A stretch of 64,000 bases of DNA from Mustelus asterias (lineage: Eukaryota): positions 77,004,001 through 77,068,000 of the forward strand of contig NC_135811.1 of the NCBI RefSeq assembly GCF_964213995.1. The letters are read 5' to 3'. This document shows, piece by piece, positions 1-64,000 of this stretch (position 1 is its first letter; every line of letters starts with the position of its first letter). The position numbers and the translations under genes were made by a program. The notes beneath the pieces are model-generated. The model made no database searches and had not been told where the DNA came from. It was given only the letters and a program-made list of their open reading frames with translations.

Positions 1-172
1 ATAAACCTCTATAAGGTCACACCTCATCCTCCTACGCTCCAGGGAAAAAACTCCAACCCCTCCTTATAATCCAAACCTTCCAGTCCCGGTAAAATCTTTT
101 AAATCTTTTTTGCATTCTTTCCAGTTTAATAACATCCTTCCTATAGCAGTGTGATCACTAACTGTATCCAGT
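1..172 (-). mobile_element. CR1 LINE ORF2 3' fragment
   Basis: reverse complement of the conserved CR1 C-terminal region (LFSLERRRMR..DLIEV type). Confidence 0.65.
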
Positions 173-577
173 CACCACTCCTGTCCATCATTAGGCATTA
201 GCAATACTCCTCGCTGGTTCTGCTCTAATGGATGGGAATTCAAGGCACAGCACTCTCCGTTTCCCTGGTTGGTGAGTGAGGCTGGTCATCAGCTAAGTAC
301 AAATAAGAAAATTACATCTAATCAACAACCTTAATGTCGGAATTGCTTTCCAATTGGTATTATTTCAAATGGGCTCCCATTGAGATTACGACGTGGAATT
401 TAGAAAGATCGGAGACCTCGGAAAGCTTGAATTCCTAAACTTTTTAACTCCTCATTCTTCCACTTCCGACAACATGTGACTTTAAAATCCAAATTTGGCA
501 TCATCTGACCACGGCCACTTTGTTTATCTCATTCTCTTACACTTCCAGATAATGGGCCCTTTATCTAACCAAGAACG

Positions 578-783
578 ATGGAAAATCTCAGCAGGTCTGA
601 CAGCACCTGTGGAGAGAGAATAGAGCCAGCGTTTCTACTCTGGATGACCATTCGTCAGAACTCATCCAGACTCGAAACGCTGGTTCTGTTCTTTTTCCAC
701 AGATGCTGTCAGGCCTGCTCAGATTTTCCAGCATTTTCTGTTTTTGTTTCAGATTCCAGTATCCACAGTATTTTGCTTTTATC
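578..783. mobile_element. Penelope-like fold-back (inverted) terminal fragment
   Basis: about 70-bp imperfect inverted arms (ggaaaatctcagcaggtctg… / …caggcctgctcagattttcc); same family at 2620-3110, 6750-6820 and 27568-27780. Confidence 0.55.
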
Positions 784-816
784 TTGGGGCCCTTTATCTA
801 GTTTGGCGAAAACGAA

Positions 817-930
817 GGCTGGAATTCACTGGCTATTCACGCTAGCGGGATTCTCCAGTCCCGCCGGCAGTGCAACCCTGCTCACGGGTTTCCTGCCGGC
901 TTGGGGTGACGTCAATGGAAATTCCCATAT
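817..930. mobile_element. GC-rich MITE-like fragment
   Basis: ggctggaattc…cgggattctccagtcccgcc motif shared with 29150-29360 and 52319-52521. Confidence 0.5.
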
Positions 931-974
931 CAGTAATTAACTGATGAACAGAACGCAAAATAGGTCAACCACTC

Positions 975-1286
975 GGCATGGCGGCACAGTGGTTAGCACG
1001 GCTGCCTCACAGCACCAGGGAGCTGGGTTCGATTCTCAGCTTGGGTCACTGTACGCAGTTTGCACATTCTCCCCATGTCTGCGTGGGTTTCCTCTGGGTG
1101 CTCCGGTTTCCTCCCATGCTCCAAAGACATGCGGGTTAGGTGGATGGTAATGCTAAATTGCCCCTTAGTGTCAGGGGGACTAGCTCGGGTAAATGCATGG
1201 GGTTATGGGGCCTGGTTGGGATTGTGGTTGGTGCAGACTCGATGGGCTGAATGGCCTCCTTCTGCACTGCAGGGATTCTATGATTC
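975..1286 (+). mobile_element. HE1-like V-SINE, CR1-type tail
   Basis: tRNA head (cacagtggttagc, gggttcgattc), V-domain (gtgggtttcctc..ggtgctccggtttcctccca), tail gggattctatgatt. Confidence 0.85.
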
Positions 1287-1395
1287 ACAACTCACTGCAG
1301 TCTCTGTTCTAACCTCTCTAGCCTCCCACTTCATAGCGCCAACTCCCAATCTAATATTTGTACCTTTGGCCAGAAATATTCTTTAAATAAAATGG

Positions 1396-1401
1396 TTTAT
1401 T
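1396..1401 (-). promoter_or_regulatory. Candidate polyadenylation signal of the RhoGAP gene (3' UTR about 0.95 kb)
   Basis: AATAAA on minus strand at the end of a largely repeat-free stretch following the stop, just before SINE-rich DNA resumes. Confidence 0.5.
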
Positions 1402-2326
1402 TGGTTTGGTTTGAAGTGCTGGAGTAAATTGCACCATTGCCTTTCTGCAAGAACGAAAGCCAATTCGAACAGTGCCATCCTTTGCTTGCTTGTCTATCTG
1501 ACTCACCAGTCCAGGAAGATCATTTCCGCCACTCCTTTCTCCCACAGACTTCAGCTGCCCATGTGTGCTATAACCCACAGTGTTACGCTTTCCCCATTTC
1601 AATGCTTTTCTCTTAAAAATTAAATACGATATCAATAAATAGAAACAGCTAAACATGAAAAGGCAATGCTTTGGGGTGGGATGGGGGGGGGTGGGGGGGG
1701 GTTGGGTGGCTGGATCCTGCTCCTGTTACTGATGATGTGGAGATGCCGGTGTCACTCTGTTACTGATGTCAGATCTAATGAAAAAAAGCTTCAAACGACA
1801 GAGAGACACACTTTAAAGTGCAGTGTGCTGATCCATCGCAAAATACTCCTGGTGGGCAAAAGTCCAAAGGGCCACCAGGAACCGCAGAGTGAAAGCTGCA
1901 GTCCGATATATCCTGCAAAGATTACTGCCAGGAGGAAGGTGAAATAAGCATGGTATCTCTTCCTGGATCCAGATACAAGGATTTCCGGATACTTGAAAAA
2001 AAAAACACAGGCATGGCAGCAAAGCGGAATTGTCCAGCAGAAGAAGAGGCTTGTTCATACAGAGCCTCAGAGACCTATACACTGTCCACAAAGGATATGA
2101 CCCACTTTGAGTAATGCTTCATCTCCGATTGTCTTGAAGTTAAGTCAGACCATGTTCTGAAGAACAGCGTTCCCTCGCTTTTTTTACGTAAGACCATGTT
2201 TGACTAGGTCCATTGCGTGCAGACACCTCTAGCTCCTTATTAGTCTATGTAAGCACTCGTGCACACACACACATACACACATACAAGCCAGTCAGTGTGT
2301 GGGGCTGCACTGCCCCACTCTGTTGC

Positions 2327-2525
2327 TCATCTGAGAACTGCCAACTCCCGGCTTTCGTTGAAAAGGTGCTGGTACTGGTTAAGGATGAACTCTACAATCT
2401 GGTTCTGGTAAACCATGTGGACCGCGATGTTTCCTGTCTCAGTCTCAGGTTTCAGCAGGGTGGGGCCAAACACAATTGCCATACTCTGGGAACTCATCCG
2501 GTTCTGGGTGCGATATTCTATCACA
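2327..2525 (-). CDS. arhgap27: Last coding exon, end of RhoGAP domain (VIEYRTQNRMSSQSMAIVFGPTLLKP…LAVLR*)
   Basis: cccttccag|T ... TGA at 2329-2327; 199 nt, phase 2; NRM...AIVFGPTLL motif. Confidence 0.95.
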
Positions 2526-2619
2526 CTGGAAGGGAGCAAAAGAGATTATTATAACTTTTGAAAGCTGTGTTTCATATAATGTCTTTATCATTTGATCGCA
2601 ACGTATAAATTGTGCTTAA

Positions 2620-3390
2620 GAAAAGCAAATTATTGCAGATGCTGGAATCTGAAACCAAAAGAGAAAATGCTGGAAAATCTCAGCAGGTCTGTTCATAGAA
2701 TCATTGAAACTCTACAGTGCAGAAAGAGGCCATTTGGCCCATCAAGTCTGCACCGACCACAATCCCACCCAGGCCCTACCCCCATATCCCTACATATTTA
2801 CCCACTAATCCCTCTAACCTACGCATCTCAGGACACTAAGGGATAATTTTAGCATGGCCAATCAACCTAACCCACACATCTTTGGACTGTGGGAGGAAAC
2901 CGGAGCACCCGGAGGAAACGCACGCAGACACGAGGAGAATGTGCAAACTCCACACAGACAGTGACCCAAGGCTGGAATTGAACCCAGGTCCCTGGAGCTG
3001 TGAAGCAGCAGTGCTAACCACTGTGCTACCGTGCCGCCCTGTTCGCATCTGTAAGGAGAGAAAAGAGCTGATTTGAGTCCAGATGACCCTTTGTCAAAGC
3101 TAAAAGCCAAAGAAAATGGGAGATATTTGTACTGTAGTGTGAGGGAATGAAAGATGAGTCATAGCCACAGAAACAACGAAAAAGGCTGCTAATGGCAGTC
3201 CATAGAGAGAATAAAAGGCGTGAATGGCTAAACAGCAGAGAAGCTGAAATCAGAGGGTAAACTGTGACAGATGAAGATGTGGGGGGAGGGGGGAGATGGA
3301 TGAGAGAGAGGCAAAATTAAGAAAAAGGGGGAAAGGGGAAAGAAAGGGGAAGAAAAGGTAAAAAAAAGGAGGGATAAAATAGGGAGAAAG
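2620..3390 (-). mobile_element. Penelope-like end interrupted by a V-SINE
   Basis: aaagcaaattattgcagatgctggaatctg…cagcaggtctg resumes at about 3045 as gcatctgtaaggagagaaaagagctg, then a purine-rich tract. Confidence 0.55.
2695..3040 (-). mobile_element. HE1-like V-SINE nested in Penelope-like end
   Basis: complete head, V-domain and tail on minus strand. Confidence 0.85.
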
Positions 3391-3959
3391 TGTGGGGGGG
3401 GGGGGGGGGGGCGCTTAGATTCACCATGAACCAGCCCCACGAATAACCGCTTCAACAAACTATTGTGCCCCTTGGCTAGTCCTCATGGAGCTGTTCACGA
3501 ATTCGTGCTAAAATAAGGACAAAAACATTAAGAAAATTGTGTCACGGGCATCAACGTTTTTTCTTCAAAAAATGTGAGGATTAGGCGTCACAGCCCAATC
3601 CAATCCTCAATGGATGATCAGGCCCTTAACAGCGGTAACCATGAGTTAATGATCAGGAGCAGGCCTGTGGTAGCAAGTCCCACATTGTATCCAATCACTG
3701 GCTACAGAAGCTTCTTCTGAATTTCCCACTGGATATATCTAGTGACCAGATTATTTTTATAGCCCCAAGTTTTGGTCTCCCCACATCTCCTCCAAGCCTA
3801 CCCTATTTAAGCTTTCCTAATCTAATAGGTTAGCTAACATAGTGCAGGTCAGGGATTGAATGTGGTATTCTCCTGAAATCAGTTACCAACTGGATGACTT
3901 TGCTAGGTTACTGATAGAGCTAAGAATTACTTTCTCACTTCATTATTCCACATTTCCCA

Positions 3960-4278
3960 TGGGTGGCACAGTGGTTGGCACCGCTGCCTCACAGTGCCAG
4001 GGGCCCAGATTCGATTTCTGCCTTGGGTCACTGTATGGAGTTTGTACATTCTCCCCGTGTCTGCGTGGGTTTCCTCTGGGTGCTCCGGTTTCCCCCCACA
4101 TTTCAAAGATGTGCGGGTTAGGCGCATTGGCCATGCTAAATTGTCCTTTAGTGTCAGGGGGATTAGAAGACAAAAATACGTGGGGTTGCAGGGATAGGGC
4201 CCTGGGTGGGATTGTTGTCGGTGCAGGTTCAATGGGCCAAATGGCCTCCTTCTGCACTGTAGGGATTCTATGATTCTT
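3960..4278 (+). mobile_element. HE1-like V-SINE
   Basis: head, V-domain, CR1-type tail. Confidence 0.85.
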
Positions 4279-4689
4279 TCTTTCCTCAGTTGGATTCATG
4301 AACACTCCACAAGTGTGTGGCAAAACAGAATTGCTTACTGAAGTGATTGAATTTTCCTTGCTTCTCCTCTCGATTTTGTTGTCCAGTGAGCTTTTGCTCT
4401 TTATCTCAATTTGAATAAACAACCTATGATGAGCAACCGTTCTGTGGACATCAGTGACCTTAAGTACATCCAGTCCAGTACCAATCCACCAACATCATGT
4501 GCAAAAGGATCAGGAACAAGGCATTTCTAAAGGAAAACTCTTGTGGAGGTTCTGGATGCTATTAAAGTGCATGTAGAAACTAGTGGACTACATGGTTGAA
4601 GGAAAAGAGATCTCTAGCACTTGCTTAGAATTTTTTTAAATATCTGAACGTATCTTCATTATAATACATTCATATTAATTATATCTGAA

Positions 4690-4985
4690 CCATAGAATCC
4701 CTACATCGCAGAAGGTGGCCATTCAGCCCAAAGAGTCTGCACTGACTCTCCGAAAGCATCTTACCCAGGCCCAGTCCCCCATCCTATCCCCATAACACTG
4801 CACATTTACCATGGCTAATCCAAATAATCTACACATCTTTGAACTGGGGGAGGCAACCAGCGCACCTGATGGAAACCCAAACAGGCATGGGGAGAATGTG
4901 CAAATTCCACACAGACACCCAAGGTTGTAACTGAACCCGGGTCCCTGGAACTGTGAGGAAGCAGTGCTAACCACTGTGCCAACAC
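4690..4985 (-). mobile_element. HE1-like V-SINE (diverged)
   Basis: head, V-domain, tail. Confidence 0.8.
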
Positions 4986-5432
4986 TCCGTCCAAAATGCT
5001 GCCATCTTTTGACTTTTGGTAGGACCGAATAATCCTGGGGGCTGGAGAGACTGGAAAATGCACTCACAGAATGAGTTAAAAAGGAGGATAAAAAGATTTG
5101 GAATATGTTCAAGCAACAGTTGAATATGTTTCTGGAGAGAATTGGGCTGGAGGGATCTGGGGGGTAGATGCGTTCAAAATAACCACTTTGGGCTTGTCAG
5201 TCCAAATAGGGCCTTTCTGCTCTAAAGTTACATATTGCTCACAGTGTCTACAAGGGTCCATTTTCTCGAGACATCTGTCCCAGTTGCAGCTATGTTAAAC
5301 TGCTACGCCAGCAAAGACAAGTAAAGGACACAAAAAACTTGAGTAACAGAAACCTGTAAACAGTGTAACATGACTCTCGTTTTTTGGGCTTTCATACAAT
5401 GCGTTTTATCTAGAGTGAAGGCAGGTACTCAC

Positions 5433-5538
5433 TTGCACAGGTGTCTGAAGAGAACTTGCATGGTATCATGGTTGACCATAGGGAGTGAATGGATTAACTC
5501 TTGTATATATGACAGCCGTTGACCAGGATCTCCCAGTT
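5433..5538 (-). CDS. arhgap27: RhoGAP exon (KLGDPGQRLSYIQELIHSLPMVNHDTMQVLFRHLC)
   Basis: tttaacag|AA ... AA|gtgagt; 106 nt, phase 1/2. Confidence 0.95.
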
Positions 5539-5667
5539 CTGTTAAAAAAAAAGAAACATTTGTAAAAGGAGGCAGGACATGCAATCCAGTTCTTGATAAC
5601 AAATAGACTTTGTCTCCATATTTGCCAGAGTTATGTTTCCTGGTGCCATGACCACTTAGGGTTGATA

Positions 5668-5999
5668 TGGGCGGTTCGGTGACACAGTGGTTGACACCAC
5701 TGCCTCAAGCTCCAGGGACCCGGGTTCGATTCCCAGCTTGGGTCACTGTCTGTGTGGAGTTTGCACATTCTACCTGTGTCTGCGTGGGTTTCCTCTGGGT
5801 GCTCCGGTTTCCTCCCACACTCCAAAGATGGGTTAGGTTGATTGGCCATGCTAAATTGTCCCTTAGTGCCCCTGGATGCGTAAGTTAGAGGGATTAGTGG
5901 GGTAAATGTGTGGGGTTTCGGGGATAGGGCCTGGGTGGGATTGTTTTCGGTGCAGATGGGCCAAATGGCCTCCTTCTGTATTGTAAGGATTCTATGATT
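5668..5999 (+). mobile_element. HE1-like V-SINE
   Basis: head, V-domain, tail. Confidence 0.85.
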
Positions 6000-6290
6000 G
6001 GTGACTTACTTCCAGGCCCTGCAAATGCATAACATAAATTCAAATGATGGCGTGTATATGTAAACAATGGGCACAAAATGGGGGGCATTCTGTGATTCTG
6101 TTCACCCCACTGCCAGCGAGAACCGGGAATTTGGCGCTCAGCCAAAACTTCATTCACTGCAGCAGGACCGGAGAATCCCAGCCGCGGGCGAGGTCAGAGT
6201 TTTCTGACGTACATTTCACAATGCTGTAAAAAGGGACCACCTGTCACATTCAATCCAGTTTATAGATGGCTACCACCAAAGGAACACAAG

Positions 6291-6542
6291 AGGCTGGATT
6301 TTATGCCCCCTTCCAGAGACAGACGAGTGTGTTTCATGCAATAAGACAGGTGCCTAGCCCACTGTCTTCATGTCCGCCCCTGACCCCTTCCCATAAAACA
6401 GTAGGCAGGTGGGCATCAAAACTGGCAGCCCATCCACCATTTACATAATAATTAATGAGGGCTGATGGGGGGGGGGGGGGGGGGATGGGGTGCAGGCATG
6501 GTCAGTATAACACCTCTTCCCCACCCCAGTAAAATTCAGCCC
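6291..6542. mobile_element. MITE-like element
   Basis: terminal inverted repeats ggctggatttta / taaaattcagcc. Confidence 0.55.
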
Positions 6543-7032
6543 AGTGAGTGGATGGGATTAGTTTATTTTAAATGGGTTGTTAGGGCATGCAGAAGGTATT
6601 CAGCACAAAATGTTGGGGTAAGTTTGCTGGTCCCACCAGCTGCAGGAATCGTCGTGGGCGGAATGGAAAATTTGACGGAACCACTTACAGGTCGATTGAC
6701 CTCAGGTGGGAAATTTCGTTCTCAGGACAGACGCGACTGGAAATTCCCAGTCGTTAACTCTGTTTCTCGCTCCACAGATCTTGCCTGATGTGCTGAGTAT
6801 TTCCAGCATTTTCTGTTTGAGCTGAAAAGCATGCTGGGAAAAATAGAGGCACTTGGAGATCAGATACAGGCCTATTAGGCTGAATGTCCTCCATCTCTGC
6901 TATAAAATTCATACAATGCCATCCCAATCAGCAACACAGTGCATTTTCTTTTTTCCTTTCCTATCTCCATGACAATGCAAACCTTCTTGCAATGTTTTAT
7001 TGGATTGTGGTCTTTGATATAGGCTGCTGGTT

Positions 7033-7384
7033 ATAGAATCGTATCATCATAGAAACCCTACAGTGCAGAAAGAGGCCATCTGGCCCATCAAGTCTGTACT
7101 GACCACAATCACACCCAAGCCCTACCCCCATATCCCTACACATTTACCCACTAATCCCTCTAACCTACGCATCTCAGGACACTCAGGGGCAATTTTAGCA
7201 TGGCCAATCAACCTAACCCACACATTTTTAGACTGTGGGAGGAAACCGGAGCACCCAGAGAAAACCCACGCAGACATGAGGAGAATGTGCAAACTCCACA
7301 CAGACAGTGACCCAAGCCAGGAATCGAATCCAGGTCCCTGGCGCTGTGAAGCAGCCGTGCTAACCACTGTGTTACCGTGCCTCC
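7033..7384 (-). mobile_element. HE1-like V-SINE
   Basis: head, V-domain, tail; a plus-strand tail fragment follows at 7455-7610. Confidence 0.85.
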
Positions 7385-7863
7385 CTTTATATGTTTTATG
7401 TTTTTAACCCTATCCTTTTCAATAGTGAGTGAAAGTTTTTTTTTTAAGGAGATTTGTTGGGCTGACTGGCCATGTGGAATTGCCCCTTAGGGTCAGGGGG
7501 ACTAACAGGTAAGTACGTGGGGTTATGGGGATAGGGCCTAGGTGAGATTGTTATTGATGCAGGTTTGATGGGCTAAATGGCCTCCTTCTGCCCTGTAGGG
7601 ATTCTATGTAAAAGGCCCTTTGGCCCATTGCATCTGCACCGGTTAAAGACAAACCACCAACTATCCAGGTCCATTGTAAGCATGAACCTGATTACGTTGC
7701 TGGCGAGGGAGTGGCAAAAATGTTGGTGTTCATTCGGATTTCAGTAGCGCAAGTTAGCGAGGACATTAGTCTTTATTGTAAGGGGATCAGAGCACAAGAA
7801 TAAGGAAGTATTGCTGCAATTATTCAAACCACTTTCATGGTGTAAAGTGCTTTGTCATTATTT

Positions 7864-8176
7864 TTAAAATACTTTTCCAATTCAATCAAATCAAGTCCAA
7901 TTCAGAGTCTCAACAAGTTGAGACATTTCCGATCCAGGCTGACAAGACAGGGCATGCAATCCTCTACCCTGTCTTGGGCCTGATCTACATGAGCCGAGCT
8001 GATTGGAGTAGGCAGACATCTCTGCCCCCCCAAGCTTGATCTCATTTGCATCTTAGCCAAAAGGCCGAGATGCCGCTTCTAAAAATTGCTTCATATGAAA
8101 ATGAAGCTCAAATGCAACCCAATGACCTCAACCAAGTGCAGCATCAGCATAACTACACTTGATCTTAGCCAAAAGG
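7864..8176 (-). mobile_element. U2 snRNA-headed short retroposon (SINEU/Keno-derivative-like)
   Basis: 8152-8176 = U2 nt 13-37 exactly; 8050-8070 = U2 nt 7-27; A-rich 3' end; direct repeat gtcattattt at 7854-7863 and 8176-8185. Confidence 0.75.
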
Positions 8177-8242
8177 TCATTATTTCGAATCAATCAGTTC
8201 CCGTTGACTTTTAACATTTTAACCCTCCCAGCCTCGATGTAG

Positions 8243-8540
8243 ACACGGTGGCACAGTTGTTAGCACCTCTACCTCAGAGCGCAAGGGAACCCAGGTTCAA
8301 TTCCCGGCTTGGGTCACTGTCTGTGTGGAGCCTGCACATTCTCTCCGTGTCTGCATGGGTTTCCTCCGGGTGCTCTGGTTTCCTCCCGCAGTCCAAAGAT
8401 ATGCAGATTAGATGGATTGGCCATACGTGGGGTTAGGGGGATAGGTCGGAGGGGAGGGCCTGGGCAGGATGCTCTTTTGGAGTGTCAGTGCAGAGCTGAT
8501 GGGCCAAGAGGCCTCTTTCAGTACTGTAGGGATTTTATGG
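8243..8540 (+). mobile_element. HE1-like V-SINE
   Basis: head, V-domain, tail. Confidence 0.8.
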
Positions 8541-8936
8541 TTCTCCAATCCACAAGTATCTCCATGGAAACCAGCCATTCTGTGTTTTGAATGTAAAATT
8601 TCTGTATTACTAAAAATCTTGTGCAGCATAATGCTTTCTTATCCACAAATCCTGCTTCTCGTTGTCAATGTTTTCTCAGGCTTTCCAACTAAATGTCAAC
8701 TGTCATGATATAATTACAATTAGATGGTTCTTTTGAATAAGATTCTGGAACCTTTCTCCCAACTTTGGCACCAACCAGTTTTATAAATATATATTAAAAA
8801 AACTTATAACCATCAACTAGTCATGGGCAATATCATAGTTATTGGCTAATATAAATAATCCATCAGCAGATCGCAGAAGCAGCAACTGGAGCGTTATAAA
8901 GGATAATGTTACCCCGAATATAAACATTTCACTCAC

Positions 8937-9071
8937 TCATTGCGCTAATGAAGCTCTCAAAATGGCTGAATGGAAACAATGGCTCAGGCAGCTCCCGGAA
9001 GAAGAGTTTCAGGGCCCCAGTGATCACATGGACATCATCCCATGGGCCTTCCTCCAGGTTCACATTTTCAT
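8937..9071 (-). CDS. arhgap27: RhoGAP exon (DENVNLEEGPWDDVHVITGALKLFFRELPEPLFPFSHFESFISAM)
   Basis: ctgcgcag|AT ... A|gtgagt; 135 nt, phase 1/1; LKLFFRELPEPL motif. Confidence 0.95.
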
Positions 9072-10339
9072 CTGCGCAGAGGGGAGAAGGAGAAGGAAAG
9101 AATGAACAAATTCAGCTTCAACTGAGCCACCACTAAGATAAAGACTCAATCCTCTCAACCTTATCAGTCAGCTCTCTGAACCCTCATTTGTTGCTGTTTA
9201 CTCAGGGTATGCAGACCACCTGGGGTGTCGCTATGGTCATATCCCGCATGGTGCTGAGCAATTGCTAAGCTGGTTGATCTCAGCAATCATGCCTTTCCAG
9301 GTGGAACATATAGAACAAAGAACAGTACAGCACAGGAACAGGCCCCACTACCCACCAAGCCTGCACCAACACTAAACCAAGACCTTTTGGCTCTACGCAG
9401 TCCGTATCCCTCTATTCCCGGCCTATTCATGGATCTGTCAAGATGCCTCTTAAACGTTGCTATTGTACCTGCTTCTACTGCCTCCTCTGTCATGTTTTCA
9501 CTCTCAATTGTTATCGGGTAACACAACACTGGAACGAGTGCGTGTGGATGTGGGATGAGGAGAAGGCTGGGCTCAGCAGTGATGCCCGACATGGTAACCT
9601 TCCAACCCTCTTGCCAAAGTTTGCACAAAGAATGACCACCTGGGGGGACAGACTAGCATTCCAGTACGAGCCAGTATTCCTGCCGGGTGTGCAGAAAATT
9701 GGAATAAAATTAAGTCATGCGTAGATACTTAGGGTAGGACATGCCGCGGTTCAAGAAGGCAGCTCACCACCACTTTCTCAGGGGCAAATTAGGGAAGGAC
9801 AGCAAATGCTGGCCTAGCCTGGGACGCCCACATCCCATGAATGAACTTTTAAAAATCTCGGAAGTCCTTTAAAATGGTGGGCGGCCTCTTTCTGTATGGT
9901 AGGGATTCTATGATTCTATGAATTCTGTCCGGAACCGTTACATCACCTGCTTTCCGGCGTCCAAGCTTGCTTTCAATAATAATGTTTGTACCACACAGAC
10001 AACATGACCTTCACATAAAATGAATTGTTAAAATTATTTCTCGTGGACTCCTATCTGAGGCCCAGTAGGCAGTGCTATCAAATTTGGAAGTATTTTAGCT
10101 CAACCCAGGAAGCCCGTGAATCAAATGGGCTGAATGACAGTATAATTTCCCAGTGAATTGCTTGGATGTATCAAACTTTGCCAGACTGCATCGTTTAGAA
10201 ATGTAACAGGAATCAAAATTCAAACACAAGACCTCACTTGGCTGTGAATGTTAATCTTCCCTGTCCTACCCAGCACAGCTCGAAGCTAAAATAATGATTT
10301 GAAAGTATGTTTTGAAAAGGGAGGTCACTTCCGTTCAGC

Positions 10340-10740
10340 AATTACCCTGGAATGAGGGCGAGCGAGATACTGAAACAGAAAAATGTTGCTGCCTGTATCC
10401 TAGTGTATACCAAGTCCTGCTCCCCCATCACCTCTGTGGTCTCTGACTTACATTGACATCCATACCGCAATGCTTCAAATTTACAATCCTCATCTTTAAA
10501 TACCATCATGCCATGCTTCCGCCGATCTGGAACATTTTCCAGCATTACAACTCTGTGTTCCTTCAATTCTGGCCTCTTATGCATGCTTGATTTCCTTCAT
10601 TTTATTACTGATGGCCAGGCCTTATTGAGTTGTTTCAGCTCCATCAGCTCTAGAATTCCATTTCAAAACCTCTTCGCCTCTTTTTTTCTCCTTGAAGAAG
10701 CTCCTTAAACACTAACGCTTAGCTCAAGCTTTTGCTTGCC
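10340..10740 (+). mobile_element. L2-clade LINE 3' fragment
   Basis: degenerate AACIL..TKSCSPITSVVSDLH (L2 AARIL..HITP.L..LHWLP type); L2-like tail resumes near 11075-11140; similar relic at 39700-40025. Confidence 0.55.
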
Positions 10741-10775
10741 CTTCCTAATGCCAGCTTGTGCTGTCAAATTGGGCC

Positions 10776-11068
10776 TGGGGCAGCACAGTGGTTCGCACTG
10801 CTACCTCACAGCGCCAGGGACCCGGGTTCGATTCCCGGCTTGGATCACTGTCTGTGCAGAGTCTGCACGTTCTCCCCTGTGTGGGTTCCCTCCGAGTACT
10901 CCGGTTTCCTCCCACAGTCCAAAGATGTGCGGGTTAGGTTGATTGGCCATGCTAAATTCTCCCTCAGTGTACTCGGAACAAGCACCAGAGTGTGGCGACT
11001 AGGAGATTTCCACAGTAACTTCATTGCAGTGTTAATGTAAGCCTACTTGTGACACTAATAAATAAACT
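10776..11068 (+). mobile_element. V-SINE with alternative tail
   Basis: HE1 head and V-domain, then ttctccctcagtgtac…tgtgacactaataaataaac. Confidence 0.85.
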
Positions 11069-11179
11069 AAGAAAAGTCCTGCGAAGCAGGGGGAGTTTTT
11101 ACTCTGTTAAAGGTGGTACATAATTACAAGATGCTGATGTAGTTTTGAACAATCTCTTCAGTATGCGATGGACCCTCAC

Positions 11180-11257
11180 CATGATTGACTTTGAAACGCA
11201 GCTTCTGTATAATCGCCAGATTGCCACTGACACGGTACAAGCCATCAATGTCCAAAC
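11180..11257 (-). CDS. arhgap27: RhoGAP exon with arginine finger (GLDIDGLYRVSGNLAIIQKLRFKVNH)
   Basis: cctgttag|GT ... G|gtgagg; 78 nt, phase 1/1; catalytic Arg in GLYRVSG intact. Confidence 0.95.
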
Positions 11258-12371
11258 CTAACAGGAGAGACAAGGAGGTCATTGAGAAGTCTTTATATGG
11301 CAGTTTTCAGAGAATCCTAGTGACAACAGGCCAGAAGGGTTTACGAAAGCATACCAAAGAATGACAATATCATGTTCAGTACCAAATTCAAAATAGGTGC
11401 CAGAAGTATAAACTGCACTAATCACATAGATTGTACAGCACATAAACAGGCCATTCAGTCCAAATGGTCTCTGCTGGTATTTATGTCCCCCACAGGCTCC
11501 TCCCAGCCACCTTCATCTCAGCCTATCCCTCAGCGTGTCCTCTCTTCCCTCCTCCCTCTTGTGTTTATTTAGCAGAAACCTTAAATACATCGATCGATTT
11601 ATTCTTGTGGTATCAAGTTTCACTTTCCAGTCACTCTCTGGGTATATTGGAACATAGAACTTCAGAGCAGGAGTAGGCCATTCGGCCCTTTAAGCCTGCT
11701 TCATCATTCGACTGGATCGAATGTAGTCTCCATTTTCCTGTCTGCCCCCCTACTCCACACTGACACAATCATTCCCAAACCATTATCTGGCCCAGCACTT
11801 CCTTTCAAACCCTCACTTTCTGGATCTCTTTTGCCAGGTTCCTGGTATGACATCATTGGTTTGGTCACAGCCCCATCAGATCAACTGGCCCAAAGCAGCA
11901 ACACTGGCTTTTCCCGACTCTCACCTGCTCTCTGATCCCTTTGCCCCCACTCAAGTGCTCAGGCCCCACTTCAGGTTTTGGTCTTCTGTTCCTCTGCTGT
12001 TGCATTCAAATAGCAGCGAAATCAGCTCCGCAGCTGTGGATAGTGTGGGTAAGACGCAGAGGAGAGTGCAGACAACAGGAAGGAGGGACTTACAGGAAGA
12101 AGGGGGGAGAATGAGAACCAATACTGAGCTGACACAAAGAGATTCGTTAACTGTCTCAGGAGACGGAAAGCATGCAAGACAAACATGATAGCGATAGAAA
12201 GAGTTAGAGAGAGTCAGATAGAACAAGTCGGAGAATTAGAGAAGATTTTGAGAGTGGAAGACAGCAAAAAGCTTGTCGGTGGAAGAGAAAGATGAGATTT
12301 CTTTTTGTGAATGATTACTATTCTATGAGACCAGCTTGCAAAATTAAAGATGAACTCATGGAGCTGAAGAA

Positions 12372-13975
12372 TCTATAAAATACCTACAGTACAGAAAAAG
12401 GCCATTCGACCCATCGAGTCTGCACCGACTCTCCAAAACAGCATCCAATCCAGGGTCTCCGCCTCCATCCTTTCCCCATAACCCCACACATTTACCTCAC
12501 TAATCCCCCTAAACTACACATCTTGGGAGACTAAGGGCCCTTTTTTACCATTGCATCGTGCCCGTTTTCGGGGGCGAAAACATGGTAAAGTCGACTGTGA
12601 GGCCATTAACACGATCCGCGCCCGTGTCCGCAGAGATGGCCACTTTACCGAGACCCGGGAACGGCCGCGATCCGATTCGTGCCCGAAACGGGCGCAACGG
12701 CGATTTAAATGCATTTGAAAGCATTTAAATTGAATTAATGAACTGCCCGCCCAACTTTATTCGCATTTCCCCCTTTCCCACCGTGTTCGCCGATCCGGAA
12801 TCGCGCCAAAATGGACCTGCTGAATAAAAGTCTGAATTGGGCGCTCCAGTTGCTGAAGAGGCGCGTTCAGAGCTTCCAACGGCAATCTGACTCAGAACGG
12901 TGGTGGGGTGGGGGGGGGAGGAGGAGGTGGGTCAGATGTATCTCTGGTGGGGAGGGGGTGGGGTGAGGGAGGCCCGATCGTTGTCCGGTTTGGGGGAGGG
13001 GGGTGGAGGGCCGATCGTTGTCTGTTGGTGGTGGTGGGGGGTGCAATCGTTGTCTGGTTGGGGGGGGAGGGAGGTGGGCCAGATCATTCTCTGATGAGGG
13101 GGCGGGGAGGGGGGAGGAGGTGGGTCAGATGTTCCCTTGGGGGGACGGGGGGACGGGGCGGTAGGCCAGATCATTCTCTGGCGGGGGGTGGGAGTGAGGC
13201 CAGATCATTCTCGGGGGGGTGGGGTGGGGGAGTGAGGTCGGATCATTCTCTTTGGGGGTGAGGGAGGGGGGGTGGAGGGGGTGAAATGAGGTCGGATCAT
13301 TCTCTGGTGGGGGGGGAGGCCTGATTGTTCACTGTTGGGGGGGGGGGGGCGGATGAATCTCTGGGAGTGTGGGGTTGAGGGGGGGTCCGCTGCCACTCTG
13401 CGGATAATCGGTGGGGGGGAAGGGGCAAGGGGTCGTGATCGGTCTGGGAAATGGGGGGTAGGTGGATAAGGGGGACAATGATGTCTGTGGGGGCCATCGC
13501 CCCCGCTTTTCACTCCCGGACCACTTTCTCCGCTTTCTGTGGCTCGGGAGTGATCTGACACGGGCGTGCTTTTTAAATTTTTGTTCTCACTGCGCATGCG
13601 CAGTTCAGAGCTCTGATCGTTTTGGGTGTGCTAAGCCCTGCCCACAGCGCAAATGGTACCCACGATCTTTTTTTTCAGGCTAAGTGCTAATGGGGGTGCC
13701 TGAAAGCAGATTTCCAAGTCGGATCTGAATTGCGCCCAGATTCAGCACTTAGAAAGCAAATGGTAAAATCAGGCCCTAAGGGTCAATTTAGCATGGCCAA
13801 CCCACCTAAACTGCACATCTTTAGACTGTGGGAGGAAACTGGAGCACCCGGAGGAAACCCACGCAGGCACGGGGAGAACATGCAAACTCCGTACAGTCAC
13901 CCAAGGCCAGAATTGAACACAGGTCTCTGGCGCTGTGAGGCAGCAATGCTGACAACTGTGCCACCATGCCACCCA
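12372..13975 (-). mobile_element. HE1-like V-SINE split by a DNA-transposon insertion
   Basis: tail half 12372-12534 and head half 13777-13975 rejoin at gactaa|gggtcaatttagcatggcc. Confidence 0.85.
12535..13776. mobile_element. Non-autonomous PIF/Harbinger-like DNA transposon with internal G-rich minisatellite
   Basis: TAA target duplication (12532-12534, 13777-13779); TIRs gggcccttttttaccatt / aatggtaaaatcaggccc; CpG-rich. Confidence 0.75.
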
Positions 13976-14054
13976 TTACCATCCAGTGCTGTCCATTGAC
14001 AGCAATCAGGAGTAATGGCTGAGACACGCGCCTCACACTGGTAGGTGACATTAC

Positions 14055-14153
14055 CTCGTTTCTCCACAGCTTCGATGCACTTCACGACAAAGTGAGGCAC
14101 TGTGGTGATCTCTCGCCGGCACAGATCCTCCAAACCGCAGCCAAATACTTGAT
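14055..14153 (-). CDS. arhgap27: RhoGAP domain exon (DQVFGCGLEDLCRREITTVPHFVVKCIEAVEKR)
   Basis: ttttacag|AT ... G|gtaatg; 99 nt, phase 1/1. Confidence 0.95.
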
Positions 14154-14704
14154 CTGTAAAACACAAAGTGAACATTGCTGAGCCTCTGGCCATTAAACGA
14201 TCTCTTGCGGCCTTACTGGGCTAACGCCATTGAAACTGGAAAAGTCAGAGAAGTGAATGATCTGACTGGTTAAGGCAGGGCCAGAGAGAGTGCTGGAAAC
14301 TCTGTAGATATACCCATGGTACATTATTTCACAAAGTGTATACGGTTACATGCACACTACAGTTACCTTAACATAAGAAATGTACAGTACTTGCAAACTT
14401 AATCTTTAATTTATATATGTTCAAAACAATGGTCAGAATTTTCTGGTCATTCACACCAGTGGGATTCACTGGTTCCGCCTTAGTGAACGGAGATTTCCTG
14501 AGCACCAAATTGTCCATCGTCGCTTGCAGCAGAGCGGGGCATGAACGGGCAAAATATTCCGGCTGATATATCTGATTACATTAACATTCATAATATAAAC
14601 ATACCAACACACTGATTGGATTAACATGGAGGGAGGCCGTATGCTACCGTACGTGCATGCAGTAATATAAGAGGGAAACTAATAGCGTCTAGACACTAAT
14701 GTAA

Positions 14705-15405
14705 GGGGAGACGGTGACGTAATGTCAGTGCATTAGGAATCCAGAGGTTCAGGTAGACACAGGTTCAAATCTCACAATTGCAGTTGATGGAATTTAAATT
14801 AAATTCAATTAACAGAATAAAAAGGCTAAAAACGGAAACGATTGTCGTAACGTCCTTCAGAGAAGGAAATCTGCCATCCTTACCTGGTCTGGCCTCCAGG
14901 TGAAACTTAACTGCCCTCTGAAATGGCCGAGCAAGCCAGTCACTTGTACCAAGCTGCTACTAAGTTCTGAAGGAATGAAACCAGATGGACCACCAGCATC
15001 AAGGCACCAGAAAAGACAATGGCAAAACCAGTCTGGTCGACCTTGCGAAGTCCTCCTTACCAGCACTGAGGGCACAGAATGTACTCTGGGTGGGGGATTT
15101 CAATGTTCATCACCAAGAGTGACCAAGTTGGCTGGGTCCTAAAGGACATAACTGCTAGACTGGGTCTACAACAGGTGGTGAGGGAACCAACAAGAGTGAA
15201 AAGCATACCTGACCTCAGGCCCATCAGTCTGCCTGTTGCAGATGCATCCGACCATGACATGATTGGTCAAGTTGACCACAGTACAGCCTTGTGAAGACAA
15301 AGTCCCATCTTCACATTGAGGATACTCTACAGCGTGTTGTGTGGCACCGTACTAAATGGGGTAGATTTTGAAAGGATCTAGCAGCTCAAAAGTGGGCAAC
15401 CATAG
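14705..15405 (+). mobile_element. tRNA-SINE head and body fused to a LINE AP-endonuclease remnant
   Basis: 14705-14945 matches the SINE at 60132; then AQNVLWVGDFNVHHQE, LGLQQVVREPTR and IGQVDH motifs. Confidence 0.7.
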
Positions 15406-15538
15406 TCATCGTCTCCCCAATCATCAACTTTTCTATGTCGTTTTGAAGTTCTACTCCATCCTTCTCACAGTTCACAACACTTCCACGTTTCACATCATCA
15501 GCAACTTTTGAAGTTGTGCCGAGTGCACCAATGTCTAT

Positions 15539-15679
15539 GGGCGGGATCTTCCGGCCACGCTTGGCCCAAATTTGGAAAATCCCACCTGAAGTCAATGGAC
15601 TTTTGCATGGTCTGCCCCCCTCCCCCCACACCCCACCCGCTACGATTCCTGTGGCGGGCGGGACAGGATAATTCCCCCC
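15539..15679. mobile_element. Short MITE
   Basis: TIR-like gggcgggatcttcc / ggataattcccccc, flanked by tat on both sides; abuts a minus-strand CR1 RT fragment (15415-15538). Confidence 0.55.
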
Positions 15680-17209
15680 TATGTTTCCAATCTGTCCACT
15701 TGTGTTTTCATTTACATGTCTCAACCGTGCTCTGTCCAGACCACAGATCTACTGCCCTTGCAGCTCCTCCAATCACAGTTTCTGTCTCTGGAGGAGCAGC
15801 AAGATTGGGAGAGAGGGAACCTCCGATTGGGGGAACGGGGGGGGGGGGGGGGGCGGGGGGGTGCTGGACCTCCTGTCCCTGAGGGGCAGAAGTCCCACTC
15901 TTACCTCATTAAGCTGCTGTAACTCTATTATTGCTACAGGGCAGCCATATTTAGTGCTGGTGTAGGGTGGGGTTCGGGTGTTAGGGATGGGTGGTAAGGA
16001 ATGTGTCCCCCTATAAAATTCACCCAAAAACTCCGCCAATGTCAGCAATTTCCTCTGTCTTTCCAGCAATCCCTCAAAACGAGGACGATGCTTGCCACAA
16101 TGCCTGAGGCAAGAGCTTGCGTGTGGAGTCTTTTAACACGGCGATGAGTCAGCGATTGGGACTGAGATGAAGATCCAAGGGTTGTGTTTGGAATTCTCTA
16201 CCCCAGAGGGCTGTGTCACTGAGTATATTCAGGACAGAGGTTGATGAGATTTTGGGTATGAAGTGAATTAAGGGATGTGGGGATAATGGAAGGAGGTGGA
16301 GTTGATGTAGACGATCAGCCATGACCTTGCTGAATAGCAGAGCAGATTTGACGGGGTGGCACAGTGGTTAGCACTGCTGCCTTAGAGCGCCAGGGACCCG
16401 GGTTCAATTCCGGCCTTGGGTGACTGTCTGTGTGGAGTTTGCATGTTCACCCCTTGTCTGTGTGGGTTTCCCCTGGTTCTCACCACAGCCCAAAGATGTG
16501 CATGTTAGGTGGATTTGCCATGATAAAATTGCCCCTTAGTGTCCAAAGATATAATGTCCAAAGATATGAAGGGCCAAACGGCCTACTCCAGCTACTACTT
16601 CTTCCGCTCTCATGTTTTCATGATTGCCATCTGATATTTCCAGTACCATGGGAACACAGACCTTGATGGAACAGTCATGATGGGCCCACTGTTCTTCTGT
16701 TGTGCTTTTAATTCCTGTGACGTTATGAGGCGGACAAAGACATGTTGGAACTTAGAACAAAAAGCGATGGATTTACTGGAAGATTATGAGGTATGCCAAA
16801 TATTTATAAACATTTACTAGTTTTGCTTTCTGCGGTTCTCATGATTGTGCGTATTCTCATGTTCTCTATTCATCTGTTTGAGACAGGATGTCAAATGTTG
16901 ATCGCTAACTCACTACAGCACAGTGGCTAATTAGTGAACAGGCGGGACTGTGAAACCTTGCAAACTGCTTGGTTTTGGGCTTTTCTTGTCACACAGCAAT
17001 GTAGTGATAGAGTGAAGACAGGTCAATAAGGTTGGGGGCGAAAATGGCGGTTTGGCGGTCAATGATGACGCCAGTTTTGAAGTCTCAAGTTAACTTGCTG
17101 CTTTTCTTAGCGCTCTGCCTAAAACAAGATGGCCGTCAGGGATTTGTGGTCTGTGGAATGCCCAGTGCCCTTCAATTGCCACAATGCAGTCTCACGCTGC
17201 CTCCCTTAC

Positions 17210-17338
17210 CTTGGATATAACCCTTTTCCCTCACACTCTGCAGGGTCGGTCTCCGGAGGAGGAATTTTTTTAATTTGGACTTTGCTTTCTTGTGGTCTGC
17301 GCTTTCAGTAGTGTTGGCCACGGAATTCCTGGGAACAT
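17210..17338 (-). CDS. arhgap27: ARHGAP27-like exon (…KAKSKLKKFLLRRPTLQSVREKGYIQ)
   Basis: tacttcag|AT ... G|gtaagg; 129 nt, phase 1/1; family signature KLKKFLxRRPTLQ.VREKGYI. Confidence 0.95.
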
Positions 17339-17974
17339 CTGAAGTAAAGAGATGAAAAGGAAGAGTTAATGCCAGCGTCACCTCTAGTATGTTGGGGGTG
17401 ATGGGGTTCCAAGCAGAGCAAAGCATCAAGGGCAAAGAACTGCACCCACCGTCGCAGCATCAAGGAGCAAACCGTTGACATGATGCTTCAAGGTGTTCTC
17501 TGGCAGGCCTGCATTTTATTCTGTAAATCATACACCACAGGAGGCCATTTGGTCCATCGTGCCTATGTCAGCTCCTTTAAGGAACTATCCCTGCAAATTT
17601 TCTCCCTCCAGTATTTTGAAAGTTATTATTGAATCTGCATTGAGACTGAATGGTGTAAAATCAATCATCTCACCTCCCCTTGAGGACTTTTATCAATACT
17701 TAAATCTCTGCCCTCTGGTTATAGTGCCCCCCACCCTGCCCAGTTCTCCCAGTAAGCTCTGTGCGTGCACAGCCATTCAGTCACTTGAGAGGTACTGCAT
17801 AGGCCTTGTACACTGAGAAATATTGGGTGTGCACAGTGGTGCAAAAGGATTGTGCACTGAGATTTACAGGCCACGCACAGTTACATTTCAAAGGGAACGC
17901 TTGATCCTCATTAAACCACTGTTTCCGTTCCAAATTTCCAGTATTTAAAGTTTGGTCCGGGAATTCCATGGGAA

Positions 17975-18630
17975 TGAGATATTTTTAAAGTGCAGTTCCT
18001 GTTGCAAACTAGGGAAAAATGACAGTCAAAATACACAGAGAAAGATCCCACAAACAATGATCAGATCATCTGTTTTTAGTAAGGTTGCTAGAGGAATAAG
18101 CATTGGCCAGAACTGCCTTTCTCTCCATCAAATATTTAAAGTTTTAAGCTTATTTATTATTGTCACAAATAGGCTTACATTAACACTGCAATGAAGTTAC
18201 TGTGAAAATCCCCCAGTCGCCACATTCCGGCACCTGTTCGGGTACACTGAGGGAGAATTTAGCACGGCCAATGCACCTAACCAGCACGCCTTTCAGACTG
18301 TGGGAGGAAACCAGAGCACCCGGAGGAAACCCACGCAGACACGGGGAGAATGTGCAGACTCTGCACAGACTGTGACCCAAGCTAGGAAGTGAACTTGGGT
18401 CCCTGGCACCGTGAGGCAGCATTGCTAATCACGGTGCCAACGTGCCACCCCATTGATCTGGGATATCGATCCGAGAAGGAAGGCGGGGACCTGCTTTTCA
18501 CATCTCATACAAAACATAGTACTGTTGACAGTGCAGCATTCCCTCAGTACTGCGCTGCAGTGTCAGCCTCGAGTTTGTGCTCAACCCTCTAGAGGGATTT
18601 AAACCCCAAACCTCATGATTCAGAAAGGAG
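17975..18630 (-). mobile_element. Old Deu-domain SINE relic (AmnSINE1/SacSINE1 type), interrupted by a V-SINE
   Basis: minus strand gcagtactgagggaatgctgcactgtc is the Deu-domain signature; related relics at about 57140-57290, 59530-59670 and 60050-60130. Confidence 0.55.
18137..18450 (-). mobile_element. V-SINE with alternative tail
   Basis: same tail as 10776 copy. Confidence 0.85.
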
Positions 18631-18877
18631 AGTGTTTTAGAAAGTTTTGGATAAGAATAGCAGCTGGAACGGATAAATCCTGGACAATGTGAAAAGATGG
18701 AAGGATTAGCATTGTGGGAAGCTGAGATCAAATGGTCTGAAGGGTCTTCTTCATCCAGGCTGATCCTGTGATGTGGCAGTTTCTAGATGAATCATGACTG
18801 GAACTTGTTGGATCAAGATCCTGGAACTTCCTCCCTAACAATGCCATGAAGAGTGCATGCACCTCATGGACTATAGC

Positions 18878-19260
18878 AGGAGAGAAGGTGGTGCGGTGGT
18901 ATTCTTACTGGATGAGTAATCCAGAGACCCAGGGTAATACTCTGGGGACCTGCGTTCGAATCCCACCATGGCAGATGGTGAAATTTGGATTCAATAAAAA
19001 TCTGGAATTAAAAGTTTAATGATGACCATGAAACCATTGTCAATTTTGCAAAAACCCATCTGGTTCACTAATGTCACTTAGGGAGGGGAATCTGCCGTCC
19101 TTACTGGGTTTGGCCTTCATGTGACTCCAGAGCCACAGCAATTTGGCTGATTCTTAAATGCCTTCTGAAATGGCCGAGCAAGCTACTCAGTTCAAGGGAC
19201 AATTAGGGACGGGCAATAAATGCCCGTGATGCCCACATCCCATAAATTAATTTTTAGAAA
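18878..19260 (+). mobile_element. tRNA-headed SINE family B, nested in a LINE 3' fragment
   Basis: ggtggtatt…gttcgaatccc head; ctggttcactaatgtc…gaatctgccgtccttac body; gggcaataaatgc tail. Confidence 0.8.
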
Positions 19261-19613
19261 GTTCAAGTAGGCAGTTCACCACCACCTTCTCTGGGGCAAT
19301 TAGGAATGGGCAATGAATGCTGGTCTTGCCACTGACACTCGCCCCATGAAGGAATAATTTTTTTAAAAATCAGTAAAAGTGGAAATGTTATGCCCCCTCG
19401 AGAAAATTATTGGGAATGGGAATTGGCGGCATATTGCGAAAAAAAATGGAAAAGTCAAGGGTCGATATGCACTTGCCACACTTCAGATTGTCAAATTCCC
19501 AGGAGAGAAGCAGAGTCTATCGTCATTCCCAAAATGGCTGCCAATTCCCATCGGCACAGACCGAGTGAAGCAATCTTCCCAACATTGCGAGGAAATAGTG
19601 CAGGGCAAAGGGA

Positions 19614-19717
19614 TGGAGATCCACCCACTTGAGGGACTGGAGATCCACCCACTTGTGAGACTGGAGATCCACCCACTTGTGGGACTGGAGATCCACCCAC
19701 TTGCGGGACTGGAGATC
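19614..19717. repeat. 24-bp minisatellite, about 4.3 copies
   Basis: unit tggagatccacccacttgNgggac. Confidence 0.9.
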
Positions 19718-19820
19718 GGTTTTGAGGCTGTTCAGTTTAAGTCTGTGATATGAGAATCGGAAATTGGTCTGCCGCTATTGGAAAATAAATAAAACTCTAC
19801 AAACTCATTCAGAGACTTAC

Positions 19821-19917
19821 TGCGATTTTTCTTCTCATCCCTGTCTTTGGCGTTGTACTTCTCAGGCCCGGCTAACTCAGAAACAGCATCAACTTCATCT
19901 GCGCTGATTGTGTCCAA
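19821..19917 (-). CDS. arhgap27: ARHGAP27-like linker exon (LDTISADEVDAVSELAGPEKYNAKDRDEKKNR)
   Basis: tattaaag|TTG ... A|gtaagt; 97 nt, phase 0/1, supplies the phase shift needed by the next exon. Confidence 0.85.
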
Positions 19918-20289
19918 CTTTAATAGAAATCAAAAGAGAAAATCATTGAGGCATTGCCACTCCTCATGAATATTTATGGAGTAGCTTCATTCAGCCACCG
20001 CAGGATGTCACAGAAAAATGTAACCAGGAGGATGTTGGATAAGGACATGTTCTGCCACAACCGCACCCATTGTTGCATTCTACAAACCACCTGCAGACTG
20101 CAGCAGGCCAGATGCTTGCCATGTACATGGTAATAATAGACAAATGAGGGGTAACAAATAAAACTGGGAACATTCCTGCAGCTGGGAGATTGTTCTTTGC
20201 GTACTTTGGCTCTGATTTCACTAAGGAGAGGGATGATGCAGACATTTTAGTTAGAGGAGTGTGAAATATTAGATACATTATGGGGTGCA

Positions 20290-22540
20290 ATTCTAGATTT
20301 AGTCTTCAGATCTGAAGTTGGACAAGTGAATGAAGTACCAATGGGAGATTATGTTGGAGATAGTGACCATGATATAGTTAGATTTAGTATAATTATGGAA
20401 AAAGACAAAGCTAGAACAGGAGTAAAAGTTCTAAAATGGGGGAAGACAAATTTTGCAAAGCTGACAGATGAGCTGGCAAGAATAGATTGGATACAGAAAG
20501 GAAAACTGAGTGAAAGCAGCAGGAGACACTCAAGGGTGAAACTCTACGGGCACAGTGTAAGCATGTCCCCATAAAGAAAGAGGGTGGTACTTCCAAATCT
20601 AGAGCCCCCAGGTTATTCTGATGCACACAGGCCAAGATAAAGCAGAAAAAGAAAACTTAGCACAGTCACTGAAGACTTAAGAGAAAGTACAGGGGTGAAG
20701 TAAAAATGGATATTAGGAAAGCAAAGAGAGGATATGAAAAACTGTTGTCAGGTTAAAATCAAAGAAAACCCTCTGCTGTTTAACCAATACATTAAGAGCA
20801 AGAGAATGACTAAAGAAAAATTTGGGCCCATCAGAGATGTGTATGGTAACTTGTGGTTATTTCAGAATATGGGGGCAGGGTTCTCAATATGTACTTTGTC
20901 TCTGTCTTCACTGAGAGGGATGATGCAGACGTTTACTTATAGGAAGGAATGCGAAATATTAGATACAATAAGCATAGTGAAATACTGGAGAGACTGGCAT
21001 TCTTGAAGGTGGATAAATCACCAGGACCAGATGGATTGTGTACAAAGCTGTTGAAGACACAGGGGAAGTAGATGCTCTGAGGATCATTTTCCAATCTGTA
21101 CTAGATATAGATGAGATCCCAGAGTATTGGAGGTCTGCGAATGTTGTACCATTGTTTATAAATGGTGAGGGGGATCGGCCTGAAAATTATTAGCTTGTCA
21201 GTCTGGCTTCGATGGTGGGTAAATTATCGGGAACAATTCTGAGAGACAGGATGAGCTGTCACTTAGTAGGGCACAGATTGATCAGGGATAGTCAGCGTGA
21301 TTTGTTACGGGAAGATTGTGTCTTACTAACTTGAGGCAGTAACAAGGAGCATTGATGAGGGTAGTGCAGTGGATATTGTCTGCATGGACTTCAGTAAGGC
21401 ATTTGACAAGGTCCCAGATGACCGACTGGTCAGAAAAGTGAGACTTCATGAGAGATGGGGGAAGGATCACATTGGATCCAAAACTGGCTCAGTGACAGGA
21501 TGTTTTTGTGAATGAAAGACAGTTTCCAGTAGTGTTCCACAAGGCCTAGTCTTGGGACCCTTGCTGTTTCACAGAATGATAGAATCCTTACAGTGCAGAA
21601 GGAGGCCATTCGGCTCATCGAGTCTGCACCGACCACAATCCCACCCAGGCCCTATCCCCATAACCCCACACATTTACCCTGCTAATCCCCCTGACACTAG
21701 GGTCAATTTAGCATGGCCAATCAACCTAACCTGCACATCTTTGGAGTGTGGGAGGAAACCGGAGCACCTGAAGGAAACCCACACACACACGACGAGAAAG
21801 TGTAAGCTCCACACTGACAGTGACCCGAGGCCAGAATTGAACCCGTGGCGCTGTGAGGCAGCAGTGCTCACAACTGTGCCATTGTGCTGTCCCTAAAATT
21901 TGGTTCGTTGTATATGTTAATGATTTAGACTTAAATGTTGGTGGCATGATTGGGAAATTTGCAGATGACACAACAATTGGTCGTGTAGTTGATACTGAAG
22001 AGGAGAGCTGTCAACTTCAGGATGATATCAATGGTTTGACTGAGTGGGCAGAGAAATGGCAAAATGGAATTCAATCCGGAAAAGTGGTTGGGAAAGGCAA
22101 ACAAAACAAAGAAGTGTTTAATAAACAGGAAGATGTCGAGAGGGGTTGAGGAAGTGAGAGACCCTGGAGTGCATGTCCATAGGCTCCTGAAGGTGGCAGG
22201 TCAGGTGGGCAAGATGGATTTCCTTTATTGGGCGAGGTATTAAATACAAAAGCAGAAATGTAATAACGAAACTGATTAGGCCACAGCTGGAATTGTGTGT
22301 ACAGTTCAAGTCCCAACATTACAGGAATTGCTCTGGACAGAGTGCAGTGGAGATTTATAAGAATGTGGCCAGGGCTTAAAAATTGCAGCTGCGAGGAGAG
22401 ATTGGACAGGCTAGGATTGCTTACCTTAGAAAAGAGGAGGCTAAAGGGTGACATATTGTGGTGTACAAAATTATGACGACCCTAGATATGGCGGACAGGA
22501 AAGACTTGTTTCCCCTTTAAGAGGCCAATTACCGGGGGCT
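20290..22540 (+). mobile_element. Degenerate CR1 LINE ORF2 (endonuclease end + RT)
   Basis: GDSDHDIVRF, MDFSKAFDKVP, YVNDL…KFADDT motifs with stops and frameshifts. Confidence 0.85.
21570..21892 (-). mobile_element. HE1-like V-SINE nested in CR1 RT
   Basis: complete copy between the CR1 LGPLLF and VVYVNDL segments. Confidence 0.85.
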
Positions 22541-23115
22541 TTGCATTGAGAATGCAAAGAGGGTCTTCTGGGATTAGTCTCGAGACCAACCACCCATCAA
22601 GGAAGTGTCAAAATACACAAGCACCCTTCCTATAGCCTGCATCGTACAGCAGTTGAGAGGAAGGAGGGGGCCTTACTTGGCAGGGCCCCAGGAGGGAAAG
22701 AGACAAAATACATTTCTGAACAAGTCAATGCACATCGGGTGGAATTTTGTCCGTGCCCCCCATGGCGTGTTTTGCGGTGGCGGAGGTGGCTTGCCATTGA
22801 CTGGCTGGCAGCAGGACTGGAACTGCCAATGGAGTTTCCCATTCATTGCACCCTTTGCCACCAGGGTTCCTCTGGTGAGGGGGTTGCTGTCAGCAAGGCC
22901 GGAGAATCCTGTCAACAGGAATGCCTGGAAAATCCCGCCTGATTGTGGCAATAGGTTTTAGTGGAGCTGTTGAAGTGTTTAAAAGGATATTTTCCTTTGG
23001 TTTGGAGACAATGGTACTTCCGGTGAATATTCCCAGCCTGTGGCTTAATTCCGCCCCCTTCCTCTCCCCCCTCCGTCCATTAGATCTATGTCTTGCTTCA
23101 ATTTTAGTCACCTAC

Positions 23116-23214
23116 CTGATGATGGATACTCTCATTGATCATCTTATACCAATCCCCAATGACAGACTCTGTATCGTACTGTATGAGGTACTCTGAGCCT
23201 CTTCGGGTTTTCAA
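23116..23214 (-). CDS. arhgap27: ARHGAP27-like PH exon (LKTRRGSEYLIQYDTESVIGDWYKMINESIHHQ)
   Basis: ttttcag|TTG ... CAG|gtaggt; 99 nt, phase 0/0; GSEYLIQ motif and conserved PH Trp. Confidence 0.93.
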
Positions 23215-23367
23215 CTGAAAACAAACATAGGCACTATTACTATCCCGAGTGTTTGAAGCTGGGAAACCAGTCTGGAGGCAAGACAGGCATCACTTTGGGT
23301 CGAACACACTGATAAAGCAGGGGAAAACTTTTGGGGGTTCCCCACTCATGATCAGTGGAAATTATCT

Positions 23368-23688
23368 CATAGAATCCCTACAGTACAGAAGGAGGCTATT
23401 TGGCCCATCAAGTTTGTACAGCCCACAATCCTACTGAGGCCCTATGCCCGTAACCCCACATAATTACCCTGCTAGTCCCCCTGACACTCGGGTCAATTTT
23501 AGCATGACCAATGCACCCAATCTGCACATCTTTGGAGTATGGGAGAAAACCAGGGCACAGGAGGAAACCCACGCAGACACAGGGAGAATGTGCAAACTCC
23601 ACACCAAGTTTGACCAAGGCCAGAATCAAACCTGGGTCCCTGGTGCTGTGAGGCAGCAATGCCAACCACTGTGCCACCGTGCCACCCA
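23368..23688 (-). mobile_element. HE1-like V-SINE
   Basis: head, V-domain, tail. Confidence 0.85.
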
Positions 23689-26164
23689 TCTCGCATTGGG
23701 TTCATTCCCCACCGAACTGAACAGTCAGAAAACCATCCTCACACACAGAGAGAGAGAGTGGTCAGCTAGTTTAGACACTGGGCATCTGTGAAAGCTGTTT
23801 CCAGAACCTTCCAAAGAAATAGAGAAAAAAGCCACGGTACAGAAAACTGGGGCAATCGTGTCCTTCATCCTTCAAGCACATGGCTTAAATTAATCAGGTG
23901 GTTCTATTTATATTTCTTTGGGAGATATCTTGGTTCCGATATATGTCAAGATTTTGCATTTCGTGTCCAGAGGAGACCAGAATAAAGAAGTATGAGAGTG
24001 GACTTGCTTATCCTACAATCCCTTTAGGCAAAGCACCCAGAGAGACCAAGGTCAGTGTCAAAGTGTTGCAGCCACATCGCTAACCTGCTTTCTTTTTAAT
24101 GGAGCCTTGCAGGGAGTTTGAGACGAGACAATGTATCCTAATGACAGGAAAGAATTTGACCCACATTTCAGTATCTGAGACAGTCAGCCATGGCTAAAGA
24201 CACTAGGGGGAGGGGGGGGGGCGGGATTTCCATTCCTGTTTCTGGGGATGGAAATTCCCCCAAATGCAGAACAGCCATGATGGGGGTTGGGGGAATTCTG
24301 TGGTTGTGTGGTGGAGGGGGAAAATTCCATTGGTGGGTTGGGGGTTTGGGGGGGGGGTGCTATCCTTTGCTTTTTCCACCTGGGATGACACTTAGAGAAA
24401 AAAAATTGGTAAAGTCTGCCCGATTGCCAGCAAGGTGGGGCCAATCCTGCCTCGCTGAGTGGCGGGATCTGGGGTGACATACCACGGCCACCAGCCCATT
24501 AAGAAGCCAATGCCAGAGCTGCCACCTAATTAAGGGCAACGGTCTGTTCCTAGCTCCGCCAACACAATCAGAGCACCAGCGGCTCAGTAGCGCCACCGTA
24601 AGCTGTGGCCATTGCATAGGTTGCAGGTCCAGAGAGAAGGGACCTCAACGGCTGAGAGCTCTGAGAGATTTGAGGTAAGTTGGCACAAAGCAAGATTAGG
24701 GGGCATGTGGAAGAGATGGTGAAGTTACTGGGGGCCGTTGCTGCGAGGGCTGCCAGGGGGCCACGCATTGGGCTAGCGAATGGCCACAAAGGCGGACACC
24801 CAATCTGGAATGCCACCAGGTTTCATCGGCTGTTTCCCCATGGAGTGGCCAGACCACCCAACATGGACAAAATGCCCATGGTAGCAGGACTGGTCTCATT
24901 TGGCCTCTCAAGTGTCTCCATCAGGCAGCCGAGCTGACGATGTTCCTGCCACTGGCAAATGGCCTGGGAAGACATCGGGCTCTCCTGTCTGCATTGCCCT
25001 CTGAAGTGTTGCCAGTCCTCCTGCCTCCCAGCCCAACCCCAATGGGTCAGGATAATTCAGTTCAGATTTGTTGCTGCCACTGAGTGCAGAACAACTGGAT
25101 CAGCTGCTGCTTTGTATGGCGGGCTATCCTCTCTTCCAATTACGTCAAGGAAATAGAAAATCAAACATCTGCAGAGTGGACAGCTGATTGGCAACACGTC
25201 CATTGGCAGAGGGCGGTTCACACCTCAGTCACCACGCAGCTATGTGGCAAGTACTGTAACGCCCTTTTTTGACAGAGTGGACTAAATTTTAGGCTCGGGT
25301 GGGGCAGGGTTTCTATATCTCGGCTTAAAAGTCAGGGTTGAGCCCCATAGCAATTTTAATAGCCATCAGGCTGTTCATTGGCTTGAGGTGGAACTTCTGC
25401 TCCCAAGAGGGTTGAGAGGGAGGCAGTGCGGGTAGGGAAAACGAGGGTTGGGATGGAGTAGGAAATTTCTTGGGTGTGGCCTCTGATGGGCATAGGTTTC
25501 CGAACAGGAGACGACACCTCTGCCCAGCCACCAAGAGGTCACTTGCTGTGGAACTCCTTTCGGTGGGAACGATCTCAGTGGAGGTGGGAGATGACACCTA
25601 TTTAAGGGCCTCAACTGGCCTATGAGTAAATGGGGCTGTCTGTGCCTCCCCTACTATAAATAAAATACCCATGGGCTAGGCAAAGCACCATTGGCATGAT
25701 GCCCAACTTTACACCTGCCATCTTGTCCCGCCTCACACCAGGCAGGGGAGGGGATGCAAAATTCAACCCAGGCAAACAGATTTTCAAACTTCATCAGACC
25801 TTTACTGGAGCGAGAGAGACCATTTGAGGTTAGACCGAAGGATAGGAAGTTACTGTCTTTTTTATTTTGGAAGAGAGATTGGATTGAAACTAGTTAATTC
25901 CTCCACTGAGGGTGAAATTTTAGAAGTATACCCAAGAACTGAACCCATGATGTGTTGGACGTAGCCTGAAAAGTGGATAAAGGTTGGCAGTGTTAGACAA
26001 AGTAGTTTGCCTCCAATTTGACAGACAAAAAGAAAAATCCATTTCAATCTCTTCCTTTTCACTGTTTTTCATTTACCCATTTGTTGGGCAAATGATTAAG
26101 TGAAAACTGAGGATCATTTCTTCCCCCCCTACCCCCCCGTTAAATTAAAAGTGCACCTCCTCAC

Positions 26165-26269
26165 CTCCAACACGTTCTTTTTGCTGGACTTGTCCTTTGT
26201 TGCCCAGCCAATATTTGCTCCTTTCAGTTCGACAGTATATTCAGGTGTGAATTGGCCAGTTGCTTGTTT
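26165..26269 (-). CDS. arhgap27: ARHGAP27-like PH exon (KQATGQFTPEYTVELKGANIGWATKDKSSKKNVLE)
   Basis: tgcctag|AAA ... GAG|gtgagg; 105 nt, phase 0/0; TPEYTVEL and KDKSS.KNVLE as in ARHGAP27. Confidence 0.93.
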
Positions 26270-26867
26270 CTAGGCAAAGAGAACATTGGATAAGAAAAAG
26301 GCTGAACTTCCATCTTCTGCCGTCCTATCAATGTTTCTGGGCGACGAAATTAACCTCTCTGCAGGATGGTGCATTGCATTTCTGAGAGAGGATGTGAATC
26401 TTAACATGGTTCCATCTTACTAATTGTGTGGAATGATTGAACAAGCCCTCTGACACTCTGCCTACAGAATACTACAAGATTGTTTTATGCTTGGGTGAAT
26501 GACGCTTTGGCAGCCCACCTGCCCTTGCCACATTGACAACTTAATGCCCATTTCCTGCCCAACCTTAATTTTCAGGCTGGCGATAGAACTTCTGGGCTGG
26601 GCAAGTGGGGGGCAGCAGGGTGGGGGGGGGGGAGTGGGGGGGGTTGAAAGCCTGAAAATAAACAGGATTTAGGCCTCAGAGGGGAAGGATGTTACCCCCA
26701 TCATTTTAACATCAAGTGCCTTCCCCACCCCCCTCCCCCTGCACAAGGTCTGGCCACTGCTGGGCTCCCCCCAACCCCCCCCCCCCCCCCCCCCATCATC
26801 CTCCAGTCTCTCCACAGACACCCCAACTCTTTACCCACTCCGCTGGGCTTCACACTCCCTCCCCGCC

Positions 26868-27390
26868 GTGAGGACCGCACACTACCAGAAGGATGCGGAG
26901 GCTTTGGAGAGGATACAGAAAAGATTTACCAGGATGTTGCCTGGTATGGAGGGCATTAGCTATGAGGAGAAGTTGGAGAAACCTGGTTTGTACTCACTGG
27001 AACGACGAAGGCTGAGGGGTGACCTGATAGAGGTTTACAAGATTACGAGGGCATGGACAGAGTGGATAGTCAGAAGCTTTTTCCCAGGGTGGAAGAGTCA
27101 ATTGCTAGGGGGCATAGGTTTAAGGTGCAAGGTTTAAAGGAGATGTACGTGGCAAGTTTTTTTACACAGAGGGTGATGGGTGCCTGGAACTTGCTGCCGG
27201 GGGAGGCAGTGGAAGCAGATAAGACAGTGAGTTTTAAGAGGCGTCTTGACAAATACATGAATAGGATGGGGATAGAGGGATATGGTCCCCAGAAGGGTAG
27301 GGGGTTTTAGTTAAGTCGGGCAGCATGGTCAGTGCAGGCTTGGAGGGCTAAAGGGCCATTTCCTGTGCTGTAATTTTCTTTGTTCTATTT
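26868..27390 (+). mobile_element. CR1 LINE 3' end
   Basis: KDAEALERIQKRFTRMLPGM…LERRRLRGDLIEVYKI and 3' UTR; related minus copy 9305-9490. Confidence 0.85.
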
Positions 27391-27567
27391 ATCTGGCCCT
27401 GGACTCCCAAGGCTTTGGCTCCGGGGACTGTACGCAGTCCAAGTCCTGTCCACTGCAGCTTCTGATGCTGCAGGGATAGAGATCTGCCAACTAATCTGAT
27501 TGGAGGACAGCTCTCTGAGGCGGGACTTCCTCCTGAGTGAAGCCCAGTCTCCGCCCATTAAATTAAA

Positions 27568-27780
27568 AGCAAATCACTGTGAAGGCTGGAAATCTGAAAC
27601 AAAAGCAGAAAATGCTGGAAAAACTCAGCAGGTCTGGCAGCATCTATGGAGAGAGAAACAAAGGGAACCTTCTTATGACTTTTCATGTGAAGAAGTCTCA
27701 CAGAGTCGAAATGTTAGCTCCATTCTCTCTCCACAGATGCTGGCAGGCCTGCTGAGGTTTTCCAGCATTTTCTGGTTTGA
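27568..27780. mobile_element. Penelope-like fold-back fragment
   Basis: inverted arms cagaaaatgctggaaaaactcagcaggtctggcagcatct / agatgctggcaggcctgctgaggttttccagcattttctg. Confidence 0.55.
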
Positions 27781-28179
27781 CTCTGCCAGTTGGAGTGTGA
27801 AATGGCCGTGAGGCAGCCAGCATCAGTGGGGATGTGTTCTCCACTGACTTTTCAGAGAGCGGCAAGGGAAACACTGGATCCTATAAATCCTGTCCCATGT
27901 TACAGGTGCTCTGTAAAGGTGAGTTACTGTTGTTGGTGATCTTGATGCTGAGACTGATGATGACAATGACATTTATACATGGGTAATGAGGTGAGATCGA
28001 CAACAGCCAGCTAACCCCTTCCTACAGGTTACAGCCCAGGTGGGGAAGTTGAAAATCATCCTTATCAAACTCACTGGGCACAATTCTCCCAAAAGATTTT
28101 TAAGTGTGGTAGCCAGTGGGAAACATGCTGTGATTCTAATCGCAAACCACCCACATGTAGACATTTTTTGGGAGGTTAT

Positions 28180-28600
28180 GTAGAAACTAGAAGCAGGAGT
28201 AGGCCATTCAGCCCTTCGAGCCTGTTCCGCTATTCATTTTGATCATGGGATCCGCTCTCACTTTTCTAAACTCCAGTGAATATAATCCTAATCGACTTAG
28301 TCTCTCCTCATATGACAGACCTGCCATCCCAGGAATCAGCCTGGTAAACCTTCGCTGTACTCACTCCATAGCAAGAACATCCTTCTTCAGATAAGGACAT
28401 CTGAACTGCACACAATACTCCACGTGTCGCCTCACCAACGCCCTGTACAATTGCAGCAAAACATCCCTATCCCTATACTCAAATCCTCTCGCTATGAAGG
28501 CCAATGTACCATTTGCCTTCTTTACTGCCTGCTGTACCTGCGACTGATGCATGAAGACCCCAAGGTCTAGTCGAGTATCCACCTCTCTCAATTTACACCC
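28180..28600 (-). mobile_element. CR1 LINE 3' fragment with internal deletion
   Basis: QVQQAVKKANGTLAFIARGFEY…LYRALVR.HVEYCVQF. Confidence 0.85.
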
Positions 28601-29524
28601 AGGTTGGAGTGAATCTCACCGTGAGAATGGGACACTGTAAAAGCCAGCTCCATAGAGATTGTTTTTAAAGGTTGCCCCGATCTCAGAATAACGCTACAGA
28701 ATTCCCCCCCCCCAACCTTCTTGCAGGCAAAGATTCACCCCTCCGCCCCAGCACAATCATCAGCATTAGGCCACCCCTCCCCCCAAACACTGGTACCAGC
28801 GCCCCAGCTATGGGGTTGCCAAAGTTCCCTTCAGACCCTGCCCCTTGGCAGTGCCTGCCTGGCAGTGCCCTTTGGCACCCTGGTTGTGCCGGGGTACTGT
28901 CCAGTCATGCCCCTGACCACCCGGGGGCTACAATAGCCTCCAAACCACAATGTGGTCATTGTGTCTGCTCTCCATTTTTGGAGACAAGTGGTGATTCCCG
29001 CCGACTTCACTGGCAAGTGGAGGAATTGCAGGAGCCGGGTGAATTCGGCTGAAAGCCTATCCTGAATATTTAAATTAGAATGTAAATATGCTAATACGGT
29101 TTATGCCCAGATTCCGACACCAACCTGGGGCGGGGAGAATCTCAAAATGGGGGGGACAGATTTCTCTGGCCATTCACACTGGTGGGATTCTCTGGTCCCG
29201 CTGACAGCGCACCCCTTCCCCTGGGTTCCACGGAGGCGTGGGGGTGATACCAATGGGAAATCCCATTGACAATGATGGGATCAGAGAATCCCGCTGCCAG
29301 CAGACAGCACACCACCCGCCACCGAGAAACACGTGGCTGGGAGGCTGGAGAATTCCGCCCGCGATCTTCCCGTCACAATCCCGTTGTGGCCCCTCTCGCG
29401 AGGGTCTCCGGCCATAGCAGGATTAGGCCCGCGTGAGCGAGGCTGGAGAATCCATCCCCACCCCTTCCCTGCTATCCCCAGCAAAGATTACTGTTCAGGG
29501 ATATTCCTGATTAAGTTTTGTTAC

Positions 29525-29612
29525 CAAGCTGCCTGCAGACTGATTCTTTGGATCTTTGTAAAACGTCAGAATTCCACCTTGCAGCACAGTCCATGAAGAT
29601 CCCCAGTTTTTC
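29525..29612 (-). CDS. arhgap27: ARHGAP27-like PH exon (KNWGSSWTVLQGGILTFYKDPKNQSAGSL)
   Basis: tattttag|G ... TTG|gtaaca; 88 nt, phase 2/0. Confidence 0.93.
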
Positions 29613-29792
29613 CTAAAATAAAATATAAAGATCAATATAGTATGGGTGATATATTTGAGCGCACAATAGAAATGTGAAGTACAATTCTGATCAGGAGCAG
29701 GTGAACACACCCTTTAGGTGAGATTTCCTTTGACCCCTGGTTCAGTATATTATGAATGTTATGAATTCAGGGGAGTGCTGTTTGGGACTGCA

Positions 29793-30085
29793 AAGTTTAT
29801 TTATTATTGTCACAAGTAGGCTTACATTAACAATGCAATGAAGTTACTGTGAAAATCCCCTAGTTGCCACATTCCGGCGCCTGTTCGGGTACACTGAGGG
29901 AAAATTTAGCATGGCCAATGCACCTAACCATAATGTCTTTCGGACTGTGGGAGGAAACCAGAGCTCCTGGAGGAAACGCAGACACAGGGAGAACATGCAA
30001 ATTCCACACAGACAGTGACCCAAGCCAAGGATTGAACCCAGATCCCTGGCGCTGTGAGGCAGCAGTGCTAACCACTGTGCTGACC
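29793..30085 (-). mobile_element. V-SINE with alternative tail
   Basis: same tail as 10776 copy. Confidence 0.85.
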
Positions 30086-30091
30086 CTCCCC

Positions 30092-32225
30092 TGAGGGAGT
30101 TTGGTGAGGAGGGAGTTTGGCGATCGAGGGAGTTTGGTGATCGAGGGAGTTTGGTGAGGAGGGAGTTCGGTCAGGAGGGAACGAGGTGATCCTTTCCTTT
30201 TCTACCTTTGCCCAGAATAAAGAGCGGCAGCCTTGGTCAGTAATCATAGAAATCATAGAAACCCTACAGTACAGAAAGAGGCCATTCGGCCCATCGAACC
30301 TGGTGAGTATTTCTGCTGCCCTTAATAAACCCTAAACTAGAGGAAGTAAAAGTCAAGGGAGTAATTGAAGGGCAAGACATGGCACGGCAGCCCAGCTGTG
30401 TGGAATGCTCCTCTTGTGCGATGTGGGAAGTCAGGACACTTCCTGTGTCCTGGGTGATCATGTGTGCAGGAATTGTCTCCAGCTGCAGCTACTCAAAATC
30501 AACATTTGGGAGTTGGATCTGCAACTGGAGTCTCTGTGGAGCATGCGGCAGAATGAGACCATCATGGATAGCACTTACAGTGAGGTGGCCACACCCCAGG
30601 CAGACTGCACAGGCAGAAAGGGAGTGGTTGACTGCCAGACACAGCAAAAGCCTAGGGAAGCACTGCCAAAGTCCCCTGGGTCCATCTCCCTCTCTAGCAG
30701 GTTTTCCGTTTTGGAGACTGTTGGGAAGGGTGATTTCTCCAGGAAATGCAGGTACAGCCAGATCCACGCGCAGAACAAGAGAAAGAAAGAGTGGGAGAGC
30801 AATTGTGATAGGGGATTCTATCGTAAAGTGAATAGATAGACATTTCTGTGGCCGCAGCTGGGGATGGTATGTTGCCAAGGTCAAGGGTCACTGAGCGGCT
30901 GCAGGAGATTCTGAAGGGGGAGGGTGAACAGCCTGAGATTGTGGTCCATTTCAGTACCAATGACGTAGGTAAGAAGAGGGATGAGGTCCTGAAAGCACAA
31001 CATAGGGAACTAGCAAATCAATTAAAAAGCAGGATCTCAAAAGGTATTAATCTCAGGATTCGTCCCAGTGCCACGTGCTAGCGAGTGCAGGAATAGGAGA
31101 ATAAACCAGATGAATGTGTGGCTGGAGAGATGGTGTAGGAGGGAGAGAGATTTGTATTGCTGAGGCTGATTCTGGGGAAGATGGGACCTGTACAAGTTGC
31201 ATGAGTTGCATCCCAGCAGGACCAGGATGGGGGTATTTGCTTGTGCTGTTGGGGAAGGTTTAAACTAGAGTGACAGGGAGATGGAAAGCTGAGCGGGGAA
31301 AGGCAATAGAACAAAGAAATGACAGAAATGAAAGACAGAAAAGTAGAAAGCAAAAGTGGGAGGCAGAGGAAACAAGGGAATGCAGCAAGTAGGGCTATAG
31401 TACAAAAAAACTGTGTAAAAATGTTAAAAAGACAAGTCTAAAGATAGAGTATCTGAATGCCTGCAGAATTCACAATAAGGTAGATGAACTAACAGCACAA
31501 ATTGATATAAATGGTTACAGTATGATTGTATTTACAGAGACATAGCCAAAGGCGGACCAAGGCTTGGAACTGACTATACAGAGACACAGCTGCATGGTGA
31601 CCCATGGCTAGGAACTGACTATCCAACAGTATTCAATGCTTAGAAAGGACAAGGAAAATGAGGTAGGGTAGCGTTTTTAATTAAAGATGGGATCAGTACA
31701 ATAGTGAGGGATGATATTGGCTCAGAAAATCTAGATGTAGAATCAGTCTGGGTGGAGCTAAGAAGCAACAAGAGGTGGAAGACATTAGTGGGAGTTACCT
31801 ATAGGCCTCCGAACTGTAGTGGTAAGCCGGAAGATGGCATTAAACAGGAAATTAGAGATGTCATGTGAGGAAAGATTGGGTGGACTGGGCCTGTATTCAT
31901 GGCAATTTAGAAGAATGAGAAGGGATCTAACCAAAATGCATAAAATTCTGACAGGGCTGGAGAGACTGGATGCAGGGATAGGCCGTTTTGGACTGAGATG
32001 AGGAGGAACCTTTGCACTCAGAGGGTGGTGAATCTGTAGAATTCTCTACCGCCAAAGGCTCTGGAAGTCAAGTTTCTGAATATAATTCAGAAGGAAATAG
32101 ATTTCTAGACTGTAAAGGCATCAAGACGTATGCAGAGTGTGTAGGAGTCGGGCATTGAGGTAGAGGATCAGCCATGATTGTATTGAATGGCATGAAGGGC
32201 CGAATGGCCTACGATTTCTATGTTT
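30092..32225 (+). mobile_element. Internally deleted CR1 LINE retaining 5' UTR, ORF1 (zinc finger + SGNH esterase), start of ORF2 and 3' end
   Basis: 5' tandem gagggagtttggtga repeats; VECSSCAMW…HVCRNC; IVIGDSIV…VVHFSTNDV; VESVWVEL…YRPPN; joins EERLGGLGLYS at about 31860. Confidence 0.85.
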
Positions 32226-32659
32226 GCAACTTTCTTTGTTTTGATGTTATGTCCCTCCTGGAACAGGAAACAGGGGCAGGAAATATTTCCGGATGCCAGG
32301 CCCACTCCCAAGGGAAAACATCAACACAGAGCAAAGAAAAGAATTTCCCTCAACTCCTGCCCCTACCTACAGACATATCGACTTGAGAGCTTGGCAGCGA
32401 ACCTCTCATCTATTACTGTTGTATGATTTATGTTTTAGCTGAGGCTGCCCCAGTTGCAGCATTTCATCGGAATTCCAATTCCCTGCTCCTTCCTGAAGAA
32501 GAATGTTTAGGGTTATCCTCATCTTTGAGGTGGTGAGCGTACAATGGGAAAGGATGGGTCCCTGGAGCATTTGCCCGTGTGTGCTAAAGCATGCACAAAA
32601 TTGGAAAATCAACTTTTCGGGTGACTGTAACTTAGTGCAATTGACTGGTTCACTAAAAC

Positions 32660-32910
32660 CCAGTGCCAGGGATCCGGGTTCGATTCCCGGCTTGGGTCAC
32701 CGTGTGGAGTTTGCATGTTGTCCCCATGTCTGCGTGGGTTTCCTCCGGGTGCTCTAGTTTCCTCTCACAGTCTGAAAGACTTGCTAGTTAGGTGCGTTGG
32801 CCAAGCTAAATTCTCCCTCAATGAATCTGAACAGGTGCTAGAGTGTGGCAACTGGGGGATTTTCACAGTAATTTTATTGCAGTCATAACGTGACACTAAC
32901 AGATAAACTT
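32660..32910 (+). mobile_element. V-SINE with alternative tail (5' truncated)
   Basis: same tail as 10776 copy. Confidence 0.8.
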
Positions 32911-34226
32911 AAGAGAGTTGGAATGTGTTAATCAGCGTGGATAGGGTGCAGCTAAAGATGTGATGTTGGTGATACTCAAAGGTGGCTTTAGACAAACCAT
33001 TTAATTACCAGCATTCAATTGCCAGGAATTACAAAATGGAAACATTCTGATTACACAGAATGGAAAGTACTTGGTGGTGGGAATATTGTGTTTTAAAACC
33101 TTGAATGGAGAGAAACCAAGTACCTGTGAGCTTGACGATTCACTCTGAATAACAGCATTGTTCAATTATATTGAGGAAAAGCAGCAATTTACTGCAAGCT
33201 TTTTGTTTACTATATATTGCACGAATCAAAGTTCAGCAATAAAATATTGCACAGTAGCAATGTGGATTCAGGGATAGGTTTTATGGTTAAACATTCCCAG
33301 CACAGCGTTTGGAAACAAAGAGGGATATCTCAGCAATATAGACACAAAGGTCAGTATCCTGATTTACAGCGGACATAAATTTCCCTGCATTAAAACCAGG
33401 CCTTCCGTCCCTTTGCGAATCAAAATTACCAATATACATTTCCTATTGTGCAAGTTGTGTGTGGGGATACTGAAATGTAGAATGTTGCTGTGCGCTGATG
33501 GGCTGGATTGTCACTCTTGGAGCAGGAAACAGCAGTGCGGAATATTTCCGGATGCTAGACCCAATCCCTTGGGAAAACTGTCTCTCACTGTGGCTTTCAC
33601 GGGGACGCCTTCTTAATTGGCCTGGAGACAGGTTTGCTGTCCAATTAAGGACGTTGGTGGACCGATCAGAGGCCTTCTAGCTTGAGAGGAGCAGGAGGCT
33701 GCAATGGGAGGTAAGGAAGAGTGAGGGCACTTCAATATGGAGGCACACTGTTTCCCACTGTCTTACATCTTTAATTAAGGAAGAGATTGAACAGCCAAGG
33801 TGGAGAGTTGCAGTGCTGATTAGGGACCCTTCCACAGGATGACCTGCACTCGATTTTACTCAGTGTGCTTATCCCCTTGCCTGCTGCTGGGTGCCCAAAA
33901 CTTCCTTAATTGGTATCATTTAGGCCTTTAATGACCATGATTGGCTTCCGCCACATTCGAACAGATAGCCCTGCTGGCCTCAGATCCCACCTCCCCAAAC
34001 ATGGCCCAGAGGTGGAATGGAGCTGAGAAGTCAGCTTGCCAGATGCTGTGGCTATTTTTAGCTCCCACTGCCTCCAATCCCGGCCCCACCAGGTGACAAC
34101 ACCCAGCTCGTTATCATTCTGTCACATCAAATGCTAACTTAAGTCCAATTCATTTAGTGTTGGAGGGTTCAAGGCAATGATTCATGGGGTTGCTTGCCTT
34201 TACCATGAAACTTTACCCCAGACACA

Positions 34227-34532
34227 CAGAATCCCTACCGTGCAGAAGAAGGCCATTTGGCCCATCGAGTCTGCACCAACAACAATCCCACCCAGGCCCT
34301 ATCCCCGCAACTCCATGCATTTACCCTGACAATCCCCCTGATACTAAAGGGCAATTTAGCATGGCCAATCAGCCTAACCCGTGGGAGGAAACTGGAGCAC
34401 CAGAGGGGAACCCACACAGACATGGGGAGAACTTGCAAACTCCACGCAGACTGTCACCCGAGCCAGAATCAAACCCTGGGTCCCTGGAGCTGTGAGGCAG
34501 CAGTGCTAACCACTGCACCACTGTGCTGCCCC
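34227..34532 (-). mobile_element. HE1-like V-SINE
   Basis: head, V-domain, tail. Confidence 0.85.
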
Positions 34533-34537
34533 ACATA

Positions 34538-34792
34538 GGAACACCATCACCTGCAAGTTCCCCTCCAAGCCACACACACTATCCTGACTTGGAAATATAT
34601 CACCATTCCATCACTGTCACTGGATCAAAATCCAGGAATGCCCTGTCTACCAGCACTGTGGGGGTACCTGTGCCACATGGAGGTTCAAGAAGGTGGCTCA
34701 CCATCACTTCTGAAGAGCAATTAGCGATGGGCAGCAAATGCTGGTCTAACCAGTGACGCCCACATCCGTTGATAGAATTAACAAAAAAAAAG
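34538..34792 (+). mobile_element. LINE 3' end sharing its tail with SINE family B
   Basis: ggttcaagaaggtggctcaccatcac…gcaattagcgatgggcagcaaatgctgg; related pieces 9745-9855, 18810-19370, 54420-54728 (minus). Confidence 0.7.
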
Positions 34793-35489
34793 GTCACGGC
34801 TGGTGGACGAGGGATAGTTTATCTCTGTGGAGTTCGAACTTCAGTATGGTGGTTAAAACAATGTTTAAAGCAAGTTGCTATTTGGAAGTGTATACTTCAC
34901 TCTCCTTATGATCAGTGGGGTTAGCCAATCACACCCGCAAGGTTTCAGGTTTGAACCCTGACCTGTTGCTAAGTGGTTAATCTCTGCTGGGTTCCCAATT
35001 CCAAACAATACTTTTTACTCACTTTTGAAAGTGAAGGACATGGAATGAAGGCAGAATTGGGCTTGTCTGTGAGTACTCATATGGTCGAATAGCCAACACT
35101 CACATTTGAAGAACAGCCCGGCAGCCGAGGTAATGCTGAAGGAGCACGGTGTTTGGGGGAGGATTGGAGGGGAGAAAATTAGTGAAGATTTTTCTGAAGC
35201 AAACCTAAAAGGATCGATGAGCATTCTCTGTATTCAGCTTCTGACAAAAATCCCTGATATCCGCATTGTATCACACAACTGTAAGGTTATCCATCAACAA
35301 GCCAGTCACCTGAGGAAGACTACTTTCAACTTTACTTTCAAGGTTAAGACATCAAAAATTATGCGGTTGAAAAGAAATGGTGGGTTTTGAGATCACGGGG
35401 GAGGTGGGAACAACATGGATGGGATTCTCTCCAAAATTCCGCCCCCCCCAAACCGGACACGATGTTACAGTGGAGTGGGCAGGGCCTCA

Positions 35490-36100
35490 GATAGGAAGCA
35501 TTATGTTGCAGCTGTATAAGGTGCTGGTGAGGCCACACCTGGAGTACTGTGTACAGTTTTGGTCTCCTTACTTGAGAAAGGGCATACTGGCACTGGAGGG
35601 GATACATAGGAGATTCACTAGGTTGATTCCGGAGTTGAGAGGGTTGGCTTATGAGGAGAGACTGAGTAGACTGGGGCTATACTTATTGGAATTCAAAAGA
35701 ATGAGGGGACATCTTATAGAAACATATAAGATTATGAAGGGAATAGATAAGATAGAAGCAGGAAGGATGTTTCCACCGGCGGGTGAAACTGGAACTAGGG
35801 GCATAGCCTCAAAATAAGGGGGAAGCAGATTTAGGACTGAGTTGAGAAGGAACTTCTTCACCCAAAGGGTTGTGAATCTGTGGAATTCCCTGCCCAGTGA
35901 AGCAGTTGAGACTACCTCACTGAATGTTTTTAAGGCAAAAGATAGATTTTTGAACAGTAAAGAAATTAAGGGTTACGGTGAGCGGGTGGGTAAGTGGAGC
36001 TGAGTCCACGAAAAGATCAGCCATGATCTTATTGAATGGCGGAGCAGGCTCGAAGGGCCAGATGGCCTACTCCTGCTCCTAGTTCTTAGGTTCTTAGTTC
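35490..36100 (+). mobile_element. CR1 LINE 3' end
   Basis: LYKVLVRPHLEYCVQFWSPYL…YEERLSRLGL; tail ending gttcttaggttcttag. Confidence 0.9.
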
Positions 36101-37278
36101 TAGACTCATTTTTCAGGCTGGTGGGTGCACGATGATTGGGGTGGGGGGGAATCTTCGATCTCCAACAAGAAGTGGTGGGGGGGGGGGGGCGGTTGTGTCT
36201 CTATGGGAAGGCCCTTTCTGACTGACAGCACACTCTCCTCATGGGCTGGAGACCTCACGACCTCCTCCCACCTCACCTCGGCCCAAACCCCGACACCGGC
36301 ACCTCTGAAGTTAGGGATTTCAGCTGGCTCACTGCATCCATTGCGGCAGGATCGGAAAATCCCAGCCAAAGGCCAGAATGTTACGGCTGTTCACGCTGGC
36401 GGGATTTTCCCACCCCGCTGCAGTGAATGGAAATTTGGCTGGGCGTCAGGTTCTCTGACTTGGCTGCAGAGGGAGCGTGGCGTGAACGGCGGGTGATAAG
36501 ATCGCGGCTGAAGTCTTTGATGATGAGAGTGAAGCCCTTTGTGTGGGGACTAACTCTGAGCAACAGGGAAAAAATGAATAGTGGGGATGGAGCTCTAACT
36601 AATGGTACAAAATCCTGCGTGGAGTAAAGCCACTCAGTGACAGAAGCAAAGTCCTGCGTGTCAGACACAAAGCAGTGAACACTGACAGCAGAATCCCCAG
36701 TACAGGAATAGTGCCCGAGGGAACAGCAATAAAGCCTTGGAGCAACTTAGTCTATACTTGAAACACCATAGCTTCTAGGGATTCTTGGCATGGAGTTCAC
36801 CCCTGCGATATGAGAGGGCATGTTGGTCACAATGTGTGGGAAAGGAAGGTTATAAATGTAAAAGTCAAAAACACCATTAAATATAAAGGTTAAAAAAATT
36901 CTGCCACTTCCACTTAACTAGGTGAGTGTCAGAATAAAATAGGTCAAGAGTAAATCAAAATAAAAAAGGTATGGAAGAATCAGTCATGATCTCATTGAAT
37001 GGTCCAATTGATACACCCGGTGTTACATCACCAGAACTGAAAGGAAACGTGTTTTAAAGAGCTTGCTTTTATCTTCAGCTGGCATAATTAACAGCGAGGC
37101 ATCTGAGAATAGAAGATTCAGGAAGGAAACAGTCCGTCACATTGCTTTAATAGCTGCACGCTTATCTTAAAAGCCACCTGAACATCTGTGACTTTAGCCA
37201 CAAGTTTTTCTCCAAAGCTGCTGCAGCTACAGAACCCCCTCCGAACAGCTTTTGAGTGAGCTCAGAAAGGCTTCTTAC

Positions 37279-37346
37279 CTGATGCGCTTGCCGTTATCCG
37301 CTACTTTGGCTTTGTTTAGAATTCCAGCTTTGTCCAGGGACTGAGA
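37279..37346 (-). CDS. arhgap27: ARHGAP27-like exon, start of PH domain (SQSLDKAGILNKAKVADNGKRIR)
   Basis: tttcgtttag|TCT ... AG|gtaaga; 68 nt, phase 0/2; a second in-frame CAG would start the exon at 37340. Confidence 0.9.
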
Positions 37347-38189
37347 CTAAACGAAAAAGGAAAAGCGAATGAGTACACGCTGAAATGCAGGAGGAAAGGA
37401 AAGCCACCCAACAGGTCCAGTCCCAGGCTGCACCAAACTCCATGGCGATTAGCTCTGGTGAAGAGAAAATAGCTACAAGCAAGGGATGACTGAAAGCTCC
37501 ATGTGTCGCACAGCAATGTTCCTCAAGCTATCCCGTCAATAGATGGTCAGAACCTGCATAACAATAGGTAATCCCAGGCAACAGAGCAAACCAATGGCTT
37601 GAAAAGATACAAAGTGGAGGTCGCACTTAGAAAAGAACCATATAGCAAATAATTCAGAGATGTAAAAAAGATGTCACCAGCAGACAGGATCCCTATGAAA
37701 ATATCATGCATAAAAAGCACGCTTTGATGGGCATACAGCTGCCCAGCGGGTAATGGGATTAGTGTTAAAGTGCATCGGGGTGAAGAATGAGATGGCCTCG
37801 CTCACAAACAGGAAACACTAACGTGTGGGAGCAGAATTTCAACACGATTTCCAAGTGCAAGCTCGGCACTGAAATCAGACGCATTCCGTCTGTGTTTAGC
37901 AAGCGACGCCTTAAAGAAACAGAACAGAAATTAATTCGCATCAAAACCTGCCCTCAGTCAGTTGCTCGTATTCATATCATGTGGGAAATTCATACCTGAT
38001 TATGGGAATCTTGAAACAGGGCATGGGAGAGCAGAAGAGGGAGCCCCAAAAGTTACGGACTTTAGTCAAATCCTGAGGGCATGTGGGAATGATTGTTGAT
38101 TGTGTGTCAGTTGTGTTTAATTGTATACAATAACTGAGGTTTCACTTTAGCACATGTAAAGAGACACTCACTGAAACTTTGGATGGTTA

Positions 38190-38487
38190 GGGTGACAGAG
38201 TGATTAGCACTGCTGTCGCACAGCGTCAGAGACCCGGGTTCGATTCCTAGCTTGGGTCACTGTCTCTGTGGAGTCTGCACCTTCTCCCAGTGTCTGCATG
38301 GGTTTCCTCCGGATGCTCCGGTTTCCTCCCACAGCCTGAAAGACGTGCTGGTTAGGTGCATTGGCCATGCTAAATTCTCCCTCAGTGTTCCCGAACAGGT
38401 GCCGGAGTGTGGCAACTAGAGGATTTTCACAGTAACTTCATTGCAGTGTTAATGTAAGCCTACTTGTGACACTAATAAATAAACTTT
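38190..38487 (+). mobile_element. V-SINE with alternative tail
   Basis: same tail as 10776 copy. Confidence 0.85.
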
Positions 38488-38976
38488 ATGCATGAATTAG
38501 AAGGTACATGCTTGTGATACTTCACTCCGTAAATAAATCTAAGACTGTGTAAGGATGGGCTACAGCAACATCCTTCACCAATTAGAATATACCAAAACTT
38601 CTTTCATTAAAAAATAATGTGAGAATGCTTATATTTGTAATTATGGTCCACTATTGAAATCTCTTGAGTTGACAGCTTGGAAAACTGAGATTTTTTGAGA
38701 TGTGTCCAGTATTTAGTGTAGTGGGAACGTCAGGAACCAAACAGAATGTAATGTGTTGCCGCCTTATTCCTGTCATCCTGTCAGAAACCCAGTAGGAGGA
38801 TGATGGGAAACAGTTGTATTGAAACGCCCTGGAATATATTCCACTCACACACACTCACATAGCACCAAAACAACCAGAAGGCATTGACCCAATTCTGCAT
38901 TAGCTCGACTTTCCATCCACAATGGACATAATATATCATTGCAGAATCCCTGGCACATTAGAGAAAATAATATCTT

Positions 38977-39293
38977 CATGGAATCCTATGGTGCAGAGGG
39001 AGGCCTTTTGGCCCATCAACTCTGCAACAACTACAATCCCACCCATGCCCCATCCCCCTAACCCCATGCATTTACTCTAGCTAATCCCCCTGACACTAAG
39101 GGGCAATTTAGCATGGCCAATCCACCTCATCCGCACATCTTTGGACTATGGGAGGAAACCAGAGCACCCGGAGGAAACCCATGCAGACATGGGGAGAATG
39201 TGCAAACTCCACACGGACAGACAATGATCCAAGTCGCAAGTCGAACCCAGGTCCCTGACGCTGTGAGGCAGCAGTGCTAACCACTGTGCCGCC
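38977..39293 (-). mobile_element. HE1-like V-SINE
   Basis: head, V-domain, tail. Confidence 0.85.
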
Positions 39294-40122
39294 TTCCTCC
39301 TTATCGACTGTATTTTGTCTTACGACACAGCACACTGTACAGATCACCTAATGACTGTATTCAACAGTGTGCACCATTTGAGTTTCAACATACCGAAGTC
39401 CATTTTTATGTCCTTACTTGAGTTACAATTTGAATCCTGCTTTAACTGGATAATCCATGATTCGATTCCCCATAGACAAGTTCACATCTTGTTCAAATGT
39501 CCCAAGACACTTTTATGCATTTTAAAATCATTTATTGTTGAAATTATACAGTCTCTTCCCAAACACAGGACAAAAACAATGTTCTCTTAAGTGTTCAGAA
39601 ATAGTTACTAATATTCTGGACCCAATTCAGGTTGGTAACTAGTTCATATAATGGCTGTGTTTGAGCCCCCAGGGTCACCGGCTTCTTGGCACCTCAGTTG
39701 ATGATTCTGGCTTCAACCCTCCCTTTCCTTCAATCCAGTATTGGCAGCTAGGTTGTTAGGTGTCTCAAACCCCAAGGTCTGGAATTCTTTACACCTCTCT
39801 CTGTTCCCTTAACACGGTGCTTACACTCATCTCTTTGACCTCACTTTTGGTTGTTATGTCTAATGGACCTCATTTTAGCACATTCAAACCCACACCCTTT
39901 CACAGAGTTAAAATCAGGCCTAATGTCTCTTTCTTTGACTTGGTGTAATTTTTTTGTCTGATTATGTTCCTTGGCATGATTTACTGCTTTAAAATTGCCA
40001 AATAAATACAAGTTGTTGTTGTTAAATGGTTGAGATTTTGGGTGCATCAAAGCAATCAAAGTAAATTAATTAATCCAGCATTTTGTAAAAGAGCACAAAC
40101 CAGAGAATCTGCCCTAAGCTAT

Positions 40123-40413
40123 TAGAACCATAGAATCCCTACATTGGAAAGAGACCATTTGGTCCATCATCTCTACACCTTCTCTCCAAAACAAATCCCC
40201 AGGCCCACACTTGTGTTCTATCCCCACGCATGGCTAATCCACGTAACCAGCACATCTTTGGAGTGTGGGAGGAAACCGGAGCATCCACAGGAAACCCATG
40301 TAGACACAGGGAGAATGTGCAAACTCCACACAGATAGCCAACCAAGGCTGGAATTGGACCTGGGTCCCTGGTGCTGTGAGGCAGATGTGCTAACCACTGT
40401 GCTACCATGCCAC
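40123..40413 (-). mobile_element. HE1-like V-SINE
   Basis: head, V-domain, tail. Confidence 0.8.
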
Positions 40414-40479
40414 CTGTTGTTTGAAGCAGAAAATTTCATACACCAAAGGAGGCCATTCTTCCCTTGTATTTGTGTTGGC

Positions 40480-42390
40480 CGGAGACTGGTCCAGCCCCAT
40501 CCCATTTTCCAGTTTACATACAAATACTCTTTCAAAATGGAGGGGTGTTTCCAATGCGACCACCCTTTCAAGCAGCAAGCTGCAGACTCTCTTCACCCTC
40601 CAGATAGAAACACTTCTTCTCAACTTCCTCTAATCTTTCTGTCTATGCATTAAATTCATGCCTCTGATTACTGATTACTCTGCTAAGAGGAAAAGACCGG
40701 TCCTATCTGAGATAGATAGTCAGTCTATCTTATCTCCTCAATTAAATAACACCTCAATTAATCCTCCTCCCAGCCTCCTCTGTTTCACATAAACCAATCC
40801 CAGCCCATACAAACAGAAGTCATAGCTAAAGTTCTCCAGTCCTGGTAACATCCTACTAAATCTCCTCTGTACCCTCTTCAAGCACGATCACATCCTTCTT
40901 GTGATGTGCTGACCAGAGCCACATGTCGTTTTTTAGCTGTGGCCTAACTTATGTTTTATATAGTTCAATCTACCTACTCTTATATTCTATGCCTCAGCTG
41001 ATTAAACAAAGTGTTCTGTACATCTTCCCATTGTCCCTCTGATTTGATTTGATTCATTATTGTCACATGTATTAGTATACAGTGAAAAGTATTGTTTCTT
41101 GCGCGCTCTACAGACAAAGCATACCATTCATAGAGAAGGATAGGAGAGAGTGCAGAATGTAGTGTTACAGTCATAGCTCGGGTGTAGAGAAAGATCAACT
41201 TAATGCGAGGTAGGTCTATTCAGAAGTCTGGCAGCAGGGAAGAAGCTGTTCTTGAGTTGGTTGGTGCGTGACCTCAGACTTGTGTCGTTTTCCTGACGGA
41301 AGGAGGTGGAAGAGAGTATGTCCGGGGTACGTGGGGTCCTTAATTATGCTGGCTGCTTTTTCGAGGCAGCAGGACGCGTAGACAGGGTCTACCTGTCCTG
41401 CTACCTTTAGGGATCTGTGAACATGCACTCCAAGCACCATCTGATCCTTTACACTTCTCACCATCCTATCATTTATTGTGCATTCCTTGGCCTTGTTCAC
41501 CTTTCTCAAATCCATCACCTCAAACATCCCAGAATGAATTCCATTTGCCACTTTTCTGCCCACCTGACCTTCAGCTTTCTTTATCATGATTAACCACACG
41601 GTCAAGTTTTGTCTCAACTGCAAACTTCTTAATTGTGCTCCCTACATTGAAGTGAAAATCATTGATATATATCATAAGAAATAGGGGACCTAGTACTAAA
41701 CTCTGCCAAACCTCATTGTGTCTTCCAGTCACAAAAGACACCCACCGACCATTACCCTTTGCTTCCTGCTACTGAGCCATTTGCTACTTGCCCTCGGATC
41801 CCTTAGGTTTTGTCTTTTCTAACCAGTCTACACTACGTGACCTGGTCAAAAGCTTTGTGAAAATCCTCATTAAATGTACTAGCCTCAATGTTTATTTTGT
41901 GGAGGCAACAAGGAGGGTCAGTCAGGTTAAGTAAACCTGAACCTCCCTGAACAAATCCATACTGACTGACCTTCACTGAACTGTGCCTTTCTAAATGACG
42001 TTGAATACTGTCCCTAGGAATTTTCTTCAAGAATTTACCTGCCCAAAGATGCTAGGCTGACTGGCTTAAAGTTATTTGGTTCATCCCTTCCTTCCTTTTC
42101 AAGCAATGGTACAATTTTAATTGACAGGGTAAATATGTGGGGTTACGGGGATAGGGCCTGGGTGGGATTGTTACTGCTGCAGGCTCAATGGGCTAAATGG
42201 TCTCTTTCTGCACTGTAGGGATTCTATGGTTCTATTCAATGGTTTAGCACACTTCCAATCCTCCACATCACACCTGTGGTTGGAAAGCATTAGAAAAACT
42301 ATGGTCAGAGCCTCCAAGACTGTCTTCCTTATGTCTCCTAGCAACCTAAGAAACATTTCATTTAGGGCCTGTTGATTTATCCACTATTGA
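40480..42390 (-). mobile_element. Old CR1 ORF2 relic with nested insertions
   Basis: SQYGFVQGGS.L.NL, DFHKAFDQV, LGVHVHRSLKVAGQVD segments. Confidence 0.7.
41040..41385 (-). mobile_element. Rex1/Babar-type LINE 3' end
   Basis: CLEKAASIIKDPTYPGHTLFHLLPSGKR and terminal (aatca)n repeats. Confidence 0.75.
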
Positions 42391-43764
42391 AGATGTTATA
42401 AATCTTGATCCCCCATGTCGCCTCTGAGAATTAGGCACTTAACTGGGCAGTGGAAGGCGTTCCCCAGGATCAAGGATCCCGGCTGCACAAGTACCACCCT
42501 TCCCAGGGCTGCTGGTTAATCTGAAGCCAATGCTTGGCAGCGCCTCTGGGGAGGTGGTGGTTGATGCCGGTTCTGTACCCACCTGAAGATCATTGAGGGA
42601 TACAGGCACAGATGAGTGATAGTGGGAGGGGAGTCACAGAGTGGATTTTGTGGCAGTGGGTGGTCTGCAGCAAGGACGTGGGAGGTGGCCCTCAGCAGGA
42701 TCCCCTTTCCGATGTTGGGTCCCTTGATCAGGCACCGAGTGACCATGAATGAGGGAACCCCCAATAGAAGCCCACAAGCAGGTCTGATGAGGTTTGCTTT
42801 AAAGTGGGTTCTTGCATGGTGAGCCCCGAACTTGCCACTGGGTGAATACCAGCAGCAGTGGCAAGATGAGGCCTTTAAGTGGTCCCATTTATTCCAACCA
42901 ATGGACTCCTCTCCCATTGCGTGTTTGCTGGTGGGGGGGGGAACATTTCATTGGGCAGGAGGGTGGTGGGTGTGATCCCCACCTCATTCTAACCATTGCC
43001 CTGATGCAATCCGTGGTGGGAAAGTGCATGGATGGGTTTCCTGCCAGGCCGCAATTAATGCCCACTTAATGCCCAAGCTTTCCTCCAGGTTTGATCAGTG
43101 TTAAGGAGTTGGAGACGTTCGATTCATATCCAGAATGGTTATTGTTGAGCCATGTGGTGAGTTGGGGGTAGGTTCTTGAAGTTCTCTATGGATGAGAGTG
43201 GTGGGGTCCAAGCTGCTGTAACGCCAGTTGATCCTCTGCATATTGCTGCGTCCTGTCGAAGGGAAGGCCTGGTAACCACTGCCAGAATAATGTAAAGTTT
43301 CTTCTGCTTGATAATTAGAAGGGACTTAAAGCGATTTTGGCCAGCCTCAACCTAGCTCCCTGTGGAAGGCAGTCCGCAAGTCAGAATAGCCAGCGAACAT
43401 GGTGATCTCACTGGTACAGCTGACATAGTACATGTGCCTGCTGCATTGTTGAGGTAAAGTAATGATGAGGTAGTGTGAAGGAGAACCAACCAGACTGACT
43501 CCCTGGCACATGTTCATTTGAAACGTGGCCGAAACTGGCCCATGACTTGCAGCACTGGTCATTCCCAACGTAAAGTACAATGTGACAAAGTGGGTGTCAA
43601 ACTACGGAATTCCTCATGGTTCATGAGGGAGCACAAACCACAACTTTATTCAGGAACTGGTGACAGGAATTAAAAGCAGAACTCAAACCTCCTCCCTAAT
43701 TGAGTCAGAGGATAACTATTTGTCTTTTTCAAGAACTTGTCGGAAAAAGGCCAGTCAGTCAATG

Positions 43765-45470
43765 TTACGCCATCCATGACTCACGAAGCAAGCTGAGGAT
43801 GGTATGAAATTGAAAGGAGAGGGGTACAATGCCGCAGGGAATAGCGGCAGCCCAGAAGATTGGGAAACTTTTAGAAATCAGCATATGATGACTGAAAAGA
43901 ATAATCGAGAGGGAGAAACTGGAGCACGGGAGAAAACTAGCAGGAAATATAAAACCAGACTGTAAAAGCATAGATAAGTATATAAAAAGGAAAAGAATAA
44001 CTTTGCTCAGAGAGACTGGGGAATTAATAACGATAAACAAGGAAATGGCAGCGATTTTGAACAAATATTTTGTATCAGTCTTCACAGCAGAGGACACAAA
44101 GAGTATTGCAAGAAGAGTAGAAAATCAAAAGGCAAAAAGGAGGGAGAAACTGAGTCATAGTCATAGAGTTTTACAGCACAGGAAGAGGCCCTTTGGCCCA
44201 TCGTGTCTATGCTGGTCATCAAACACGCAGCTATCCTAATCCCATTTTCCAGCACTTGCTGCGTAGCCTTGCATGCTATGGCATTCCAAGTGCTCATCTA
44301 AATGCTTCCAAAATGTTGTGAGGGTTCCCTCCTCTACCACACTTTCAGGCTGTGAGTTGCAGATTCCCATCACCCTCTGGGTGAAAAAGATTTTCCTCAA
44401 ATCCCCTCTAAATTTCCTGGTTACTGACCCCTCTGCTAAAGGTAGAAGTTTTTTCCTATCTAACTTATCCATGTCCCTCATCATTTTGTCTACCTCAATC
44501 AGGTCAGCCCTCAGCTTTTTCCGCTCTTGGGAAAACAATCTCAGCCTTTCTCGCCTCTCATCATAGCTGAAGCACTCCAGCCCAGGCAACATCCTGGTGA
44601 ATCTCCTCTGCACCCTTTGTAGTGGAATCACATCCCTCCCATGGTGTGGTGACCAGCACTCGAGCTGTGGCCTCACGAGCGTTTTATACAGCTCCAACTT
44701 AAAACAATCACTACCACTAGAGAAAAAACACTCGGAAAGCTAATGGGACTAAGGGTGGAATTTTATGGCCTCTCGCGGTGGGGGAAAGTGATTTAAAAAA
44801 TGTGGTGGCTGTTCAAAAGACTTTGGCGGGTCAGGAAAATCCCGCCAGCGGGAGGGGCTGTAAAATTCCGCCCGAAAGGCCGACCGGTCCCCTGAACCTG
44901 ATAGCCTGCTAGCACCTTAAATGAGTGTAGTGCAAGTGGATGCATTGTTTGTAATCTTTCAGAATTTCCTGGATTCTGGAAAGCCACAATGGATTGGAAA
45001 ACTGCACTATTCAAGAAAGGAGAGAGCAGAAAGCAGGAAATTACAGGCCAGTTCATCTAACTTCTGTCCTTGGGAAAATGCCGTTACTCATTCGAGTTAA
45101 GAATGAGAGGTGACCTGATTGAAACATACAAGATACAAGAGGGGTTTTGACAGGGTGGATGATGGGAAGATGTTTCTTTTTATGGTGGAATCTCAAACTA
45201 GGGGGGGGGCACACGGGGTTTCCCATTTAAGACGGCAATGAGGATGAATTTCTTCTCTTACTCTTTGGAATTCTCTTCCTCAGAGAGCAGTGGAGGCAGA
45301 GTTATTGATTATATTCAAGGTTGAGTTTGACAGATTACTGATTAACCAGGGGGTTGATGGCAGGCGTCGTCGGAAAAGTGGAGTTAAGTTCAGCTATCAT
45401 CTTATTGATTGGTGGCGTAAGCTCAATGGGCCAAATGGCCTAGTCTTGCCACAATTTCTTATGATTTTAT
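43765..45470 (+). mobile_element. CR1 ORF2 relic with an antisense CR1 3' end nested at 44155-44700
   Basis: NKEMAAILNKYFVSVFT on plus; YKTLVRPQLE…LQRVQRRFTRMLPG on minus. Confidence 0.75.
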
Positions 45471-45839
45471 CTTGCATAAACATGAAGAAAAATGCTCTAT
45501 GATCCCACACACACACATTTGGCTTATTCTGGTGTTAATAGGGGATCCAGTCAAGATATTTTAGCAAACCAGTGTATTTATGCTCATTGTGGTGTGAATA
45601 ATCACTCCAGCTAATTGGTAACTTTACACTGTCTAAGCCAAGGTCAAATGTACCAGGTTCAAAGAGAACATTTCACCCTAGCTCCAATCATTCAACTTTC
45701 TCCCAGTTTGACTCCAATACAAAGCACCCTTACTAAGTTAAAAATGGTAAGCACACATGCTGGGCCAAGACTGTCAATAGCTAGACATCAGTTCAAAGCT
45801 TAACCCACTCCCCTTCCCATATATGTTCAGTTACTTGGG

Positions 45840-46048
45840 ACCTTTGGGGGCAGTTGCATGAAGGTAGTTAGCGATCAATCCCTACCAGCAGCCAATGGGT
45901 CCCATGTGCAGTCGCCTGACTGGACTAAATCCACATACAATCCTTAACGCTAGTGAACAAAGGAGACTTCTGCTCCATGAGTCTGGATCCAAACCCAGGA
46001 GCCAGAGGCGAAAGGTCAGCATCTAACCCAGCTATACCACCCAGCCCC
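45840..46048 (-). mobile_element. Old tRNA-headed SINE relic (LF-SINE-like)
   Basis: ggggctgggtggtatagctgggttag…cctttcgcctctggctcctgggtttggatccag head. Confidence 0.35.
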
Positions 46049-46115
46049 TATCAATAAGGGTTCTAAAGGCTAAGGACTTGCAAAGCTCCACATAGTGATT
46101 CATCACTCTACTCAC

Positions 46116-46247
46116 CTTCTCCTCAATATCCAAACGTAAGGATGGCATTGATTTCAGTGTGTGGCCATGACGCCAGTTAGAGAAAACAAAATTTCCTTCT
46201 TGGTCCAATCCATTCCCTGCACTAAGTTGATTGGAGGGAGTTCCATA
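46116..46247 (-). CDS. arhgap27: ARHGAP27-like linker exon (YGTPSNQLSAGNGLDQEGNFVFSNWRHGHTLKSMPSLRLDIEEK)
   Basis: ccctccag|TAT ... AAG|gtgagt; 132 nt, phase 0/0; WRH motif and terminal EEK fit the ARHGAP12/27 linker. Confidence 0.8.
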
Positions 46248-46471
46248 CTGGAGGGGGGGTGAAAACATTGGTTATTCAGCTCACAAAAACAGGGACAAAT
46301 AGTCTAAAGAGTTGTACATTTTATACAGCAATAGGGTCTGAGTAGATCGAAAACGCTCATTTCTCCACAGGCACAGATATAACTTCCTCACGTGGCAGGA
46401 AAAGGTGGGTCTCCGGTTACAGGATATAATGGGGGTGCTGGACAATGCACATGAACACTGAAGTGAACCAA

Positions 46472-46720
46472 TGGGGCAGCACGGTAGCACAGTGGTTAGC
46501 ACTGCTGCCTCACAGCGCCAGGGACCCGGGTTCAATTCTGGCCTCGGATGACTGTCTGTGCGGAGTCTGCATGTTCTCCCCGTGTCTGCGTGGGTTTCCT
46601 CCGGGTGCTCCGGTTTCCTCCCACAGTCCAAAGATGTGCAGGTTAAATTGATTGGCCATGCTAAATTAGTGTCAGGGGGACTAGCAGGATAAATACGCGG
46701 GGTTACGGGGATAGGGCCTA
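46472..46720 (+). mobile_element. HE1-like V-SINE (3' truncated)
   Basis: near-consensus head and V-domain. Confidence 0.85.
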
Positions 46721-47802
46721 GATTCCTAATGGTCAGGCCTCAATTTCGTCTATTTTCCCAGAGTCCCAGCTGAACACAGCCAATTCCACTAGCCGGCTTG
46801 CGAATGAGAGGGAGAATTTTGTGGCGGGAATTGCAACCAGGGACCTGAGATGCACAACCTGGTTTACCCAGTCGTAGTGAGGGTCAAGGTTTCCTTGTAA
46901 GGCCCAGAACAACATCCCTGCTTCTCCTGGCTCTAAAGGAAGGTTGGATTCATCTATCAACTTATCTGCCTGGGCCTCCTTTGGATTTTGACTTCCTCCT
47001 TCCAGCATGAAACCGTCACTGTTCCCCCCACTCCCTCTGACTAAATGTAGTCAGATCCCAATTACCCCATTACAATCCAATCTGAATCTTCAAAGAAGAA
47101 CTCCACCTCCTTCCTGCAGGTGTCCTGCTCATTGTAACTAGTTGACATCAACACATGGCAGGTTGGGCAGTGGGGAGGGTGGTTAAATGGGGCTTTATTG
47201 TCCAAGTTCACAAATAGATGGTGGGCAGGATTTTTCTCCCTCCCTGCAGTGTGCTTGGCAGCGGTGGGAGGCGATGCATCACACGCTGGTGGTGGGATCT
47301 TATGGTCCCACCATTGACAACGAGATTTCCCATTGTCACTGGGAAAGGGGTGCACCATCAGTTGGGCCGTTAGATCCCACTGGCGTGAATGGCAGCAAGA
47401 TTTGAGCGGATGTGCTGGAGGGTGAGTGGCACCTTTGGAATGGCACTCCAATTGGGCACCACTGCCTTGGCAAGAAGAGGAGGTAGAGAATGGGAGATAT
47501 TTTCATAACACTCAAAATAAACTTTAAGCCAGAACAACTGAGGGATAAAACCACAACACATCAACAGTTCCCAAAAGATAACAATGGTTATAGAGAGCCT
47601 GACATGAGATACAAAATCTGGCACAGGGAGGAAGCAGTGCCTGGGAGGATTGGATCAAATCAGTGACACCAAAACATTGAATAGTTTCAGTCTAAAGTAA
47701 CCTTTTACTGAGTGAGAGATAATCAGCACTGGTCAGATGCAATTCCAAACCCCAGGAAATCTGGTCGCCGGGCCTGGATGATCCAATCCCAATCTCTTGG
47801 AC

Positions 47803-48125
47803 TGAATCATAGAATCCTGCAGTGCAGAAGGAGGCCATTCAGCCCATCGAGTCTGCACCGACCACAATCCCACCCAGGCCCTATCCCCATAACCCCACGC
47901 GTTTACCCTAGCTAGTCCCCCTGCCAGTAAGGGGCAATTTAGCATGGTCAATTCACCTGACCTGCACATCTTTTGGACTGTGGGAGGAAACTAGAGTACC
48001 CGGAGGAAACCCACACAAACACGGGGAGAAACTCCACACAGACAGTGACCCAAGCCGGGAATCCAACCCGGGTCCCTGGCGCTGTGAGGCAGCAGTGCTA
48101 AGCATTGTGCCATTGTGCCACCACA
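47803..48125 (-). mobile_element. HE1-like V-SINE
   Basis: head, V-domain, tail. Confidence 0.85.
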
Positions 48126-48971
48126 TGGCTGCATGGTGAAAGACTGGAAACTATCCAGGCTGTGGTCATTCCTCACATCAATCCATCCCAATCTTACAAT
48201 CAATGCAGCGAAAACCATTGCCAGGACTATAAGATCCTCTGGTCGAATGCAATCCGCAAACTCACTCAGAGAAATCCAGCCAGCAATGTAACTAGATTCT
48301 GGGGAGTGTTCTCACTGGCAAGGAAAAAACAGATCACACTGGCAAATATGAAGCACCAGTCAAACAAGGTCACAAACTTTAATAAAGACTCAGGGGCTAG
48401 AATTTTATGTTCCTCCCAAGAGTAGGCTGGCATGGCTCGGGTGGGTGGAGGGAGGGGGTGGGAGCACTCATACCTGTCACCTACCACCACCACCCTCCCC
48501 CTTCCCCAATCCTTTGTAGTATTTTACTGGCAGCAGGGAAGTGTAGGGTAGTCTATGTGCACTTGGACCAATTGAGACCCATAACTGGATGATTAATGCA
48601 GGGAGCGCCTTGCCCCTGAATTTTCAGCTGGTGGGAGGGTAAGGGAAGGGGGCCAATACCTCCACCCAAAGTTCTGGCCAATTTATTTATAATCTCAGTG
48701 ACCTTTCAAAGTGCTCTCATAGAATCCCTACAGTGCAGGAGGCGACCATTTGGCCCATCGAGTCTGTGCCGATTCTCTGCAGAGTATCTTACCCAGGCCC
48801 TTCTTGCCTGCCCTATCCCCACACACTTACCATGGCCAATCCACCTAACCTCTCAATAAAGTAAGAGTTTTTGCCACACCCAGGCCAGGATTTTCCGAAT
48901 TTGAACATTCGAACGAATTGAACGAATACACATTCTGACTCAGCAGCATTAATGCAACCACTGAGCACATA

Positions 48972-49268
48972 GGGCAGCACAGTGGTTAACACTGCTGCCT
49001 CACAGTGCCAGGACCCAGGTTCGATTCCCGGCTTGGGTCACTGTCTGTGCAGAGTCTGCATGTTCTCCCGTGTCTGCGTGGGTTTCCTCCGGGTGCTCCG
49101 GTTTCCTCCCACAATCTGAAAGATGTGCTGGTTAGGTGCATTGGCCATGCTAAATTCTCCCTCAGTGTACCCAAACAGGCGCCAGAGTGTGGCGACTAGG
49201 GGATTTTCACAGTAACGTCATTGCAGTGTTAATGTAAGCCTACTTGTGACACTAATAAATAAACTTTA
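48972..49268 (+). mobile_element. V-SINE with alternative tail
   Basis: same tail as 10776 copy. Confidence 0.85.
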
Positions 49269-49492
49269 AATAAATACACAGTAGTGCTCTATTATATTTT
49301 TCACATTGTTAGCCTACAGAACGATGACTACATCAACACTAATTGATTGGCTGTGAAGTGCTTTGATTCATTCTTGTCTGAAAAGGGTGATTTGAGGGGT
49401 TTAATTTTTCGATAAGTGATCATAAAAAGCATCCTGTCCCTTTAAGGATGGCAATATTCAATCAAATTCCAAGATTTTGGTCGATTCCTTAC

Positions 49493-49573
49493 CTGTGGAA
49501 GCTCCCACTCGGATTTGTCTCCCTCTGGGTTATAGTAATAGAACTTGCCGTTGGCGTCAACATGCCTTATCCA
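49493..49573 (-). CDS. arhgap27: ARHGAP27-like coding exon, WW domain (WIRHVDANGKFYYYNPEGDKSEWELPQ)
   Basis: ctctcag|TGG ... CAG|gtaagg; 81 nt, phase 0/0; too short for the ORF track, read manually. Confidence 0.92.
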
Positions 49574-49875
49574 CTGAGAGCAAATACAACACAAAATCGA
49601 GGTCACACAGTATCACTTTCAGAGTAATAAATGTAGCAATCCTGCCGGAGAATTAACCGCTAAAGCCTTTGTTTGAATTACTATGAAACCAAAAGCACAA
49701 ATTCCAAGAAACTGGATTGAAACGGAAAAGTGAACAGAGCCACTGCGCAGCTCCCAGGAGGTTTTAAATGTTGCAGTTCGAGTCTGACACATCTTGGTCT
49801 CAGAAATGCCGTGCAGTGGCTGCACAAAGTTATACCATTGGTTCTGCGCACTTTTAAATCAATACGCTTCACATG

Positions 49876-50203
49876 CAGTGGTTAGCACAGCTGCCTCACA
49901 GCTCCAGGGACCTGGGTTCGATTCCCGGCTTGGGTCACTGTCTGTGTGGAGTCTGCACATTCTCCCCATGTCTGCGTGGGTTTCCTCCGGCTGCTCCTCC
50001 CACAGTCTGAAAGACGAGCTGGTTAGGTGGATTGGCCATGCTAAATTGCCTCTTAGTGGCCCAAGGTGTGTAGGTTAGGGGGATCAGTGCGGTAAATGCA
50101 TGGGGTTACGGGGATAGGGTCTGGGTATAATGCTCTGTCGGAGGGTCGATGTAGACTCAATGGGTCGAATAGCCTCCTTCTGCACTGTAGGGATTCTATG
50201 ATA
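49876..50203 (+). mobile_element. HE1-like V-SINE
   Basis: head, V-domain, tail. Confidence 0.8.
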
Positions 50204-50289
50204 AACGCTGGGGTTCATTCATCAGTCTTTGATTTACAGGCAATTTTAAAAGAGGGTGTGGAGCAGAGAGATCTGGAGGATAATTGTGC

Positions 50290-50935
50290 ACAAACTGGTG
50301 GAGGCAGCAGATTACAAAAGTGGCAGAAAAGGTGTATGAGATTCTGGGCTTCATAAATAGAGGCACAGAGTACACAAGCAAGCAACGATGGACCTTTATA
50401 AAACACCGATCTAGTCTCAGATGGAATATTGTGCTCAATTCTGGACACTACACTTTACAGAGGTGGTTAAGGTTTTAGAAATTACTTAAAAGAATGATTC
50501 CAGGTATGTGGGCCTTCAATCTCCTGGATAGATTGGAGAAGCTGGGATTGCTGCCCCCACAGAAGAGAAGGTTGAAATGAGATTTGATCGAAGTGTTCAA
50601 ATTCATGAGGGGTCTGGGCAGAGTATATTGGAATTGTTCCCATTGGCTGAGGGGTTGAGCACTGAAGGAGATCGATGAAAGTTCCTTGGCAAGACAAGGA
50701 GCAACATTCTTCACATGGTGAGTGGTTGGGATCTGGAATGCACTGCCCGAGAGTGCGGTGGAGGCAGATCCAGTTGTGGTTTCCAAAAGGAAATCAGAGA
50801 AGCACCTGAAGAAGATACATTTGCAAACCCGCGAGGAAAGATGGGGGAAGTGGAATCAGCTGAAGTGAGCTGGCAGAGAGCTAGCACAGACACAATGGGC
50901 CAAATGGCTTCTCTCCGTGCTGTCACCATTCTATG
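50290..50935 (+). mobile_element. Old CR1 3' end
   Basis: ILGFINRGTEY and CR1-type 3' UTR. Confidence 0.7.
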
Positions 50936-51290
50936 ATGATGTCAGCCAGGAGTGAGCTGACCTTTCGGTACTCTGCTAACATTTGAGGCTGGAATATTTG
51001 TTCTCTGTAGCTAATGGCCCATTAGCACACGGGTACCTTTCACAAATGTGTATTTCTACATCAAAACCTCAAGCTGCTGACACGACAGAGGCATAAAATT
51101 GGAAACTTTTATATTCAAATCTCTACATACGAAGGCAGTCTCTCAAGAAACTCAACAATCTGGCCTCATTACCAAAAGCTTATTGAGAAATTACTTACAG
51201 TAGATTACTGGGAAGTTGCATAGGAGTTTTCTCCAATGGGGGATGAATCTGGACAATCAGTCAATGTAACAACAGGGGAAGGTCAGCACA

Positions 51291-51650
51291 GGAGGTGTCT
51301 AATGGTATTATCGCTAGACCATTAATCCAGAAACTGAGCTAATGTTCTGAGGACCTGGGTTCGAATCCTGCCACAGCAGATGGTGGAATTTGAATTCAAT
51401 AAAAAAAATCTGGAATTAAGAATCTATTGATGACCATGGAACAATTGTCGATTGTCGGAACAATCCATCTGTTCACTAATGTCCTTTAGGGAAAGAAATC
51501 TGATGTCCTTTTCTGGTCTGGCCTATGTGTGACTCCTGAGCTACAGCAATGTGGTTGACTCTCAACTGCCCTCGGGCAACTAGGGATGGGCAATAAATGC
51601 TGGCCAGCCAGCGATGCCCATGTCCCACAAATGAATAAAAGAAAAAATAA
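51291..51650 (+). mobile_element. tRNA-headed SINE family B
   Basis: colinear with the 60132 copy, ends in A-rich tail. Confidence 0.85.
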
Positions 51651-51975
51651 CATTCAGATGGGTGAGTAAGTGACATGCAGCCTTTGACCATTCAGACTGG
51701 CTAAGAGACAGTGTTTGAAATTGATAGCATCCCTGAATGCAATAATTTTGGATTCCTTCCTCCACTGGCTTTGCAGATGTGCAGAATACATTTATTTTAA
51801 ATAGGTTAATTAAGATAGCAAAGGAAGGAATATGAAGTGTTGCTGTGCTGGTCTCCCAGGGTGTCATTTCTGCGCCATACTCTCTGGGGAATAAAATCTT
51901 CGGAATGGAAAGTGACCAATTTCATTTGGTATGTGGTACGCTGCAGCCACACAGGCACAGGAAAATGATTCTTAC

Positions 51976-52206
51976 TTTTTCTTGGGTAACATCACTGATG
52001 TAAAGTAACTGTCCATCTTGGTCCTTCTCATAGGACCAGCCTGGGGGAGTATGCAGACCTATCGGTTGGTACAATGGCGAGTCCATTGGTGACTGGGGCT
52101 CACTCTGCTCATCCTGCGACCAAGGCGAAGACTGTCGCCCATGCCCCAAATATCCCGTCGGACTCCCCTCGATAAATTCTGGGTAATCTTCTTCTGGAGT
52201 GGGAGG
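51976..52206 (-). CDS. arhgap27: ARHGAP27-like coding exon (PPTPEEDYPE...TPPGWSYEKDQDGQLLYISDVTQEK)
   Basis: tttcag|CCT ... AAA|gtaaga; 231 nt, phase 0/0; PPTPExDYPE and TPPGWS motifs as recalled for ARHGAP27. Confidence 0.9.
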
Positions 52207-52318
52207 CTGAAAGGAAAATACCAAGAGGTGAACTTTCACCATCCAAACCCATAGTGTGGCTGCATAAAACACCTGCTTACCAACGGTTAGAGAAATAGCC
52301 ATAGTCTGAAACGATCAA

Positions 52319-52521
52319 GGCCAGAATTCTCTGGCCGTTCACGCCAGCGGGATTCTCTGCTCCAGCCAGCAGCACACCCCCGTCCACAGGATTCCCGCCA
52401 AGTGGGGCAACGCCAATGGGAATTCCCATTGAGGCAGGACCAGGGAATCCCGTCGCTAGCAAACAACGCGCCACTTCTATTCGGCGGGAAACACGCAGCT
52501 GGGAGGCCAGAGAACTCACCC
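52319..52521. mobile_element. GC-rich MITE
   Basis: ggccagaattctctggcc / ggccagagaactcaccc ends, caa on both flanks. Confidence 0.55.
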
Positions 52522-52741
52522 CAAATGTCACACATGGAATGATAGTTCTGGGGACTGGATTGGTTTATGGTGCTGGCTGTGCAGACATTTCCTGTTCAAA
52601 TCCCTGTTTATAATCAATCTATAAAGGATTAGTAAACATACATTTCCTGTTCTCTTCTCCTGAAGACAGTACCACCTTGTTGGGATATTATTCTGGAAAT
52701 ACTGACTAGATATGCATATCTCGAAATATGGACATATTTAT

Positions 52742-53084
52742 GGGATGGCACGGTAGCACAGTGGTTAGCACTGCTGCTTCACAGTTCCAGGGACCTGGGT
52801 TCGATTCCCGGCTTGGGTCACTGTCTGTGTGGAGTTTGCACATTCTCCTCGTGTCTGCGTGGGTTTCCTCCGGGTGCTCCAGTTTCCTCCCACAGTCCAA
52901 AGATGTGCGGGTTAGGTTGATTGGCCATGCTAAAATTGCCCCTTAGTGTCCTGAGATGCGTAGGTTAGAGGGATTAGCGGGTAAAATATGTAGGGATATG
53001 GGGGTAGGGCCTAGGTGGGATTGTGGTTGGTGCAGACTCGATGGGCCGAATGGCCTCTTTCTGCACTGTAGGGTTCTATGATTC
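52742..53084 (+). mobile_element. HE1-like V-SINE (near consensus)
   Basis: complete head, V-domain, tail. Confidence 0.9.
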
Positions 53085-54100
53085 TTCATATCCGCCATGC
53101 ATATCATCCTGCTGTGGCCAAATATCTTGGTATCATTCACGTTGCTCACACCGGCATCGCTCACACCGGCATCGTTCACCCTGGAGCCGATAAAGTATTG
53201 TTTGGCTGCTCCACCACGGAAGAGTCACAGACAACGCAACCATGTTCCACGCAAGTGTCACAATCAGGAAGATGGTTTTCTATTCCTCTCCCACTCTTGA
53301 GGGGAGTTGTGACGACATGAAGCATCTCGACTGCTTCCAGAACCAAGATCAGCTAACTCAGCTTAAGCAATGAATCAAACTTGATTTGTGTGATCTAGTG
53401 TGACACTGGCTGGTATTTTCTCAGGCACTGTGATTTTGGAGGATCTTTTCCTATCGCCCAGCAGTAGCTCATGCATGTGGTAGGTGCAAATATGTCTCAT
53501 AGGTGGCATAATCATGGGGAGGCTGACATTTCTCTCAATCTCAATGCCCTTGAAAAAATAAAGGGCCTTCATCTTGAATATTTGGTATTAAGTGAGAATG
53601 AATTTTCTTTCGAATCTGTCGAGTGGTAGTTGGAAACCAGAGTCAGGCGCTAGTATTTAGATAATTTTATGACAGATCACCAATAGACATGATCCTTTAT
53701 AAAACATTATCAATGTTGTGCTCCATCTGTTTCCAGCATGTTAAAACAGAGTTCATTAGGTCAATGTGTAGTAGACTTCAGACAAAATTAACAACTATTC
53801 TGGCCCTTTGTTCATGTTGCTTCTTAGGGTGTCAGATTTTGGGTTTGCCCTTTCATATCGATGGTTAAGTCTCTGTGCTTTGGAAATTACTTGCTGTGTA
53901 TGATCACCAATGGGACAACTAATCCAATATACATGGCCCTTTGACAACCGTGTGGCATCAACAGATGTGACAACAGTCTCTCAAATTCTAGCCAATAGCA
54001 TGCTATGTTTCCTATTGGTTGTGAGGCATTTGGGGGCAGAGAGATTATATAAAATATTATTTTGAAAACATTAGTTCTGAGTGTGGGTGTTGCCAGCAAG

Positions 54101-54415
54101 GTGCGGTGACACAATGGTTAGCACTGCTGTCTCACAGCGCCACGGACCCAGGTTCCATTCCTGCCTTGGGTCACTGTGTGTGCTGAGTGTGTACATTCTC
54201 CCCGTGTCTGCGTGGGTTTCCTCTAGGTGCTCCAGTTTCCTCCCACAGTTCAAAGATGTGTGGGTTAGATGGATTGGCCATGATAAAATTCCCCTTAGTG
54301 TCAGGGGGAACTAGCTAGGGTAAATGCATGGGGTTATGGGGATAGGGCTTGGGTGGGAGTGTTGTCGGTGCAGATTCGATGGGCCGAATGGCCTCTTTCT
54401 GCACTGTAGGATTCA
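54101..54415 (+). mobile_element. HE1-like V-SINE
   Basis: head, V-domain, tail. Confidence 0.85.
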
Positions 54416-56077
54416 ATGAAGGCCAGTAATTATTGTGTTTGCTGGAGATGGTGGTGATGAGGTTGCTTGAATGGTTATAATCCATGGTGAGGTTCCTACC
54501 ATGATGCTATTAGTGGGAGTTGGGGGTTCCAGGAATTTGACACAGTGAGAAAAGTAGGAATGGCAATGTTTGTCCGAGTCATTACCTTGAGGTAATGGTG
54601 CTCCCAAGCACCTGCTGCCCTTGTTCTTTTAGGCAATGGAGGCAGTGAGTTTGGGAGGTGCTGATGAGGAAACCTTGGTGAGCTGCTCCAGCCTCTCCTG
54701 TGGCTAGTGCAGTCACGGTGCACACTGAAGGTGAAGGGGTTAAATGTTTCAGCCCAACTTACAAAAGCAAGCCCATGCTTTCTTTCATTTCTTTGATATG
54801 TCTTGACCCTCACTTGGGATTCATTCCCTGTCCTTATTAACGGGTCAAATAATTGGAGAAATATCAAAGTCACTCAGCCTTTTTATATTCCAGTGTCTCT
54901 TGCCCACCTCAAAGAGAGACAAATTGCCTCAATTTCTTGATGGTTTGAGGGTTACCAATGTTAGTTTTCCGAATGAATGAGATATTTAAATCTTGGGGTG
55001 AACTGCAAAACAAAGCACACTAAATCTCACCACGCGTCAAATCGATTCCATTGCCTGAGCCATTACTACATTGAGCAAGAAAATGGAATTGAGTGGTTTA
55101 CTTTAGGATTTGAGCATTAAGAGGGAAGATACATTTTGATTAATTAGAAAATTGCTCCTTTTAACAGGAGAGAAAATGGTGGAAGAACAATGTAAATAGG
55201 CAGGGCGGGATTTTCCGGCCGTTCCTACCGGCAGAGGTGCAAACAATGGGAAACCCCACCGATAGCAATGGGATCTGAAGATCTCACTGCTGGCTAATGA
55301 AAGGCTGTGTCCACCATCGCAAAACACATTGTCCGGTTGGGTGGGGTTGGCGGGGGGACACAATGGCACAGAATCCCACCCATGGGCCGTTCACAGAGGT
55401 TCCCTCACAGCAAACCACAAAATCATGAAGAGAATCCATCAAGTCCATCCAAGCAAATGCAGTGAAAGATTCAACTAAAATGAGATGAGTCGGGAAGCTA
55501 TGCGGTTAAATAAGATGGAATCTTTTCTTTTAAGTTACAGGGCCATGGATTTATGAAGTAAGTTGGCAGCGAAGTTGTTGGTGTAAAAATAATTCAAGTC
55601 GAAACTGGCAGATTTAATAGATAGATCAGGAGTAAAGCATTTGTTGGGATGGTGTGCAGTTGGGGTTGCTGTGTGAAAAGGTGAGGCCTGTCAGCTGGAA
55701 TGGGTTTGGGGGTCAAAGTTTCTGTTTTTATTGAATAGTTTCCCGCTGTCATCACATTTACCAATATCCAACTCCCGGGTGTTTGTCCCATCTCCCAGTC
55801 CGTCAAAGCGGGCAGCAATCTATCTGACCAATCTGCTTTCTCAGCGTATGGCTTTGTCTGGCACGCAGGTAGATTTAAAGTCTGACCGACAATTTCAATG
55901 GGACGCACAGTATTTTCCATCCATTAAAACGAATAGGAGGAAGATGCTGTGGATCCTGCCGACCTTTGAACCCAAATTCTCAATCCTGTGCTCCCATTGG
56001 GTGAAATGTTATGCCAGAGGCACAAATTGGTGATGCATAGAAATGTACCCTGTAGCGAAACAGGGATGGTCACATAC

Positions 56078-56470
56078 CCTCTGATTATCCATCCAGTCTG
56101 TCGTCTCTTCCTCCTGTTGATCCGGTGGCTCCCACGTCGTCTCCCCAGTTACAGGATTGTAGTAATAGGGCTGACCACTAATTTCATCAAGATGCGATTC
56201 CCACCCGACAAAGGGGCTGTCCGTGCTTGAAGTGCGGGAATGTGGGGTTTGCGGCTCCTTGCTGTCTGGATTATCAAACGGAGAGTCCCAGGTTGTCTCT
56301 CCAGTCACAACGTTGTAGTAGAAGGGTTGTCCAGTTGCTTGATCAGTATGCGTTTCCCATTCTTCCAGCTGACTGGTCGAATCTGCGCCGAGACTTGATG
56401 GTTCCACTGCAATCTCCTGCCTCAGCTCTGTGACGTTCTGATACACCGCCTCCGATCGTTCTTTAAATTC
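56078..56470 (-). CDS. arhgap27: ARHGAP27-like coding exon (first in window), two tandem WW domains
   Basis: tttttgaag|GAA ... AGG|gtatgt; 393 nt, phase 0/0; encodes WETHTDQATGQPFYYNVVTGETTWDSP and WESHLDEISGQPYYYNPVTGETTWEPP, resembling ARHGAP27 WW1/WW2. Confidence 0.9.
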
Positions 56471-56549
56471 CTTCAAAAACATAAATAAATAAAACAAAAT
56501 GAGATTCCGCTAAATCTATTTAGAGACAAAGAGGAACAACTTGTACGGA

Positions 56550-56948
56550 GTGGCACGGTGGCACAGTGGTTAGCACTGCTGCCGCCAGGGACCCGGGTTT
56601 GATTCCGGTGACTGTCTGTGCGGAGTTTGCACGTTCTCCCCGTGTCTGCGCGGGTTTCCCCCGGGTGCTCCGGTTTCCTCCCAAAGTCCAAAGATGTGCA
56701 GGTTAGGTGGATTGGCCATGCTAAATTGCCCCTTAGTGTCCCAAGATGTGTAGGTTAGGGAGTTTGTGGGTAAATACTTGGGGTTAAGGGGAACAGATCT
56801 GGGTGACATTGCCCCTTAATGTCAGGGGATTACGTGGGGTTGCAAGGATAGGGCTCGGGTGGAATTGTTGTCGGCGCAGACTCGATGGGCCAAATGGCCT
56901 CCTTCTGCATTGTAGGGATTCTATGGATTCTATTTTATGGATTCTATG
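56550..56948 (+). mobile_element. HE1-like V-SINE with internal duplication
   Basis: ttgcccctta occurs twice (about 56726 and 56809). Confidence 0.8.
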
Positions 56949-57889
56949 CATTTCCACATCATCTTCCGTCACTTCAGGAGGTCCTGAACCGCATCACAAC
57001 TGACAAAGTAAACCTTTGGCTAAAGCCTATGCGAGTGATTAATATGAACGATACAATGTTATAATTTAATTTTAAAATGACAAGCCTGGGTTGACCTATG
57101 GTCAAAGCATCACAAAGCGTTTTATAGCCTATGGCTCACTTTTGAAAAAATAGGCACACCTGTTATGGCAACAGACAATCCACCAGATTCCACAAACAAC
57201 CAATGAATGAATGATGAGTTGATCTGTTTTATGTGCTGCTGGGTGAGGGAGGAATGTTGGCCAGGGCACCTTGACAACGGCCTTCTCTACTTGCATAACT
57301 TTTGCCTTCACACTCATTTGTGACTCATCTAAAAAAATCAGCATTGACTGACGAGATGCAAGTCCAAAACATACGGAAATGGGAGAAGACAAATGTAATC
57401 AGCAGGAATGGATAATATTTATACATCTGAACAAGGCCAGAGGAGAGACTTTGGAACCAACCATTAACACTTCCATGTAATCAGCATATAGAGGAATATC
57501 TAGAAGTGCATTAAGCACAAAAAGAGATCACAGGGTTCATATCCTTACAGCATTGTCATCAGCTATTCAGGTGAAGCTTGGTGTCACCATATGGGATGAT
57601 GGCAATGAGCTCGGAATAAAATCAGGAGTTTTCAACAGTTTGTCCTTTTTATTGGGGCAGAACCAACTTGTTCCACACCCATTTAGGACTGTGCAGCAGC
57701 ACCAACCAATGAGAACCAGAAACCTTTTCCATGCAACCTTTGAGGCGCCTGTTCTGTTCATTCACCACCGATGTTGGGACAGTTCAAATCAAGTAGTTTG
57801 CACACCAGGGCAGCATGAAATGAATCCTGCAGCAAATTCCCTTTTTTTTAAAAAGCATTAATAATTGCTCTCCCTTTCTTCTAATACTG

Positions 57890-58432
57890 GAGTTTTCTCA
57901 GCAGGCTAAGGAATTTGGCATGTCCACTACGATCCTCACCAATTTTTACAGATGCACCATAGAAAAGCATCCTTTCCAGTTACATCACAGCTTGATATGG
58001 CTCCTGCTCTGTCTAAGACTACAAAGGGGCGTGAACATAGCCCAGTCCATCATGCAAACCAGCCTCCCATCCATTGACTCCATTTACACTTCCCACTGCC
58101 TCAGGAAAGCAGCCAACATAATTAAGGACCCCACGCACAGCAGAGATTCTCTCTTCCACTTTCTTACATCGTGAAAAAGATACAGAAGTCTGAAAACACG
58201 TACCAACCCACTCAAAAACAGCTTCTTCCCTGCTGCCATCAGACTTTTGAATGGTCCAATCGCACATTAAGCTGATCTTTCTCCTCACACTATCTGTAAC
58301 TGTAGCACTATATTCTGAACCTTCTCTTTTCCTTCTCCTCTATGTACTCTATGAACGGTATGTTTTATCTGTATAACGCAAGAAACAGTACTTTTCACTG
58401 TATCCCAACACATGTGACAATAAATCAAACCA
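57890..58432 (+). mobile_element. Rex1/Babar-type LINE 3' end
   Basis: LTNFYRCTIE…CLRKAANIIKDPTH, ends tgtgacaataaatcaaac. Confidence 0.75.
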
Positions 58433-59079
58433 ATTGAAAATAGTCATCCAAACCCCACAACGGGAAAAGGAAAACAAATTCACAAATTTAAACACTTTTA
58501 AAATTAGAGTATTATTATTTTTCTTGCGCCTTTGTAATTCTCAAAAGGGGGAGAATTTCCCCTTTAACAATCCAAGCAGTATTGGAGAGCATTTTGGGAA
58601 AACTCCAAGCCTTGTGCTAAACGGGTGATCATTAACCAGGGGCCAGCGGGACTTGGGAGGTGATTTAATCAAATGTTTCAAGATATGTAGGGAAACAGAT
58701 AGAGGAGACAGGGAGAATCTGTGTCTGCTGGCTGGTGAGTACAAAAATAGGAAGTCATTCGTTTACAAATTAAGAGACAGATCTTTCAGCGATGATATTA
58801 GGAAACATTTCTACACTCAAGGAGTGGAACTCACTTCCGCAAGCGGCAATCGACACTTGATCAACAGCAAATTTTAAATTTGAGATTGACAGCTTTTTGT
58901 TATCCGAAGGTATGTGGGGTAAATGCAGTCATATGGAGTTAAGTCACAGATCAGCTGTATCTCAATAAATGTTGCAACAGGTTCGAGAGACAAACTCCTC
59001 CTGTCCTAATTCCTCAGAGTGCACTAACAATCACTTTGAAGCGTAATGACTATTACATAAATAAATACAGCAGTCATTT

Positions 59080-59401
59080 TCATAGAATAGAATCTTAGAA
59101 TCCCTATTGTACAGAAGGAGGCCATTTGGCCCATCGAGTCTGTACCAACCACAATCCTACCCAGCTCCTATTCCCGTAACCCCATATATTTGCACTGCTA
59201 ATCCCCCTGACACTAGGGTCAATTTGTCACGCCAAATTAGCCTAACCCCCACATCTTTGGGCCGTGGAAACAGGTGCACCCGGAGGAAACCCACGCAGAC
59301 ACGGGGGGAAAGTGCGAACTCCACACAGACAGTGACCCGAGGCCGGAATTGAACCCGGGTCCCTGGCGCTGTGAGGCAGCAGTGCTAACCACTGTGCCAC
59401 C
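59080..59401 (-). mobile_element. HE1-like V-SINE
   Basis: head, V-domain, tail. Confidence 0.85.
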
Positions 59402-60131
59402 AGTGGGACGAGCTGGTAAGATCACCCCCGTAGGTTTTAATCAATGTCATAAAGGGGAGCAAGGTGGAAAGGTGGAGGAGGATGTCACATACATGGCTGC
59501 ACTACTAACTTAAACCAACTAAATCATTTAACATTTATGCCCAGCAAGATCCCACAGTCACCAATGAGATGAAGGACTGGCTTTTATTGGTGTGTGAAGG
59601 GAAGGAAGTTGATTAAGACCACCAGGAGGATTTTGCCATCTTGAAATAGTGGGGCGGAATCATTAACATCAAGCTACTTAACACCAAACTGGCCAGTTAG
59701 CAACCCAAAGCAACCCTTATCCAGCAATCTCTACTGAGGAAGTGCAAATGTATGGGCAACTGGGCAGGACTAGGTTCAACCTCCGACAGTTGAATATCTA
59801 TCTAATCCTGTAATGAAGCAAGGGAATTATCAAAGCATCTTCTATCACTAGTATCCAGATGATTAAGCAAAAGCAGTCCAATTAACTCGCTGACGCCCAA
59901 TCCTCTTACATTGGAGTCCAAATATACCCAGAATGAATGAATGTCTTTACTTACAGATTAATTTAGGCCAAAACACTATCTTGAAGGATCAGCATTTGTA
60001 GAATACATTACAATGGTTCTAAGAAATGTTCCCCAATGCGTCATGTACAAATCATTATTTTGAAGTGGTGTCACTTTTATATTTAACTGAACATAGCAGC
60101 CATTTTGCATAAAGCAAGGCCCCACAATGTA

Positions 60132-60502
60132 GGGGAGGCAATGGCCCAGTGGTATTATCTATGAGATAGACTGTTAATCCAGAAACTCAGCTAATGTTCT
60201 GGGGACCCAGGTTCGAATCCCGCCACGGCAGATGGTGGAATTTGAATTCAATAAATAATATCTGGAATTTAGAATCTACTGATGACTATGAAACCATTAT
60301 CGATTGTCGGGAAAAACCCATCTGGTTCACTAATGTCCTTTAGGGAAAGAAATCTGCCGTCCTTACCGAGTCTGGCCTACATGTGACTCCAGAGCCACAG
60401 CAATGTGGTTGACTCTCAACTGCCCTTGGGCAACTAGGGATGGGCAATAAATGCTGGCCAGCCAGCGACGTTCATGTCCCAAGAATGAACACCAATAAAA
60501 AC
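60132..60502 (+). mobile_element. tRNA-headed SINE family B
   Basis: A-box tggcccagtgg, B-box ggttcgaatccc, conserved body and gggcaataaatgctggcc tail. Confidence 0.85.
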
Positions 60503-62998
60503 AATGGGCTGAGTGGCCAGTTAGATTTATTAGAGCATCAATGCAAATAAGTGAATCAAACTCACATCATGTGTCTTTCTAGTTCAGCAAGATGCAGAAC
60601 TTTGAGCTGTAACTTGTCAACTGTTCGGCAACACCTGGGATCATTAATATCTGATCACAGTAATTATTTTGGTGCCGGTTAGCCTGGGAAGCCCAGTGTG
60701 GCACTTCAGCACAGAATAATGAATGATCATTATAAATAACTTGGGGTTGGGTGGGAACAGCCAACAAGGAAATAAGATATTATATGTCAACCATTTCATT
60801 GCTGAAATGTGACACTCTGGTGGGAACAAGGGGTGGAGTTTCTTTGTCAATGTCATCTTGCATTTTAGAGCAGATTTAACTTGGTAAAACATCCCATGGT
60901 CCTTCACAAGCATATACTGATTTAAAACACTGAGCTAGTGAAGGAGGTGTGACCAAAAGCTAGGTCAAAAACATATGGCGAGATCTCACCAAAAAATTCT
61001 GAGTGCCGAATGAGCATGAAAACGGCAGAGAATTGTGCCAATTTTTTGGGTGAGCTCCGCGTTACAATTATACGACACTTCATTAAAACAAAGAACACAG
61101 ATACAATTCTCGCCAGTAGAGGGAGGGAGCAGAGCCTATTCTCACCAGGGCGCCATTGTACAGGCATCCCGATCTCCCAGTGCACTTTTCACCTTTCGCC
61201 CGATCTTACCAGCTCACCGTGCCGATTGACATTGGGACGAGCTGGTAAGATCACCCCCGTAGGTTTTGAGTGTCATGAAGGAGAGCATGGTGGAAGAGGA
61301 TGTCACATACATGGCTGCACCACTGACTTAAACCAATTAAATCATTTAACAACAAAATCAGGAGTTTGGTGGAATGAGAGGAGAACTCTGACCCATGAAA
61401 TATACATTGACCGACTGCTTAAAAGAAAATCATGTCGGTGCACAAGTCAAACCCTCTCCCTTCACTTTGAAGAGCTTAAAGTACAACCTACACTACCTTT
61501 ACAACAGTTAGCAGCTCTGACTTTTCTCAAGCCCCCAGCACCACCTCTTCTACCATTGTACATTTCAGTCCCACTCTTAGCCAATCTCTAGCCTCGAGGC
61601 TGCCAATTAGTGCCCAGCTGTGGGCTCATATCCTCTGGGCCTCAAATTGTCCAACCTTCTGTCACATTGCAACATGAAGAGAGAAGTGAGACTCATCCCA
61701 TCCATACCTGGTGCAGTTTAACCTAGATTCTGGATGTGAAACATTACAGACTCTCTCAAAATGCCGTCCAATTCCCACTGAGGCCACAGCTGCTCCCAAC
61801 TCCCTGGACTCTTACCAATGATCCAGGATGTCAACTACATTAAAGAAGATTAAAGCTGAAACCTTTTTGCCAATAATTTTCCCAGATTGCAAAACCACTT
61901 CAATTGAATAGAGAGAACTTCCTCTTAACTACTCCTCAATTTTATAGCCCTTCTCAAGGACAGTACAGCAGAGACGGTGGAGGTGAGGGGGATCAGTAAA
62001 ATAGGGCAACATGCCAATGGTGCCATTCCTAGCACCTACCTGCCCATCCCCAGCACCTGCCTGCCCATCCCCGCTACAATTTTACCAGTGGTGGGAGTGG
62101 CATCAGGCAGCTAGCTCGCTCATGGGTCAACTAAAGGTCAGTTAACGATCTCCTTCTGAGGTTGAAGCGACCTTACCTATGATAGGGGTGGTGGGCTCCA
62201 GATAGTTCTAGGCCTTGTGTGCCAATTGGAGGTCCCCTCCCAATGTATTCCCCCAACCCCCACTTTCTTCCTCCCCGGTTCACCCCGGCCCCACATCTTC
62301 CCACCAACTTGGCCCTGGCAACACCCTCCAGGCTTGCCTTGAAGTCTGGCTCCATCGCAGCACACTTCCCTCTGGGACTCACTGCAGTCCCAGCATTGAC
62401 CACCGCTCCTGGTGGCACTGTTGGAACCAGAGAGCAGTTCTCAGAGGGTGGGGTGGGAAGTCTTCCTCCCAAAGTGAGGCTGGGGTGGGGCAACGGGGGC
62501 AGGCAGAAGTCACACCTCAAGCTAATCAACGGCTCAGTGACTGTCAAATGGCTGCAAGGTGAGGCAGCCAAACTGAGGGGAGCTTACTTCTGACTTTTAT
62601 GCCGGGGGTGAGGGTGTCAGGACTTCACTCCCAGCGTAAAATTCAGCCCACTAAAAAACAGATTCATTAAGTCCTAAACTAAAGCATCAAGTTGTTACTT
62701 TGTCCATGCGAAACAGGCAGAACCTCTCAACCAACAAGGAATCAATTTATTATGTTGGCAAAGACATATTAAAACATACTGAAAAGCAATTAAGCTGGTT
62801 CAGATATAAAACATTTCACCAAGCCATACTTGGTAAATTAGCAGAGATCTGCAAAATATTTGCGGTCAACTAAGTGGGCGGCATTCTCTGCTCTTGTCCG
62901 TGGCGAGCGAGAACCGAAAATTTGGCGAATCAGCCAAAACTCCATTAAGCAACACCTGAAAATACCAGCCACAAATAAGGGTGGAGGATTTTGGCCAG

Positions 62999-63306
62999 TG
63001 TGGTGAACCATAGATGGTTACCACTATGGGTACTGAACCATAGATGGTTAGCACTATGGGTACTTGTACATATGTTGCTGTTGTCACTGTTGGGGTTAGG
63101 GTTGGGGTGTTCTACCTGTTGGTATTGTTCTGTGCTACACTCCGGTTGGCTCCGCCTACTTGTAGGAGTATAAAGGTCACTGCACTGCCTGGTGACCCTT
63201 TAGTCTGGGATTGTATTGTTATATAGTATGCTCCATTCTTGTTACTAATAAAAGCCTTTATTTCCCGGGTACGATTCAGCCTCCCGAGTGATTTAATCGC
63301 GCATCA
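62999..63306 (+). mobile_element. Solo LTR (308 bp)
   Basis: TG…CA ends, 5-bp TSD gccag (62994-62998, 63307-63311), TATAAA 63169-63174, AATAAA 63247-63252. Confidence 0.8.
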
Positions 63307-63340
63307 GCCAGTATCTTTATTACAACAGAATTTCACCAAA

Positions 63341-63638
63341 GAATCATAGAATCCCTACAGTGCAGAAGGAGGCCATTCAGCCCATCGGGTCTGCACCAAC
63401 CACAATCCCACCCAGGCCCTATTCCTTTTATTTACCCTGCAAATCCCCCTGACACTAGGGTTTAATTTAACCTGGCCAATCAATCTAACCCTCACATCTT
63501 TGGACTGTGGGAGGAAACCGGAGCATCCAGAGGAAACCCACACAGACACAGGGAGAATGTGCAAACTCCACCTGAGGCCGGAATCAAACCTGGGTCCATG
63601 GCACTGTAAGGCAGCAGTGCTACCCACTGTGCCACCCA
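63341..63638 (-). mobile_element. HE1-like V-SINE
   Basis: head, V-domain, tail. Confidence 0.85.
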
Positions 63639-63840
63639 CGTTAAAAGATTTTTATAGACTCAAAGCCTCTCACCGGAAAGGCTAGATAAGCTTGTCCATG
63701 AGTAAAAACAATTTGTAAATGCAAACTTGGTCAAGCATCTGGCCTCGTAACTTGATCTTAGTGATAGAATATAAAAGCCTAATTGGGAATCCTGTCTCCT
63801 GGGTTAAAGAGGCCATTTTACATCTGACAGGTTCAATATT

Positions 63841-64000
63841 GATGATGTGGAGTTGCCGGCGTTGGACTGGGGTGGGCACAGTAAGTAGTCTCACAACACC
63901 AGGTTAAAGTCCAACAGGTTTATTTGGTAGCACGAACTTTCGGAGCGTTGCCCCTTTGCTCCTTCATCAGGTAAAGGGGCAACGCTCTGAAAGCTCGTGG
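63841..64000 (-). mobile_element. Penelope-like element end with hammerhead-type core (truncated by window edge)
   Basis: minus strand CTGATGA-A-GGAGC…GCTCC-GAAAG followed by AATAAA and tail; inverted arm at 63973-63998. Confidence 0.65.

Follow-up and report, generated by a model that had tools for sequence, protein, structure and literature searches.

Short interspersed elements (SINEs) headed by small nuclear RNA (snRNA) sequence have been described as SINEU-1 to SINEU-3, units of less than 500 nt with a U2-derived head, an A tail and target duplications, attributed to a Tx1-type partner (Kojima 2015, PMC4494074). They prefer the transposon Mariner-N4_AMi as target and are linked to Tx1-Mar. 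In the accessible part of that paper none is reported outside crocodilians and no promoter was found; their transcription was left as an open question, the upstream snRNA promoters being lost on retroposition. The accessible part of PMC5786205 mentions SINEU only in passing. U2 genes are also the insertion site of the LINEs Keno and Utopia, which are separated by the type of their endonuclease, apurinic-type in the former and restriction-like in the latter, and some vertebrate Utopia families are weakly specific (PMC4640811, in its accessible part). Dependence on the promoter of a target gene is illustrated by R2, which is co-transcribed with the 28S gene (PMC4494074, likewise), is served by RNA polymerase I and carries a self-cleaving ribozyme.

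The window analysed here comprises 64,000 nucleotides of Mustelus asterias (contig NC_135811.1, positions 77,004,001 to 77,068,000). The insert under study lies on its minus strand, from 8185 to 7854, in the order 10-bp duplication, U2 nt 13–37, a body of about 275 nt, A-rich tail and second duplication (Table 1). It is a 5'-truncated copy of a multicopy U2-headed SINE family. A preceding reading of this DNA, made without any search (the sequence-only reading), had reported a stretch of U2 nt 13–37, a flanking 10-bp direct repeat, a duplicated U2 stem-loop I and an A-rich end; all were recovered, and the U2 stretch was identical to the genome's own U2 gene. The internal stem-loop I copy is likely a relic of an older head. 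No Rfam family reached its gathering score within the window, and none of the joints listed for contigs of four runs crossed the insert. Beside it, window positions 8240–8520 and 7440–7610 hold further high-copy repeats, with very high depth.

Table 1. Features of the U2-headed SINE copy, in window positions.
Feature	Position	Strand	Remarks
Target site duplication (TSD), 5' copy, 10 bp	8176..8185	-	Last base doubles as U2 nt 13
U2 head, nt 13–37, 5'-truncated	8152..8176	-	Identical to own U2 gene; other copies from nt 1
Antisense arm of hairpin 1, predicted partner of the U2 head	8116..8142	-	Folds; three inverted nested insertions
Antisense arm, opposite strand	8116..8142	opposite	Mimic of the U2 target site
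Small hairpin	8088..8107	-	Folds; length differs among subfamilies
Internal U2 stem-loop I copy, longer closing stem	8048..8073	-	Near-constant across 14 subfamilies
Octamer at the junction of two predicted stems	8044..8051	-	Sequence and fold
Hairpin 2, apical loop hypervariable	7989..8045	-	Folds, subfamily alignment
Hairpin 3, base architecture as hairpin 2	7931..7985	-	Holds the clearest two-sided change
Hairpin 4	7907..7924	-	Folds
Degenerate pentamer run 5' of the tail	7877..7904	-	Resembles the pentamer satellite by the C21 U2 cluster
A-rich tail	7861..7876	-	Sequence
TSD, 3' copy	7854..7863	-	Sequence

The copy number of the body was determined in two ways. BLAST with the body as query gave 1,928 candidates in the 3.68 Gb genome (40 scored), the best other copies being 93–97% identical, and an internal 23-mer had 5,097 exact matches genome-wide, with 0 for the reversed control. 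Related sequence was present in runs of six organisms, with shares of 0.28–0.60, and was abundant in the four runs examined. A processed U2 pseudogene, holding U2 sequence only, was rejected on these counts since the body is shared throughout the family, and the insert had rightly been set apart from an ordinary truncated U2 pseudogene.

Heads were scored in 94 copies, sampled in position order along contig C1 from its first 90 loci. A U2 head was present in 82 copies, starting exactly at U2 nt 1 in 18 of the 82 and ending at U2 nt 35–40 in 75. The common junction at nt 37 suggested by the window copy thus stood as a cluster of head ends that depend on the subfamily, not as nt 37 alone. Units were about 305–335 nt long, with subfamily-specific head-body junctions. 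TSDs were scored in the 141 copies with a readable 3' end, drawn from the C1 sample and from the 30 top-scoring BLAST loci. A duplication of at least 9 bp was present in 54, 30 independent ones of 9–19 bp being retained after tandem and over-long cases were dropped, and the rest of the 141 were mostly tandem or without a detectable TSD. The 139 head-to-tail copies fell into 14 clusters of at least 4, each differing by 1.1–3.2% from its own majority, and the family comprises at least 14 young subfamilies. Multicopy units, U2 heads, A tails and distinct TSDs were all found, in agreement with the non-autonomous U2-headed SINE that had been proposed.

In 20 of the 94 copies a neighbouring copy was present within about 480 nt. 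The spacers of such tandems are local target duplications, so that the tandems represent serial insertions. A satellite or a retrozyme with a hammerhead ribozyme, on the model of newt satellite 2, was rejected because of these spacers and because no ribozyme was found with Rfam. At one locus (L064 = G000:C12:36053000-36059000) SINE copies that belong to different subfamilies, six or more in number, stand in train, with the same target duplication recurring between them (L028).

U2 genes were located by sequence pattern, with 104 matches in the genome. Type 1 genes form a 1,833-bp tandem array on C24 and type 2 genes a 448-bp tandem array on C21. The two types have different upstream DNA (upstream regions in L061 and L070) and several coding differences; a short motif ending near -45, recognised by eye, is common to both and may be a proximal element. 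Both arrays contain a LINE with its poly(A) joined to U2 nt 38 and a U2 head at its 5' end, and its 3' flank in U2 is the flank quoted for Keno in the accessible part of PMC6136364. Its ORF1 has RNA-binding and zinc-knuckle domains, and its ORF2 an apurinic-type endonuclease (PF03372), a reverse transcriptase (PF00078, partial and below its cut-off), PF13966 and a zinc finger; an open ORF2 of 1,144 codons is present in the C21 cluster. Homologue searches with the LINE proteins returned only unnamed proteins, 25–47% identical over long matches. The LINE can be regarded as Keno-type on its 3' flank and endonuclease type, and its domain layout and target would place it in the Tx1 clade. In the arrays examined, every LINE found joined to U2 belonged to this apurinic-type family, with no restriction-like one among them. 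Utopia, named in the sequence-only reading as a possible source, shares the U2 insertion site and is not supported, since the LINE found there encodes an apurinic-type endonuclease. Keno itself had 286 exact 3' ends, of which 0 of the first 30 lay at U2, these being dispersed.

SINE copies were also joined to U2 sequence. In six of them the SINE tail meets U2 nt 38 exactly, and two further copies (L195 and C24:43060545) show this junction with small changes; the nt 38 junction of these eight copies is the published Keno site, and some of them lie inside the U2 arrays. Copies in U2 genes are located at C21:28064191, C24:43060545 and C14:62229.7 kb. In the type-2 array, one locus (L070) consists of U2 upstream DNA, U2 1–39, body, tail and U2 38 to the end. 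Type-2 upstream DNA together with the U2 start had 13 exact matches, which led into a SINE (six), Keno (three) or intact U2 (four). A type-1 array gene is occupied by a SINE, then a truncated Keno, then a second SINE; U2 38–53 is duplicated there, and one of the SINEs stands behind type-1 upstream DNA. Some in-array copies are degenerate. Source-like copies such as had been suspected behind a U2 promoter region do follow U2 upstream DNA at the Keno site.

Some dispersed copies have carried U2-gene DNA with them. In L067, U2 32–52 precedes and U2 38–58 follows the SINE, with an outer duplication; L193 has an outer duplication that encloses U2 upstream DNA of about 90 nt; and L066 and L195 have array DNA on both sides. 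Dispersed copies with U2 flanks or array DNA are thus descended from copies inside U2 genes. The last 5–7 nt of type-1 upstream DNA are kept by three dispersed copies of three subfamilies, and lend modest support to an origin in U2 genes. At 18 of the first 30 U2-pattern loci (two overlap), U2 pieces ending at nt 52–57 stand before the SINE head, which fits target duplications inside U2 genes or, equally, template jumps onto U2 RNA. The SINE copies at the Keno site in U2 arrays and the U2 flanks on dispersed copies are new here.

On these data the SINE is likely a non-autonomous partner of Keno, with source copies that are transcribed from the U2 promoter lying outside them. Copies would insert at U2 nt 37/38 and at look-alike sites. 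The window copy has no A or B box of the pol III consensus and contains five runs of at least four T, and no tRNA gene was found when it was tested as a classical pol III SINE. Since pol III boxes are lacking and T runs are present, RNA polymerase II is the enzyme that would start at U2 +1 when a copy sits in a U2 gene. Its transcript would contain U2 nt 1–39, the body and the A-tract, probably continuing into U2, and the head is predicted to fold back on the antisense arm of the body, as in Keno RNA. Keno proteins would take up this RNA, the ORF2 protein nicking a U2-like site and reverse transcription being primed at the A-tract. Most products would land off target, without a promoter, and rare hits in U2 genes would give new source copies; such rare renewal of the sources would account for the many subfamilies and for the additional U2 pieces found at 5' ends. 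Against this reading, the copies seen at the U2 site number about 8 among more than 5,000, so that priming would nearly always have to occur at the internal A-tract, or the RNA would have to end there; Keno shows the same pattern.

Alternatively, dispersed copies could be the sources, with read-through transcription starting at unrelated promoters upstream of them, as proposed by Kojima for crocodilian SINEU (PMC4494074, accessible part), with the U2 pieces acquired by template jumps and the U2-gene copies as dead-end by-products of endonuclease preference. This would be compatible with more than 99% of the copies lying off target, and U2 pieces also precede upstream-DNA fragments (L193, L213, L214) in what may be template jumps. 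We nevertheless consider it improbable, given the two-sided U2 flanks or U2-array DNA in the dispersed L067, L193, L195 and L066, the heads starting exactly at U2 +1 and the type-1 upstream remnants in three subfamilies; moreover, no common non-U2 5' extension was detected by eye in the 94 copies.

The dispersed insertion sites resemble the U2 site. Among 30 independent dispersed sites, A was found at -3 in 17 and G at -2 in 16, matching U2. AGY at -3..-1 was present in 10/30, against 4.3% expected (p 3e-7), and ARY in 14/30, against 9.9% expected, where the expected values take account of the site method, which sets +1 as A and -1 as non-A. Three inverted nested SINE insertions lie at the antisense arm of another copy, that is, at a mimic of the U2 site. 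A SINE was present within 1 kb of 7/30 dispersed Keno 3' ends, one of the seven being an array-derived composite, against about 0.3% expected from copy density, and near 1/25 copies of an unrelated LINE family used as control.

Transcription from U2 genes combined with mobilisation mainly by another LINE, either a generic L1 or another Tx1-like family, is very unlikely, since SINE copies share the exact junction of Keno, prefer U2-like sites where dispersed and cluster with that LINE. It would accord with a 3' tail that has only a few bases in common with Keno and with the existence of further young LINE families, such as one with 2,756 candidates, 97–99% identical. The 3' end of this second LINE is nested in L033, and the family, the one compared in this respect, was disfavoured as partner because it ends without poly(A) and has a SINE near only 1/25 copies. 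At that locus (L033:1040-2200) the internal U2 relic of an older SINE is split by U2 sequence that runs to about nt 95, together with the second LINE's 3' end, in a tandem duplication.

The insert folded at -132.5 kcal/mol, with a z of -7.9 against shuffles, and 0 of 100 shuffles were equally stable. In the consensus fold a long hairpin, formed by U2 head and antisense arm, is followed by the stem-loop I copy, a pair of hairpins that resemble each other and one small hairpin. Among gapless columns, 24/151 paired and 42/103 unpaired ones varied between subfamilies (p 2e-5), a comparison that is partly circular because the structure was obtained from the same sequences. Although 98% of cells pair, two-sided changes were present in 2/75 pairs and 417 of 500 shuffles scored as high, so that covariation as proof was not reached and the stacked hairpins noted in the sequence-only reading stand as a predicted, unproven structure.

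A comparable fold was predicted for Keno: within its first 60 nt the U2 head is folded back with a z of -3.9 (-1.6 for U2 alone), in the register of the SINE. The 2x2 loop at U2 nt 23–24 is common to both, the sequence of the arm being different. The SINE body gave no significant alignment with the Keno 5' or 3' UTR, 91 and 15 of 100 shuffles, respectively, scoring as high. A deletion derivative of Keno was rejected for this reason; the Keno-derived unit transcribed from a U2 promoter that had been proposed keeps its promoter part, in the source-like copies behind U2 upstream DNA, and loses its derivation from Keno. The SINE likely depends on Keno yet is not visibly derived from it. The family suggests a 5' hairpin, rather than a common 3' tail, as what LINE and SINE share.

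More tentatively, and with much less confidence than the partnership with Keno, the SINE may be a parasite of the U2 gene, its RNA being capped, exported and re-imported like an snRNA, via the snRNP assembly route. The Keno-like 5' hairpin would then have been copied for uptake by Keno proteins and would hide the branch-point-pairing bases of the head, a spare stem-loop I would be displayed, and the transcript would extend to the Sm site and the 3' end of U2.

The octamer reported from the sequence alone is present, at 8051-8044, and is probably incidental, its letters lying across two predicted stems. As a promoter it was disfavoured, since neither the 400 nt preceding type-1 U2 genes nor the spacer of the type-2 genes contained an exact octamer. 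That tandem copies transcribe each other, with the octamer acting as distal enhancer for the next copy downstream, is the least probable reading: in 27 tandem pairs the octamer does lie 166–246 nt before +1 of the following copy, near the 220 bp of vertebrate snRNA distal elements (PMC4494074), and 20 of the 94 copies have a close neighbour, but the U2 upstream stretches examined have no exact octamer, the SINE body has no sequence in common with them, the octamer letters are taken up by the two stems, and the spacers indicate serial insertions.

The family shows these features of SINEU: a U2 head, a short multicopy unit, an A tail with TSDs and a target preference shared with a putatively Tx1-type LINE. 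Further points in common with SINEU (PMC4494074) are the repeated 5' addition of snRNA pieces, a U2 relic within the element, copies arranged in tandem about a duplication and T runs that argue against pol III. It differs in having copies that occupy the Keno site of U2 genes and follow U2 upstream DNA, and in that its head is part of a predicted long hairpin. With Keno it shares the U2 3' junction, the 5' U2 head, the A tail, a relaxed specificity in this genome and the predicted fold-back of the head in register, whereas Keno is autonomous, with ORF1 and ORF2, and has no detectable homology to the SINE. As in R2, expression would depend on the promoter of the target gene, here a pol II snRNA promoter and without an Rfam ribozyme. 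In the literature, searched by title and the start of the abstract, no paper describing a SINE family hosted in U2 genes was found; Repbase and Dfam lay outside this comparison, so that a catalogue entry may exist. With the family, snRNA-headed SINEs would extend beyond crocodilians, and their transcription may find an answer in source copies that reside in U2 genes at the target of a site-specific LINE. For a Keno-type endonuclease, the family also offers natural off-target sites by the thousand.

Several further observations concern the U2 loci. At G000:C24:44815181-44935887 (L062, L063) U2 matches recur with a period of 8,028–8,055 bp, and the unit examined there contains U2 genes and a Keno copy with broken ORFs, which suggests that a Keno-plus-U2 unit was amplified in tandem. 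The type-2 cluster at C21:28044000-28084000 (L205-L208) is densely filled with Keno copies, which lie in both orientations. A pentamer satellite, one block of which has 662 copies, breaks up the cluster and resembles the pentamers preceding the SINE tail. Several type-1 U2 genes (L065) carry short duplications of about nt 17–37, which may be traces left by unsuccessful insertion at the Keno site. L052 and L042 are short U2 retrocopies that stop at about nt 56–58, the target duplication of L052 overlapping the U2 end.
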